Numbered from the stretch's first letter, positions 1 to 64,000 are shown. The stretch: 64,000 nucleotides of DNA from an uncultured Gemmatimonadaceae bacterium (GCA_963790305.1 CAWBOC010000009.1:480001-544000), one strand, 5' to 3'. Made by a program: numbers and translations. Notes: generated by a model not told the origin, from the letters alone.

Positions 1-1039
1 GACCAACATGCAGGAGGTCCGTCCGACGGTGATGATGTCCGTGCCGCGCCTGTACGAAAAGATGTACGCGCGCGTCCTCGAGAACGCGCTCGCCGGCGGT
101 CAGGTCAAGAAGCGCATTTTCTTCTGGGCACGCCGCGTCGCCGACAAGTGGGCGGACGAAACCCTCGCGGGTCGTACGCCCGGCGGGCTGCTCGCGCTCG
201 CCTATCGAGTGGCGCAGAAGCTGGTCTTCTCGAAGTTGAAGGCGCGAACGGGCGGGCGCATGCGCTACTTCGTGTCGGGCGGCGCGCCGCTGGCGCCGGA
301 GATCAACAAGTTCTTCTACGCCGCCGGGCTCACCATTCTCGAAGGGTATGGGCTCACGGAGACATCCCCCGTCATCGCCGTCAACACGCCGGCGCATTTC
401 CGGATCGGGACTGTCGGCCGACCCATACCGGGCGTCGAGGTCACGATCGCGCCTGACGGGGAGATCCTCACGCGCGGCCCGCACGTCATGAAGGGGTATT
501 TCAACAAGCCGGAGGCCACTCGTGAGGCGATCGACGGCGAGGGCTGGTTCCATACCGGCGACATCGGGGAGCTTCGGGATGGCTTTCTGGCGATCACCGA
601 TCGCAAGAAGGACATCATCGTGACGGCGGGCGGGAAGAACATCGCGCCGCAGCCGATCGAGAACATGATCAAGACGAACAAGTACGTCTCGCAGGCGGTC
701 GTGCTGGGCGACAAGCGAAGATTTCCCGTGGTGCTCGTCGTTCCGAACTTCGAGCAGCTGGAGAAATGGGCCAAGATCAAGAATCTGCTCTGGACCGACC
801 GCCGCCAGCTGATCAAGCTGCCGCTGGTGCAGGCGAAGATGGAGAAGGAGGTCTTGCGGAAGCTCTCCGGGCTCGCCTCATTCGAGACGCCGAAGAAGGT
901 GGGGCTCCTGGAGACCGATTTCTCGATCGAGAGCGGCGAGATGACGCCCTCGCACAAGGTGAAGCGCCGCGTCATTGAGAAGCGCTATGCGGACCGCGTC
1001 GACCGTTTGTACGAGGAGGCGGACGCCACGGCAGCGTGA
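1..1039 (+). CDS. Long-chain fatty-acid--CoA ligase (AMP-binding), 5' partial
   Basis: Motifs SGGAPL, EGYGLTET, GWFHTGDIG, ITDRKKDIIVTAGGKNIAP; N-terminus lies before the window. Confidence 0.93.
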   Translation, partial: TNMQEVRPTVMMSVPRLYEKMYARVLENALAGGQVKKRIFFWARRVADKWADETLAGRTPGGLLALAYRVAQKLVFSKLKARTGGRMRYFVSGGAPLAPEINKFFYAAGLTILEGYGLTETSPVIAVNTPAHFRIGTVGRPIPGVEVTIAPDGEILTRGPHVMKGYFNKPEATREAIDGEGWFHTGDIGELRDGFLAITDRKKDIIVTAGGKNIAPQPIENMIKTNKYVSQAVVLGDKRRFPVVLVVPNFEQLEKWAKIKNLLWTDRRQLIKLPLVQAKMEKEVLRKLSGLASFETPKKVGLLETDFSIESGEMTPSHKVKRRVIEKRYADRVDRLYEEADATAA

Positions 1040-1071
1040 GTTAAACAGCCGGGGAAACGGGGGGCGAGCCA

Positions 1072-1087
1072 CGGCATGGTTGGTGCA
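1072..1087 (+). promoter_or_regulatory. Putative sigma-54 (-24/-12) promoter
   Basis: CGGCATGGTTGGTGCA = GG-N10-GC, about 40 nt upstream of the lipoprotein start. Confidence 0.5.
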
Positions 1088-1125
1088 CTTCCGGACGGCG
1101 ACGTGACCATAACCGGAGCTTGATC

Positions 1126-1641
1126 ATGCGCAGGACTGTGTTGGCACTGGCGCTGCTCGCGGCGGTTCCCGCGTGCAGCCTGTTTCGTAAGGCGAAGCTG
1201 ACGGATTCGACGCCGGCGCACACCCCGGCGCAGAGCTCGACGCCGTTCGGCGAGTGGGTCCTGTTCACCGACCCTAACCAGACCGCCTTCGCCGGGGCCC
1301 GACGGGTCGAGCTCAGCCTCACGCCCTCGGACTTCAAGATGGTCGCGATCTACCCTGCGGGCGACCGTGTGGTCATCACGGGCCCCGCGTCGATTACGCC
1401 GAGCGGGTTGCTGACGCTCATGCCGCAAAACGCGACCGCGATGGTGTCAGGGGGGCGGCCCCCGATTCTCGCCGGCCAGACCATTCAGGTGTTGGCGAGT
1501 GCGGCCGACAACACAATGGTGTTCGCGTCGCCCGAAGGCATGAACCCGACGCCGAGCTCGGTGTGGCATCGGGTCGACAAGGCGCGCGAGGCCGGCCAGG
1601 TGCCGGTTCCGGCCAGAACGGCGGGGACGGACTCGCTGTAA
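1126..1641 (+). CDS. Hypothetical lipoprotein
   Basis: MRRTVLALALLAAVPA-C signal with lipobox-like Cys; GGAG RBS upstream. Confidence 0.7.
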   Translation: MRRTVLALALLAAVPACSLFRKAKLTDSTPAHTPAQSSTPFGEWVLFTDPNQTAFAGARRVELSLTPSDFKMVAIYPAGDRVVITGPASITPSGLLTLMPQNATAMVSGGRPPILAGQTIQVLASAADNTMVFASPEGMNPTPSSVWHRVDKAREAGQVPVPARTAGTDSL

Positions 1642-1647
1642 GGGCTA

Positions 1648-1738
1648 GTCGGTCGAGGATGTCGAGGCGGTCAAGGTAGTCGAGGGTGTTCGCGCCTCGA
1701 TCACCTTGACCGCCTCGCCATCCTGACCACCTCAGCCT
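1648..1738. repeat. Inverted array of degenerate 9-mer repeats (GTCGAGGnn / CCTCGACnn)
   Basis: gtcgaggat gtcgaggcg gtcaaggta gtcgagggt ... cctcgatca ccttgaccg cctcgccat, between convergent genes. Confidence 0.75.
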
Positions 1739-2376
1739 CTGCGCAACGGGACTGCCTCCGTCGTCTCCAGCCGCTTCGTCGCAACCCAGTCTCGGCCGTC
1801 GCGGGCAAGCTCCTCGAGGTCCGCCGGCAACGCCGCCCCGACCGGCGCGACGAGGCGTCCATACTGCCGAAGCGCCCGGGCGGCCGCGCCGACGTGGACC
1901 GCATGGCGCTCATCGAGCGCGATCGCGCGCGCCGCGCCCGGCCGAATGGGAATGGAGCCGTCGGTTCGGGCCAGCGAAATGCCGTGCCCGCTCGTCAGCG
2001 CGACACTCGTATTGAGGACGAGCACCTCGACCCCCTCGACCACGCCGAGCAGCGCGGGGGCGGCGTGCCCCCAGTCGCCCGCCAGCACGATGAATCCTCC
2101 GGGGCTCGTTAGGTCGAACAGCGCGGCGACGCGCATGGCCATCTCCTCATCCCCGGTCGCCGACGCGAGCGGTGTGGAATCGGGAATCGGCGTCGTGCCG
2201 TCGCGTGTCTGGAAGTCCACCACACCGTCGCGAATGGGATAGCGCGCGCTGCAGGAAGGGCATCCGAGCAGCCCGCGCCGAATGTCGCGCCCCGCCATCT
2301 CGAGGGTCGAGGCGACGAGCCAGGTAAACTCGTGCGGGCGCGGACAGCGAAGCGACTCAACCAGCTCGATGAACAT
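1732..2376 (-). CDS. Trm112-like zinc-finger N-terminus plus degenerate methyltransferase-like domain
   Basis: LRCPRPH...GLLGCPSCSARYPIRDGVVDF resembles Trm112; C-terminal IPIRPGAARAIAL...RALRQYGRLV resembles a class I methyltransferase tail. Confidence 0.6.
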   Translation of the reverse strand: MFIELVESLRCPRPHEFTWLVASTLEMAGRDIRRGLLGCPSCSARYPIRDGVVDFQTRDGTTPIPDSTPLASATGDEEMAMRVAALFDLTSPGGFIVLAGDWGHAAPALLGVVEGVEVLVLNTSVALTSGHGISLARTDGSIPIRPGAARAIALDERHAVHVGAAARALRQYGRLVAPVGAALPADLEELARDGRDWVATKRLETTEAVPLRRG

Positions 2377-2415
2377 GGCGCCTCGTGAGGCAGAGCAGTC
2401 CCGCCGTCGCGGCGA

Positions 2416-3135
2416 TCACCGCAGCGGCGTCGAGCTGCCGTGCGCGAGCTGAAGGAACTCGTCGCGCGTCCGTGCATCGGAGCGAAATGAGCCGCGCAGC
2501 GCGCTGGTGATCGTCTTCGAGTTCTGCTTCTCGACCCCGCGCATCATCATGCAGAGGTGGTACGCCTCGATCACGACGCCCACCCCGCGCGGCTCGAGCA
2601 CATCCTGGATCGCCTGCGCGATCTGCTCGGTGAGCCGCTCCTGGACCTGCAGCCGTCGCGCGTACACTTCGACGATCCGGGGCAGCTTCGACAAGCCGAC
2701 GATATGACCGTCGGGAATGTAGGCGATATGCGCCTTTCCGAAGAAGGGGAGCAAGTGGTGCTCGCACATCGAATACAGCTCGATGTCCCGCACCATGACC
2801 ATGCTTTCGTGCGCCTCGGCGAACACGGCGTCGCCAACGACCTCGTCGACTCCGAGCGAGTAGCCTCGCGTGAGCCAGGAGAGCGCATTGGCGACGCGCG
2901 CGGGGGTGCGCAGCAGACCTTCGCGGGCTGGATCCTCTCCGATGAGCTCGAGGATGCGGCGGACGAGCGCCTCGAATTCAGCGTTGTGCTCGGGACCGGG
3001 ATCAAGGTCGAGGCCGGCGTCGAACTTGGCGAGCTCGAGCGAGGCCTTGTCGACGCGCCGGTCGCCGGTCGTCGTGGGAGTGGGCTTCGCGCGTCGCGCG
3101 GTTGCGCGCGAACGCGAGTTTCGGCGTTGAGTCAC
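2416..3135 (-). CDS. folE: GTP cyclohydrolase I
   Basis: [46 protein letters not shown]; start approximate (GTG 3135). Confidence 0.95.
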
Positions 3136-3281
3136 GAAGAGTTCGGGCGTGGCGTGTGAATGGCAACGACGCGGCGTGCGGCGACGTGTGCACCGAGCGT
3201 GGCGCTTGAGTCGGTCGCGGTGCACCTCTAACTTGACGCACGTTTCGCGGCTGGCATCACCCCTATCTGGATGGCTCACAT

Positions 3282-4503
3282 TTGAAAGTCAAGCTTCTGC
3301 TCGCGGCCATCCTGCAAGGCGGATCAGCCGCGTGGTCCGCCCTCTGGACCTTCCCCAGTATCCTGTTCAGCGCGTTCATGATCGCGTGGGGAGCGGAGGC
3401 GGCGCAGTTCATGATTTCGCAGGGGCTCGCGCTGGCGATTCTCGCGTGGCTTCAGACGCTTCCCGAGTTCGCGGTCGAAGCGGTGATCGCGTACGAAGCG
3501 GGCAGCGACCCCGTGCACTGTTTCGTCGCCAACCCGCCGCCGGGATGTCACTCCCACCTGGCGATCGCGAACTACACGGGAGCGATCCGCCTGCTCATCG
3601 GCCTGGGGTGGCCGATGATCTACTTCGTCGCCGCGTTCTACCGTCGCAAACAAGGCCGCGCACTTCGGGAGATCCGGCTGGAGGACGAGCACTCCGTCGA
3701 GGTGCTCGCCACCGTTCCACCCGTGCTCTACTTCTTCTGGGTGTGGTACAAGGGCTCGCTCGGGCTCGTCGACGCCGGGGTGCTGATCGCGATGTACGTG
3801 GGCTATCTCGCCATACTCTGGCGCTTCCCCCCCCAGGAGCAGGAGAATCTCTCCGAATGCGCCAGCGCCGGCGCGATGGGCCTACACACGCCCCGGTGCC
3901 TGGCGCCATGCGGCGATCATTGGCTTCTTCGCGGTTGGCGGGTTGCTGCTGTATTTCACCGCTCACCCGTTTCTGGATTCCATGCTCGCCCTGTCGCTGT
4001 CGATGGGCGTCAGCCAGTTCGTGTTCGTGCAGTGGGTCGCTCCCTTTCTCAGCGAGTTTCCGGAAAAGGTCTCGGCATTCGCGTGGGCACGACGGGTCAC
4101 GCATGCTCCGATGGGCCTCATGAACATGCTGTCGAGCAACGTGAACCAGTGGACGGTGCTCGCGGCGATGATCCCCATCGTGTTTTCAGTCGCGCGTGGG
4201 GAGCCGTCGGCGCTGCCGTTCGACGGCGAGCAGCGGATGGAGATTCTGCTGACCATCATGCAGAGCGTCGTGGCGGTGCTCCTGCTGGCGAACATGCGCT
4301 TCGAGTGGTGGAACGCCACCCTGCTCTTCCTGCTCTGGCTCGTGCAGTTCTTGCGCGCCACCTGGCGGGAGGAGATTACGATCGTGTACGCGGCGTGGGC
4401 GGTGGGGCTGCTGATCTGGTTCGTGGTGCGACCACCGGAGGCGCCGAAGGTCTTCTTCCGGATGATGCGTACCCAACGCGCGAAGAAACCCGCCGTACCA
4501 TAA
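3282..4503 (+). CDS. Cation:Ca2+ exchanger (CaCA) family membrane protein, +1 frameshift near 3856
   Basis: Two alpha-repeat-like motifs ([32 protein letters not shown]) split over ORFs 3282+ and 3943+; removing one A in GAATGC (3855-3860) joins them. Confidence 0.8.
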
Positions 4504-4507
4504 CGAA

Positions 4508-4533
4508 CGAGCCCCGCCTTTCGGCGGGGCTCG
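4508..4533 (+). terminator. GC-rich hairpin, putative terminator
   Basis: CGAGCCCCGCC-TTTC-GGCGGGGCTCG, perfect 11-bp stem right after stop 4503; no U-tract. Confidence 0.6.
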
Positions 4534-4783
4534 CAGAGTGGGGAACGAAGAGGATTTTTGAAGCCCATCCGAATGTATGAGGCCCTCACCACACTTCCGC
4601 CTTCCCCGCACTGGGGCATGACGTCCGCATAGATATCGAACCCATCGAGTGGACTTGTTGGCTCAAAAATTAGAGCTCTCCGTCCCTTTCGAAACCATCG
4701 ACGCCGCACCACGCGTTGTCGCAACAGTGCGCCACCGATAGTCAATTGCCAATCTAGAGACGACTCAGAGGCCAGTCAATCAC

Positions 4784-4960
4784 ATGGACGTCTGGATGAT
4801 CGCCGCTATCGCGATGCTCGTCGTTTGGGGCATCGGCACGTTCGCGTTCGCGGGGCCGGGCTGGATTCATTTGCTGCTCACCGTTGGACTCTCGGTGCTC
4901 ATCTGGCGCATCGTCGTCCGCGGGAAGCCTGACGAGCCGTCGCGGCGCGAGCGTCGGTGA
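4784..4960 (+). CDS. Small membrane protein, lmo0937/DUF5670-like (58 aa, absent from ORF track)
   Basis: Translated by hand: MDVWMIAAIAMLVVWGIGTFAFAGPGWIHLLLTVGLSVLIWRIVVRGKPDEPSRRERR; GTGA overlap with the next gene. Confidence 0.75.
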   Translation: MDVWMIAAIAMLVVWGIGTFAFAGPGWIHLLLTVGLSVLIWRIVVRGKPDEPSRRERR

Positions 4961-5974
4961 CAGGGCCGGCGAGCTCCGCGTCACGCCCCGGCGCAGCGGT
5001 CGCCGAGCAGCCGCAACCAGAGCGACGCCTGCACGGTCACTTCGTGCTCGTCACGGGCGCCGCCGGTTTTGTCGGAACCCACGTCTGTCGCCATCTCACG
5101 GCGCGCGGCGCGCGAGTGCGAGGTCTCGTGCGCTCACCGGCGAAAGCGGCGGAGCGTCTCGCGCCCATGCCGGTGGAGCTGCATGTCGGCGACCTGCGCG
5201 ATGTGACGGTAATGCAGCGGGCCATGCAGGGGTGCGACACCGTGGTCCATCTCGCGGCCATCGCCATTGAGCGGAGCGGACAGACCTACGAGGATGTCAA
5301 CGCGCGAGGGACCGAGCGTGTGCTCGAATGCAATGCAGGCGAGCGGCGTTCGGCGACTCATCCACATGTCGCAAAATGGAGCCGCGAGCTCACTGCCGTA
5401 CCGCTTTCTGCGCAGCAAGGGACTCGCCGAAGACGCGGTCCGGGCGCGTGGAGGCGACTGGACGATCCTTCGTCCGTCGGTGATCTTCGGGCGCGAGGAT
5501 GAGTTCGTGAACGTTCTCGCGCGCCTGGTGCGTCTCTCGCCCTTGGTCTACCCGCTCCCCGGAGGCGGTAGCGCCCGCTTTCAACCGATCGCCGTCGACG
5601 ACGTGGCCCAGGTCGTGGCGGCGGCGCTCGCCGAAAGCAACACCATTCATCGGGCGTACGCGCTGGGTGGTCCCGCACAGCTCACGTTGCGCCAGATGGT
5701 CGAGCGAATTCTCGTCGCCATGGACGCCAAGCGGTTCCTGTTTCCGCTGCCGACCATCCTGCTGCGACCCTTGATCGCCCTGGTACAGCGAGTCCTCCCA
5801 AATCCACCCGTAACGACGGAGTTGCTCGATCTGCTCGCGATCGACAATGTCGTAGCGGGGAACGCGCTGCGCGACGCGTTCGGGATCGTGCCGACGCCAT
5901 TTGCCCCCGAGGAGCTGGGGTACCTCGAGGAGATTACCGCCCGAGAGGCCCTCCGGTCGCTTCTTGGCCGCTGA
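4957..5974 (+). CDS. NAD-dependent epimerase / NDUFA9-like atypical SDR, +1 frameshift near 5327
   Basis: VLVTGAAGFVG, VVHLAAI, then RSKGLAE, TILRPSVIFG, FQPIAVDDVA in the next frame; extra A in GAATGC 5326-5331. Confidence 0.88.
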
Positions 5975-6075
5975 GCGCAGGTGCGGGATGTGCCGTGTAG
6001 AGATGGAGCGATGCGCGAGCGATCTCTGACGACGAGAATCGCCCGCTCAATGCAGGCCCGGCTCACGGGACGGCC

Positions 6076-6417
6076 ATGGCGGCTTCCACCCAGGAAGCGA
6101 ATCTGGATCGGTTGTCGGCGCTCATCGACGCAGCGGCGTCGCGCGCGGACGATCGCATGGCGCTGTTCGATTTCGTGCTCGCCATCGGCGATCTCTGGGA
6201 TCGCCTGGGACTTCGCGACCCCTTCGTGGACGCACAGTTGAGCGACGCCAACAGCCGCGCGCAGCTGGCCCGCGCGGCCCGCGACGGAGAGGGTGAGGCG
6301 AACCAGGAACAGGAGCGGCTCGCGTTCTACGCGTTGCGAACGCTGGCGGCTTTTCAGACGGTGGTCGAGGAGTGGCGACGCCGGCCTGCGCTCCGAGCGG
6401 CGTGGGTCGATCGTTAG
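6076..6417 (+). CDS. Hypothetical helical protein
   Basis: 113-aa ORF with protein-like composition filling the gap between genes. Confidence 0.6.
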   Translation: MAASTQEANLDRLSALIDAAASRADDRMALFDFVLAIGDLWDRLGLRDPFVDAQLSDANSRAQLARAARDGEGEANQEQERLAFYALRTLAAFQTVVEEWRRRPALRAAWVDR

Positions 6418-6917
6418 GTGGAGGGAGGCGCCGCACCCGCATCGTACCGCGGTCCGGCGCCACTGTCCTCGAGTTGCTCAATGTTCGGAGGCTCGTGCGC
6501 CTGGCGCTCGCGCAGCGCGGCGGGCTCATCGACCATGACCTTCACTTCGACCGCGCCCTCGGGCGTTGACCGCGCATTCGTATCGTCGCGGAGACGCTCG
6601 ACGCGATCGCGAATCGCATCGGCCTGGTCGGCATCACGTCCCACGAGCAGCAGCCGGTACTGACCGCGGCCCGAGGACGCGATGAGATCCGACTTCCGGA
6701 ACTCGTGACACAACCCGAAGGTGAATCGCCGGCACGAGGTGTCCTCGCCCCCATGGACGAAAATCCGAATCGTGCGGACCCGGCCCCCATGACGCGCGGC
6801 CCTGCGCTCCTCCCAATCCCGCACGAGACGGAAGTACAGCACGCTCGGCAGCCCCGTGTCCGGGTCGGTCAGCGTACGGAGTAGCAGTCCGTTCTCGAGC
6901 TCATTTTCGACGGGCAT
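6414..6917 (-). CDS. Degenerate GGDEF-like domain protein
   Basis: TDPDTGLP (cf. TDPLTGLPN) and FRKSDLIASSGRGQYRLLL (cf. LRESDLVARYGGDEFAILL). Confidence 0.6.
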   Translation of the reverse strand: MPVENELENGLLLRTLTDPDTGLPSVLYFRLVRDWEERRAARHGGRVRTIRIFVHGGEDTSCRRFTFGLCHEFRKSDLIASSGRGQYRLLLVGRDADQADAIRDRVERLRDDTNARSTPEGAVEVKVMVDEPAALRERQAHEPPNIEQLEDSGAGPRYDAGAAPPST

Positions 6918-6955
6918 CGGCCTCAGGGTTCGGAGACGCTTCGTGCTGGCGGAAA

Positions 6956-6971
6956 TGCACGATGCCTGCCA
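6956..6971 (-). promoter_or_regulatory. Putative sigma-54 promoter for the GGDEF-like gene
   Basis: Minus strand TGGCAGGCATCGTGCA, GG-N10-GC. Confidence 0.65.
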
Positions 6972-7039
6972 CGTGCCCCGACCGTTAGGTCATGATGTCG
7001 CACGTCACTCGCGAAGGATTTCCGGCACCCGGAAGCATT

Positions 7040-7055
7040 TGTGACCGACGTCACA
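7040..7055. promoter_or_regulatory. Palindromic regulator site (CRP-like / TGT-N10-ACA)
   Basis: TGTGA-CCGACG-TCACA matches TGTGA-N6-TCACA exactly. Confidence 0.6.
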
Positions 7056-7057
7056 GT

Positions 7058-7074
7058 TGGGCATTAACCCTGCA
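7058..7074 (+). promoter_or_regulatory. Putative sigma-54 promoter for the 7150 gene
   Basis: TGGGCATTAACCCTGCA, GG-N10-GC. Confidence 0.55.
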
Positions 7075-7149
7075 ATGGGGCCACTGACTCTCCCCGAAAG
7101 CATGCGGGTTGAGTAACGCACGGCGGGGACCGGACGACGGAGGCCGGCA

Positions 7150-7467
7150 GTGGCGTATCGGGAGTTCGCGGACGACGTTGGTACGATATGGCGGGTCTGG
7201 GACACGCATCCAGTCGCCGCCAACACGCTGCGCACCGTGTCTCCCCGCTACGCAGGCGGGTGGCTCACGTTCGAGTCCGAGAGCGAGTTGCGCCGACTGG
7301 CGCCAATCCCGGCCGGGTGGGTGATCGCGACCCGGGATCTCATGATCCATTGGTGCGCCCGCGCGCTGGTTGCCCGCGCCCCCAACCCGGAGCGGCCTTC
7401 GGGAAGCACCGGGGGCTTCGGGGGCGCAACGGGCCCGGACGCTAGATCTCCCAGTTCGACCAGATAA
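7150..7467 (+). CDS. Small hypothetical protein
   Basis: GGAGG RBS + GTG; Trp-rich REFADDVGTIWRVWD...GWLTFES...RRLAPIPAGW. Confidence 0.7.
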   Translation: MAYREFADDVGTIWRVWDTHPVAANTLRTVSPRYAGGWLTFESESELRRLAPIPAGWVIATRDLMIHWCARALVARAPNPERPSGSTGGFGGATGPDARSPSSTR

Positions 7468-8416
7468 CGCCGCGCTGCGGCGGTCGCTCGGGCATGTCGG
7501 CGAGCGTCATCCTCAGGTCTGTCCAACGCACGCGGGCGCCGAGGTCGATCAGTCGTTGGTAGGCACCCAGGAAATCGGTTTGAACGCGCAGCGCCACCCG
7601 TCGCGTCCCGCTCCGGCGCGAGTAGTCGATCAGCACGTCCGCCAACCGTTTGAGATCCTCCTCGCGCTCGAGCGCGAGCTTGAGGACGCGCATCTCTTCG
7701 CGCACGCGACCCTCCACCAGCGGTGCCGTGTGGCAGAGCGCGAACCCGACCAGACGACCCCGGTCGCGCAGCAGCACGGTATCGCCTAACGCGAGCTGAT
7801 CGGTGAGCACGATCTCGCGAGTGAAATCGAAGCCGGGCGCGAGGCGGTTGGTCAGCCCGCGGCACTCATCGATCGCCTCCTCCTTGTCGCGTGGGGACAG
7901 ACGCCCGAGGAGGTGCGGACCGTTTCCGAGCAGACCCGCTTCGAGAGTAAGCGTGATCGTGAGACGGCCGGGAACGAAGCCAAGGGCCGAGTAGAAGCCA
8001 ATGTTGTCCATGGTGCGCGGCATCGTCTCCAACCCGATCGTGGCCGCCCGGCCGTCGCGGAGCCAGTCAACGCCGCCCCGGACGATCTCCTTCCCCAGTC
8101 CGACGCCTTGCCAGTCCGGGCGAACGGCGAGTGGCCCCATCCATCCCTCGACACCGGACCGGTGCGCGATGTTGAACGCTACAATCTCCTCACGCTCGTC
8201 GCGCCAAACGAGCGCCCCACCGTCGGCATCCTCGATCGCGTAGCGCCAGATCGCCGGATTGAGGAAGGGCACGCGTACGCCCACCATGCCGTCGCGGCGA
8301 TATCGCTCGCTGAAGGCATCGCTGAAGACCTGATTGAGCCCGCCAATGTCGTCCAGGCTCGCGGGCTGCGGCCCGTCGGCCTGCTCATGGGTTCGCCACG
8401 TGCGCGCGGTCGCCAT
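7442..8416 (-). CDS. GNAT family N-acetyltransferase (probably tandem fold)
   Basis: Acetyl-CoA motif LAVRPDWQGVGLGK and NIGFYSALGF; TGATG overlap with rad50. Confidence 0.85.
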   Translation of the reverse strand: MATARTWRTHEQADGPQPASLDDIGGLNQVFSDAFSERYRRDGMVGVRVPFLNPAIWRYAIEDADGGALVWRDEREEIVAFNIAHRSGVEGWMGPLAVRPDWQGVGLGKEIVRGGVDWLRDGRAATIGLETMPRTMDNIGFYSALGFVPGRLTITLTLEAGLLGNGPHLLGRLSPRDKEEAIDECRGLTNRLAPGFDFTREIVLTDQLALGDTVLLRDRGRLVGFALCHTAPLVEGRVREEMRVLKLALEREEDLKRLADVLIDYSRRSGTRRVALRVQTDFLGAYQRLIDLGARVRWTDLRMTLADMPERPPQRGVIWSNWEI

Positions 8417-10887
8417 CAGTCGCCGGCCTCCGCCTCCTCGTACACCTCGTCACCTACGACCGACGGTGTGAAGAGGTCGGGCAGCTCCGCGGTCTGCTGC
8501 TCGACCACCGAGCACCCCGTTTCCTCGTCGTAGCGAACGGAGATCACGCGATCAACACCCTCGCGCACCTGCTCGATGTGCGTGATGAGAATGACCTGCT
8601 CGAAACGGCCCTGGAGGCGTCGCAGCAGGTCGAGCACATTCGCGCGGCGGGCCTCGTCGAGTGATCCGAAGATCTCGTCGAGAATGAGCAGGGAGAAGGG
8701 CTGGCCCGCACGCTCGGCGATCATCTGCGAGATCGCGAGACGAAGCACGAGGTTCGCAAGGTCCTCTTCACCGCCCGAGATGACCGGCTTCGGCAGCCCG
8801 TCCTCGAGCACGACGATGTTGTAGCTATCGTCGAGCTCGAGCTCACCGTAGCGGCCGTCGGTGAGATCCCTCAGGAAGCCACTGGCGAGGTCGGACAGCT
8901 CCGGACGCAACTGGAAGTTGAGGTCGGTACGCAGATCGGTGAACGCGCGGTCGAGCTCGTCATGCAGCAGCTTTCGCTGTGTGAGCTCGCTGAGCATGCG
9001 CTGGCGCGACGCGAGCTCGGCCGCCACTCCGTGCGCACGCTCGAGGGCCGTATGCGCGCTCCCCTCCTCGCCTCGCGCCTGCACCATCGCGAGCTCCGCG
9101 GCGTGCGCCTCGCCGGTCGCCCGCTCGAACTCCGCGCGCAGCGTCTCATGTTCCGACTCACGGATCGTCGTCTCGTCGCGCCGCCCGTGCAGCAGTCGGA
9201 GCCGTTCACGAATCGCCGCGAGTCGCTCGGCCGCCCCGGCGAGCTCACGCTCGACCTGCGGCACGCGCTCCAGCTGCGCGCTCAGCCGGGCGGCGCGCGC
9301 ATCGAGCGGGGTGAGACGCTCGATCTCGCTGCGCAGCAGCCCGTGGCGAGCTGCATCGTACCCCGGTGGAATCGCGGTGAGCTCCGCGTTCACCTGGGCC
9401 GCACGTTCGTTCTTGCCAGTCAGATCGGACTCGACGTGCGCGAGCTCCTGTACCGCGAGCTGTACCTTCGTCAGGCGGCGCTCGAGCGTGGAGACCTCGA
9501 GCGACATGGCACGCCGTTGCTCGTCGAGCGCCTGCACATCCTCGGGCATCTCCATGAGCTGCTCGAAGCGCGCCTTGTAGTAGTTGCCGTCGACGCGCAC
9601 CGTCTCGATCTGCTCATCGAGAAGATCGAGCACCGCGCGATACGTATCGCCCAGCGGGCGAGCGCAGGTGGGACACGCGCCCTCGGCGCCGAGGCTGACG
9701 ATGCGGTCGCGCTGCTCCTTGAGCTCCGTGTACTGTTCGCGCAGCGACTGCCGCTTCGTCTCTGCTTCCTGGCGGTCGCGCACCCACTCGGTGCGACGCG
9801 CCTCGAGAAGGCCGTCGGTGGCTTCGAACTCGGCGCGTTTCGCGACCAGGGCGGCATCGATCTCCGTCTCGAGGGTGGGCGCGTTCTCGAGCTTCGCGCG
9901 CCGATCACGCAGCCGAACGAGATCCTCGGCGAGAGCGCCTTGCGTCTCGAGTAGCGCGCGTCGGCGTCCTTCTTCCCGCGCGAGGACATCGAGCCGCTGA
10001 AATTCCGATGCGAGCAGTTGGAACGGCTCCAGCTCGAGGCGCAGCCGCTCCAATTCCGCGCGCGCACCCGCCGCGTCGGCGAGATCCCGCTCGAGACGCT
10101 GCACCTCGCGATGCTCAGCCGCCTCCTCCTGCTCCGCGACGCGCAGGTCGGCGAGCAGCGCCTGATGTGCCTCACGAGCGCGCTGCGCCGCCTCCCACCG
10201 CGGCCGCACCTCGTCGAGCGCCGCCTGAGTCGCCTCGCGCCGTCGCTGGGCGAAACGGGCACGATCGCGCGCCTGCTCCAGGCGCGTCTCCGTCTCCGCC
10301 ACCTGGCGGGCGACGGTCTCGGGATCCCCCATGCCCTGCCGGAGCCCCGCCATCTCGGCGACGATGGCACGGCGCCGGTCGCGCGCGATCTCCTGCGCCG
10401 CGCGCAGCCGCTCGTAGCCCAGCACTCGCGAGAGAAACTGCGCGCGCTCGGTCGGGCTCATCGCGGCCATCACGCTGATCTCTTTCTGGCCGGTGAAATA
10501 CGTGTTGAAGAATTCCTCGCGCGTCATGCCAAGACGGCGCGTGAGGACGTCCGTCACTCCGGTGATCGAGTCAGCGATCTTGTTCTGGGGGCCATCGAGG
10601 TACAGCTCCGCGTTCGTCAGGCCGCGAACGACGCGATAGTTGTGACCGCCGAGGTCGAAGTCGAGCTCGACGCGCACACCCGAGCGCGCGCCAGCCCGGT
10701 TGAAGCGAATGGAGTCACGGGTGCCCCGGGCCGCGGCGTTGCCGTAAATCGCCCACGCAATCGCTTCGAGGAGGGTCGTCTTCCCGGCTCCGTTGGGGCC
10801 GATGATGCCGGTAACCCCCGGACCGAACTCCACCCGGCTATCCGCGTGCTGGCGGAAGTTCTGGAGGACGACCCGGTTGAGCTGCAC
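8416..10887 (-). CDS. sbcC: Rad50/SbcC SMC-family ATPase
   Basis: Walker A GPNGAGKTT, coiled coils, central zinc hook CPTC, signature SGGE, Walker B LLILDE, D-loop GSLD, ITH. Confidence 0.93.
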   Translation of the reverse strand: MQLNRVVLQNFRQHADSRVEFGPGVTGIIGPNGAGKTTLLEAIAWAIYGNAAARGTRDSIRFNRAGARSGVRVELDFDLGGHNYRVVRGLTNAELYLDGPQNKIADSITGVTDVLTRRLGMTREEFFNTYFTGQKEISVMAAMSPTERAQFLSRVLGYERLRAAQEIARDRRRAIVAEMAGLRQGMGDPETVARQVAETETRLEQARDRARFAQRRREATQAALDEVRPRWEAAQRAREAHQALLADLRVAEQEEAAEHREVQRLERDLADAAGARAELERLRLELEPFQLLASEFQRLDVLAREEGRRRALLETQGALAEDLVRLRDRRAKLENAPTLETEIDAALVAKRAEFEATDGLLEARRTEWVRDRQEAETKRQSLREQYTELKEQRDRIVSLGAEGACPTCARPLGDTYRAVLDLLDEQIETVRVDGNYYKARFEQLMEMPEDVQALDEQRRAMSLEVSTLERRLTKVQLAVQELAHVESDLTGKNERAAQVNAELTAIPPGYDAARHGLLRSEIERLTPLDARAARLSAQLERVPQVERELAGAAERLAAIRERLRLLHGRRDETTIRESEHETLRAEFERATGEAHAAELAMVQARGEEGSAHTALERAHGVAAELASRQRMLSELTQRKLLHDELDRAFTDLRTDLNFQLRPELSDLASGFLRDLTDGRYGELELDDSYNIVVLEDGLPKPVISGGEEDLANLVLRLAISQMIAERAGQPFSLLILDEIFGSLDEARRANVLDLLRRLQGRFEQVILITHIEQVREGVDRVISVRYDEETGCSVVEQQTAELPDLFTPSVVGDEVYEEAEAGD

Positions 10888-12087
10888 CTAGCCCCCGAGT
10901 GTCGGCGGGGAGCCGGCGGACGCCACGCTGGCGGCCGCGTCCGCCTCCTGCAGATAGAAAGTCCCGAGCTGAACGAGCGCGTCACGATCGACGCCCGGCG
11001 CGAGGGTGCGCTTGCCGATGTACGACTCCACCGTCTCCCGAAGCGTGGGACGACGGCCGGGCGCCCCGCTGGCGGCGAGCCGCATCATCTCCGGCCGCCG
11101 AGCGTCGAGGTGAAAGTGCAGCGCGCGTCGCTTGTACTCGCGTAACGCCTTTTGATCCAGCTCCCGAGCGACATGGCGCGGGATGTCGCGCACGACGAGT
11201 CGTACGACCTTCTCCTCAATGCCGTCCTCGCATTTCTCGACCGCGTCGCGGATGGCGGTATCGAGCTCCTGCGCGGTCAGGCCGCGCGCCGGAACGGCCG
11301 GCAGGTCCACGAGCCGACGCGCGGGATCGAGCGCATGGAACGTGTGGACCCCGCGCTCGAGATCGAACTCGATGAAGCCCTTTCCCGGGAGACCACCTAT
11401 CCGCTCCTCGATCAGCTCGCCCCACGGATTCGTGCTCGTGTAGTCGACGGAGCCGGAGTAGTAGGCATTCGGCGCGATCTGCCGATGTACGTGGTAGTGT
11501 CCCAGCGCGACGTAGCTCCACCGGGACGCCCCGATGGCGTCCAGCGGGATCTCCATCGCCGCGCGATCGGCGCGCACGGCCTCGGCGGGAAGCATGCCCT
11601 GCACTTCCCCATGCAGCACGAGAACGTTGTGCCTAACGCCTGGCTCCGGGATCAGCGCCGGGTAGTCACCCAGGGAATCGGGAACGGCGAGAATCGCGAG
11701 ATCCCGCTCGGGGAAGGCGAGGCGTCGCGGCTCGGAATCGACGACGTGCACTCCCAGCACCGTGAACAGGCGCAGAATGCACCCCGTCTCGGTCGCGCGC
11801 GGACGGTCGTGGTTGCCCGCCACCATGACGACGATCGCCCGCGGAACCGCGCGGGTCAGCCGCGCGAGCTGATTGAACGCGTGGATGATCGCCGGATTCA
11901 TCGGGCGAACGGTGTGGAAAATATCCCCCGCGAACACGACGACGTCGGGCTCGAGGGCGATGATCCGGTCGATCGCGCTCCGAAAAGCGTTCGCGACGTC
12001 CGCTTCGCGCTGATTGATTCCCGATTGCGTCAGACGGTGGTACTGACGGAAACCGAGATGCAGGTCGGAGATGTGAACCAGCCGCAC
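10888..12087 (-). CDS. sbcD: Mre11/SbcD metallophosphoesterase nuclease
   Basis: HISDLHLG, AGDIFH, AGNHD, LHG, ALGHYH, YSGS; stop abuts the rad50 start. Confidence 0.93.
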   Translation of the reverse strand: MRLVHISDLHLGFRQYHRLTQSGINQREADVANAFRSAIDRIIALEPDVVVFAGDIFHTVRPMNPAIIHAFNQLARLTRAVPRAIVVMVAGNHDRPRATETGCILRLFTVLGVHVVDSEPRRLAFPERDLAILAVPDSLGDYPALIPEPGVRHNVLVLHGEVQGMLPAEAVRADRAAMEIPLDAIGASRWSYVALGHYHVHRQIAPNAYYSGSVDYTSTNPWGELIEERIGGLPGKGFIEFDLERGVHTFHALDPARRLVDLPAVPARGLTAQELDTAIRDAVEKCEDGIEEKVVRLVVRDIPRHVARELDQKALREYKRRALHFHLDARRPEMMRLAASGAPGRRPTLRETVESYIGKRTLAPGVDRDALVQLGTFYLQEADAAASVASAGSPPTLGG

Positions 12088-12145
12088 GCCATCCTCAGGG
12101 AAAATTCTGCTAACTGTAATACTCCTAAGAGGATAGCGAGTGCGC

Positions 12146-12991
12146 TCACCGCTTGTCCATAGTGCGCTGCCGCTGCAGCAGGCGCATCTGCATCTTCACC
12201 GGCTGGAGCCCACTTCCCGGGGGTTGCTCAATGTGCGAGCGCATTGACATCTCGGTCGAGGCGTCGGTCACCCAGCCGCGGCTCCGGTCCAGGACCATGT
12301 AGCCGGTTACTGTCCCCGTCATCGTCATGCGGGCCCCGCCCCGAATCGGCGCGGCGGTCGAATCGCGCGTGAGGGTGCCGCGCATCGAAATGTGGGCCAG
12401 CTTCCCGCGCCGAGTCAGCGAGTCGAGGCGGAAGGTGGCCTCGAGAGTGCCCGCGACCTGCCCCGGCCCCGCGTCAGGGATGGGGATGCGTTGCTTCCAC
12501 GAGCTCCCGACGGCGACCTGGTGCCGGGGGAACGTGGCGGGGAGCTGCGAGAACACCGACTGGAGGTCGCGCGGGATGTCCGGGTCCGCCTCGACGACGG
12601 TGCCGGAACCTTCGCGCGAGAACCGTACACGAACCTCCTTTCCCTGCAGCGAACGACGAGCCTGATCGCTGAGCGTGGCAACGCGGGGGTCCATGGCGGC
12701 CATGTCCACGGCGACCGAGTCGGTGATCGACCGAACCGTGGTTCCCTCGTTGTCCGACTCGATGACGATGGACCGGGACAGCATGAGCATGGACGAGCGC
12801 ATGGTCATCGTCGTGTCGGCATCGCGAACCTTGCCGACGCCCGAGATCTCCATTTCCTGCTCGATGCGCAGCCGGAGCGTATCGCCCACCTTCGGCTTGA
12901 TCTGCAGCAGCACGCTCTGCGCCTGCGCCGAGGGAACGACCGACCCGATGAGTGCGACCGAGGCGGCGAAGCGCCTCACGAGAGTGATCAT
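12146..12991 (-). CDS. Exported beta-rich hypothetical protein (possibly DUF6263-like)
   Basis: Signal peptide ending AQA; FPRHQVAVGSSW motif; starts 3 nt after the herA stop. Confidence 0.65.
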   Translation of the reverse strand: MITLVRRFAASVALIGSVVPSAQAQSVLLQIKPKVGDTLRLRIEQEMEISGVGKVRDADTTMTMRSSMLMLSRSIVIESDNEGTTVRSITDSVAVDMAAMDPRVATLSDQARRSLQGKEVRVRFSREGSGTVVEADPDIPRDLQSVFSQLPATFPRHQVAVGSSWKQRIPIPDAGPGQVAGTLEATFRLDSLTRRGKLAHISMRGTLTRDSTAAPIRGGARMTMTGTVTGYMVLDRSRGWVTDASTEMSMRSHIEQPPGSGLQPVKMQMRLLQRQRTMDKR

Positions 12992-12994
12992 GCG

Positions 12995-14959
12995 CTACAC
13001 GCCGTACGGATCATCGGCCGGCAGTCCGCGCAACGGAGTCGCCGCGACGGGCGTCGGAGCCGGCTGGGCCGGGATGATCGTGCGGAGTCTCGACGCGAAG
13101 AAGGCCTTCACGTCCTTCGGTCGCGACTGGAGCGTCGCGTTGCGCGCGCGAATGAGGTCCGGCTCATCGTAGAGCGCGACCATATCCTGCACCCACGTGA
13201 GCGGGATCCCCGGGTCGAGCTGCCGCAGCGTACGCAACAGCAATGTCTCGAGCGAGGCGTCGGTCGCCTGCGGAAAGCGCTCGACGCCATCCCGCCCCCG
13301 CAGCACGGCGGGCCTCGGGAACTTCAGGAAAATCGGTTGCGTGAAGTGCGGATGTCGCACCATCAAATCTCCCTTGGCGAGCGTAGCCAGCTTCGTTCGC
13401 GTTGCCGGGCTGAGTACGGCGTAGCCAGGCGTGGCCAGCTCGTCTCCATCCATGCGTCCGAACAATGACGTGCCGCTGTTACCGACGACGCGGCGATGGA
13501 CCTGCGACCGGAACTGCTGCGCCCCGAACAGGACGAGCCCGAGATATCGGCCGCGCTCGGCGATATCGAGCAGCATCTTGCGCACGTAGGTGTCGGGGCC
13601 ATCGGCCGGGGCGTATTTGTTCAGCTCGTCGACGAACACGACGACGTGGCTGACGCCGAGATCACGCCGCTCGAGGTGCTCACGGAGCTTGGACACGATG
13701 CGCGCGAAGATGAGATCCTGCGCGTCCTCCTCGGCGGCGGCGACGTCAATCACATACACCGTGCGATCGTCGAAGGTCCCCCATGGAAGGTCGCTCACCG
13801 AGCCATCGTCAGTGACCAGTCCAGCGCATCGCAGCGAAATATTGGAAAGCCGGTTGCGCACCTTCCGAATGGTCGCGATGTGATGCGTCTTGTAGCCCTC
13901 GCTTCCCTTCCCCTCCAGCATCAGGATGATGTCGCGAAACCACCGCTCGAGGTCGGCGAAGGACTGTACGCGGTAAACCTGCCCGGGCAGCATCTGGGGA
14001 TCCTTGTACTCGCGATCGAGCAAGCGCTCCTTGATGAAATCGATGAGCGCGTCCGCCTTGGCATCGACGTCATCCCGATTCAGCATGACTTCGGCGAACT
14101 GCAGGACTTCGCGCAGCCCCCACGTCAGCGGGCTGACGTTATGCATCAACGCCTCGTTCGAGCGCAACGTGTTCAGCGACGTCAGGTTCGCCTTGTAGGG
14201 CGCGAAATAGTGCACGCGATCGAAGGGCCGTGCCGGGACGCGGAGGCGGTCGTACATCGCGAGATCGTTGGCGTCGAGGTCTCCCGGCTGGTCCAGATAG
14301 CAGAGATCCGGTCCCTTCACGTTGAAGCACACCGCGGCCACCGAGCCCTTGCTGGCGGGGAAGTGCGCGAACATCGATGCGAGAATGAACTCGACCGCGC
14401 TCGTCTTCGTCGCCAGGCCGGACACGCCGGTGATGTTGAGGTGCGCCGCCTCGGGTCCAACGAGAAAGTCGGCGTCGAGATAGATCGGCGAATCCATGCC
14501 GCCCGCGCGATAGAGCCCGATGGGAATCGCCGTTCGCGCGTCGGCGCGCGTATACGTGTCCATGCGCAAAGCCAGCGTCACGTCCTCATCGCTGGCCAGG
14601 AAAACCTCTCCCATCGGAACGGGCTGAAGCGGTTCCTCGGGTATCTGCCGCAGCACGGCGGCCGTGTAGAGGCGCACTTCCGGCCGCTCCGTCGGTGCGA
14701 TCGCGGATGAGCGTGGATCACCGTCATGGCCGAGCACGTCGTGCAGCGGAGAGAGCAGGTCGGTGAAGCTGAAGCCTTCGACGACGACGCCGTACACGCG
14801 CGGAAGATGTCCCTCGACGGCGTGCGTTCCCTCGACGCGCACAATGGTCCCGATCCCGACCGGGGAGTCGACCGCGGTCCAGAAATGGAACTCGTGAGGC
14901 GTGTTTGGCTTGCGCTCGGTCGCGACGACGCGGCCGAGGGGTGACGTGTGCTCAGGCAT
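12995..14959 (-). CDS. herA: HerA-family hexameric ATPase / DNA translocase
   Basis: N-terminal HAS-barrel-like region, variant Walker A HLNITGVSGLATKTS (Deinococcus/Thermus HerA type), Walker B VVFVDELNKYAP, IAERGRYLG, GAQQ. Confidence 0.88.
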   Translation of the reverse strand: MPEHTSPLGRVVATERKPNTPHEFHFWTAVDSPVGIGTIVRVEGTHAVEGHLPRVYGVVVEGFSFTDLLSPLHDVLGHDGDPRSSAIAPTERPEVRLYTAAVLRQIPEEPLQPVPMGEVFLASDEDVTLALRMDTYTRADARTAIPIGLYRAGGMDSPIYLDADFLVGPEAAHLNITGVSGLATKTSAVEFILASMFAHFPASKGSVAAVCFNVKGPDLCYLDQPGDLDANDLAMYDRLRVPARPFDRVHYFAPYKANLTSLNTLRSNEALMHNVSPLTWGLREVLQFAEVMLNRDDVDAKADALIDFIKERLLDREYKDPQMLPGQVYRVQSFADLERWFRDIILMLEGKGSEGYKTHHIATIRKVRNRLSNISLRCAGLVTDDGSVSDLPWGTFDDRTVYVIDVAAAEEDAQDLIFARIVSKLREHLERRDLGVSHVVVFVDELNKYAPADGPDTYVRKMLLDIAERGRYLGLVLFGAQQFRSQVHRRVVGNSGTSLFGRMDGDELATPGYAVLSPATRTKLATLAKGDLMVRHPHFTQPIFLKFPRPAVLRGRDGVERFPQATDASLETLLLRTLRQLDPGIPLTWVQDMVALYDEPDLIRARNATLQSRPKDVKAFFASRLRTIIPAQPAPTPVAATPLRGLPADDPYGV

Positions 14960-15046
14960 TCAACTCTCGGTGTTCAACGCAGAATTGAGAACACAGAATA
15001 GAGAGTTCAGCAGTGTCGTTTCTGAGTTCTGTATTCCGAATTCCGT
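14960..15046. repeat. Inverted degenerate 7-mer repeat array
   Basis: gcagaat tgagaac acagaat agagagt ... tttctga gttctgt attccga attccgt, AT-richer than flanks. Confidence 0.6.
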
Positions 15047-15061
15047 CATCGTTGCCGTTCT

Positions 15062-16060
15062 TCAGGAAATTGCACGCAGGAACTCCTCGCACTCTCGAAC
15101 CGGGTACGCCATACGGTCCCACCGGGAATCGGGAAGCGCCAGTGGCGTACGCTCGGCGAGCACCCAGCGCGACACCTCATCGGCACGCGTGGACGGGTCG
15201 TCGGTCTCAGCCACCTCGACGCGCACGATACCCCACAGCGCGTCGTGCGCGTCGCCGTCACGAAGGCGCAGGTACCAGGAGTGCACCGGCGTCCGGTTGC
15301 GAGGGGCAATGCGAACGACGGGAGTTCGCTCTCCACAGGCCAAGCCGAGAATCACGTCGAGGAGTACCGCGGACGCATAGAGTTGACGGTGTGATTTCAC
15401 TACGCCCACCGCACAGCTGTTGGTCGCGACGATATCGCTTGCGGAGATGCTGCCGTCCACGAGCAGCGGCGCTCGCATCGTCGCACACCATTGCTCGGCC
15501 AACGTGCGTTCGGCGCGCTCGCGATCGCGCTGCACGGCGTGCAGCGCTTGCTCCTTGACGTGGACTGGATGACGCGAGAGAGCTGCGTCCTCCTCGGCGC
15601 GAGAGGTGTCCACGACGGGTAGACCGGCAAGAGCGAGACGCGTAGCCGAATCCAGCGTCGAGAGCGGCGCATAGTACCGATACTCGTCGATAGGACGTTC
15701 CCAGGTGGTGAGCCGCCGCTTCGATCGCTGCCGTATCACGGCGGCGATGCGGCCGCAGACGATGGGAACTCCGCGCGCGACCAGAACGACTCGACTCTCC
15801 TGAACGCCGTCGAGAAATGCCTCGAACGCCGGGATCGGAGACCCCGGTACGCGGCGCGCCACGGTTGCATTTTCAACGACTTGCGCGTCTATGACCCGGG
15901 GTGCCTCATGAACACCCTCGAGCCGCTCGAGCGTGGGTGCCGTGCTAGTGACGGTGGCAACGCCGGGCACGCGATGCGCGAGGATGCGCACCGCGTCGTG
16001 GAAAGTTGCCACGGGTATGGCGGGGGGGTAGGTTGCTCGCTGCCTCTGCTCCACTGCCAC
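15062..16060 (-). CDS. nurA: NurA-family nuclease (RNase H-like fold)
   Basis: AFLDG, LLVDGS, VGVVKSH, GERTP, SWYLRL, GIVRVE and C-terminal D-x-R...YPV..CE motifs; directly upstream of herA. Confidence 0.75.
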   Translation of the reverse strand: MAVEQRQRATYPPAIPVATFHDAVRILAHRVPGVATVTSTAPTLERLEGVHEAPRVIDAQVVENATVARRVPGSPIPAFEAFLDGVQESRVVLVARGVPIVCGRIAAVIRQRSKRRLTTWERPIDEYRYYAPLSTLDSATRLALAGLPVVDTSRAEEDAALSRHPVHVKEQALHAVQRDRERAERTLAEQWCATMRAPLLVDGSISASDIVATNSCAVGVVKSHRQLYASAVLLDVILGLACGERTPVVRIAPRNRTPVHSWYLRLRDGDAHDALWGIVRVEVAETDDPSTRADEVSRWVLAERTPLALPDSRWDRMAYPVRECEEFLRAIS

Positions 16061-16123
16061 GTCTCAGGTCCCGCCGATCGGCCGCCTTCGGCAGCCGTGC
16101 TCTCGTCTTACTTCCGCGAGTTG

Positions 16124-17104
16124 ATGCGCGCGTTCGTCATCCAGCGAATCGCCACGCTGGTGACCATCGTAACGGTGGTTACCGGGTGTGACAAGGCGAA
16201 AGGATTCATTGGCGGAGATCGACCGGCGCCCCCGGAGATCGCGCCCGGTGAGGCCCTCAATCTCGCCGCGCGTCCCCACATCCTCTTCCAGATCTTCGGG
16301 GAGAAGGAAGATCCGCGGATGATCCCCATCGCCGCCATCGAGGACGGGCAGCTGAAGGCGATCGCCCTGTCGTCGACCGGCTGGCACCAGTTCGACGCCA
16401 TGTACCTGCGGGGCGGCAAGACCTACAAGCTGTACCAGGACGGACGTACACGAGGCACGGTGACGGTCCGCCAGGGTATGTGGGAACGGCCTGAGAATCC
16501 GCTGTATACGCTTCCCGGCTGTCAGGCCCTCACGCCACTGGCCAGCGTCTCGGTCACCGGCTTGACGAAGTCCTCCTATACCGTCGAAGCGCTCGCGTCA
16601 TCGTTCGATCGTTCGGCCCCGCGTGCACCCAAGCCCCTTCCCGACGCGGAGCTGGCGAGGACCGGCCGCAAAGTCGCCACGGAAGCAGGCGCTCCCGAGA
16701 GCGTGGACGGGAAGATGCTCGACGCTCTCGACTTCCGCGCCGTGGCCATCAACACCGGCGCCACCGATTCGCCAACGATCGTCGCATCGTACATCGATCC
16801 GACGGCCACCGACGCCGGCTCGGCGACGGCCAACACGGTGCACCTGTTCGTGATCGCCGACCGCGACGTCGACGGCTATACCCCGACGATGTCGCACGTG
16901 GTGAACGGTCCGATCGCCGGCGCGGTGTATCGTCGATTCTTCGACCACGTGGATCTCACCGGCGACGGCATCGATGAGATCGTGGCCGAGGAGTGGCGGA
17001 TCGGGCAGGAGACGTCGTTGCTGGTATTCTCCTGGATGAACGGGAGATGGAGAGAGGTATTCCGGGGGCGGTCGAGTTGGTGCCTCGATGAAGTGAAACA
17101 ATAG
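16124..17104 (+). CDS. Hypothetical lipoprotein with FG-GAP/VCBS-like motif
   Basis: MRAFVIQRIATLVTIVTVVTG-C lipobox; DLTGDGIDEIV motif. Confidence 0.7.
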   Translation: MRAFVIQRIATLVTIVTVVTGCDKAKGFIGGDRPAPPEIAPGEALNLAARPHILFQIFGEKEDPRMIPIAAIEDGQLKAIALSSTGWHQFDAMYLRGGKTYKLYQDGRTRGTVTVRQGMWERPENPLYTLPGCQALTPLASVSVTGLTKSSYTVEALASSFDRSAPRAPKPLPDAELARTGRKVATEAGAPESVDGKMLDALDFRAVAINTGATDSPTIVASYIDPTATDAGSATANTVHLFVIADRDVDGYTPTMSHVVNGPIAGAVYRRFFDHVDLTGDGIDEIVAEEWRIGQETSLLVFSWMNGRWREVFRGRSSWCLDEVKQ

Positions 17105-17132
17105 GACAGCGTCTAGAGAGCCGTTGCCCCTT

Positions 17133-17762
17133 TCAGTTCACCACACCCACCGCCAGTCCGTCTCCCACGGGGACGATCGTCCCCCGTACCCTCTCATCAC
17201 TCGCCATCCGCCGATTGAACTCCCGCACGCCGCGCGTGCCCTCGTCGGCCGTGTCGGGGTCGAGTACTCGGCCGCCCCACAGCGCGTTGTCGGCGATGAG
17301 AAGGCCGCCCGGCCGAAGCAGCCGCACCGCCCAATCGAAGTACGTGGGGAGCGGCTCCTTGTCGGCGTCGAGGAAGATCGCGTCGAAGCGCTCGCCGTCG
17401 AACGCGGGGAGTACCTCGAGCGCACGACCGATTCGGAGATCGATGCGATCATCGAGGCCGGCCCGCGCGAAGTACTTCCGGGCGAACTCGGCATGCCGCT
17501 CGTCGGCTTCGATCGTGACCAGGCGTCCCGACGCGGGCAGCCCGCGCGCCATCCAGATGCCCGAGTAGCCGCCTAACGTCCCTACCTCGAGCACGCGTTC
17601 GGCACGCACCGCGTACAGGAGGATTTGCAGGAGGCGACCGGTGACGGCGCTGATGGAGATCGGCGGCAACCCCTCGCGATCGGCGGCCTCGCGAAGCGCC
17701 GCGAGAACGTCGTCGTCGCGCGCGAACAGCGATGCGATGTACTCGTCAACGCGATCGCTCAC
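17133..17762 (-). CDS. O-methyltransferase (Methyltransf_3 family)
   Basis: VLEVGTLGGYSG, FDAIFLDADK, LRPGGLLIADN, VGDGL. Confidence 0.92.
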   Translation of the reverse strand: MSDRVDEYIASLFARDDDVLAALREAADREGLPPISISAVTGRLLQILLYAVRAERVLEVGTLGGYSGIWMARGLPASGRLVTIEADERHAEFARKYFARAGLDDRIDLRIGRALEVLPAFDGERFDAIFLDADKEPLPTYFDWAVRLLRPGGLLIADNALWGGRVLDPDTADEGTRGVREFNRRMASDERVRGTIVPVGDGLAVGVVN

Positions 17763-17771
17763 GGTATCGCG

Positions 17772-18050
17772 CTACTCCACACCAATGTCCCAGGCTTGCT
17801 CGAGGTCCTTCCGCGAATAGGCGCGGAACGCCGTGAGCGTTTGGGTGCGCTCGATGCCTGGCACCTTCACGAATTCCTCGGTGACCACCTGCGCAATGCG
17901 ATCGTACTCGGGGACCTTCACGATGGCGACGAGGTCCCACTCGCCCGACACCGAGTACACGTCGGTGACCCCTTCAATGCCGGCAAGCCGCATCGCGACC
18001 TGAGGGATCAGCTTCGGGTCGGCGCGAATGAGCACGATCGTCGTGATCAC
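17772..18050 (-). CDS. Stand-alone Lrp/AsnC ligand-binding (RAM) domain protein
   Basis: GVTDVYSVSGEWDLVAIV...VPGIERTQTL; no HTH; GTGA-coupled to upstream gene. Confidence 0.85.
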   Translation of the reverse strand: MITTIVLIRADPKLIPQVAMRLAGIEGVTDVYSVSGEWDLVAIVKVPEYDRIAQVVTEEFVKVPGIERTQTLTAFRAYSRKDLEQAWDIGVE

Positions 18051-18544
18051 TCGTCCTCCGGAAATGGCGGTACGTTGAGCAGCCACAGGCCGGCGATGCG
18101 ATCACGCTCGTCGAGCTCCAGCAGGAGATCCCGCGCGAAGCGAATCGCTCGCGCTGGACGCTTCACGCCCAGCTTGAAATGAATGGTTCGTTCGGCCTGA
18201 TCAGCTTCGGCCACCAGGGACGTGTCGACCTCGACGGCGGCGACGTCGGGCTGCGAATGCCGAGACGGGACAACCACGCTCGCGCTCTGCGCATCCGGGG
18301 GGGAGAGCGTCGCGACCTTGCGCACATCCGGCCACACCGCGACCTCGACGCCGTGGATTCGGCCGGCTTCGACATCCAGCACCACCCACGAGCCGTCGCT
18401 GCCGGTCAGCTCCACCGAGCCACTCATGCCCTTGCCAGTGGCACCGTTGCGCAGCGTCGCCGTGAGGATGTCGGTGTCGGGATCCCACCTGTAATCGACG
18501 TCCGACAGCGCGCCGGTCGGCTCGATCTGCACCGCGATGTTCAC
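18047..18544 (-). CDS. Hypothetical protein with two DUF2283-like repeats
   Basis: YRWDPDTDIL...VVLDVEAGRIHGVEV and ADQAERTIHFKL...LLLELDERDRIAGLWLL. Confidence 0.6.
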   Translation of the reverse strand: MNIAVQIEPTGALSDVDYRWDPDTDILTATLRNGATGKGMSGSVELTGSDGSWVVLDVEAGRIHGVEVAVWPDVRKVATLSPPDAQSASVVVPSRHSQPDVAAVEVDTSLVAEADQAERTIHFKLGVKRPARAIRFARDLLLELDERDRIAGLWLLNVPPFPEDE

Positions 18545-18701
18545 GTGAGCACTCCGTTAGGGGCCTTCAGTATCTCGAGCGCGTGTCCGGATGGCGAGGC
18601 CGAACGCGTGCCGCGCGGAGCCTGGCTTTGCACGTTGCCAGTGAAGCCCCGCCTTTGCGCGCCAAGATACCAGCGTCGACCGGAGTCGCCAGAGCACGGC
18701 A

Positions 18702-19920
18702 TCATCGGTGGGTCTCGCGCCAGAGACTCACGAGACGGCGCGTCCCTTCGACGACAGCGTCGATTGGCGCGGCGTATGACATCCGCACCCATCCGGGGGT
18801 GAAAAAGGCCGACCCGGGGACGATCGCGACTTCGTGGGCTTCGAGCAGCCGCTGCGCGAATCGCGCTCCCTCGTCGCGGGCGGGGTCGTCCGACCCGACA
18901 TGCGCGAACAGGTAGAACGCGCCTTCGGGATCGACGATCTCCATGCCGGGCTCGGCGCGCACCACCTCGACTACCGCATCCCGCCGCCGGCGAAACTCGG
19001 CCACCATCGTTCTCACGGACGCGTCTGCAGCCTCACGATTCGTGAGCGCGGCAAGCGCAGCGTGCTGAGACGGCGCCGCCGCGTTCGATGTCGTGTGCGA
19101 TTGAAACGCGGTCATCGCCGCTGCCAGCTCCCGGGGGGCGATGGCCCACCCGATCCGCCATCCGGTCATCGCGTAGGCCTTCGCGACGCCGTCGATCAGC
19201 ACCAGACGATCGAGCGATGGCGCAACCTCGAGCGCCAATGTCGCTGGCTCCGTGCCGTACGCGATCGCCCGGTAGATCTCGTCGCTGATCACCCACCACC
19301 CGTGCTCATGGGCGCACTCGAGCAGCGCTGCGAGCTCCTCGCGCGAATAGACCGCCCCGGTTGGATTGCACGGTGAGTTCAGCATCACGCCGCGCGTTCG
19401 TGGTGTCGATGCCGCTTCGAGCATCAATGGAGTGACCTTGAGCCCCGCGTTGGCATCGCCGTACACGGGGACCGCCGTCGCGCGCGCCAGCGCAACCATC
19501 TCCGTAATAGCTCGTCCAGCTGGGTGTGGGGATGAGCACCTCATCCCCTTCCCCGAAGAGACAGAAGCAGGCGTTGAACAGGGATTGCTTCGAGCCGGTC
19601 GACACGACGACCTGCCCCGCTCCGACTTCGGCGCCGACCTCGGCGGCGCGGCGTGCGATCGCATCACGAAGGGGCAGAATGCCTTCGGTGGCCGTGTAGC
19701 GCGTCGCCCCAGCGTCGATCGCACTCTGCGCCGCTCGGCGAATGAACTCAGGTGTATCGAAGTCCGGCTCGCCGGCGCCCAGGTCGATGACCGGACGTCC
19801 GGCGGCGCGAAGCGCTTTGGCTCGCGCCGAGACCGCGATCGTCGCGGACTCGCGAAGCTGGGCGACGTTCGCGGAGGGGTCGAAGGCGCGATTGCTGTGA
19901 GGTCGTGCGAGCAACGTCAT
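18702..19920 (-). CDS. PLP-dependent aspartate aminotransferase (class I/II), +1 frameshift near 19502
   Basis: DLGAGEPDFDTP, STGSKQ, NSPCNPTG, ISDEIY, AKAYAMTGWRIG, split over two frames. Confidence 0.9.
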
Positions 19921-19999
19921 GCGGGCGGTGGAGGAAGGTGAGGGGCGAGTATACTTTACATCCCAGGTCGCGGGCACGCCATTGACAACGGAGGCACCG

Positions 20000-21577
20000 G
20001 TGGAGCAGCACGGGCGAATTGCGGAGCATGAGGAGCGCGAGACGGCGAGCGTGGGACGCAGCCAGAACGTCGTGCACATCCTCCCGCACGATATGGCCTC
20101 TGCCGCAGGAGTGCTCACCACGGTGCTCGAGCGGCTCGACCGCGAGACGCCAGAGCTGCAGGTTCTTCTGCTGGCTCCGGATCCAGAAGCGGCCATATCT
20201 CTCGCACGGGCCGTCTCGTCCCTGCCGCAGGCCGCTGGCCTTCGCGTCATCCCCGCCTCGAGCGCACGCCGCGCAACGCGCCTCCTTCGCGCCCGACCGA
20301 CACATGGGGTGATCGGCGCACCGACCGAGCTCCTGGAGCTGGTCAGGACATCGGTGCTCAAGCTCGAGCACGTCCGCGCATTGGTGCTCGCCTGGGTCGA
20401 CGAGATCGTCGATGACGCCGCGTCCCGAGAGGCGCTGGAGGCAGTGCTCGCCGAAGTTCCGAAGGACGCTGCCCGAACGATCATCGCATCGCGCCAGACG
20501 CCGGAGGTGGAGCAGCTCATCGAACGGTATGCGCGTCGCGCGCGGCGCGCGGGCGACGCGAAGACCGACGCCGTGGCGACGCCTATCCGCTACGTCTCGA
20601 GCTCTGCCTGGGGACGGCTCCCCACACTGCAGCGAGTGCTGGACGAGCTCGATCCCGAAGTCGCCGCCGTCTTCACTCGCTCGGAATCGACGGAGCGCGA
20701 GCTGCGCCAGCTTCTGGAGTCACTGGGGCACGTGGGCGATGACGCCGGCGTACGCGTGACGCGTGGGGCTCCGGTGATCGAGGCGGACACGATCATACTT
20801 CTGGACATCCCGACTCGTGAAGAGTTGCGCGCAGTGATGGGCGGAGCGACCCCCGCCGTCGTCGCGATCGTGCAGCCCCGACAGCTCGATACAGTGCGGT
20901 CGCTTGCGGGTGGCGCGCCCGTGACGCCGCTCCGCGCCTCGGGGGCAGCGGGCCGCGCTCGGAAGCGCGTCGCCGCACTCCGCTCGGAGCTGCGTGATGT
21001 TCTCGCGAGCGGAATTCCAACGCACGAGCTTCTGGCGCTCGAGCCGCTTCTCGATGAGTACGACGGCGTCGAGGTGGCGGCGGCCGCCCTGCGTCTGTTG
21101 GAGCGCGCGCGGTCGACTGAGGTCGTCCGCGCGACGGCCCCCGCCCCGGCGGCGGTCACTGCAGCGCCCGCGGGCGGCTGGACGCGCATTTTCGTCGGTG
21201 CGGGCACGCGCGACCGAGTGGGGCCTGGCGACCTCGTCGGCGCCATCACCGGCGAGGCAGGAGTGACGCGTGAGAGCATCGGAAAGATCGAGCTGCGCGA
21301 GAATCATTCGCTGGTGGAGATCGCGACCGCGGATGCCGAGCGGGTGGCTGGTGCCCTGACTGGAACCATGCTTCGTGGACGACGGGTGATCGCACGATTG
21401 GACAAGGGCCGCGAGGCGAGAGGAGAGCGAGGTGATCGCGGAGGGCGACCGGGCGGCTCCCGATCCGAGCGTGGGGAGCGCGGGCCACGCGATCGCGGGG
21501 ATCGCCCTGATCGCGGCCCTCGTCGCGTGCGCGGCGATGTGGAACGGCACCGCCCTCGGACCACCGACGCGGAGTAG
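20000..21577 (+). CDS. Degenerate DEAD-box helicase-like protein with DbpA RNA-binding domain
   Basis: Eroded helicase motifs; intact IFVGAGTRDRVGPGDLVGAITGEAGV...IGKIELRENHSLVEI DbpA domain; R/G/D-rich tail; GGAGG + GTG start. Confidence 0.8.
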   Translation: MEQHGRIAEHEERETASVGRSQNVVHILPHDMASAAGVLTTVLERLDRETPELQVLLLAPDPEAAISLARAVSSLPQAAGLRVIPASSARRATRLLRARPTHGVIGAPTELLELVRTSVLKLEHVRALVLAWVDEIVDDAASREALEAVLAEVPKDAARTIIASRQTPEVEQLIERYARRARRAGDAKTDAVATPIRYVSSSAWGRLPTLQRVLDELDPEVAAVFTRSESTERELRQLLESLGHVGDDAGVRVTRGAPVIEADTIILLDIPTREELRAVMGGATPAVVAIVQPRQLDTVRSLAGGAPVTPLRASGAAGRARKRVAALRSELRDVLASGIPTHELLALEPLLDEYDGVEVAAAALRLLERARSTEVVRATAPAPAAVTAAPAGGWTRIFVGAGTRDRVGPGDLVGAITGEAGVTRESIGKIELRENHSLVEIATADAERVAGALTGTMLRGRRVIARLDKGREARGERGDRGGRPGGSRSERGERGPRDRGDRPDRGPRRVRGDVERHRPRTTDAE

Positions 21578-21586
21578 CACGATCGA

Positions 21587-22192
21587 ATGCTCTACGGCGC
21601 CCGTGGCGGGTGGATCGAGGTCATCGCGGGAGTGATGTTCAGCGGGAAGAGCGAGGAGCTCATCCGCCGCGTTCGTCGCGCGATGATCGCACGGAAAAAG
21701 GTCCAGGTTTTCAAGTCGCATCTGGACGAGCGCTACCAGGGACTCTACGCCGTGTCCAGCCACGACGGTCGTACGGTCGAGGCGATTCCCATCGACTCAT
21801 CGATCCAGATCGCGCAGCAGCTCAACACGCTCGCCGACGTCATCGCGATTGATGAGGCGCAGTTTCTCGACGCGGGGATCGTTCCGCTCGTCCGCTCCTT
21901 TGCCACGCGCGGGTTGCGCGTGATCATTGCCGGCACGGACACCGATTTCCGTGGCGAGCCATTCGGCGCGATGCCGCAGCTCATGGCCGACGCGGAGCTC
22001 GTCGACAAGCTCCACGCGATCTGCGTGGTCTGTGGAGGGCCGGCGTGTCGCAACCAGCGTATCATCGACGGGCGCCCAGCCGGCTACGACTCGCCGACGA
22101 TCATGGTGGGAGGGCGCGAGTCGTACGAGGCGCGTTGTCGCCACTGCCATCAGGTTCCACGAGTCGACGAAGACCAGGTGGCCCTTCTGTGA
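21587..22192 (+). CDS. tdk: Thymidine kinase
   Basis: [33 protein letters not shown] and YEARCRHCH zinc site. Confidence 0.96.
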
Positions 22193-22265
22193 CACCTACC
22201 GTTGACGGCTGCGTCCGGTTGCTCCTACCTTGCGCTCTCGTTCCCTGAACGCCCTGGAGACGCGA

Positions 22266-22880
22266 ATGCTTCTGGTCGGGCTCACCGGCAATATCGCCAG
22301 CGGAAAATCGACCGTCGCGAAGCTGTTTGGCCAGTGGGGCGCAACGCTGATCGACGCGGACGTGCTCGCGCGTCAGGCGGTGGACGTCGGCATGCCCGCG
22401 TATCACGCGATCGTGGAGCGGTGGGGGGAGGGCGTGACCGCGCCTGACGGCCTCCTCGACCGTCGCGAGCTCCGCCAGCGGGTGTTCTCGGACAGCGAGC
22501 AGCTCGAGGCACTCAACGCCATCGTGCATCCGGAGGTGCAGCGTCTTCGGGATCAGCTCGTCGATGACGCCCGCCGCCGAGGCGACCGCGTCGTCGTCTG
22601 CGACATCCCGCTGCTCTTCGAGCGGCGTCTCGCCGAGCAGTTCGACCGGATCGTGCTGGTGGATGCGCCGCGTCCGGTGCGCATGGACCGCCTCGTCCGC
22701 GACCGCGGACTCGAGACGACCGAGGCAATGAAGATGATCGCCTCGCAGATGCCCGCCGAATTGAAGCGTGCGCGCGCGGACTATCTCATCGACAACACCG
22801 GGACGCAGCAGGAGCTCGAATTTCGAGCGCGCGAGGTCTGGGAAGCGTTGCAGCGAGATGCGGTGCCAGCGGCGTCATAG
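22266..22880 (+). CDS. coaE: Dephospho-CoA kinase
   Basis: VGLTGNIASGKSTV, IDADVLAR, LNAIVHP, DIPLLFE. Confidence 0.96.
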   Translation: MLLVGLTGNIASGKSTVAKLFGQWGATLIDADVLARQAVDVGMPAYHAIVERWGEGVTAPDGLLDRRELRQRVFSDSEQLEALNAIVHPEVQRLRDQLVDDARRRGDRVVVCDIPLLFERRLAEQFDRIVLVDAPRPVRMDRLVRDRGLETTEAMKMIASQMPAELKRARADYLIDNTGTQQELEFRAREVWEALQRDAVPAAS

Positions 22881-22920
22881 ACTGAGGTGCTCGAGCACCT
22901 TGAGCACATTGAGCACGTCT
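22881..22920. repeat. Short 9-mer tandem repeat
   Basis: gaggtgctc gagcacctt gagcacatt gagcacgtc. Confidence 0.55.
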
Positions 22921-22991
22921 CGTTCATTGCTTGACTCCACGACACGCTCTCTCTAGCTTGGCGCCGTTTCCCTTCCCCCCGGAGCGCGCGC

Positions 22992-23381
22992 GTGGCCGAC
23001 CTGCCGAAGGATCTCCTCTACACCGAGGAGCACGAGTACGTAAAGGCCACCGACGACCCGAGCGTCGTGCAAATTGGAATCACCGACTACGCGCAAGGTG
23101 AGCTCGGCGACGTCGTGTACGTCGAGCTGCCAACGGTCGGCACCTCGTTCGGCCGCATGGATGTGTTCGGTACGATCGAAGCGGTGAAGGCGGTGTCGGA
23201 GCTCTTTTCTCCGCTGAGCGGCGAGGTCGTCGCCGTCAACACACGCCTCGACAAGGAACCGGCGCTCGTCAACACCGACCCGTATGGCGACGGGTGGATG
23301 ATCCGCGTCCGCCTGAAAAACGAAGGGGAGCGGAAACAGCTCATGAACGCCGAGGCGTACGCGAAGCTGATCGGGCAGTAA
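22992..23381 (+). CDS. gcvH: Glycine cleavage system H protein
   Basis: IGITDYAQGELGDVVYVELP, lipoyl-Lys in EAVKAVS, NTDPYGDGW. Confidence 0.97.
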   Translation: MADLPKDLLYTEEHEYVKATDDPSVVQIGITDYAQGELGDVVYVELPTVGTSFGRMDVFGTIEAVKAVSELFSPLSGEVVAVNTRLDKEPALVNTDPYGDGWMIRVRLKNEGERKQLMNAEAYAKLIGQ

Positions 23382-23382
23382 G

Positions 23383-23441
23383 AAACCCCGGAAACGCGGA
23401 ATGCGGACTCATGTTTGCGCATTCCGCGTTCCGCATTCTCG
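23383..23441. repeat. Inverted 7-mer array (GCGGAAY / RTTCCGC)
   Basis: gaaacgcggaatgcggact ... gcattccgcgttccgcattct between convergent gcvH and gcvP. Confidence 0.75.
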
Positions 23442-23445
23442 TCAC

Positions 23446-26358
<2,913 letters not shown>

Positions 26359-26381
26359 GAATTTACCTTGCCATCACTTCA

Positions 26382-27209
26382 ATGGAATCCACGACCGGCT
26401 TCCTCGACTCGACCCGGGGCGATCGCGCGACTCCGAGGGGAGCGGCGCAGTTGCTGGTGTCCGCTCCGGCGGACGGGGCGACGAACATGGCCCTGGACGA
26501 GGTGCTCCTTCGTCGCGCGGCACGAACGGGAGAGCCCGTGTTTCGCGTGTATGGCTGGGTAGCGCCCACCGTCTCGCTCGGACGCAACCAGCCCGCCCGG
26601 GGCTGCTACGATCTCGAGCTGGCGAAGACCCGGGGAATCACGTTCGTTCGGCGCCTCACGGGAGGCCGTGCAATTCTCCACCACCGGGAGATCACGTACG
26701 CTGTCGCCGCACCGATCTCCGCGTATGGATCACTCTCCGAATCGTATCGCACGATCAATCGTCTGCTCCTGGAAGCACTCCGTACGCTGGGGGTCGAGGC
26801 ACGAGAGGCCCAATCGTCGAGCCGAGCCCCCGCTCCTAGCATGGCGCCGTGCTTCGACGAGCCGGTGGCGGGGGAGCTGGTGGCGGAAGGAAGGAAGCTC
26901 GTCGGCAGCGCGCAGGTCCGGGACGGCGGTGCCTTCTTGCAACACGGGTCGATTCTCCTGGACGACGATCAGCATCTGCTCACCGAGCTGGCCGTCCGCC
27001 AGGAGTTGGCCTCGCCACCGGCGACGCTGCGCGGTCTTGTCGGTCGGTCGGTGACGGTGGAGGAATTTGCCAGCGCGTTGGGGACTGCGGTTGCTGCGCA
27101 CGATGGGGTGCGCCTGAGTATGCTGGAGCTGGACGAGCAGTTGCTCGCCGATGTTCGTTCGCTTGTTCGCATTCGATACGGTCTTGCCGACTGGACGTGG
27201 CGCCGCTGA
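26382..27209 (+). CDS. Lipoate-protein ligase / LipM-like octanoyltransferase family
   Basis: NMALDE, TVSLGRNQ, VRRLTGGRAILH, CF..P, RKLVGSAQ, LQHGSI; start uncertain. Confidence 0.88.
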   Translation: MESTTGFLDSTRGDRATPRGAAQLLVSAPADGATNMALDEVLLRRAARTGEPVFRVYGWVAPTVSLGRNQPARGCYDLELAKTRGITFVRRLTGGRAILHHREITYAVAAPISAYGSLSESYRTINRLLLEALRTLGVEAREAQSSSRAPAPSMAPCFDEPVAGELVAEGRKLVGSAQVRDGGAFLQHGSILLDDDQHLLTELAVRQELASPPATLRGLVGRSVTVEEFASALGTAVAAHDGVRLSMLELDEQLLADVRSLVRIRYGLADWTWRR

Positions 27210-27293
27210 TTTCTTGCTGTCCTGCCCTTCCTCGCCTTGACGCACCATCGCGGCGATACCCATTCTTGCCGCGCTTCCACCACCCCGACGACC

Positions 27294-28958
27294 ATGCTTG
27301 CTCGCGTCCTTCCTGTCCTCGCCGTCCTTGGCCTCGTGGCGTGCGGCCGCGGTGACCGTAGCAGTGCCGACGCTGGAGGCACTCTGATCATCACGGTCGG
27401 CGCCGAGCCGGACGCGATCCTTCCGATCACCACCACTACTCTGGCCGGAAACCAGGTCGCCGACATCATCTTCGAGCGGCTCGCCGAGCCGGGCCAGGAT
27501 CTGAACACGCGCGGAGACGCAGGGTTTGAACCGGAGCTCGCCGAAAGCTGGACATGGGCCCCCGACTCAATGTCGATCGCATTCAAGATGCATCCGAGTG
27601 CGAGGTGGCACGACGGAAGGCCGGTGACGGCGCGCGACGTCAGGTTCAGCTTCGATATCCACAAGGATCCGGAGGTCGGCTCCTCCGTAGCTCCGCTACT
27701 CACCCGCATCGACTCCGTCTCGGTGAGCGATTCGATGACGGCCGTCGTCTGGTACAAGCAGCGATATCCCGAACAGTTCCTCGATGCGGCGTACCAGATT
27801 CGCATCCACCCCGAGCACTGGCTCGGTCAGGTGAAGCGAGCGGAGTATACGACCTCTCCGGTCGTCCGATCCCCGATTGGCAGCGGCCGGTTCAAGTTCG
27901 CGCGGTGGGAGCCAGGGACGCTGCTCGAGGTCGTCGCCAACACCGAGCACTACCGCGGACGACCCAAGCTCGACCGCGTGCTGTGGACGATCGCGCCGGA
28001 TTTTCCCACGTCCGCGGCGCGCTTCTTCAGTGGCGAGGCGGATTACCTCGAGTATCTGCGACCGGAGAACATGGAGGAGCTCAAGAAGCATCAGGAGCTC
28101 ACCATGACATCATACGGGTCGCTCGACTACGGATTTGTCTGGTTCAACCTTCGCGATCCCCGCAACAACGCGCGCCCGCATCCGATCTTCGGCGATGTTG
28201 GTGTGCGTCGCGCGCTGTCCATGGCGGTCGATCGAGAGAAGGCCGTGCGAAACGTCCTGGGCGACCTCGGCATGGTGGCCCTTGGCCCGTTGCCGCGCGC
28301 ACACCTCTACGGGGACACGACGCTGAAAACCCCCGGCTTTGATCCAGAGGGAGCGAAGCGACTCCTCGATTCGCTCGGGTGGCGCGATGCGAACGGCGAT
28401 GGCATTCGGGAGAAGGGTGGCCGCCAGCTGCGGTTTTCACTCGCCGCCCCGACGTCGAGCCAAAACCGGATGCGCTTCAGCGTCGTGCTGCAAGCCATGC
28501 TTCGAGACGTGGGCGCTCGTGTCGAGCTCGACCATATGGAGGCGAGAGCGTTCGGGGAACTGCTCGCGCGCAAGCGGTTCGATGCCGCGATGCAGGCCTG
28601 GCACACCGACCCAACGCCGTCGAGCATCATCCAGACGTGGGGGAGAGCGGCCGTGAAGGATGGGGTGAATTTCGGTTCGTACGAGAACGCCCTCTTCGAC
28701 GCGTATGTCGACAGCGCAGCGACGTCCATGGATCCACAGCGCGCGCAGGCGTACTACCGTCGCGCGTATGAGACGATGATCGCCGATGCCCCGGCAGTCT
28801 GGCTGTACGAGCCGATCAACGCTGCCGGGCACCACAGTCGAATCAAAGTCGCGCCAATGCGTGCCGACGCCTGGTGGACGCGCATCCACGATTGGTACAT
28901 CCCGCGGAACGAGCGCATTCCGCGCGATAACATCGGGCTGCGCCCCGCGACGCCGTAG
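27294..28958 (+). CDS. Peptide ABC transporter substrate-binding lipoprotein (family 5)
   Basis: Lipobox LVAC; PELAESW, WHDGRPVTARDV, PIGSGRF, VRRALSMAVDR. Confidence 0.93.
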   Translation: MLARVLPVLAVLGLVACGRGDRSSADAGGTLIITVGAEPDAILPITTTTLAGNQVADIIFERLAEPGQDLNTRGDAGFEPELAESWTWAPDSMSIAFKMHPSARWHDGRPVTARDVRFSFDIHKDPEVGSSVAPLLTRIDSVSVSDSMTAVVWYKQRYPEQFLDAAYQIRIHPEHWLGQVKRAEYTTSPVVRSPIGSGRFKFARWEPGTLLEVVANTEHYRGRPKLDRVLWTIAPDFPTSAARFFSGEADYLEYLRPENMEELKKHQELTMTSYGSLDYGFVWFNLRDPRNNARPHPIFGDVGVRRALSMAVDREKAVRNVLGDLGMVALGPLPRAHLYGDTTLKTPGFDPEGAKRLLDSLGWRDANGDGIREKGGRQLRFSLAAPTSSQNRMRFSVVLQAMLRDVGARVELDHMEARAFGELLARKRFDAAMQAWHTDPTPSSIIQTWGRAAVKDGVNFGSYENALFDAYVDSAATSMDPQRAQAYYRRAYETMIADAPAVWLYEPINAAGHHSRIKVAPMRADAWWTRIHDWYIPRNERIPRDNIGLRPATP

Positions 28959-28961
28959 ACC

Positions 28962-29948
28962 ATGCGGGGCCTGGTCGCCCGGCGGCTACTCCAGGCTGTC
29001 GTCATCGTCGCGATCGCGGCGACGACGACCTTTCTCCTGGTGCAGCTGGCACCGGGCGACCCGTTTACCAATTTGGCGGAAAACCCTCGTGTGCCGCCCG
29101 AGGTGCGTGATCGCCTCCGAGCGCGTTGGGGGCTCGATCGTCCAATGCACGAGCAGTACGCGCTCTATCTGCGGAACCTGGCGAGCGGCGATCTGGGGTG
29201 GTCCTTCTCCCAGAGCCGTCCGGTCGCTGACGCCATTTTCAATGCGCTGCCGAACACTCTCCTGCTCATGAGCGTGGCGCTCATCGGCGCCTTCGCCTTC
29301 GGGGTCACGGCCGGCGTGATCCGCGCTGGGCGCCGCGGATCGTTGGCGGATCGTGCGCTCGGTGCGGGAACGCTCGTGTTCTATTCGATGCCCGATTTCT
29401 GGCTCGCGATCATGGCGATGCTGGTGTTCGCGTATTGGATCCCCGTCTTCCCGACATCAGGCATGACGACGGCCGTCACGTACGACTACCTGTCGCCCGC
29501 CGGGAAGCTGATTGACCGGCTGTGGCATCTGGTCCTCCCGGCGACCACGCTCGTGCTCCTCCTGGCGGCGATCATCGCGCGCTACCAGCGGGCTGCCTTT
29601 CTCGACGTCGCGACGCAGGACTTCGTGCGGACCGCGCGCGCCAAGGGATTGCCCGAGCGAGCGGTGCTGTGGCGGCACGTGCTGCGGAATGCCCTGCTTC
29701 CGGTGATCACGCTGCTCGGGCTCGCGTTGCCCATGCTGGTGGGCGGTGCCGTCTTCATCGAGCGGGTCTTCGCGTGGCCCGGCATGGGCCGCCTGGTGGT
29801 CGACGCCATCGCGGCACGAGATCACGCGCTGGTGATGGCAATCGTCGTGATGGGAAGCGTTCTCGTGACGTTAGGCAGCCTGCTCGCCGACCTCCTGTAC
29901 GCGGTCGCCGACCCGCGTCTGAGACTGCACGCCCCGACGACCGCATGA
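28962..29948 (+). CDS. Peptide ABC transporter permease (OppB/DppB type)
   Basis: LAPGDP, GDLGWS, DFVRTARAKGL, FAWPGMG. Confidence 0.94.
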   Translation: MRGLVARRLLQAVVIVAIAATTTFLLVQLAPGDPFTNLAENPRVPPEVRDRLRARWGLDRPMHEQYALYLRNLASGDLGWSFSQSRPVADAIFNALPNTLLLMSVALIGAFAFGVTAGVIRAGRRGSLADRALGAGTLVFYSMPDFWLAIMAMLVFAYWIPVFPTSGMTTAVTYDYLSPAGKLIDRLWHLVLPATTLVLLLAAIIARYQRAAFLDVATQDFVRTARAKGLPERAVLWRHVLRNALLPVITLLGLALPMLVGGAVFIERVFAWPGMGRLVVDAIAARDHALVMAIVVMGSVLVTLGSLLADLLYAVADPRLRLHAPTTA

Positions 29949-30885
29949 CCGTCGTCAAATGGCTGCTGGCGATCGCGCTCGCGGCCGCGGTCGCGGCGGC
30001 CATTGGACGGTTGTGGGCGCGCATGGGAGCGAGCGGCGGGCCATGGGGCACCGCGCTCAGCAGGCTGAGGCGCGACGCGGCCGGCATGCTGGCCTTGCGC
30101 TTTCTCGTCTTCGTGGCGGCGGTGGCGCTCTTCGCGCGCTGGCTCGCCCCCTTCGATCCGAATCATCAGATCGACATCATTGCGCTCGCCTCGCGCCCGC
30201 CGAGCCTCGCGCATCCGTTCGGCACCGACATCTACAGCCGTGACGTGCTGAGCCGTCTCGTGCATGGCGCACGGATCTCGCTCTCGATCGCGTTCCTGGC
30301 GGTCGTGCTGTCGATCACGGTCGGAACCGCCTACGGCGCCATCTCGGGCTATGTCGGCGGACGCACGGACTCGGTGATGATGCGGGTCATCGACGCCATG
30401 CTGTCCATCCCGAGGGTTCTCGTCCTCCTCGCCATCTTCGCGCTGTGGGGGCGTGTTTCCCTCGCCGCGCTCGTGCTCATCCTTGGGCTCACGGGCTGGT
30501 TCGCGACCAGTCGCCTCGTCCGCGCGCAGGTACTCCAGCTCAAGACCGAGGAGATGGTCGTCGCCGCCCGAGCGCTCGGTGCCCGCCACCGGCGCATCCT
30601 GTGGCGCCACATTCTTCCCGGCGTCACCTCGACCGTCGTCGTCGCCGCAACACTCGGCATCGGCAACGTCATCATCCTCGAGGCCGGCCTGTCGTTCCTC
30701 GGCGTTGGCGTTCAGCCGCCCACCGCGAGCTGGGGCAACATCATCTCCGACGGGTCGAGCAACGTCGCCGGCATGTGGTGGATCTCGCTCTTTCCTGGCC
30801 TGGCAATCGTGCTGACGGTCATGGCGTTCAACATCATCGGTGACGCCTTGCGGGACGCGCTCGACCCGAGGGAGATTCAGCCCGC

Positions 30886-30889
<4 letters not shown>
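29945..30889 (+). CDS. Peptide ABC transporter permease (OppC/DppC type)
   Basis: [48 protein letters not shown] overlap. Confidence 0.94.
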
Positions 30890-31925
<1,036 letters not shown>

Positions 31926-31929
<4 letters not shown>

Positions 31930-32990
31930 GCGGCTCGCTCCTCTCGGTCCGCGATCTGGTCAAGCACTTCCCGATCACGCGCGGCGTGTTCGGACGTACT
32001 GTGGGCGCCGTACGGGCGGTGGACGGGATCTCCTTCGACGTGAAGCAGGGCGAAACGCTGGGCCTCGTCGGCGAATCGGGCTGCGGCAAGACGACCGCGG
32101 GGCGCGCCATTCTCCGCCTCATCGAGCCGACATCGGGCCAGGTGAGGTTCGACGATGTCGATGTGCTCGCCCTCGACCCGGAGCGCCTGCGCGCGCTGCG
32201 GCGCCGCATGCAGATCGTTTTCCAGGATCCCTTCTCATCGCTCAACCCGCGGATGACGGTGGGCGCGATCGTCCGCGAAGGGCTCATCATCCACCGGATC
32301 GCGGAGGGCGCGGCGGCGCAGGCGCGCGTGAAGCAGCTCCTCGAGGAAGTGGGGCTTCGTGCGGAATACGCGACTCGATACCCGCACGAGTTCTCTGGCG
32401 GCCAGCGGCAGCGGATCGGTATCGCACGGGCGCTCGCCGTCGAGCCGCGGTTCATTGTCTGTGACGAGCCGGTGTCGGCGCTCGACGTCTCGGTGCAGGC
32501 GCAAGTGATCAACCTGCTCCAGGATCTGCAGCGCGATCGCGGTCTCACCTACCTGTTCATCGCACACGACCTGTCGGTCGTGGAGCATGTGGCGACGCGC
32601 GTGGCCGTGATGTACCTCGGCCACATCGTCGAGCTCGCTGCGGCCGAGGACCTCTACGCCGAGCCGCTCATGCCCTATACGCAGGCACTCTTGTCGGCGG
32701 TTCCCATCCCCGACCCGCGCAAGCGGAAGCAGCGCATCGTACTCACGGGCGACGTTCCTTCGCCGGCGAATCCCCCCCCGGGATGTCCATTTCATCCGCG
32801 ATGTCATCATCCGGCACGAGACACCGCGTGCACGCGAATCATTCCGCCGCTCGAGGCGAAGGCGGAGGGCCACCTCGTCGCTTGCATCAAGCAGCTTCCA
32901 ACCCGCATCAGCTGGGAAGAACAGCAGGCCGCAGGCGCGACAAACCGGCCCGAGCGCTACGTTCCGCTCGCGCTGGCCCCGCGCAGCTGA
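31926..32990 (+). CDS. Peptide ABC transporter ATPase (OppF type)
   Basis: [36 protein letters not shown] overlap. Confidence 0.95.
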
Positions 32991-33018
32991 CCCTCACCCG
33001 AACCGCCGAGGACTTCTC

Positions 33019-34585
33019 GTGACGTCTCCCGTCAACGCCGGCGCGACTACGCTCGACCAGCCGCCGTCGCTCGATCGCCGGTTCTTCGGACACCCACGAG
33101 GGCTCGCCACACTCTTCTTCACGGAGATGTGGGAGCGGTTCTCGTTCTACGGCTTGCGTCCGCTGCTGGTGCTGTTCATGACGGCGGCGCTCGCCAGTGG
33201 CGGCTTTGGCTTCGACCGCACGGAGGCCTCGGCGATCGTCGGCATCTACGCCGCGAGCGTCTACCTCGCGTCGCTCCCCGGTGGGTGGGTGGCCGATCGC
33301 CTCCTTGGACTGCGGCGCGCCATTCAGGTTGGCGCGGTCTTCATCTCCGCAGGCCACCTGAGCATCGCGCTGTCCTCCTTCGCCGGGTCGAAGCTGCCGT
33401 TCTTCCTCGGCCTCATTCTGATCGTCATCGGCACCGGCCTGCTGAAGCCGAACATTTCGGCGATCGTTGGCGATCTGTATCCGGAGAGCGGAGCGCGGCG
33501 GGATGCGGGGTTCGCGATCTTTTACATGGGCATCAACATCGGTGCGACCGTCGGCCAGATCGTCACCGGCGTGTTAGGCGAGAAAGTCGGCTGGCACTGG
33601 GGCTTCGGCGCGGCCGGCGTCGGAATGCTGCTCGGTCTCATCGTGTACACGCTACGCGCACCGAAGACGCTCGGCTCCATCGGCGTGGAGCCGACACGCG
33701 ACCCCGACGCCGCGCGACAGGCCCGGCAGGAGCGCAACGTCAAGCTCACGATCGCGGTCGGGCTCGGAGCTCTCGTTCTCGCGATCGTGCTGGTGGCCAC
33801 CGGAACCGTGAGCGTGAGCGCCTCGGCGATCGCTCAGTCCATGACCTACGTGCTCGTGGGGACCGCGGTACTCTACTTCGCGTACATCTTTGCCGCGGGC
33901 GGCCTCAACAGCGACGAGAAGAAGCGCGTGGTGGTGATCTTCGTTCTCTTCCTGTTTGCGGCGGTATTCTGGGCGGCGTTCGAGCAGGCGCCGACGTCGC
34001 TCAACCTGTTCGCGAGAGACTTCACCGATCGCCAGATCGGTGGATTCGAGGTCCCGTCGACCTGGTTCCAGTCCGTAAACTCCGGGTTCATCATCCTGCT
34101 CTCCCCAGTGTTCGCGGCGTTGTGGATGACGCTGGCGCGGCGCGGCATCGATCTCTCCAGCCCGGCGAAGTTCGCCATGGGACTGTTGCTGGCGGGCATC
34201 GGCTTCTGGATGATGATCGGGGCCGCGAACATCATCCTCGAAGGCGGGCCGGGCACGCGAGTCTCTGCCTGGTGGCTCGTCGGCAGCTACTTCTTCCAGA
34301 CCATGGGTGAGCTGTTTCTGAGCCCCGTGGGTCTCTCGTCCATGACCAAGCTCTCACCGCGGAAATACGTCGGCCAGATGATGGGCATTCTGGTTTCTCG
34401 CGACCGCAGTCGGCAACCTGATTGCCGGGCTCGCGGGCGGGCACATCGATCCGAACAAGCTCGAGCAGATGCCCAGGCTATTCACGATTACGACCGTCTT
34501 TCTCATGGTGGCCGCGGCCGTTCTCGCGCTGCTCATCGTGCCGATTCGCCGTATGATCGCAACCACGAGAAACGCGCCGGCATGA
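33019..34585 (+). CDS. POT/PTR proton-dependent oligopeptide transporter, +1 frameshift near 34388
   Basis: EMWERFSFYG (ExxERFxY), GTGLLKPN, FYMGINIG, ELFLSPVG; corrected C-terminus IWFLATAVGNLIAG...NAPA*. Confidence 0.92.
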
Positions 34586-35250
34586 GACTGTGGCTCGCGT
34601 TGGCGTTTTCTCCTGTCCTCGCGGCGGCGTGTACGCCGGCGCCCCGTGGGATGCAGTCCATGGAGGTCGCCGCGGTAAAGGAGGGTGCGCCGCTTGGGCG
34701 GACTCGGCAGCAGGCGCGCGTCGTAATTACACGCGCATTGATCGAGATCGAGGTCGAGCAGGTCGCGCCGGCGATCGAGCACGCCACGCGCCTGGCGCAG
34801 GGCTTTGAAGGCTACGTCGAGAACGCAACGACGCGAGAGGACAAGCACGCGTACCTGCGGCTCCGCGTCCCATCATCGCGTCTCACCGAAGCGCTCGACT
34901 CGCTGGGTCGTCTCGGGAAGGTCACCGGCCGCAGCATGTCCCACGATGACGTCACCGCGCAATCGATCGACCTCGAAGCGCGCGTCGCGAGCTTTCGCGC
35001 CGCGCGTGACAAGCTGCGTGAGCTGCTGGATCGCGCCGTTTCCGTGGCGGACGCGGTTGCCGCCCAGGGCGAGCTCGCCCGCGTCCAGGCGGAGCTCGAC
35101 AGCCTCGAGGCTCAGCTGAAGACGCTGCAGAGCTCGGTCGCGCTTTCCGAGCTCACCGTCACCTTGAACCGCCGCGTCGTTCTCGGCCCTCTCGGCCTCG
35201 TCGCGTCGGGCCTCGCCAAGGTGATCGGCAAGCTGTTCGTCTGGCGTTAG
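34582..35250 (+). CDS. DUF4349-like lipoprotein
   Basis: LAAAC lipobox; LRLRVPS, DVTAQSIDLEAR, coiled coil; ATGA overlap with corrected POT stop. Confidence 0.8.
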   Translation: MRLWLALAFSPVLAAACTPAPRGMQSMEVAAVKEGAPLGRTRQQARVVITRALIEIEVEQVAPAIEHATRLAQGFEGYVENATTREDKHAYLRLRVPSSRLTEALDSLGRLGKVTGRSMSHDDVTAQSIDLEARVASFRAARDKLRELLDRAVSVADAVAAQGELARVQAELDSLEAQLKTLQSSVALSELTVTLNRRVVLGPLGLVASGLAKVIGKLFVWR

Positions 35251-35261
35251 GCGAGCAGGCC

Positions 35262-36941
35262 TCAGGGCCAGTTGAACACGCTGGCCGGAACCGAGCGCTC
35301 ACGGCTTCTGCTGACGTCACCCGGCTCGCGCCAATCACGGCCGGCCACCAGGTGCGTAAGGCGAGCCTCCCACTTCGAGTTCGGATCGCCGCGCATGGGC
35401 ACCGCGATATCCAGGCGCCATGTCCGCTTCGACCGGGGTGGAACGGCGGCGAGGAGGCTGGCCCCCACGGCGTACCGCACCGGCGTATCTATCCCGTAGG
35501 GTGCGTCCCCCTTCCACACGCGTCCCGCGTCGGCAAACACGGCCACGCCAATATCCGCCTGGCGCAGCAGCTGGCCCACGTACCAGCGATCCTCGAGTCG
35601 AGCAACGGACCGTCGCGCACCAGCTTCCTCCGACCGTCGATACCCGCGGACGCCACCAGGGGCAGAGCCTAACGTCAGCTGAAATGGTATGCGCTGTCGC
35701 CATCCGGCCGACCAGTCGAGCGAGGCAGTCACGGTGTGCCGCGCCGACACGCGCCGAATTCCAGCGAGGCGAGCGCTGCCGAGCACTCCGTCCCATCGGT
35801 TCAAGTCGTAGTTCTGCCGTCCTTCGCCGCGCGCCGTGAGCATGAGGATGCCACTCTCGCCTCCGATCGCTCCATAGAGGTCGGCAGCGAGTAGGTAGTC
35901 GTCGTCGGTCGTATTGAGAATCGACAAGCTTCGGCCGATCAGTGTGCCGATCTGGAAGCCGAGCCGGATGTCCTGCGTTGCCGTCAGTCCATCGAACCGC
36001 TCGACGCGCCGGAATCGCACGTTGCGAAGCCCCCAGAGGGCATTCACCCGGGCGTTGCGTCGTCCGGCATGTCTCGCGAGCAGCGAGTCGTAGTCGAATC
36101 CCGCGATGGCCGTCGGCGGAAGAAAGGGCGTGTCCTCCTCCTGCGAGAAGGAGACACCGAACAGGCTCAGGCGCCCGGGCAGGCCAATGCGTACGACCGC
36201 GCCGAGGTCGAGAAACTTTCGCTCGAACGCGAACGGAATTCTCTCGGCGTCCGGACGGCGGAACTCGAAGAGCTCGCGAATGGCGCCGAACGAGGCTCGC
36301 CAGGCGAAGCGCTGCTGGTCGGTGAAAAAGGGGTGCGACAGGTCGGTGTTCCAATCCGCCATGTCATGATCGCGGCGGGCGATCAATGCAGCGAGCACGT
36401 AATGCCGCCCGAGAAACTGGTGATCGACACCCTGAATCGCGTACGTGTCGCGTGATGTGCCGTCGCGCCACTGTCCGGCGACGTAGGTGCCGCTGCCAAA
36501 CAGGTTGCCCTCGCCGAGCTTGAGCCCCCTGATTCGCGCGCCCGACGTCGAAACTCCGACGACGGGCGTGAGCTCATCGCGCGTCTCGACCAGCAGCGAG
36601 ACGGTCCCCGCCGTATCCGGGATGACGGCGATGCTGGCGTCGGCGAGGAATGGCTGGGCGCGGAGAATACGCTCCGACTCCGCACGCTCCAGCTCGATAC
36701 AGGGTCTCCCCTCTTTGAGGATGAGAAACCGTCGAACGACTCCCGGCTGCGTCGTCGTGTGCAAATCGGTGGCGAAGCGGAGCGGAGCCTCCCACCAGCG
36801 GGTTCCCAGCGCCTCGAAGGGCCCGTGCGTGACAATGGATACGTCAGAGATGATCTCGCCCTGACACTGCGCTGTCTGCGCGCCGGCGTTCGCGGCAATG
36901 ACGGGGACGACCGCGGACCACCACAACCGAGCAACCCGCAC
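35262..36941 (-). CDS. Omp85 (BamA/TamA) superfamily outer-membrane protein
   Basis: Signal peptide; POTRA-like ESERILRAQPFL; NLFGSG; VRGY; VFADAGRVW. Confidence 0.8.
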   Translation of the reverse strand: MRVARLWWSAVVPVIAANAGAQTAQCQGEIISDVSIVTHGPFEALGTRWWEAPLRFATDLHTTTQPGVVRRFLILKEGRPCIELERAESERILRAQPFLADASIAVIPDTAGTVSLLVETRDELTPVVGVSTSGARIRGLKLGEGNLFGSGTYVAGQWRDGTSRDTYAIQGVDHQFLGRHYVLAALIARRDHDMADWNTDLSHPFFTDQQRFAWRASFGAIRELFEFRRPDAERIPFAFERKFLDLGAVVRIGLPGRLSLFGVSFSQEEDTPFLPPTAIAGFDYDSLLARHAGRRNARVNALWGLRNVRFRRVERFDGLTATQDIRLGFQIGTLIGRSLSILNTTDDDYLLAADLYGAIGGESGILMLTARGEGRQNYDLNRWDGVLGSARLAGIRRVSARHTVTASLDWSAGWRQRIPFQLTLGSAPGGVRGYRRSEEAGARRSVARLEDRWYVGQLLRQADIGVAVFADAGRVWKGDAPYGIDTPVRYAVGASLLAAVPPRSKRTWRLDIAVPMRGDPNSKWEARLTHLVAGRDWREPGDVSRSRERSVPASVFNWP

Positions 36942-36944
36942 GTG

Positions 36945-37484
36945 CTACTTCCCCATCCGGCGCTTGAGCTCGTCGAGCTGACGCTGCGCGGTGGCGTCGC
37001 GAGCGGTGCGATCGATGTCGCGACGCAGGGCATCGCTCTCGGCGCGCGCTTCCTCCAAGGGATCGGCCATCGTCGGCGCCGGGGCGACGTCAGGAGGCAC
37101 GACGCCGGCGTACGCCGCTCGCACCTGCGCTGTCATGTCTTCGATCTCGTGTTCGGCCAGGGCGAGCTCGTCCTGCTGCGCCACGAGCTTCTTTTCCAAC
37201 ACGGCGACCCGCTCGCTGTGTTTCCGCTCATACTGTTCCGCGATGCGCACCGTCTCGCGATCGTCGATGTCGGCGGCGAGCTTGCCGCGTCGCCGAACCG
37301 TGTCGAGCTCGGCTCGTTCTGCCTCGAGCCGCGCACGCGTGCGGTCGACGCCCTGGCGCAGGTCGGCAAGGCCGACCTTCGCCTGCACGAGCGCGTCGCG
37401 CATTTGTGCAAGAGCCGCGCGCCCCTGCGGAGAGGACGCGCGGCTCACGGCGTCGCGCAGCGTCTCCTTCAGGCGCTCGAACAT
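36945..37484 (-). CDS. PspA/IM30-like coiled-coil protein
   Basis: Amphipathic MFERLK N-terminus, long coiled coil, C-terminal QLDELKRRMGK. Confidence 0.6.
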   Translation of the reverse strand: MFERLKETLRDAVSRASSPQGRAALAQMRDALVQAKVGLADLRQGVDRTRARLEAERAELDTVRRRGKLAADIDDRETVRIAEQYERKHSERVAVLEKKLVAQQDELALAEHEIEDMTAQVRAAYAGVVPPDVAPAPTMADPLEEARAESDALRRDIDRTARDATAQRQLDELKRRMGK

Positions 37485-37512
37485 CGCCGGGCGTGCGAGG
37501 AGGAGCGGACGA

Positions 37513-37677
37513 TCACGACTTGCGAGGAGTTTTTGCGTAGAAGCTGGACATGACACGCTCCACTTCCTGCGACTTGCATTCTGGGCACGTCGCGGCGCCG
37601 GCGTTGTGATCGGCGATCTTCTCGCGAGTGGTGAACTGCTGGCCGCATTTCCGGCATCGATAATCGTAGCTTGGCAT
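37513..37677 (-). CDS. FmdB-family zinc-ribbon protein
   Basis: MPSYDYRCRKCG...TCPECKS..VERVMS. Confidence 0.88.
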   Translation of the reverse strand: MPSYDYRCRKCGQQFTTREKIADHNAGAATCPECKSQEVERVMSSFYAKTPRKS

Positions 37678-37763
37678 GACGCCCCTCGGGTCGAATGGTC
37701 CGCCCGTGTAGGATACTCGGAGAGCGTCCGCGCGCAAGCGTTTCGGGTGCGCGCGCCCCGCGC

Positions 37764-38492
37764 CTAACTCAGCCGCCAGCGCGCCTCGTCCCGGACCTGC
37801 CGCAGGAGGCGATCGGGCGTGTTCAGGTCGGGGAATAGCAACGTGTCGCTGACCTGGTTCAGGGCCACGCGAAGGCGCTCGAAACGCTCCGCCGCCACCA
37901 GGTATAGCTGGGACAGACCATATTGATGCGCCAGGCGGTGATCCGCGGCCATTCGGAACCCGCGTCGGCCCATCTCCGCGTAGTAATCGAGATCGGGGCC
38001 ACCGCGCCGCCATTTCCGGTGCTCGATGTAATCGGGGAACAGGCCGCTCACCCACAACGCGTAGTTCCCGAGATGCGCCCGTACGAGGAACGCACGGCGC
38101 GGATCGGAGCGCTCGGCATCCTCGAGCAACGTCGCCAACGTGTCGTATTGCTCATCATCGCTCGAGCCCACGCGCGACGCACGATCCTTCAGACCGAAGT
38201 GCACCACGATCGCCGCGACATAGTCTGCCAGCGTCCGGTCGTCCTCGCCCACGCCGCGCAGCGCATGCCGCACGACGACGTAGCAGAACAGCGGCAGCGA
38301 TGCGCGACCGCCGAGGGGCTGTTGCACGAGCGCGGCGAGCAGCCGGGGATCGTCGAGCACCGCATCGATCCCTTCTTCGCGCAGCATTGCTTCGGCATCG
38401 TCGGGGCGGCCGACGCCGGCGCGCGCGAGGAGATGCACGGCCAGCTGCGCATCATCACGCGTGAGAGATTCGCGAACGTTCGCGAGAATCAT
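37764..38492 (-). CDS. Conserved-looking hypothetical protein
   Basis: GNYALWVSGLFPD...DYYAEMGRRGF motif; protein-like composition. Confidence 0.7.
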   Translation of the reverse strand: MILANVRESLTRDDAQLAVHLLARAGVGRPDDAEAMLREEGIDAVLDDPRLLAALVQQPLGGRASLPLFCYVVVRHALRGVGEDDRTLADYVAAIVVHFGLKDRASRVGSSDDEQYDTLATLLEDAERSDPRRAFLVRAHLGNYALWVSGLFPDYIEHRKWRRGGPDLDYYAEMGRRGFRMAADHRLAHQYGLSQLYLVAAERFERLRVALNQVSDTLLFPDLNTPDRLLRQVRDEARWRLS

Positions 38493-38645
38493 GAGTCCCC
38501 CACCCGAAACGGAGTCGTGCCTGTTCTCACCGTGGTACACCGTACGTGCCATGGAGTGCGCACGATAGGTCCTACCCGTGTGACGATCGCCCACACCCGG
38601 AGTAAAACCACGCGTTGGCAGTCTCACCTCGAGGCTGCTAACGAA

Positions 38646-38678
38646 AGACGCGCGGAACCACGTGGGTCCCGCGCGTCT
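38646..38678 (-). terminator. Putative intrinsic terminator after M28 peptidase
   Basis: AGACGCGCGG...CCGCGCGTCT 10-bp stem followed by TTCGTT on the minus strand. Confidence 0.55.
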
Positions 38679-38698
38679 CGATTTCGGTGCGCCTGCGG

Positions 38699-40285
38699 TC
38701 AGCGGCCAGGCCGCGGTCGCTCAGCGCGATTGGCGACCGCGAGCGCCGATCGCATGATCAGCTCCGACACTCGAGACAACTTGTTGAAATCGATCTTCGA
38801 CACCTCGTCGCTGACCTTGTGATAATCCTCATGAAGCCCGGTGGTGTAGAACACGATCGGGATGCCGCGGTTGGCATAGCTGAAGTGGTCGCTGCGGTGA
38901 TAGATGTCCTCGGGATGGTTGGGAGAATCCCAGTCCCTATTGATCGTGAATGGGCGGGCGAGCGCCGAGTTGACGGAGTCGACCAGTTGCCCCAGCAGGC
39001 GATTCTGCCCGTTAGGTTCGGCCCGCGGACCCACGAGCATGAGAGAGTCCGGCGCATTGCGGCCGATCATGTCGGCGTTGAGCTGCGCCACGATCGAATC
39101 GACTGGTACGGTCGGGTGGGTGACGAACCACTCCGATCCCAGCATTCCCGATTCCTCGCCGGTATGCCACACGAACAACACCGATCGCCGAGGTTTCGTC
39201 GGCGACGCCGCAAGAGCACGTGCGATCGCGACGAGTCCCATCGATCCCGACCCATCATCGTCGGCTCCATTGGCGATCGAGTCGCTCCCGCTCCGGGGCT
39301 GCACGCCGATGTGGTCGAGATGGGCGCCGAGGGCGACATAGCTTTGCGCGAGCGCGGGATCTGCGCCGCGTAACACCCCGACGACGTTGTAGCTTGCTGC
39401 CTGCGCCCGCCCGAGGTTGATCTTCGCGGTCAGGTGGCGGCCCAGAGCCTGCGGCTTGTCATCCGCCGGCCACCCCGATGGAAGCAAGGGCGAGCCCGCA
39501 CGTGGCCGGGCGAACATCACCATTGGCACGACGCGCTCTGGCTCCCGCGCCCCGGCGCCCAGCTCGAGCGAGCCATTCGTCACTTCGCTCGCCACAGCGT
39601 CGAAATCGTCCTCGAGGTTGCCTGTTGCGACGATGACCACTCCAGCGGCACCGCGATTCAGGATCGCACCGAGTCGCTCGCCAAGCTGCTCGGGCATTTC
39701 CAGTCGGGCTCGCGTCGCCGAATCTGCGTTGGCCGGTGCGCCGCCCAGGAAGACCACGATCTTCCCTGTCACGTCCAGTCCAGCCAGGTCATTGCGGCCG
39801 AGTTGGGGCGCAGTGAGGGCATATCCGGCGAAAACCAGCTCGCCTTCCGCGGCTAGTTGAGTATGGTACTGCGCGACGCGGAGCACCGGGGCGATGTCCT
39901 TGCCGAGCTCGAGCTCGGTGGCACGTCCTCGCGAGGTGACGAGGAATTTCGTCGTAGCACCAAAGACCTGGCGCGACAGCGGCACGCGCTGAAAGAACCC
40001 GCTGTCTCCCGCCGGCTGGATTCCGATCGCCGTTAGGCGTTCGGCGATGAACTCGGCGGCCCGGCGTGCCGCTGGAGTCCCCGCCAGCCGTCCTTGAAAG
40101 CCATCCGACGCGAACACCGTGAGGTCTGCGCGCAGGGCAGACACGTCGATTGGGGGAACGACCGCGGGGGGCGCCGCCGTCGACGGCGCGTCGGTGGCGG
40201 GTGCACGTGCGGGCGTCGGATTACTGACCGGCGTCTGGGAGCACGCTCCCAGACAGACAAAGAGCAGCGTCGCGAGGCGGCGCAT
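38699..40285 (-). CDS. M28 family metallopeptidase lipoprotein with PA domain
   Basis: LGAC lipobox; GAHLDH, NGADDDGSG, GEESGMLGS, NADMIG, RSDH, DYH. Confidence 0.92.
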   Translation of the reverse strand: MRRLATLLFVCLGACSQTPVSNPTPARAPATDAPSTAAPPAVVPPIDVSALRADLTVFASDGFQGRLAGTPAARRAAEFIAERLTAIGIQPAGDSGFFQRVPLSRQVFGATTKFLVTSRGRATELELGKDIAPVLRVAQYHTQLAAEGELVFAGYALTAPQLGRNDLAGLDVTGKIVVFLGGAPANADSATRARLEMPEQLGERLGAILNRGAAGVVIVATGNLEDDFDAVASEVTNGSLELGAGAREPERVVPMVMFARPRAGSPLLPSGWPADDKPQALGRHLTAKINLGRAQAASYNVVGVLRGADPALAQSYVALGAHLDHIGVQPRSGSDSIANGADDDGSGSMGLVAIARALAASPTKPRRSVLFVWHTGEESGMLGSEWFVTHPTVPVDSIVAQLNADMIGRNAPDSLMLVGPRAEPNGQNRLLGQLVDSVNSALARPFTINRDWDSPNHPEDIYHRSDHFSYANRGIPIVFYTTGLHEDYHKVSDEVSKIDFNKLSRVSELIMRSALAVANRAERPRPGR

Positions 40286-40457
40286 GTGGTCTCCGGAGAA
40301 GGTTCGGTGGGGGAACAGGTCGGAGGCTAACCGTCAGGCACGTGACGGGCAAGCGTGGAACGTTTGCCAAGTCGTTCGAAGGGCGTCAGGTTTGTTGACA
40401 CCAACCACGACGACTTCACAGGAACGCAACGCTGCTCGACAGGTATCATCATACCGT

Positions 40458-41210
40458 ATGCTCTACCTCTGCATTCCGACCTACGACGAGGCGCCTACCA
40501 TCGGGTTGCTCCTGTGGCGCATCCGAAAGGTCTTCGAGAGTTTCCCGCGTGAGTACGAGATTCTCGTGCTCAACGACGGAAGCACCGACGGGACGGCTGA
40601 AACACTCGAGCCGTATCGTGAGGTGCTCCCGCTCACCGTGCTCCGGCACGACGAGCGGCGCGGGTACGCCGCAGCGATCGAGACCCTGTTGCGGGCGGTG
40701 GCGCAGCGCACGCGGTACCCACGGCGCAATGCGGCCATCCTCATGCAAGCGGACTTTACCGATCAGCCCGAGCACCTTCCGGAGCTGATCAAGCGGCATG
40801 AGGGCGGCGCCGACCTCGTTGTCGCCGAACAGGCGGTCGCGCCGGCGAGCGCGCCGGCGGCTGTGCGCCGGCTCCGTCGAGTCGGCCAATGGCTGCTGCG
40901 TCCCTTCGTGCGCGTGCCGGGCGTGAACGATCCACTCGGTTCATATCGTTTGATGCGTATCGCCGTGGTCCGTGATCTGCTCAAGGAGAACGGCGAGGCC
41001 CGTCTGCTCAAGGCAAATGGGTGGGCCGCGAACGTGGAGCTGCTGGCCAAGGCGGCGCGATTCGCGCGACGAATCGAAGTAGTTTCGCTCGAGCCGCGTT
41101 ATGACCTCCGTCCGCGAGCGACGCGGGTTCGGCCTCTTGCCGGCGCAATGGATCTTTACCGTTTCGGTCGGGCCGCTGGGGCCCGCCGAGCCGCACCGAC
41201 ATCGACATGA
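40458..41210 (+). CDS. Glycosyltransferase family 2-like protein (variant DxD)
   Basis: IPTYDEA, VLNDGSTDGT, RGYAAA, MQADF in place of MDAD. Confidence 0.85.
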   Translation: MLYLCIPTYDEAPTIGLLLWRIRKVFESFPREYEILVLNDGSTDGTAETLEPYREVLPLTVLRHDERRGYAAAIETLLRAVAQRTRYPRRNAAILMQADFTDQPEHLPELIKRHEGGADLVVAEQAVAPASAPAAVRRLRRVGQWLLRPFVRVPGVNDPLGSYRLMRIAVVRDLLKENGEARLLKANGWAANVELLAKAARFARRIEVVSLEPRYDLRPRATRVRPLAGAMDLYRFGRAAGARRAAPTST

Positions 41211-41956
41211 CAACAACTCTGGTGGCTGATCTGCTCGCGATCGTCGTGGCACTCACGACGGCCGTCGAGCCGGCACGACAGATTCCCGTCCCTTTCTCCA
41301 TCGGCGAGCGCCTCGAGTACGATGTGAAGTTCGGCGTGCTGAAGGTGGGAAACGGCAAGATGGAAGTGCTGGGCATCGAGAACATCCGTGGCCGCGACGC
41401 CTGGCACACCGCGTTTACCGTCAAGGGCGGAACGTTCTTCTACAAAGTGAACGATCGACTCGAGAGCTGGATCGATACCGAGACGTTCGCATCGCTGCGC
41501 CACGTGCAGGACCTTCAGGAAGGCAAGCGCGATCGTGAGCGCCGCTTCGAGATTTATCCCGACCGCCTGGTGTATACGGAGAATGACAGCGAGGAGCGGC
41601 CCACCGCGCGCGACCCGCTCGATGATGGATCGTTCCTGTATTTCATTCGCACTGTGCCGCTTTCGGTGGGGCAGACGTACGACTTTCCGCGATACTTTCG
41701 ACCGGATCGCAATCCCGTTCGGGTGCGCGTCCTCCGGAAGGAGTCAGTGAAGGTCCCTGCCGGACGATTCGATGCCATCGTTATCCAGCCGATCATCAAG
41801 TCGAAGGGCATCTTCTCCGAGAACGGTCAGGCCGAGATCTGGTTGTCGGATGACGACCGCCGTATCATGCTGCAGATGAAGTCGAACCTGTCGTTCGGCA
41901 CCCTCAACCTGTACCTGAAATCGTACACCGCAGGGACGGCGACCGCGGCGAAGTGA
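41207..41956 (+). CDS. DUF3108-like exported protein
   Basis: PFSIGERLEYDV, ESVKVPAGRF, EIWLSDD pattern. Confidence 0.75.
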   Translation: MTTTLVADLLAIVVALTTAVEPARQIPVPFSIGERLEYDVKFGVLKVGNGKMEVLGIENIRGRDAWHTAFTVKGGTFFYKVNDRLESWIDTETFASLRHVQDLQEGKRDRERRFEIYPDRLVYTENDSEERPTARDPLDDGSFLYFIRTVPLSVGQTYDFPRYFRPDRNPVRVRVLRKESVKVPAGRFDAIVIQPIIKSKGIFSENGQAEIWLSDDDRRIMLQMKSNLSFGTLNLYLKSYTAGTATAAK

Positions 41957-42924
41957 CGCCAGAGGCGGACCTGTCACGGGTCCGCACCGTTCCCATCGCG
42001 CACCGCCCGAACAAGGTACGCGCCGAAGAGTTCGCTGCGCCGCCCGGCGCCGATCGCTCTTTCGGCGCGTTCTTGCGCTCGCTTCCGGATGTGCTCGCCG
42101 CGCGCGACTTCCGGCGCATCGTGGAGGCCGTAGCCGACGCCGCCCGTCGGCGCGCCGTGGTCGCGATGGCTGGCGGGCACGTCGTGAAGACCGGAGTCGC
42201 TCCCGTGCTGCTCGAGCTGATGCGGGAACGCGTCATCACGCACCTCGCCTTGAATGGATCGGCGGCGATTCATGACTACGAGGTCGCGCGCTGGGGTGGT
42301 ACCTCGGAGGACGTCGCCGCTGGTCTGCGCGACGGGACGTTTGGCATGGCCGAGGAGACCGGCCGCGAAATGAACGAGGCCATCATCAAAGGGCAGCGCT
42401 CCGGATGGGGGATGGGTGAGGCGCTCGCGCGGGCACTGGCATCACGCTCCGATCTTGCGCACGCGGAGCTGTCCCTGATGATCGGCGCGCACGAGCTCGG
42501 TATTCCCACGAGTGTTCACGCGGCGATCGGGGCGGAAATCATCCACCAGCACCCGGCGGCTGACGGAGCCGCGATCGGCGAGACGAGCCATCGCGACTTC
42601 CGCCGGCTCGCCGCGTCGCTCCCCGCGCTGCATGACGGCGGCGTCGTGCTCAACCTCGGAAGCGCCGTGATCCTGCCAGAGGTGTTTCTCAAGGCGCTGA
42701 CGATCGCGCGCAACCTCGGGAATGGACGGCCGACGCACTTCACGACATGCGACTTCGACATGCTTCGTCACTACCGGCCGCGCGTGAACGTCGTGCAGCG
42801 TCCCACACTCGAGGGAGGCGCCGGCTACGAGATCACCGGGCACCACGAGATCATGGTGCCCCTCCTGGCCTGGTCAGTGATCGAGAGGCTCGAGTCGAAC
42901 CAGCCGGCGAGCCGTCACGGGTAG
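41953..42924 (+). CDS. Deoxyhypusine synthase-like protein
   Basis: GGHVVKTG, IHDYE, FGMAEETG, GSAVILPEVFLKAL, GHHEIM. Confidence 0.7.
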   Translation: MTPEADLSRVRTVPIAHRPNKVRAEEFAAPPGADRSFGAFLRSLPDVLAARDFRRIVEAVADAARRRAVVAMAGGHVVKTGVAPVLLELMRERVITHLALNGSAAIHDYEVARWGGTSEDVAAGLRDGTFGMAEETGREMNEAIIKGQRSGWGMGEALARALASRSDLAHAELSLMIGAHELGIPTSVHAAIGAEIIHQHPAADGAAIGETSHRDFRRLAASLPALHDGGVVLNLGSAVILPEVFLKALTIARNLGNGRPTHFTTCDFDMLRHYRPRVNVVQRPTLEGGAGYEITGHHEIMVPLLAWSVIERLESNQPASRHG

Positions 42925-42932
42925 CGGCGACG

Positions 42933-43418
42933 CTACAACTGCGCGATTCGTTCCTTGCCTAACGTGCGTCGCACGTATCCCATCTGGCCAATGTGGTAGC
43001 CTTCGTGAAACAGCGCAAACACGATGGCCCCACGCAACGTCCCGTCGGTGGAGGGGATCTTCACCTGGAGATCCCCCTGGAGGTCGCCGTCGCTCATCGC
43101 TCCAAGGCGCGTGCGCAGGGCCATCCCGGCGGTCTCCCAGGCGCGACGAATCTCGGCCAATGCGGGATACTGTTCGCTGCCCGGAGCAGGCACGTCCCGC
43201 TTGAACAGCGAAGGCCATGGGACCTCCTGCTCCGCCCCGAGCAATCGCGCGAGCCGGACACGACTCTGCGCCAGGTGGCCTGCCATCCACACCATCGGAT
43301 TTGCGTTGGGGCAAGGCGCCCGGGTCAAATCTGCCGGATCGAGATCGTGCAACGCCTTCGCGTACAGGTTGTCCACGACGTCCATGAGGCCCAGCACGTG
43401 CGCGATGGCGTGATCCAT
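42933..43418 (-). CDS. DinB/YfiT family protein
   Basis: N..W..GHL and HEGYHIGQ metal-binding motifs. Confidence 0.85.
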   Translation of the reverse strand: MDHAIAHVLGLMDVVDNLYAKALHDLDPADLTRAPCPNANPMVWMAGHLAQSRVRLARLLGAEQEVPWPSLFKRDVPAPGSEQYPALAEIRRAWETAGMALRTRLGAMSDGDLQGDLQVKIPSTDGTLRGAIVFALFHEGYHIGQMGYVRRTLGKERIAQL

Positions 43419-43469
43419 GGCTGTTCCGGGTAGGGGTGCGCCTGAGCTAGTCTCAGATATAACGCACAC

Positions 43470-43510
43470 GATGCGGGCGAAAGATCCGTGTCGGATCCTC
43501 CGCCCGCATC
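43470..43510. terminator. Long GC-rich hairpin
   Basis: GATGCGGGCG..GATCCG-TGT-CGGATC..CGCCCGCATC. Confidence 0.5.
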
Positions 43511-43534
43511 TATTCTCCCAGGAAACGCCGGCCG

Positions 43535-43759
43535 CTAGGCCGTCGGACCGCTCCAGCGCTCCCGCAGCCGTCGAGCCGTATCAGGGCTCACAATGCGGAT
43601 GACGAGGTAGACGATCAACCCGACGATCGCGATCCGAATCGCGAGGCCAAGAAGAAAGAGCGCGAGACCAATGAGGCCCTTGAGAATGCCGAACACGAAG
43701 CTGAGGAGGAAAAGCCCCAGCACGGCCAGCGCGCCAATCGTGAAAATTGTACGAAGCAT
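43535..43759 (-). CDS. Small membrane protein (74 aa)
   Basis: Two hydrophobic helices and a basic tail. Confidence 0.75.
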   Translation of the reverse strand: MLRTIFTIGALAVLGLFLLSFVFGILKGLIGLALFLLGLAIRIAIVGLIVYLVIRIVSPDTARRLRERWSGPTA

Positions 43760-43783
43760 CTGTGTGAGCTCCAGGCGGTTGCT

Positions 43784-44894
43784 GTGAGTACTACGCGCGA
43801 GACGCGCGGGGTGTTTCAGCCCAATGTCGTCGTCGTAGGTGGCGGGCTCATCGGCCTCGCCTGCGCGGCCGCGGTAGCGCGAGAGGGTCTCCGTGTCCTG
43901 GTCGTTTCATCGAGCCACCCAGGCGCCGCATCCCCGGCCTCGGCCGGGATTCTCGCGCCAAGCGTGGCCAACATCGGCCACCAAGGACGCGCGCTTGGCA
44001 TCGCGGCTCGCGATCTGTATCCCCGATACCTCGAGGCGCTCTCGGCCCGCACCGGACTCCAGGTCCCGCTCGATCGCTCTGGCGTCCTGGAGGTCGCGTT
44101 CAACGAGGCGGAAGCCGCTATCCTGCGCGCCAGCCTGCAGAGCGGGACAGAGTGGATCGACGCAACGCAGCTCGGGGAGATGGAGCCCTTGCTCGCACCC
44201 GCCGCCGGAGCGGCGCTGCACAACCACAATGGCGTCGTCGACGCGGCCGCCCTTCTGGCGGCGGCGAGGGCGGATTGCGAGCGAGATCCGCGCATCTCGC
44301 TGACCGATGGCCGCGTGATTCGAATCGACGCGGCGCAGCGGCCGATCGCGGTCCAGCTCGAAGATGGCGTCCGGCTCGAAGCCGACAATGTCGTCCTCGC
44401 CGCGGGAGCGTGGGTGGGATCGATTCGGGGGCTTCCCCTCCCGCTCCCCGTCACGCCCGTCCGCGGGCAGATACTGGAGCTCGAAGGTCCGCGACTGCGC
44501 CACGTGGTGATGGGGGCGGGCGGCTACGTGGCCCCGCGCGGGACGCGGTCCCTCGTCGGCAGCACTATGGAGCACGTTGGGTTCGACGCACGAGCCACCC
44601 CGGAGGCCGCGGTACTGATCCGTGAGATCGCGAGAGGGCTATCTCCATCGGTGGCGTCCGGCGCCGCAGTTGGCCACTGGGCGGGGCTCCGTCCGGTTAC
44701 CCCGGACCTCCTTCCAATCCTAGGGGCAGATCCGGAAGTCCCAGGATTGTTCTACGCGTGCGGCCACTCGAAAAACGGCGTGCTCCTCGCACCGCTCACG
44801 GCGCACATCATCGGCCAGCTGGTGGCCCATGGGTCGACCTCCATCGAATGCGTCGCCGTACGCACCCGACCGGTTCGGCGAGGCGAATCGTTAG
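43784..44894 (+). CDS. FAD-dependent glycine oxidase (ThiO/DadA family), +1 frameshift near 44847
   Basis: VVGGGLIG, PVRGQ, WAGLRP, GHSKNGVLLAP; corrected end SIDASPYAPDRFGEANR*; start may be GTG 43811. Confidence 0.85.
43792..43818 (-). promoter_or_regulatory. Putative ECF-sigma promoter
   Basis: Minus strand TGAAAC-N17-CGTA (SigW-like), 33 nt upstream of the 43759 start. Confidence 0.55.
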
Positions 44895-45127
44895 GCGCGA
44901 CCCTTCTCGCGGCCAGCGGGTCGGACGGCACGACGAGTGCGGTTTCAGGAGCGATCGAAGAGGACCAGCCGGGCGGCATAACCGACGATTCAGCCGAAAA
45001 AGGGTTAGCAACTGCTACCGAAGCCAACCGCAACGGGATAGCTTACCGCTTCGTCGACGCGAACGCGGGTAACCGGCCACGACGACCCTGCGTTTCCACT
45101 TCCGGACCCTTCAAACCCGGGACGACA

Positions 45128-46045
45128 TTGGCCGATACGCTCTACCAGATACTTGGCCGTCGGCGAGCGGACCCCCTCCCCGAGCGGAAGCCCTCGTGGC
45201 TCAAGGTGCGCGCGCCCGGCGGGCCGAACTACTCGCGACTCAAGCACCTCATGCGGGAGCTCGACCTCCACACGGTCTGCGAGGAGGCCCACTGCCCCAA
45301 TGTCGGCGAATGCTGGGAGCATGGCACGGCCACGTTCATGGTCCTCGGCGACGTCTGCACCCGCAACTGCGCTTACTGCGCCGTCGCGCATGGGCGGCCG
45401 CCGAAGTACGACATTGAGGAGCCGGCGCGTGTCGCGCAGGCGATCGCCGAGATGCGCCTGCGCCATGCCGTGATTACGTCGGTCGACCGCGACGATCTCC
45501 CCGACTTTGGGGCGTATGTCTTCGCCGAAACCATCCGGCAAATTCATGAGCAGGTTCCGGGGTGCTCCGTCGAAGTGCTGGTGCCAGACTTCCAGGGAAA
45601 CGAAGGCAGCATGCGCACCGTGCTCGACGCGCGACCGGAGATCTACAACCACAACACGGAAACGGTGCCTCGCCTGTACAAGCGCTGCCGTCCCGGCGGA
45701 CGCTACGAGCGCGTCATGCGCATTTTCCGCTACGTGAAGTCGTATGCCCCCGACATTCCCACCAAGACGGGAATCATCCTCGGGATGGGCGAGACGATCG
45801 AAGAGGTGCTGGTCACGATGCGAGACCTCCGTGAGGTCGACGTCGATATCCTCACCCTGGGTCAGTACCTCCGCCCGTCGGCTGACCACATCCCTCTCGA
45901 CCGCTACGTCACGCCGGACGAGTTCGCCCTCCTTCGCCAGGAAGGGCTGGCGATGGGCTTCAAGCACGTGGAGTCGGGACCCCTCGTTCGGTCCAGCTAT
46001 CACGCCTGGGAGCAGGTGCAGGCCGCGAATCTGGTGACCCCATGA
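45128..46045 (+). CDS. lipA: Lipoyl synthase
   Basis: KPSWLK, CEEAHCPNVGEC, CTRNCAYC, VRSSY; TTG start. Confidence 0.96.
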   Translation: MADTLYQILGRRRADPLPERKPSWLKVRAPGGPNYSRLKHLMRELDLHTVCEEAHCPNVGECWEHGTATFMVLGDVCTRNCAYCAVAHGRPPKYDIEEPARVAQAIAEMRLRHAVITSVDRDDLPDFGAYVFAETIRQIHEQVPGCSVEVLVPDFQGNEGSMRTVLDARPEIYNHNTETVPRLYKRCRPGGRYERVMRIFRYVKSYAPDIPTKTGIILGMGETIEEVLVTMRDLREVDVDILTLGQYLRPSADHIPLDRYVTPDEFALLRQEGLAMGFKHVESGPLVRSSYHAWEQVQAANLVTP

Positions 46046-47160
46046 GAGACGTGAGCCGTTCACGCCGCCGTTCCCCTGCGCGCAGCGCGGGCGACGCTGG
46101 CGCATCGAATTCCACGACGACTGACATGCCACAGAAGAAAGGCAGCGAGCAGAACGGTGCGAGCGGGTCCATCGACGCCGCGGCGCGTGGTGACGCGGCG
46201 CTCCGCCGCGACCTGCTTCGGGAGATGCTGCTCATTCGGCGCTTCGAGGAGCGGTGCGCCGAGGCGTACGCGATCGGCAAGATCGGCGGCTTTTGCCACC
46301 TCTACATCGGCCAGGAGGGCGTTGGCGTCGGAGCTATCTCGACATTGCGTGACGATGACTACGTGATCGCGAGCTACCGCGAGCACGGTCAGGCGCTCGC
46401 GAAAGGGATTACCCCGCGCGCGATCATGGCGGAGCTCTTCGGCCGTGCCAATGGCTGCTCCAAGGGCAAGGGCGGGTCGATGCATCTCTTCGACCGCAAC
46501 GTGAACTTCCTGGGCGGACATGGCATCGTCGGCGGGCATCTTCCCATCGCGACCGGCGTCGGCTTCGCGATCAAGTACCGGGGCGGCGACCAGGTGTGCG
46601 TGTGCTTCTTCGGAGAGGCGGCCGTCAACAACGGCGCATTCCACGAGGCGCTCAACATGGCGGCGCTCTGGAAGCTGCCGGTGATTTATCTCATCGAGAA
46701 CAACCGGTACGGCATGGGCACCGCGCTCGAGCGTGCGTCGGCCATCAATGACATCGCCGAGCGTGCGTGCTCGTACGACATGCCGAGCGAGGTTGTGGAC
46801 GGGCAGGATGTCCTGGCGGTGCGTGCGGCGACCATGCGCGCGCTTCAGCGCGCTCGAAGCGAATCGATCCCGACGTTGCTCGAGGTGCGCACGTACCGGT
46901 TCATGGGCCATTCAATGTCCGATGCGGTGAGCGGAACGTACCGCAGCAAGGAAGAGCTCGAAGAGCACATGAAGCGGGATCCGATCGTCGTCCTGCGCAT
47001 GATCATGGAGCAGGAAGACGGCTGGACCGACGCCGACATGTCGAAGCTCGACGAGGAGCTCAAGGCGGTCGTTCAGGACGCCTGGGACTTTGCCGACGCG
47101 AGCCCGGAGCCTCCTCTCGAGGCGCTGTACGAGGACGTCTTCGTCGACACCACCTCCTGA
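46042..47160 (+). CDS. pdhA: Pyruvate dehydrogenase E1 alpha
   Basis: IGGFCHLYIGQE, GKGGSMH, FGEAAVNNG, ENNRYGMGT, YRFMGHSMSD; start may be 46126. Confidence 0.95.
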   Translation: MRDVSRSRRRSPARSAGDAGASNSTTTDMPQKKGSEQNGASGSIDAAARGDAALRRDLLREMLLIRRFEERCAEAYAIGKIGGFCHLYIGQEGVGVGAISTLRDDDYVIASYREHGQALAKGITPRAIMAELFGRANGCSKGKGGSMHLFDRNVNFLGGHGIVGGHLPIATGVGFAIKYRGGDQVCVCFFGEAAVNNGAFHEALNMAALWKLPVIYLIENNRYGMGTALERASAINDIAERACSYDMPSEVVDGQDVLAVRAATMRALQRARSESIPTLLEVRTYRFMGHSMSDAVSGTYRSKEELEEHMKRDPIVVLRMIMEQEDGWTDADMSKLDEELKAVVQDAWDFADASPEPPLEALYEDVFVDTTS

Positions 47161-47171
47161 TCACCAAGACC

Positions 47172-48155
47172 ATGCCGATCATCACGTATCGCGACGCCTT
47201 GAACCAGGCACTCCGCGAGGAGCTGCAGCGGGACGACCGCGTCTTCCTCATGGGTGAGGAAGTGGGCGTGTATCAGGGCGCCTACAAGGTCTCGAAGGGG
47301 ATGCTCCAGGAGTTCGGTGAGATGCGCGTGGTCGACACGCCGATCACCGAGCTGGGATTCGCTGGCGTGGGGGTAGGCGCCGCAATGGTGGGTCTCCGGC
47401 CGATCATTGAGTTCATGACCTGGAATTTCGCGCTCCTCGCGCTCGATCAGGTCGTCAACTCCGCCGCGAAGATGCTGTCCATGTCGGGCGGACAGTATCC
47501 CATGGCAATGGTGTTCCGCGGGCCTAACGGGGCGGCGCTTCAGCTTTCGGCGCAGCACTCGCAAGCATGGGAGTCGTGGCTCGCGCACATTCCGGGGCTC
47601 AAGGTCGTTGCGCCCGGAACGCCTTACGACGCGAAGGGGTTGCTGAAGAGCGCGATTCGGGACGACAACCCGGTCATCGTGCTCGAGGGCGAGATGCTCT
47701 ACAACACGAAGGGCGAGGTTCCCGACAACGAGGAAGTGATCGTGCCGCTCGGCCAGGCGGAGGTGAAACGCGAAGGGGCCGACGTCTCTTTCATCACGTG
47801 GGGAAAGATGGTGCTGGTCGCGCAGCAGGCCGCCGAGCAGCTCGCCAAGGAGAACATCGCGGCAGAGATCGTCGACCTTCGCACCCTGGCTCCGATGGAC
47901 GCCGACGCGATCGCGACCTCGGTAAGCAAGACGAACCGCGCCGTCGTGCTGGAGGAGGGATGGTCGGTCGCCGGATTCGGGGCGCACGTGGCTGATTTCG
48001 TCCAGCGCGAGTGCTTCGATGATCTCGACGCGCCGGTCCTCCGCGTCCACCAGGAAGACGTGCCGATGCCATACGCCAAGAATCTCGAGCGGGCCGCGAA
48101 GCCGGACGCGAAGAAGGCGGTCGCGGCGGCGCGAAAGGTCCTGTACCTCGACTAG
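47172..48155 (+). CDS. pdhB: Pyruvate dehydrogenase E1 beta
   Basis: MGEEVG, DTPITE, EFMTWNF, AQHSQ, PMPYA. Confidence 0.95.
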   Translation: MPIITYRDALNQALREELQRDDRVFLMGEEVGVYQGAYKVSKGMLQEFGEMRVVDTPITELGFAGVGVGAAMVGLRPIIEFMTWNFALLALDQVVNSAAKMLSMSGGQYPMAMVFRGPNGAALQLSAQHSQAWESWLAHIPGLKVVAPGTPYDAKGLLKSAIRDDNPVIVLEGEMLYNTKGEVPDNEEVIVPLGQAEVKREGADVSFITWGKMVLVAQQAAEQLAKENIAAEIVDLRTLAPMDADAIATSVSKTNRAVVLEEGWSVAGFGAHVADFVQRECFDDLDAPVLRVHQEDVPMPYAKNLERAAKPDAKKAVAAARKVLYLD

Positions 48156-48160
48156 GAGAG

Positions 48161-48217
48161 ACGAATACGGAATACGGAATGCGGTTACCGCGTTCCGCAC
48201 TCCGCATTCCGCACTCA
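48161..48217. repeat. Inverted 7-mer array
   Basis: acgaat acggaat acggaat gcggtt / accgcgt tccgcac tccgcat tccgcac. Confidence 0.8.
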
Positions 48218-48224
48218 GATACCC

Positions 48225-49580
48225 ATGGCTACCAAGGTCGTGATGGAGGCGCTCTCCCCCACCATGGAGGAGGGGCGCCTGGTGAAGTGGCTGAAGAACG
48301 AGGGCGACAAGATCGCGTCGGGCGAAACGCTCGCCGAAGTCGAGACCGACAAGGCGGTGATGGAGCTGGTCGCGCGCGGCGAAGGCGTGCTGCGCAAGCG
48401 ACTGCTCGGTGAAGGGGCGACGGCGCCCGTGGGGCAGCTGGTGGCTGTCATCGCTGCGCCTGACGAGAACATCAATGCGCTGATCGGGGGGGCCGGCACT
48501 GCCGACGCCAAGCCCGCCGAGGAGGTCGTGGCGAAGACGGAGGAAACCGCGGGCGCATCGTCGGCGCCTCGGACGACCGAGCAGTCGCAGGGCGAGGCGT
48601 CGACGCCGCCGCAGCAGAAGGTGCCAGCCTTTCGAAAGGGTACGGCCGCGCCGAAGGGCCAGGTGCCGCCGAGCCCTGCGCCCGCGACCGAGCAACCGCG
48701 CGACGGCGGCAACGGCGAAGGCCGCGCACGCACGTCGCCGCTGGCACGGCGGCTGGCGAACGAGCGCGGTCTCGACCTTCAGAACGTCCGAGGGAGCGGG
48801 CCAGGCGGAAGGATCATCAAGCGCGACATCGAAGCCGCGGTCGCCGGCGGCGGCACCGCGCAGCCCGCGGCCGCGGCACCGGCTCCGACCCGCGAAGGGG
48901 ACTTCAACGACGTCCCCCTCACGCAGATGCGGAAGACGATCGCGCGGCGGCTGTCCGAGTCGCTCGGCCCCATCCCGACGTTCTATCTCACCGCCGAGTT
49001 CGACATGGACCGCGTGTCCGAGATGCGCGCCGCGATGGTGGAGTTGGGAGACGAATTCAAGGTATCGGTGAACGACATCGTCATGAAAGCGGTCGCGACG
49101 GCTCTCGCGCTTCATCCGGAAGTCAACGCCCACTGGCTCGGTGATCGCATCCGCTACTTCAACCGCGTACACCTCGGGATGGCGGTGGCCGTGGAAGACG
49201 GACTGATCACCCCAGTCGTCTTCGACGCCGATCGCAAGCGCATGAGCGAGATTTCTCGTGAGGCACGCGAGTTGGCCAAGCGGGCGCGCGACCGCCGCCT
49301 CAAGCCGGATGAATACATGGGCGCCACGTTCTCCGTGTCGAACCTGGGCATGTTCGGCATCGAGCACTTCACTGCGATCATCAACCCGCCCGAAACGGCC
49401 ATTCTCGCGATCGGCGCCGTCGAGCGCAGGCCCGTGTACATCAACGGCGAGCTGGTCGCGCGCCAGCGCATGAGCGTGACGATGAGCTGCGATCACCGCG
49501 TGATTGATGGCGCCACCGGCGCGCGCTTCCTCCAGACACTGCGTCGGATGCTCGAGAATCCGTTGATGCTGGTGTACTAA
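48225..49580 (+). CDS. pdhC: Dihydrolipoamide acetyltransferase (E2)
   Basis: Lipoyl ETDKA, E3-binding SPLARRLA..GSGPGGRI, SCDHRVIDGA. Confidence 0.95.
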   Translation: MATKVVMEALSPTMEEGRLVKWLKNEGDKIASGETLAEVETDKAVMELVARGEGVLRKRLLGEGATAPVGQLVAVIAAPDENINALIGGAGTADAKPAEEVVAKTEETAGASSAPRTTEQSQGEASTPPQQKVPAFRKGTAAPKGQVPPSPAPATEQPRDGGNGEGRARTSPLARRLANERGLDLQNVRGSGPGGRIIKRDIEAAVAGGGTAQPAAAAPAPTREGDFNDVPLTQMRKTIARRLSESLGPIPTFYLTAEFDMDRVSEMRAAMVELGDEFKVSVNDIVMKAVATALALHPEVNAHWLGDRIRYFNRVHLGMAVAVEDGLITPVVFDADRKRMSEISREARELAKRARDRRLKPDEYMGATFSVSNLGMFGIEHFTAIINPPETAILAIGAVERRPVYINGELVARQRMSVTMSCDHRVIDGATGARFLQTLRRMLENPLMLVY

Positions 49581-49581
49581 A

Positions 49582-49647
49582 CGCGATTGCGGAATGCGGA
49601 ACGCGGAATCTGTAATGACGTCCGCATTCCGCAATCCGCATTCGGCA
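49582..49647. repeat. Inverted 7-mer array
   Basis: gcgatt gcggaat gcggaac gcggaat ... tccgcat tccgcaa tccgcat tcggcaa. Confidence 0.8.
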
Positions 49648-49670
49648 ACCAACAATCTCCGAAATAATCC

Positions 49671-51074
49671 ATGGCCTCGTTTGACGTGATTTTCATCGGC
49701 GGCGGACCCGCGGGGTACGTCGGCGCCATTCGCTGTGCACAGCTCGGACTCTCCGTCGCCGTGTTCGAGAAGGAGAAGCTCGGTGGCACGTGTGTCGTCA
49801 TTGGGTGCATTCCCGCCAAGGCGATGCTGGAGGCCGCCAACCTCGCCAACCACGTTCGACATGCCAAGGAGTTCGGCGTCAACGTGGGGGACGTCTCGTT
49901 CGATTACGGCGTGGCCATGAAACGATCTCGTGGCGTGAGCGATCAGAACGTGAAGGGCGTCGAATTCCTGTTCAAGAAAAACAAGGTGACGTGGACGAAG
50001 GGCACTGCACGTCTCGGTGGCGGGAACTCCGTCGTCGTAAAGACGGCCGATGGCAAGGAGGAGAAGCACGACGCGAAAAAGGGAATCGTCATCGCCACTG
50101 GCTCACGGGTAAAAGGGCTTCCGCAAGTTGGCCTGGAGCTCAACAAGAAGACCGTCATTTCCTCTGACGAGGCGCTCCTGCTCGAGAAGGCGCCGAAATC
50201 GATGGCGGTCATCGGCGCGGGAGCAGTGGGATGCGAGCTCGCGGACGTCTTCAACGCCTTCGGCACCGAGGTCACGCTCATTGAGGTGATGCCCAACATC
50301 CTTCCCCTCGAGGATGCCGAGGTGTCGACCACGCTCGCACGCGTGTTCAAGAAGCGCGGCATCACCGTCATCGCCGGCGCGAAGATCGGCAACGTGAAGG
50401 TTGGCAAGGACTCGGTGGCGATGTCGCTGGAGTCCGGCGGCGCGAAGAGTGATCTCAAGGTCAATGTGGTGCTTGTCGCTGCGGGGCGGGCACCGGTCGT
50501 CGAGGATATCGGGCTGAAGGAAGCCGGCGTGCAGCTGACCGAGCGCGGATTCATCAAGATCGACGACCAGTTCCGCACCGCGGCCAAGGGCGTTTTCGCG
50601 ATTGGCGACGTCGCCGGTCCGCCGATGCTCGCCCATAAAGGGTCGCGCGAAGGGATCGCGCTCGCCGAACAGCTTGCTGGCAAGCACGCGCACCCGGTCA
50701 ACTACGGGAACATTCCGAACGCGACCTACTGTCATCCCGAAGTCGCATCGATCGGCCTTACCGAGCAGCAGTGCAAGGACAAGAAGCTGGAATACAAGGT
50801 CGGGAAGTTCCCGTTCTCCGCGAATGGCCGCGCTCGCACCAGCGGCGAGACGGACGGCTTCGTGAAGATCATTCGCGATGCGAAGTACGGCGAGATTCTC
50901 GGCGCGCACATCATCGGCCCACACGCGACCGAGCTCATCCATGAGCTGGCGGTGGCGCGCGAGAACGAATTCACGGTCGAGGAGATCGATCTCGCCGTCC
51001 ACGCCCATCCCACGCTGTCAGAGGCGGTGGCGGAGGCGGCGCTGGACTCGATGGGGAGGATGATCCACGCGTGA
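49671..51074 (+). CDS. lpdA: Dihydrolipoamide dehydrogenase (E3)
   Basis: GGGPAGY, GGTCVVIGCIP, GAGAVG, HAHPTLSE. Confidence 0.96.
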   Translation: MASFDVIFIGGGPAGYVGAIRCAQLGLSVAVFEKEKLGGTCVVIGCIPAKAMLEAANLANHVRHAKEFGVNVGDVSFDYGVAMKRSRGVSDQNVKGVEFLFKKNKVTWTKGTARLGGGNSVVVKTADGKEEKHDAKKGIVIATGSRVKGLPQVGLELNKKTVISSDEALLLEKAPKSMAVIGAGAVGCELADVFNAFGTEVTLIEVMPNILPLEDAEVSTTLARVFKKRGITVIAGAKIGNVKVGKDSVAMSLESGGAKSDLKVNVVLVAAGRAPVVEDIGLKEAGVQLTERGFIKIDDQFRTAAKGVFAIGDVAGPPMLAHKGSREGIALAEQLAGKHAHPVNYGNIPNATYCHPEVASIGLTEQQCKDKKLEYKVGKFPFSANGRARTSGETDGFVKIIRDAKYGEILGAHIIGPHATELIHELAVARENEFTVEEIDLAVHAHPTLSEAVAEAALDSMGRMIHA

Positions 51075-51105
51075 TCGCGCCCACGGCGCTCTCCGAGCCG
51101 GAGCT

Positions 51106-51786
51106 ATGCAGCTTCTGACCACGCAGCTCGGCACCGTCCCGTACGCGATCGCCCTGGAGCTCCAGCGCGATATCGCGCGGCGTCGCATCACGGGAGAGAT
51201 CGACGAGGACGTGCTGCTCCTGCTCGAGCACCCGCCGGTAGTGACGCTCGGTCGTACCGCGAAGGAGGCACATATCATCTCCTCGCCCGAGCGTCTGCGT
51301 GCGCGCGGCGTCGAGGTGCACGAGGTCGAGCGCGGCGGCGACGTCACGTTCCACGGCCCTGGTCAGCTCGTGGGCTACCCTATCTTCGATCTCAAGCGAC
51401 ACCGGCAGGATCTTCACTGGTATCTGCGCCAGGTCGAGGAAGCGCTCATTGTCGCGCTTGGCGCAGTCGGGATCGACGCCGATCGTCACCCCGGCTACAC
51501 CGGCGTGTGGACGCACGGACGGAAGATCGCTTCGATCGGAGTCCATGCTCGCGACTGGGTGACCTGGCACGGTTTCGCGCTCAACGTGACGACCGATCTG
51601 TCCTTTTTCGATCTGATCGTCCCCTGCGGTATTCCGCAGGTGCAAATGACCTCCGTGGCTCGCGAGCTCGCAGCCGACATGACGGTCGATCGTATGTCCG
51701 CCATCGTCGCGGACGCATTCGGCCAGGTCTTCAGCCTCGAACCGCGCGACGTCGGTCGAGAGATGCTCGAGCCCGTGCCGCGCTGA
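51106..51786 (+). CDS. lipB: Lipoyl(octanoyl) transferase
   Basis: LEHPPVVTLG, RGGDVTFHGPGQLVGYP, KIASIG, HGFALN, IVPCG; start may be GTG 51071. Confidence 0.95.
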   Translation: MQLLTTQLGTVPYAIALELQRDIARRRITGEIDEDVLLLLEHPPVVTLGRTAKEAHIISSPERLRARGVEVHEVERGGDVTFHGPGQLVGYPIFDLKRHRQDLHWYLRQVEEALIVALGAVGIDADRHPGYTGVWTHGRKIASIGVHARDWVTWHGFALNVTTDLSFFDLIVPCGIPQVQMTSVARELAADMTVDRMSAIVADAFGQVFSLEPRDVGREMLEPVPR

Positions 51787-51929
51787 CCGCGCGCCCCCTT
51801 CCCCTCGCCTCTGTTCGAACGCGCTTCCCCGCATGTCACTGGAACCTCGCGCCGCAGCATCCTAGCGTGATCGGTCCGGCGCCAGCATGACTCGCGCAGT
51901 CGCGCCGGTGATCCGAGCAAGGAGGGGCG

Positions 51930-52331
51930 ATGCTCTCGTTTCGTGCGTTGCCGACCCTGCTGATCGGCCTCGCGCTCACGGGGTGTGGCTCGTCAGGCGG
52001 CACCGAGCCACCGCCTGCTCCGGGAGGCGGCCCCACCGGGGGAGGCAATACCGGTGTCACCGTGACCGTCAGCAACAATGACTACTCCCCGGGCCAGGTC
52101 TCGGTCGCGCCCGGCACGACGGTCACGTGGCGGTGGGACAGCTGCAGCGGCGACGGCTATGGCGGGCAGGTGTGCGTCGCTCACAGCGTCACGTTCGACG
52201 ACGGTGGGCCGAGTTCGGCGGCCCGGAACGATGGGTCGTTCGCGCGGTCGTTCAGCAACGCCGGGACCTTCACGTATTACTGCACGTCGCACGGGCGGGC
52301 GGCGATGGCGGGGAGCGTCGTGGTCCAATAG
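51930..52331 (+). CDS. Cupredoxin (plastocyanin-like) lipoprotein
   Basis: LTGC lipobox; HSVTF and YYCTSHGRAAM type-1 copper ligands. Confidence 0.85.
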   Translation: MLSFRALPTLLIGLALTGCGSSGGTEPPPAPGGGPTGGGNTGVTVTVSNNDYSPGQVSVAPGTTVTWRWDSCSGDGYGGQVCVAHSVTFDDGGPSSAARNDGSFARSFSNAGTFTYYCTSHGRAAMAGSVVVQ

Positions 52332-52357
52332 CGCGGTAGAACGTTCCGATGCGGGAT

Positions 52358-52391
52358 GAAGCGCGGAGCCTCCGTCACGGCTCCGCGCTTC
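52358..52391. terminator. Perfect 13-bp stem-loop
   Basis: GAAGCGCGGAGCC-N8-GGCTCCGCGCTTC. Confidence 0.6.
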
Positions 52392-52409
52392 GACGTATAT
52401 TCACCCGCG

Positions 52410-54482
52410 ATGGCCGAGCCACGCGTCTACGCGCCGCGCGCGAGTCAAACCCCAGGTGAGCCGCGGGACTTCGCGGCCGAGCTGAATCCCGAGCAGCTCG
52501 CCGCGGCCACGCATGGCGACGGACCGCTGCTCATCGTCGCCGGAGCCGGCACCGGAAAGACACGCACCCTCGTCTACCGCGTCGCGCATCTCATCGAGCG
52601 CGGCGTGCGCCCCGATCGCATTCTCCTCCTGACCTTCACACGGCGCGCCGCTCAGGAGATGCTGGCGCGTGCGGAGCGGCTCGCCGGAGCGCGCAGCGGA
52701 CGGGTGCATGGCGGCACGTTCCACGCGACCGCGCACCGGCTTCTTCGCGTGTACGGCTCCGCGGCCGGGCTCGCCAAGGATTTCTCGATCATCGACCAGG
52801 GAGATGCCGAGGATCTCATGGGCCTCTCCCGCGCCGCCCTCGGCTACGCCCAGAAAAAGTCGCGCTTCCCCAAGAAGGAAACGCTGCACCACGTCTACTC
52901 GCGACACGTCAACACCGGCATCGCGATCGACGATATCGTCGCCGCCGAGTATCCGCAGTTCCTCGACTATCGCGAGGATCTCACGCGGATCTATGCCGAC
53001 TACACCAGTCGTAAGGAGGAGCGCAACCTCGTCGACTACGACGACCTGCTTCTGTTCTGGGCGGGAATGCTGGAAGGCGACACCGAGCTCGGGAAGCGGG
53101 TGTCCGGCCTCTACGACCACGTGCTCGTCGACGAATACCAGGATACGAATCTGCTGCAGGCGCGCATTCTGCTTGGTATGGCGCGCGAGCACCGGAACAT
53201 CACCGTTGTCGGGGACGACGCGCAGAGCATCTATGCGTTCCGCGGCGCGACGATTCGCAACATCCTCGACTTCCCCAGGCAGTTCACCGGCGCACGGGTC
53301 GTCACGCTCGAGCGCAACTACCGATCGACGCAGCCCATCCTCGACGTGACGAACACGCTCATCGCGCGCGCGCGTGAGCGCTACTCGAAGACGCTTCGCA
53401 CCGAGCGAACTGGCGGGGAGCCGCCCTGGCTCGTCGCCGCCCGCGACGAGTCGGCCCAAACGCGCTTCGTCGTGGACCGCATCCTCGAGCTGCACGAGTC
53501 GGGGACCGCCCTGCGCGAGATCGCCGTGCTCTTTCGTGCCGGCTACATGTCGGCGGATCTGGAGATCGAGCTCACCAATCGCAAGATCCCCTTCGAGAAA
53601 TGGGGCGGCCTCAAGTTTCTCGAAGCCGCTCACGTGAAGGACGTGCTCGCGTTCTTGCGAATCCTCGAGAATCCTCGCGATGAAGTGAGCTGGTATCGTG
53701 TACTGCTGCTGCTGCCCGGAATCGGCGACGCGACTGCGCGCGCCGCGGTCGAGGCAATGGCGCAGATGGCGTGGACATCGTCCGCCTTCGGACGCTTCAC
53801 GCCCCCGGCACGTGCGCGCGCCGCGCACGGCGCCCTGGTGAAACTTCTCGACGATCTGCGCAGCGGCGCCGATCTGGAAGGCCGAACCCTCAGCGCCGAG
53901 ATCGGTCACGTGCGCCGGCTCTACGACGATATTCTGCGCGAGCGGTACGATCGTCCCGAGCCCCGCCTTGCCGATCTCGATCAGCTGGAGGTGATCGCGG
54001 CCGGCTTCCCTTCGCGAGCGGTCTTTCTTTCCGCGCTGGCTCTCGAACCACCCTCGTCCACGCAGGATCTGGCCGGCCCGAGCGACCGGGAGCGGGACGT
54101 GCTGGTGCTCAGCACTGCCCACAGCGCCAAGGGACGCGAGTGGGACGGGGTGTTCCTGATCTGGGCGGTCGACGGATTCTTCCCGTCGTCACGCGCGCTC
54201 CGCAGCGAGGAGGAGACCGAGGAAGAGCGCCGGCTCATGTACGTCGCGCTCACACGCGCGCGGAACGACCTGGCAGTCGTCTACCCGCTCAACGCCTACC
54301 ACTCGCGCCGCGGCGCGGACTACTCCATGGATCAGTTGTCGCGGTTTATCGACCGAGGAGTCCGCGAAAAAATGCAGCGCGTGGCCACCGGCGAGGAGCC
54401 GGCCGCGACGGTGACCGCCACGGGCGGGCGGCAGCTCATCGACCTTCGCGCCCTCATGCGGGGGAAGTTCAAGACGTCCTGA
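52410..54482 (+). CDS. UvrD/Rep/PcrA family SF1A DNA helicase
   Basis: AGAGTGKT, VDEYQD, VGDDAQSIYAFRGA, ERNYRS, HSAKGREW, EERRLMYVALTRA. Confidence 0.95.
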   Translation: MAEPRVYAPRASQTPGEPRDFAAELNPEQLAAATHGDGPLLIVAGAGTGKTRTLVYRVAHLIERGVRPDRILLLTFTRRAAQEMLARAERLAGARSGRVHGGTFHATAHRLLRVYGSAAGLAKDFSIIDQGDAEDLMGLSRAALGYAQKKSRFPKKETLHHVYSRHVNTGIAIDDIVAAEYPQFLDYREDLTRIYADYTSRKEERNLVDYDDLLLFWAGMLEGDTELGKRVSGLYDHVLVDEYQDTNLLQARILLGMAREHRNITVVGDDAQSIYAFRGATIRNILDFPRQFTGARVVTLERNYRSTQPILDVTNTLIARARERYSKTLRTERTGGEPPWLVAARDESAQTRFVVDRILELHESGTALREIAVLFRAGYMSADLEIELTNRKIPFEKWGGLKFLEAAHVKDVLAFLRILENPRDEVSWYRVLLLLPGIGDATARAAVEAMAQMAWTSSAFGRFTPPARARAAHGALVKLLDDLRSGADLEGRTLSAEIGHVRRLYDDILRERYDRPEPRLADLDQLEVIAAGFPSRAVFLSALALEPPSSTQDLAGPSDRERDVLVLSTAHSAKGREWDGVFLIWAVDGFFPSSRALRSEEETEEERRLMYVALTRARNDLAVVYPLNAYHSRRGADYSMDQLSRFIDRGVREKMQRVATGEEPAATVTATGGRQLIDLRALMRGKFKTS

Positions 54483-54486
54483 GTCC

Positions 54487-55581
54487 CTACGGCCGCAGCC
54501 GGTCCACCCAGGCGTGGAGCTCGGCGTACGGATCGTCGGGGCGGCGTTTCGCCAGCGCCATCACGCGGGCGATCGCTCGGCGAAGATCCCGCCCTTCCGC
54601 CTCGTACACGCGCTCGAAGGCGTCGAGGTCAGTGAGATAGATACGTCGTGCGAGGAGCGCCGCGTTGTCCAGCTGCACGCGCGAGAGTGCGCGGGGATCG
54701 ACGCGGCGCAGCTGCGGCCCCACCGAGTCCACCAGCACGCGTCTCGCGCGCGCGTAGACCGTGTCGCGCGCGGCGAGCCGTGCCTCACGACTCTCCGGAT
54801 TGGCGCGATACGCAGAATCGAGGTGGCGCCACAGCGCCGTCCAGAAGCGTCCCAGCGTCTTGTCGTCCTCCCAATCCACCGCGGCTATGCGCGCGCGGAC
54901 GGAATCGCCTTCCGTGCGAAAAAACCACTCAGCCCCGTGGGCCCCGACGAACGTCGCGAACGACTCGTTGAACACCGCCTGCCCGGGGGCGTAGAACGTG
55001 TTGTGCGTGACCTCGTGAATCACGGTGTTCGCGAGGTCGAGAGAGTCGTAGCGAAGCGTCGTCGACAGCAAGGGATCGTTGAACCAGCCAAGCGTGCTGA
55101 ACGCAGCCGACGGCCGGAGATAGGTGTCGAGCCCCTGAGCCTCGAGATCCCGCGCCGCCTCCTGCGCCGCGCCGAAATCGAAGAATCCCTTGTAGGGAAC
55201 GCGCCCTACGATCGGGAACCACCAGGTGTGCGGCTCGAGCCGATCGCGATAGGCGGCCGACAGCACCAGCACCAAGGTGTCGCGCCGGAGACGGCTGTAC
55301 GTGGTGAAGCTCTCGCCTACGTCGAGCCTGATGGAGTCACGCGCGAACGCGCGCGCCTCGAGGACGAGCTGAAGCTTGAGTCGCGTTGCCTGGTCAGTGC
55401 CGGGATCATCGACGAGGCGCGCGATCTCTTTCCGGCCCGCGAGAATCCGTGCTTCCTCCCATCCAGCGCGACTCAGATAGCAGCCGGTCGGGGTGAGCGC
55501 GAGGAAGAGCACCACGGCGATCGTGAGCGCCGCGACCACGCGCTTGACGACCCGCCGTACCCGGGCCACGAAAGGCGTCAC
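54487..55581 (-). CDS. Putative zinc aminopeptidase, exported or lipoprotein
   Basis: WWFPIVGRVPYKGFF, AFSTLGWFNDP, HEVTH...FNESFA gluzincin motif; GGAGG + GTG. Confidence 0.85.
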   Translation of the reverse strand: MTPFVARVRRVVKRVVAALTIAVVLFLALTPTGCYLSRAGWEEARILAGRKEIARLVDDPGTDQATRLKLQLVLEARAFARDSIRLDVGESFTTYSRLRRDTLVLVLSAAYRDRLEPHTWWFPIVGRVPYKGFFDFGAAQEAARDLEAQGLDTYLRPSAAFSTLGWFNDPLLSTTLRYDSLDLANTVIHEVTHNTFYAPGQAVFNESFATFVGAHGAEWFFRTEGDSVRARIAAVDWEDDKTLGRFWTALWRHLDSAYRANPESREARLAARDTVYARARRVLVDSVGPQLRRVDPRALSRVQLDNAALLARRIYLTDLDAFERVYEAEGRDLRRAIARVMALAKRRPDDPYAELHAWVDRLRP

Positions 55582-55603
55582 CGCCTCCCGAAGAGCGTGC
55601 CGC

Positions 55604-56551
55604 CTAACGCCACCACCGGAGCCCGAACCAATGCGTCGTGAGCGCCAGCGCGTCGAAGGACTGGTATGCGTAGTCGAGCGCGAAGTGACGCGCACGCACG
55701 CCGCCACCGAAGGAGAGAGGCAATGTCGCCGCACCCTCGCTCTGGGCCAGGGCGCCGACGCGTGCACTGAACGCCAGCCCGTTCGCTGAAGTCCAGGTCA
55801 CCTCGGCGCCGCCGAGCGGAAGGACATCGCCCTCGCGGTGCTGGGCGACTTCGACCGTGCCGAGTACATCGAAAGGCCCGATGCCGCGCCAGGGCAGCGA
55901 TGCGCCGAGTCGGAGAAACCGCGGGAGGGGTGCGCTCGATCCGGCGGTCTTCAGGGTGGGGCCGATATTCTGGATGCTCACGCCGACGGTGGCGCCGCGC
56001 CACACGTCGATCGCGGCGCCGACGTCGATCGCCGGGGCACCGCCGCTGGCATCGGCGAGCGACTGCCGGACGTACTTGGCGGCGGCGCCGAGTCGCACCA
56101 TGCGCCACGTCATGCCGTATCCCACCGAGGCGGCCACATCGTTCGCTGACACGGTTCGACCGGTGGCCTCGCCGCGGTCGCACCCCGTACTGTCATCGCA
56201 CACGTATTCGTCGGCACTCCCGTAGCTCAGCACCTGGACACCGATGCCCACCGTCCCGGGGCCGAGCTGAAAGGCCGCCGAGAGCGCGCCGAGCGTGGAT
56301 CCCTCAATGTAGGGCTGCACGGACATGCTGGCCGCCCGACCCTCCACCGTGGCGAGCTGCGACGCGTTGTAGAAGAGTGCCGCGTCATCCGCTGCGGCGG
56401 TGACGTAGGCACCGCCAAGGGCCAGTGCGCGTGCGCTCGCGGGGAGCTCGAGGATGATGGCGCCGGTGCGCCCGCCCTGCGCCAGCGCGATCGACGGCGC
56501 AGCGGCTGCCACGGCGACGAGGGCGAAATTCGTGAATCGCATCATGGTCAC
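55604..56551 (-). CDS. PorV/PorQ-like outer-membrane beta-barrel
   Basis: Signal peptide; LELPASARALALGGA...AALFYNASQL plug motif; DVGA, GVSIQNIG, LDYAY, aromatic C-terminus. Confidence 0.8.
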   Translation of the reverse strand: MTMMRFTNFALVAVAAAAPSIALAQGGRTGAIILELPASARALALGGAYVTAAADDAALFYNASQLATVEGRAASMSVQPYIEGSTLGALSAAFQLGPGTVGIGVQVLSYGSADEYVCDDSTGCDRGEATGRTVSANDVAASVGYGMTWRMVRLGAAAKYVRQSLADASGGAPAIDVGAAIDVWRGATVGVSIQNIGPTLKTAGSSAPLPRFLRLGASLPWRGIGPFDVLGTVEVAQHREGDVLPLGGAEVTWTSANGLAFSARVGALAQSEGAATLPLSFGGGVRARHFALDYAYQSFDALALTTHWFGLRWWR

Positions 56552-58845
56552 CGCACGATGAAGACTTTGCGCCGCATCATTCCCGACGGCATGTCGGCCA
56601 CGAGCACGTACACCCCGTTGACGACGGCCCCGCCGCCCTCGGTCTGAAGATTCCAGCGCAGCGTGGTAGCGTCGTCGAAATCCGTGTCACGGAAGGAACG
56701 GACCCGTTTCCCGGCAAAGTCGTAGAGGTCAACGCGGCGTGGTGCCTCGGCAAAGCGGATCACCACCGGCGACGAGCGCACCGGGTTCTGCGAGATGTTG
56801 AACGATTCGCCCTGCGCGAGCATGAGCGCGCGCACATTCGCCACCGCGGCAGCGACATCCAGCTTTCCGAATCCCCACAATGCGTTAGGCGACGTGTTGG
56901 GTTCACCCGTGAACGTGCGATTCGTGAACCCGTCCCGCCGCGCACCACGCTGGAGGGCGTCAATGGCCTGCTCCGGGGTGAGATGCCGGTAGACCGAGAG
57001 CATGAGGGCGACGGTCCCGGTGACATGCGGCGCCGACATGCTCGTACCAACCTCGATGACGTGTGCGCTGTCCTGGCTCACCGCCCGCTGATCGCCGCCG
57101 AAGTTTGCGTCACGTGACAGTGACGACAGCGCGACTCCAGGAGCCGTGATTTCCGGCTTGAGTCGGCCGTCTCGGGTCGGGCCTGGAGAGCTGAAGTAAA
57201 GCAACTCGTTCGGTGGAACGAGCTGGGCGTCGAAAAGGTAGTCCTGCCCGTCGAAGCCGCGCCACGAGACGAAGGCGTGGTAGCCTCCGACGGCAATCAC
57301 GCGCTCCGCATCTGCGGGAGACTGCACGAGCCGCCGGTTTGTCCCGCCAGTCGTAAAGTACGCCTCGGTGCTGATGAGCGAGAAGGGAATGTACGCGTCG
57401 ACGAGCCCGGGTCCGGAGCCGGATGTCTTCCTGAAAATGAGGCGCCACGTTCCCACTGCCGGCGCGGTTCCGCCGTCGAGCCATTCCCCGATGAACGCCG
57501 TGAAATAGTTGGTGCTCGAGGTAGAAAACCCGGACGACGACTCGAAGTCGTCGAGAATGGAATCGCCGCGCGCGGTGCCGTTGTAGGCGAGTACACCGCC
57601 CCCGGCGCCCAGTGACGCGGTAGCCGCGTTGAACCCGACATCAATGCGACTGCCGTCTGGGCGCTGGAGCGTGACGGCGAAGGTGTCCTGCGGCGAATAG
57701 AACGCCTGAAGCAGCATCAGGTCGTCATCGCTCCCCGAGCCTCGGGTGTAGTTAGGCCTGACGAACTCGATCACCCCGCTGTCGCCACGCGCAACCGTTG
57801 TCTCACCGTGCAGCGAGCCGATGAGCGCGAAGTTCGACCCGTCGTTCCCGGCCGCCGCCACGATGATGCGGCCCGGTCCCGACAGCTCATCCATGATCAC
57901 CGACAGGGCCTGCCGGCCATCGTGAGGGCCGAACTGCGTCCCGAGACTGAGATTCACCACTGCCGGCTTTCCGAGCTGCTCGGCCCTTGCGAAGATGTAC
58001 GCGACGCCATCGACGACCGAGGTGCTGGAGAGGCTCGTTCGTACGACAATCAGGTCAGCCTCAGGCGCGACCCCGACGTAGTCGTAGCGCGGCTGCCCTC
58101 GGTTCGCGCCGGAGCCATCGCCGGCGGCGATGCCTGCCACGTGAGTGCCATGGCCGTCACGATCGCGCGACGGACAGGTCCCGTTTCTCCCGAGCTGCTC
58201 CTGCCGGCATTCGATGCCGTAGTTGAACGTCAGGCCAGACACGTTTCCCGGGGGCCCACCGGTGGCCGCGGGCGGCGGAGCGTGGTCCCAGAGATAGAGA
58301 ATACGCGAGCGCCCGGTCACGTCGTCAATGAAATCACCGTGACGGAAATCGATTCCCGAATCGACGATGCCGACAATGGTGCCCTGCCCCGTCGCTCCCG
58401 AGAACTCATCCCGATCGACACGGCGTCGCACGCCGGAAGCGCGGATCTCGTCCATCGTGGATGTGCTGTAGCTCACTCGCGGCGCGAACTCCACGGCGCG
58501 AACGCCAGCGAGGGAGCGAACCTCGCGCAGCCGCTCCACCGGGACGCGCGCGGTGAGCCATTCACCGGCGCGGATGCCAACGCGCGCACCGAGCGCTGTG
58601 AGCGCGTCCTCGACACCGGGAGCACCCCGCACGAACACGTCGACGGTGATCGCACCGGACTCGTCACGAGACAGCGACACTCGAGCGCTTCGCGCAGAGA
58701 GACCGAGCTCATGGGCGCGTGCAATTTCATCGAGCGCCCGGCGCTCTCTCGATTGCGACGCGCGCTTCGCGGGGCGCTCAACGACCCCCTGCGCCGCGAG
58801 CGCCGGCGCGCAGAGGAGACCGAGGACAAGCAGTCGCAAATGCAT
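56548..58845 (-). CDS. S8 subtilase with T9SS-CTD/FlgD-like C-terminal domain
   Basis: Triad GIVDSG, HGTHVAGIAAG, GTSMSAPHVTG; AAAGND; tail QNPV...LYDFAGKRV...WN...NGVYVL...KVFIVR. Confidence 0.9.
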   Translation of the reverse strand: MHLRLLVLGLLCAPALAAQGVVERPAKRASQSRERRALDEIARAHELGLSARSARVSLSRDESGAITVDVFVRGAPGVEDALTALGARVGIRAGEWLTARVPVERLREVRSLAGVRAVEFAPRVSYSTSTMDEIRASGVRRRVDRDEFSGATGQGTIVGIVDSGIDFRHGDFIDDVTGRSRILYLWDHAPPPAATGGPPGNVSGLTFNYGIECRQEQLGRNGTCPSRDRDGHGTHVAGIAAGDGSGANRGQPRYDYVGVAPEADLIVVRTSLSSTSVVDGVAYIFARAEQLGKPAVVNLSLGTQFGPHDGRQALSVIMDELSGPGRIIVAAAGNDGSNFALIGSLHGETTVARGDSGVIEFVRPNYTRGSGSDDDLMLLQAFYSPQDTFAVTLQRPDGSRIDVGFNAATASLGAGGGVLAYNGTARGDSILDDFESSSGFSTSSTNYFTAFIGEWLDGGTAPAVGTWRLIFRKTSGSGPGLVDAYIPFSLISTEAYFTTGGTNRRLVQSPADAERVIAVGGYHAFVSWRGFDGQDYLFDAQLVPPNELLYFSSPGPTRDGRLKPEITAPGVALSSLSRDANFGGDQRAVSQDSAHVIEVGTSMSAPHVTGTVALMLSVYRHLTPEQAIDALQRGARRDGFTNRTFTGEPNTSPNALWGFGKLDVAAAVANVRALMLAQGESFNISQNPVRSSPVVIRFAEAPRRVDLYDFAGKRVRSFRDTDFDDATTLRWNLQTEGGGAVVNGVYVLVADMPSGMMRRKVFIVR

Positions 58846-58925
58846 TCGGTGCGTCCGAGTGGGGCGTCGGGACGAGGCGCGGCGGAGTCGCCGGCGCAGC
58901 AACATAGCGGCGGGACCGCTGGACG

Positions 58926-59014
58926 GCGAGGTAGTTGAGGTCAGCGACGTACTCGAGGGTGTCGAGGTGAAAACGGCTAGCTTCGACACCCTCGACAACC
59001 TCGACAACCTCGAT
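58926..59014. repeat. Inverted array of degenerate 9-mer repeats
   Basis: gaggtagtt gaggtcagc gacgtactc gagggtgtc gaggtg ... ttcgacacc ctcgacaac ctcgacaac ctcgat. Confidence 0.8.
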
Positions 59015-60703
59015 TTACGGAAGTCTGAACAGCCCCAGCTGTGCCTTCAACGCCGCGGCGAACACCTCTCCCTCCGGCCTTGCGAACCGGAAACCGATCG
59101 CCGGGTCAGCGGGGGATACGGTCTGGAAGTACTCCATCGTTCCGGGATACATGGAGGCCTCCACGCTTGCCCCGGCCGCGAGCGCCCGAGGGACGAGCGG
59201 ATACACTCTCGGAAACTGCGCCGGCGCGATCTCGTTCAGACGCGCAAAAATCCTACGCAGGTTGCGCGACTTGTATCGGTTCCGCTCGGGAACGCTCGTT
59301 CGCGGATGGCCCGGAATGCTGTCCGTCCAGAGCGCGAGGGCCCAGTCACCGAAGAGCACCGGGAACGACTCCGCCGCCACGTTTTCGACGTTGGCGATAC
59401 TCGTAAGGTTCGTCTGCACCAGACGGCGGAAGATCGTGCTGTCTTTCTGATCGGCGAGCCACCGAAGAAAGAGCCACGCCGCACCGCGCTCCTCGAGCGT
59501 GCCCGTCGACGCGAACAGCGTCACCGATGTCGTCGCAGGCGACTCGAGGAAGTCGTACGAGTTCGAGAGATCGTTGTTGATGAAGATGTTGGCCGTGTCG
59601 CTGAAGAGCCGTCCGGGCGGCAGGATCGGATACTTGTTGTCGTAGTGCCGCGCGACCATTTCCTCGGCGATATGGCTCAGCCCTTCGTTCAGCCATGACT
59701 CCTCGTCCGGACCACTGCGGGCGAGCACGTGCTGATTGAACGAGATCATGTGCTGGAACTCGTGGATGAACGTCGGCGGCGTGCTGGCTTCGACGACGTT
59801 CACGGGTCGTGCACAGGAGAACTGCCCCTGTGGATCGGGGACGAGTGAATAAAAAACCTCGCCCTGATTCGAGTTGGTACCTGTCGTGAGGTCCAGTCCG
59901 AAGAAGAATCCGGAGATGACCACCTCGCAGTTGCTCCTCGGCGTGAGCCCGTTGACGATCGGCGTCATGAGCACGATGACGCGGTCGTTGGCGTCGATGT
60001 CGGACTCCGAGCCGAAGGTGCTCACTCCGATGGGGTACAGGTCCTGATCGAACCACGTGCCGAGCTTGGTGATCACGGAGTCGGAGAGACCATTCGGGCC
60101 CGACGGCGATTGATTGTCGATGTAGATCAGGATGTTCTGACCCGCGAAGCGGAGTGTCGCGGTAACGGTGACGAAGGTCGGCTGCTGCTGGCTATTCTCG
60201 GGGATGGACGACAGCACCCTGAACGTTCGGGAGGAGCCGACCTGCTGGAACGAGGGACCGCGGATCGCCTGGGACGACAGCGAGAGTGCGCGAAGCTCCC
60301 GCGCTTCGCGCGGCGCTGACGGCGCGAGGCGGCGCTCGATCTGCCGAAGGACGTTGTCGAGCCGAGCCGCCGGCGACACCGTGCGCGGGCCAACCGCGCT
60401 GGCCGCAGCGGCGAGGGACCCACCGTTGCCGAGGGCGTACCGGACGAGCGCGCGGGTGGCAGTCTCGGTTGGGAACTGGGGAACGACCAGGTATTTCGCC
60501 CCGTTGCCCGTCACCCAGGCGCACTCGTTGAGATCCGAGCTGCGGATGGTCCTGGCCTGAAATACCGCCATAGGCACCGTGCCGCTCGCGGCGTCGGCGG
60601 CCTCGCACGAGACGACGACTGACGGGTCCGGCCCGGGGGAATCTGAGCAGCCCGCGACAAGAACGACGCTCGGAACCAGTAAACGGGATAGGAACGGGCG
60701 CAT
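59015..60703 (-). CDS. Zinc metalloprotease lipoprotein (M30/hyicolysin-like)
   Basis: VAGC lipobox; FGSESDIDAN; HEFQHMI...WLNEGLSH. Confidence 0.8.
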   Translation of the reverse strand: MRPFLSRLLVPSVVLVAGCSDSPGPDPSVVVSCEAADAASGTVPMAVFQARTIRSSDLNECAWVTGNGAKYLVVPQFPTETATRALVRYALGNGGSLAAAASAVGPRTVSPAARLDNVLRQIERRLAPSAPREARELRALSLSSQAIRGPSFQQVGSSRTFRVLSSIPENSQQQPTFVTVTATLRFAGQNILIYIDNQSPSGPNGLSDSVITKLGTWFDQDLYPIGVSTFGSESDIDANDRVIVLMTPIVNGLTPRSNCEVVISGFFFGLDLTTGTNSNQGEVFYSLVPDPQGQFSCARPVNVVEASTPPTFIHEFQHMISFNQHVLARSGPDEESWLNEGLSHIAEEMVARHYDNKYPILPPGRLFSDTANIFINNDLSNSYDFLESPATTSVTLFASTGTLEERGAAWLFLRWLADQKDSTIFRRLVQTNLTSIANVENVAAESFPVLFGDWALALWTDSIPGHPRTSVPERNRYKSRNLRRIFARLNEIAPAQFPRVYPLVPRALAAGASVEASMYPGTMEYFQTVSPADPAIGFRFARPEGEVFAAALKAQLGLFRLP

Positions 60704-60910
60704 TGAACCTCGATCGTTAAGAGGGCGCCCCACTCAATGGTGCGGCGCCCTGCTGTTATTCAGACGAGCGGATGAGCTCGCCCGTTCCGACGTTTAAACG
60801 GCAGCCATCTCCCCGGCAACCCGCTATTATTACAGATTGCCGGGTAAGGACATGCGAAGCCGCCTGTCCCCTTCATACACCCCGCTCAGGCAGAGGTTGT
60901 CACCCACCTG

Positions 60911-63900
60911 ATGTCCTTCGTTCACCTGCATTGTCACTCCGAGTACTCCCTCCTCGATGGCGCCAACCGCATCAATGACCTGATCGCGCGCGCCAAGGAG
61001 CTCGAGCAGCCTGCCGTCGCCATTACCGACCATGGTAATCTGCACGCGGCGTGGGAGTTCCAGGAGAAGGCGAAGAAAGCCGGCCTCAAGCCGATCATCG
61101 GCATGGAGGCATATGTCGCGCCCGGGGACCGCCGGGAGAGGGGCCGAAACCGCATCGCCGGCGACCCGAATCGATCGTTCGCCAAGCCCTACTACCACCT
61201 CGTGATCCTCGCGCGTGACGCCGTCGGGTACCGAAACCTGGTCAAGCTGTCGTCGCTCGCGTACACCGAGGGGTTTTATGCCAAGCCGCGGGTAGATCGC
61301 GAGCTCCTGGCCCTGCACAACGAGGGACTGGTGGTCACCTCTGCCTGCATGGCGGGGGAGGTGGCGACCCATCTTCTGAACGACGACTACCAGCGGGCCG
61401 CGAGCGCTGCCAGCTGGTACGCCGAGGTGTTCAAGGACCGGTACTTCCTCGAGGTGCAGGGGCACGACTCCGAGGGACAGGCTCGGCTCAACAAGCTCGT
61501 GCTCGGCCTCGCCAGCGACCTCGGCTTGCCGGTAGTCGCGACGAACGACGCCCACTTTCTGCGGGCGACCGACCACGACGCGCACGACGTGCTCCTTTGC
61601 ATCGGCCTTGGGAAGGATCGCGGGGATGCGGACCGGTTGCGTTATGACCGCGGCCTGTACTTCAAGAGCGCCCCCGAGAATGGCGCAGCGCTTTCCAGAT
61701 CGAGGCGACCTGCTCGAGAACACGCTGCGGATTGCCGACGAGGTCGACGTTCCGTTCCAGAAGAAGTACTTCCTGCCGTCGTTTCCGCTCCCGGCTGGAA
61801 CGGCGACGGAAAACGAGCTGCTCGTTCGTCTGGCCACCTCGGGCGCTGTGGCGCGGTACGGCGATCCACTGCCGGACAATGTGCGCGAGCGGCTGGAGTA
61901 CGAGCTCGGCGTCATCACGACGACGGGGTACGCCGGCTACTTCCTCATCGTCTCGGACTTCATCGCCGCCGCGCGCGAGCGAGGCATCCCGGTCGGACCT
62001 GGGCGTGGGTCGGCGGCTGGATCGCTCGTCGCGTATTCGTTGCGCATCACCGACGTCTGCCCGCTTCGATTCGATCTGCTCTTCGAGCGCTTCCTCAATC
62101 CCGAGCGCGTCTCGATGCCCGACGTCGACGTCGACTTCTGTTTCGAGCGGCGAGGCGAGGTGATCGACTACGTTCGCCAGAAGTACGGACGCGAGTCGGT
62201 GTGCCAGATCGTGACGTTCGGGACGATGAAGTCTCGCGCCGCCATCAAGGATGTGGGACGCACGCTTGGCTTCACGCCGGCGGAGACGGACGCGTTGGCC
62301 AAGCTCATCCCGAACCAGCCGAACTTCTCGCTGACGGTGAAGCAGGCCGTCGAAGAGATCTCCGAGATCGCCAAGCTCTACCGGACGGACGAGCGCTACA
62401 AGCAGCTCCTCGACTACGCCATGGCGCTGGAGGGACTATCGCGCCATACAGGCGTACATGCCGCTGGCGTAGTGATCGCACCGGGACCGGTCGACGACTA
62501 CGTGCCGGTGTGCACGCAGGCGACGAAGGGCTCGGGATCGAGCACCGAGGACGAAACGGTCGTCGTGAGCCAGTACGACATGAACTGCCTGGAGAAGGCA
62601 GGCATGTTGAAGATGGATTTCCTGGGCCTTACGACGCTCACGGTCATCCACGATACCGTTGCGTCGGTGCAGGCGCGCACCGGATCCAGCCTCGACCTCA
62701 TGGCCCTTCCGCTCGACGATCCCGACACGTACCGCATGCTGCGGTCGGGACGAACGGCGGGGGTGTTCCAGTTCGAGTCCAATCTCGCTACGGACGTATT
62801 GCGACAAATGCGCTGCGACCGCTTCGATGACCTGGTCGCGTCGAACGCGCTCCTGCGTCCGGGCCCGCTCGATAGCGGGATGCATCTCGTGTACATCCGC
62901 CGCAAGCGGGGGGACGAGCCGGTGAGCTACGCGCTTCCCGAGCTCGAGCCGATTCTCAGCCCCACCTACGGTGTCATCACCTATCAAGAGCAGGTGATGC
63001 GCGTGGCGCAGAGCATCGCGGGCATCTCCCTCGCTGAAGCGGACGTCCTCCGCAAGGCGGTCGGCAAGAAGGACGCGGAGCTCATCAAGCTCGAGCTCGG
63101 CAAGTTCGTTCAGAAGTCGGTGGCGCGCGGGTACGACCGCCGGATCATCGATGACCTCGCGGCGCAGATCGAGACGTTCGGCCGCTATGGCTTTCCCAAG
63201 GCCCACTCGGTCGCGTACTCGATCATCTCGTATCAGACCGCGTGGCTCAAGACGCACTACCCCGCCGACTACATGGCGGCGCTGCTTTCCAGCTGCATCG
63301 GCGACACCGACAGCGTGGTGAAGTACATCGCCGAGGCGCGCGAGCTTGGCCTCGAGGTGCTGCCGCCCGATGTGAACGAGTCGGGCTACAAGTTCACCGT
63401 CGTCGGCGATCGCCGGATTCGCTTTGGCCTGGGCGCCATCCGAAACGTCGGTCGCACCGCGATCGATTCGATGCTCCAGGCGCGCGCCGAAAAGGCATTC
63501 ACGGACATCTTCGATGTCTGTGAACGCGTCGATTTGAGAATCTGCAACAAGCGCGTGTTCGAAGCGCTCATTCATTCGGGCGCACTCAATGGGTTGGGCG
63601 GACATCGCGCCCAGTTCGCCGCAATCCTCGATTCCGCCATGCAGGAAGCGTCGCTCAAGCAGGACGAGCGGATCAGCGGACAGGTGTCGTTGTTCGGCGA
63701 CGCATCGCAGGACGACTCCGGTCGGCATCACCTGCCGATGACGCTGCCGAACCTCTCCGCGATGACGGACGTCGAGCGGCTCGCCAAGGAGAAGGAGATT
63801 CTCGGGTTCTACATCTCGGGACACCCACTCGAACCGTTCCGCACCGAGTGCGAGCTCTTCGCGACGCACACCGTGGCGCAGCTCGGTGCCTGGTCCGACC

Positions 63901-64000
63901 AGCCGGTCGCGCTTGGCGTCGTGGTGACGGCGGTACGACGGCAGATCTCGAAGCGGTCGGGGGCCGAATTTGCCCGCTTGACGATCGAGGATTTTTCGGG
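60911..64000 (+). CDS. dnaE: DNA polymerase III alpha subunit, 3' partial, +1 frameshift near 61680
   Basis: PHP FVHLHCHSEYSLLDG, TDHG; after the shift GPGRGSAAGS, FERFLNPERVSMPDVDVDF, KMDFLGL, open to window end. Confidence 0.97.

What the first reader, a model, noticed from the sequence alone, without database searches (positions are those of the whole stretch)
7442..16060. Complete archaeal-style NurA-HerA-Mre11-Rad50 end-resection module in one bacterial locus
Seen: six co-oriented minus-strand genes, nurA-like, herA, exported protein, mre11/sbcD, rad50/sbcC and GNAT, with 0-102 nt spacers. Catalytic motifs look intact (HerA Walker A/B, Mre11 metal motifs, Rad50 hook CPTC and signature). 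Established: herA, nurA, mre11 and rad50 form one operon in thermophilic archaea, where they resect double-strand breaks. Bacterial HerA/NurA (Deinococcus, Thermus) have mostly been studied apart from SbcCD. Inference: this lineage may use an archaeal-like resection pathway instead of, or alongside, RecBCD/AddAB, and I know of no functional description of it in this group. The nurA assignment is the weakest link.
Basis: partly seen in the sequence, partly recalled or inferred. Interest (0 to 1): 0.82.

Follow-up and report, generated by a model that had tools for sequence, protein, structure and literature searches.

The report
Order-wide NurA-HerA-Mre11-Rad50 cluster, AddAB mostly lost
This bacterium and most of its order carry intact genes for four DNA-end-processing proteins side by side, and in most of them the usual bacterial break-chewing enzymes (RecBCD/AddAB) were not found, so the cluster likely helps to process broken DNA ends; similar clusters occur in other bacteria, and the two gene pairs can likely work apart.

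Summary
The six genes are real and intact. The weak link holds: the 15062-16060 model matches NurA structures best (Foldseek E 8e-13; Z 18.5/17.6) with catalytic residues kept. NurA and HerA are Deinococcus-type; only Mre11/Rad50 score best against archaeal profiles. In 105 genomes of the order: herA 95, nurA 82, rad50 103, mre11 104, GNAT 105; nurA, herA and rad50 share one locus in 75 of 80. The site is fixed and inherited vertically. This genome and 8 of 8 congeners show no AddAB/RecB nuclease; 24 of 105 in the order have AddAB or RecC, against 42 of 46 outside. HerA's NurA-binding barrel relaxes where nurA was lost (9 of 9 pairs). Against one obligate machine: mre11 often has its own promoter-like signal, Mre11-Rad50 is unchanged without HerA, 14 genomes lack both NurA and AddAB/RecC, and RecJ is near-universal. 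Not unique: Oceanithermus is a published precedent, 40 of 42 full-flank loci (mostly Actinomycetota) hold all four genes, and this scan found the cluster before in three other Gemmatimonadota genomes. New member of a known kind.

The parts
15062..16060 (-). nurA: bacterial (Deinococcus/Thermotoga-type) NurA nuclease, RNase H-like fold, 332 aa; motif I FLDG (D84), motif II LVDG (D202), K222, R313, E325
12995..14959 (-). herA: Deinococcus-type HerA ATPase/translocase, 654 aa; N-terminal HAS barrel (about 5-135), Walker A K185/T186, Walker B D444/E445
   Evidence: HAS relaxation without nurA
12146..12991 (-). DUF6263 protein, 281 aa, signal-peptide-like N-terminus (read by eye); a likely passenger, found in 28 of 48 related loci
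12088..12145 (-). 58-nt AT-richer spacer before mre11; relatives often carry a -10/-35-like signal just upstream of the mre11 start; in this window only a chance-level sigma70-like match (12159-12130)
10888..12087 (-). mre11/sbcD metallophosphoesterase, 399 aa, five metal motifs intact
8416..10887 (-). rad50/sbcC SMC-like ATPase, 823 aa, central zinc hook CPTC (405-408)
7442..8416 (-). GNAT acetyltransferase, 324 aa, start overlaps the rad50 stop; in 105 of 105 genomes of the order; substrate unknown

Best explanation
The locus is a chromosomal, order-wide cluster of two intact DNA-end-processing modules, a Deinococcus-type NurA-HerA pair and an Mre11-Rad50 pair, which likely act on the same broken DNA ends as a dispensable helper to RecJ/RecQ/RecFOR in a lineage that likely lost AddAB many times. 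Shown here: gene identities, intact catalytic residues, conserved linkage at a fixed site, a Rad50 tree that follows the families, no AddAB/RecBC hit in this genome, and relaxation of HerA's HAS barrel where nurA is lost. Inferred from homologues: Mre11-Rad50 would bind, bridge and clean blocked ends; a HerA hexamer would pump the duplex through a NurA dimer docked on its HAS barrels, trimming mainly the 5' strand; RecFOR would load RecA on the 3' tail. The modules are likely not obligatory partners: mre11-rad50-GNAT is likely its own transcription unit in many relatives and survives without herA, and HerA's motor is kept without NurA. The GNAT and DUF6263 genes are likely passengers.
For: NurA fold: top Foldseek hits D. 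radiodurans NurA 7f6d (E 7.9e-13), T. maritima 1zup, S. solfataricus 2ygk; VIA Z 18.5 (rmsd 3.5, 248 aligned) and 17.6 (4.0, 264), first non-NurA row 8.2. K222 aligns with the catalytic drNurA K201. HerA profile matches drHerA at E 7e-140. Linkage: nurA next to herA in 78 of 81, herA within 12 kb upstream of rad50 in 92 of 94. Fixed housekeeping flanks: aspC in 52, DEAD helicase in 49, folE in 42 of 65 related loci; Rad50 tree keeps the three families as clades at 100% local support. No PF12705, RecC or RecD2 hit in the genome; AddA/AddB of relatives hit only the three UvrD-like loci; 0 of 8 congeners have PF12705. One AddA clade follows the taxonomy from outer class to this order, which fits repeated loss. 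HAS identity 0.74 without nurA against 0.89 with it, ATPase core 0.87-0.91 against 0.91-0.93; excess loss in 9 of 9 pairs, centred on H73/D74/D79, the loop region that matches drHerA's NurA-binding D78/E80/D81 (register uncertain). HerA kept without NurA beside mre11 in 14 genomes recalls the HerA-Mre11-Rad50 co-precipitation without NurA in S. acidocaldarius (PMC2288612).
Against: No direct evidence that the two pairs cooperate: Mre11 and Rad50 show no relaxed segment in 6 pairs with and without herA. TAnnnT lies 4-10 nt before the mre11 start in 18 of 63 loci against 0 of 65 for rad50, and opposite-strand genes separate herA from mre11 in 7 of 54 loci. 14 of 105 genomes have neither NurA nor an AddAB/RecC hit, and 15 of 82 with NurA also have AddAB or RecC. 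The sister family f7 carries another version of the cluster (12 of 16) and PF12705 in 16 of 16, and 5 of 5 other cluster-bearing genomes have it too. In Deinococcus and Thermus, nurA/herA deletions give modest or improved resistance, and the authors doubt an efficient role in vivo (PMC9960219). T. kodakarensis HerA-NurA cuts both strands (PMC12977600 abstract).
Confidence: 0.47

Rival explanations
1. The two pairs are long-standing neighbours with separate jobs: Mre11-Rad50 acts like SbcCD on hairpins and blocked ends, RecJ/RecQ does the resection, and NurA-HerA only modulates or competes with it, as proposed for Deinococcus.
For: RecJ in 103 of 105 genomes of the order; RecQ, RecO, RecR and RecF hits in this genome; own promoter-like signal before mre11; loss order rad50 103 > herA 95 > nurA 82; no Mre11/Rad50 change without HerA; Deinococcus data (PMC9960219; PMC4663267 abstract).
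Against: The same four genes cluster again, in another order and with HerA only about 30% identical, in 40 of 42 full-flank loci of mostly Actinomycetota and in archaea; repeated clustering is hard to explain by chance neighbourhood. In several relatives herA and mre11 lie 3-20 nt apart.
Confidence: 0.33
2. The cluster mainly destroys linear foreign DNA (phage or incoming DNA), taking over the degradative role of RecBCD/AddAB rather than the repair role.
For: T. kodakarensis HerA-NurA cleaves both strands and is proposed to be antiviral (PMC12977600 abstract); a 2026 review states this for bacterial NurA-HerA (PMC13748450); TdpAB is among the fold matches; genomes without NurA more often have AddAB/RecC (9 of 23 against 15 of 82, Fisher p 0.049, kin not independent).
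Against: No defence-island signs: fixed housekeeping flanks, family-following Rad50 tree, host-like GC, no tRNA in the window, no PADLOC model for NurA, only 6 distant HerA matches among 72,556 plasmid records.
Confidence: 0.15
3. HerA serves as a chromosome-segregation or DNA-export pump of the FtsK kind, and the nucleases are accessory.
For: HerA's ATPase core stays conserved without NurA; the idea is cited for archaea in PMC2288612.
Against: The genome has its own FtsK; herA was not found in 10 of 105 genomes of the order, nor in 4 of 4 further genomes of family f3.
Confidence: 0.05

Closest known systems
Deinococcus radiodurans NurA-HerA (PDB 7F6D, 7WRW, 7WRX; PMC9960219)
   Same: Best sequence and fold match of both proteins; Walker A/B and K201 equivalents kept; nurA directly before herA; host without RecBC/AddAB and with RecJ/RecQ/RecFOR.
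   Different: Here mre11 and rad50 follow herA in the same cluster; HerA is 654 aa with a longer C-terminus; nurA is lost in about nine separate lineages while herA stays.
Archaeal herA-mre11-rad50-nurA operon (Sulfolobales, Thermococcales; PMC13748450, PMC2288612)
   Same: The same four families in one co-oriented cluster; Rad50 and Mre11 score best against archaeal NCBIfam or PDB Rad50/Mre11 entries; Rad50 of 823 aa with a CPTC hook.
   Different: Order nurA-herA-X-mre11-rad50-GNAT; NurA/HerA are bacterial-type (no archaeal HerA at E<0.01); all profile scores lie far below the equivalog cut-offs; likely internal promoter; dispensable in many genomes.
Oceanithermus profundus nurA-hepA-sbcD-sbcC (Blesa et al. 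2017, PMC5448004)
   Same: Published bacterial case with sbcD and sbcC downstream of hepA, the same order as here.
   Different: One thermophile, no functional work in the section read; here an order-wide, vertically kept cluster with GNAT and DUF6263 genes.
herA-mre11-rad50-nurA clusters of Actinomycetota and Longimicrobiales (found here)
   Same: All four families in one co-oriented cluster.
   Different: Sulfolobales-like order, HerA about 30% identical to this one, no GNAT, and AddAB/AdnAB-type nuclease hits in 5 of 5 genomes tested.

Membership tests
NurA nuclease family | RNase H-like NurA fold | tested here: met
   AlphaFold model pLDDT 81.6; the five best VIA rows are NurA or NurA-like chains, Z 18.5-9.1; Foldseek E 7.9e-13 to 7f6d
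NurA nuclease family | Two DG motifs plus conserved basic catalytic residues | tested here: met
   D84 in 51 of 54, D202 54 of 54, K222 52 of 54, R313 54 of 54 rows; K222 aligns with drNurA K201; D84=D53 and R313=R309 are inferred from motif position
NurA nuclease family | Pfam PF09376 match | tested here: inconclusive
   No hit for the window protein at E 0.1; a distant homologue from L084 reaches the cut-off (21.3 bits)
NurA nuclease family | Mn-dependent nuclease activity, toroidal dimer | not testable with these tools
   needs biochemistry
HerA (FtsK-HerA ASCE ATPase) | HAS barrel plus RecA-like core with Walker A/B | tested here: met
   Profile match to drHerA over 4-570, E 7e-140; K185, T186, D218, D444, E445 in 61 of 61 rows
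NurA-HerA complex | NurA binds the HerA HAS barrels (2:6) | tested here: inconclusive
   Indirect support only: HAS relaxation in 9 of 9 nurA-loss pairs; no complex model was obtained
Mre11/SbcD-Rad50/SbcC | Five metallophosphoesterase motifs; Walker A, Q-loop, CxxC hook, signature, Walker B, H-loop; adjacent genes | tested here: met
   genes abut
Archaeal herA-mre11-rad50-nurA resection operon | All four genes in one co-oriented cluster | tested here: met
Archaeal herA-mre11-rad50-nurA resection operon | Archaeal-type NurA and HerA sequences | tested here: not met
   Only the Deinococcus chains match by sequence
Archaeal herA-mre11-rad50-nurA resection operon | One polycistronic transcript | tested here: inconclusive
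   Short spacers here, but promoter-like signal before mre11 in 18 of 63 loci and opposite-strand inserts in 7 of 54; no RNA data
Archaeal herA-mre11-rad50-nurA resection operon | Mre11-Rad50 cooperates with HerA-NurA to make 3' tails | not testable with these tools
   Sequence proxy negative; needs biochemistry or genetics
Anti-phage defence systems with HerA or SMC ATPases (PADLOC) | Match to a system's component set and defence-island context | tested here: not met
   Only general ATPase or phosphoesterase similarity, none for NurA or GNAT; fixed housekeeping flanks

The most novel reading that the evidence does not exclude
Gemmatimonadales are a whole bacterial order that swapped AddAB for a chimeric four-protein resectosome (bacterial-type NurA-HerA plus archaeal-like Mre11-Rad50) as the main route of double-strand-break resection, with HerA-Mre11-Rad50 as the stable core, NurA an exchangeable nuclease cap, and the universally linked GNAT a possible acetylation switch on Rad50.
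Probability: 0.18. Interest if true: 0.78.

Novelty: new member of a known kind. Interest (0 to 1): 0.42.

Why it matters
What NurA-HerA does in cells is disputed: resection with Mre11-Rad50, a brake on RecJ, or destruction of viral DNA (PMC9960219, PMC4663267, PMC12977600). A 2026 review says bacterial nurA has no stable four-gene clustering (PMC13748450); contradict that for two large bacterial groups. An order that keeps the cluster vertically, mostly lacks RecBCD/AddAB, and offers natural losses of nurA alone, of nurA plus herA, and of AddAB is a natural experiment for this question; cultured members exist (recalled: Gemmatimonas, Gemmatirosa). The arrangement itself is not a surprise to a specialist.

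Tried and rejected
HerA-Mre11 complex prediction: the queue was full and no job ran, so physical contact between the pairs stays untested. Naming the nearest non-Gemmatimonadota HerA relatives was not possible, so the donor of this HerA stays open. Pfam and NCBIfam do not detect this NurA or HerA. A weak profile hit to phenol hydroxylase P2 (E 0.011) was set aside as chance. Test for relaxed Mre11, Rad50 or GNAT segments without herA: none in 5-6 pairs. Sigma70 scan of the window: 2 sites against 1.1 +/- 1.0 expected, not significant. Mobile element: rejected. GNAT as an obligatory Rad50 partner: not supported, since three genomes outside the order have this Rad50 without a GNAT hit; the Atlas gave only generic GNAT clusters. 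Constantinesco 2004 and Iyer 2004 are not held; I recall that they mention bacterial members, so further precedent may exist. Literature searches with no paper on this cluster in Gemmatimonadota: (open-licence PMC and bioRxiv only; supplements not read).

Full report
Observation. The six minus-strand ORFs are present and uninterrupted, with spacers of 102, 3, 58 and 0 nt and a one-base rad50/GNAT overlap. The genome is 94% complete.

Identities. 15062-16060: no Pfam or NCBIfam family, but its only significant PDB sequence match is D. radiodurans NurA (E 6e-4; profile 6e-5). A model from 66 of the 120 listed homologues (pLDDT 81.6) matches 7f6d, 1zup and 2ygk best by Foldseek; by VIA-align the five best rows are NurA or NurA-like chains (Z 18.5, 17.6, 13.6, 12.3, 9.1) and the next family starts at 8.2. 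Both DG motifs described in PMC13748450 (passages) are kept, and K222 aligns with drNurA K201, whose mutation abolishes activity. 12995-14959 matches only Deinococcus HerA (E 5e-43; profile 7e-140). Mre11 and Rad50 carry all motifs; Rad50 scores best with the archaeal Rad50 model PRK03918 (E 3e-63 against 2e-29 for SbcC TIGR00618) and Mre11 about equally with TIGR00619 and archaeal models, all below cut-off; PDB hits are led by Rad50/Mre11 entries that I recall as Methanocaldococcus and Pyrococcus. So the cluster joins a bacterial-type NurA-HerA to an archaeal-like Mre11-Rad50. 12146-12991 is DUF6263 and 7442-8416 a GNAT.

Conservation. The same 151 genomes of the phylum were searched with each gene. 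Among the 105 of the order: herA 95, nurA 82, rad50 103, GNAT 105, mre11 104. nurA lies upstream of herA in 78 of 81, herA within 12 kb upstream of rad50 in 92 of 94, GNAT within 3 kb after rad50 in 97 of 103, and nurA, herA and rad50 are in one locus in 75 of 80; the nurA-herA and herA-rad50 exceptions fall on different contigs. I fetched 60 of the 109 herA loci: of 48 with this HerA type, 41 have nurA, 47 mre11 and rad50, 46 GNAT and 28 the DUF6263 gene. Flanks are fixed housekeeping genes, kept even where nurA and herA are gone, and a 64-row Rad50 tree (FastTree) keeps families f1, f2 and f3 as clades. This is vertical inheritance, not a mobile island.

Other bacteria. Twelve of 16 genomes of family f7 have a HerA about 30% identical with nurA, and 11 of these 12 loci also have mre11 and rad50. 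With one such HerA as query, 80 of 584 confirmed loci were kept, mostly Actinomycetota; 61 of 80, and 40 of the 42 with full flanks, hold all four genes, nearly always as herA-mre11-rad50-nurA. Blesa et al. describe sbcD and sbcC downstream of hepA in Oceanithermus profundus (PMC5448004, section 3.1 read). The 2026 review's statement that bacterial nurA lacks stable four-gene clustering (PMC13748450, passages and section 'Genomic context') does not hold for these groups. Earlier notes of this scan report the same cluster in three other Gemmatimonadota genomes.

RecBCD/AddAB. This genome has no PF12705, RecC or RecD2 match; its three UvrD-family loci are the only places hit by AddA-type queries, and AddB-type queries hit nothing; 0 of 8 congeners have PF12705. 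Across the sample PF12705 rings in 34 of 105 genomes of the order and 46 of 46 outside. Counting hits under E 1e-20 or a RecC hit: 24 of 105 against 42 of 46 (my count); 11 genomes of the order with weak hits were counted as lacking. Pfam confirms AddA/AddB architecture for two of these gene pairs. A quick tree of 17 AddA/RecB-type rows (from 20 loci; L140, L142 and L143 left out; the careful search did not finish) has one clade nested f10, f7, then f3/f2/f1 at 99-100% and a second, separate clade; this fits an ancestral AddAB lost repeatedly. Genomes without NurA have AddAB/RecC more often (9 of 23 against 15 of 82; p 0.049, kin not independent). Family f3 shows no herA or nurA in 6 of 6 genomes and strong PF12705 hits in 3 of 6. 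Against replacement: 14 genomes have neither NurA nor AddAB/RecC, f7 has PF12705 in 16 of 16, and 5 of 5 other cluster-bearing genomes have it. RecJ is found in 103 of 105; this genome has recJ (in three frames), two RecQ, RecO, RecR, RecF, two Ku and FtsK matches.

Do the parts work together? NurA-HerA: in 13 loci from genomes that kept herA without nurA (about nine separate losses on the Rad50 tree), identity to conserved columns falls to 0.74 in the HAS barrel against 0.89 in 20 NurA-bearing rows, while the core stays at 0.87-0.91 against 0.91-0.93. With a reference from 32 other rows the excess loss is positive in 9 of 9 pairs (sign test p 0.004; pairs picked by me from the tree, some from unresolved forks). 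The most relaxed sites (H73, D74, D79, T90, R92) lie in the loop region that aligns, with uncertain register, with the NurA-binding D78/E80/D81 of drHerA. This supports a Deinococcus-like complex and a NurA-independent use of the motor. Pair with pair: the same test finds no relaxed segment in Mre11 or Rad50 in 6 pairs with and without herA. TAnnnT ends 4-10 nt before the mre11 start in 18 of 63 loci, against 0 of 65 for rad50, 3 of 43 for herA, 2 of 48 for GNAT and 1.3% background; a looser pattern chosen after seeing the data gives 28 of 63, 12 with a -35-like TT[GA], against 0 of 65 (background 8% and 0.2%). The window itself is not among these hits. Opposite-strand genes lie between herA and mre11 in 7 of 54 loci (rough gene calls). 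So mre11-rad50-GNAT is likely a unit of its own.

Mechanism. Inferred from homologues: Mre11-Rad50 binds and cleans ends, HerA pumps duplex through NurA and removes mainly the 5' strand (PMC9960219, Background, section 7, Conclusions and passages read), and RecFOR loads RecA. The same paper doubts that drNurA-HerA is an efficient resection complex in vivo; HerA stimulates and NurA inhibits RecJ in Deinococcus (PMC4663267, abstract); T. kodakarensis HerA-NurA cuts both strands (PMC12977600, abstract); HerA co-precipitates with Mre11-Rad50 in S. acidocaldarius (PMC2288612, passages). Passages of PMC4641729, PMC11143384 and PMC10783764 were seen and add only that NurA/HerA are known from a few bacteria. 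No supplements were read. I put 0.47 on a dispensable joint helper in end processing, 0.33 on separate modules, 0.15 on foreign-DNA destruction and 0.05 on a segregation pump.

Verdict. A real, intact, order-wide cluster; a new member of a known kind with published bacterial precedent. Interest 0.42.

Noticed in passing
G000:C6:453389-454989 (L124/L125); window 3282-4580/3943-4503, 4957-5502/5267-5974, 18702-20520; G000:C13:171208-171832: Several housekeeping genes (recJ in three frames, Na/Ca exchanger, a likely NAD-dependent epimerase, a likely aminotransferase, ftsK) appear split by frameshifts; likely assembly indels rather than pseudogenes, since recJ is whole in nearly all relatives.
   Followed up: partly
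window 7442-8416: This GNAT is in 105 of 105 genomes of the order and has no close match in 46 outside it (one weak hit, E 6e-13): a clean order marker of unknown substrate.
   Followed up: partly
L033:1435-3729 (G000:C2:120873 onward): UvrD-like helicase that seems fused to a DnaQ-like 3'-5' exonuclease domain (read by eye; not scanned).
   Followed up: no
L143:5135-8617 (G040): 1160-aa fusion of an IrrE-like peptidase M78 domain, a UvrD helicase and a PD-(D/E)XK nuclease.
   Followed up: no
L082-L093 (family f7): Two orders of a distant four-gene cluster (herA-mre11-rad50-nurA and nurA-herA-mre11-rad50); one HerA is 60-70% identical to actinobacterial ones, which suggests transfer. Some f7 genomes have a second mre11-like gene beside a Rad50-like coiled-coil gene (L243, L244).
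   Followed up: partly
window 15881-17104 (+): Divergent ORF upstream of nurA without a Pfam family, lipoprotein-like by eye; recurs at this place in 11 of the 20 loci L034-L053.
   Followed up: no
G067, G091, G092, G136, G140: Five genomes of this family carry RecC; two of them lack nurA and herA.
   Followed up: partly
G001, G004: No RecF match in 2 of 2 genomes of family f2 tested.
   Followed up: no
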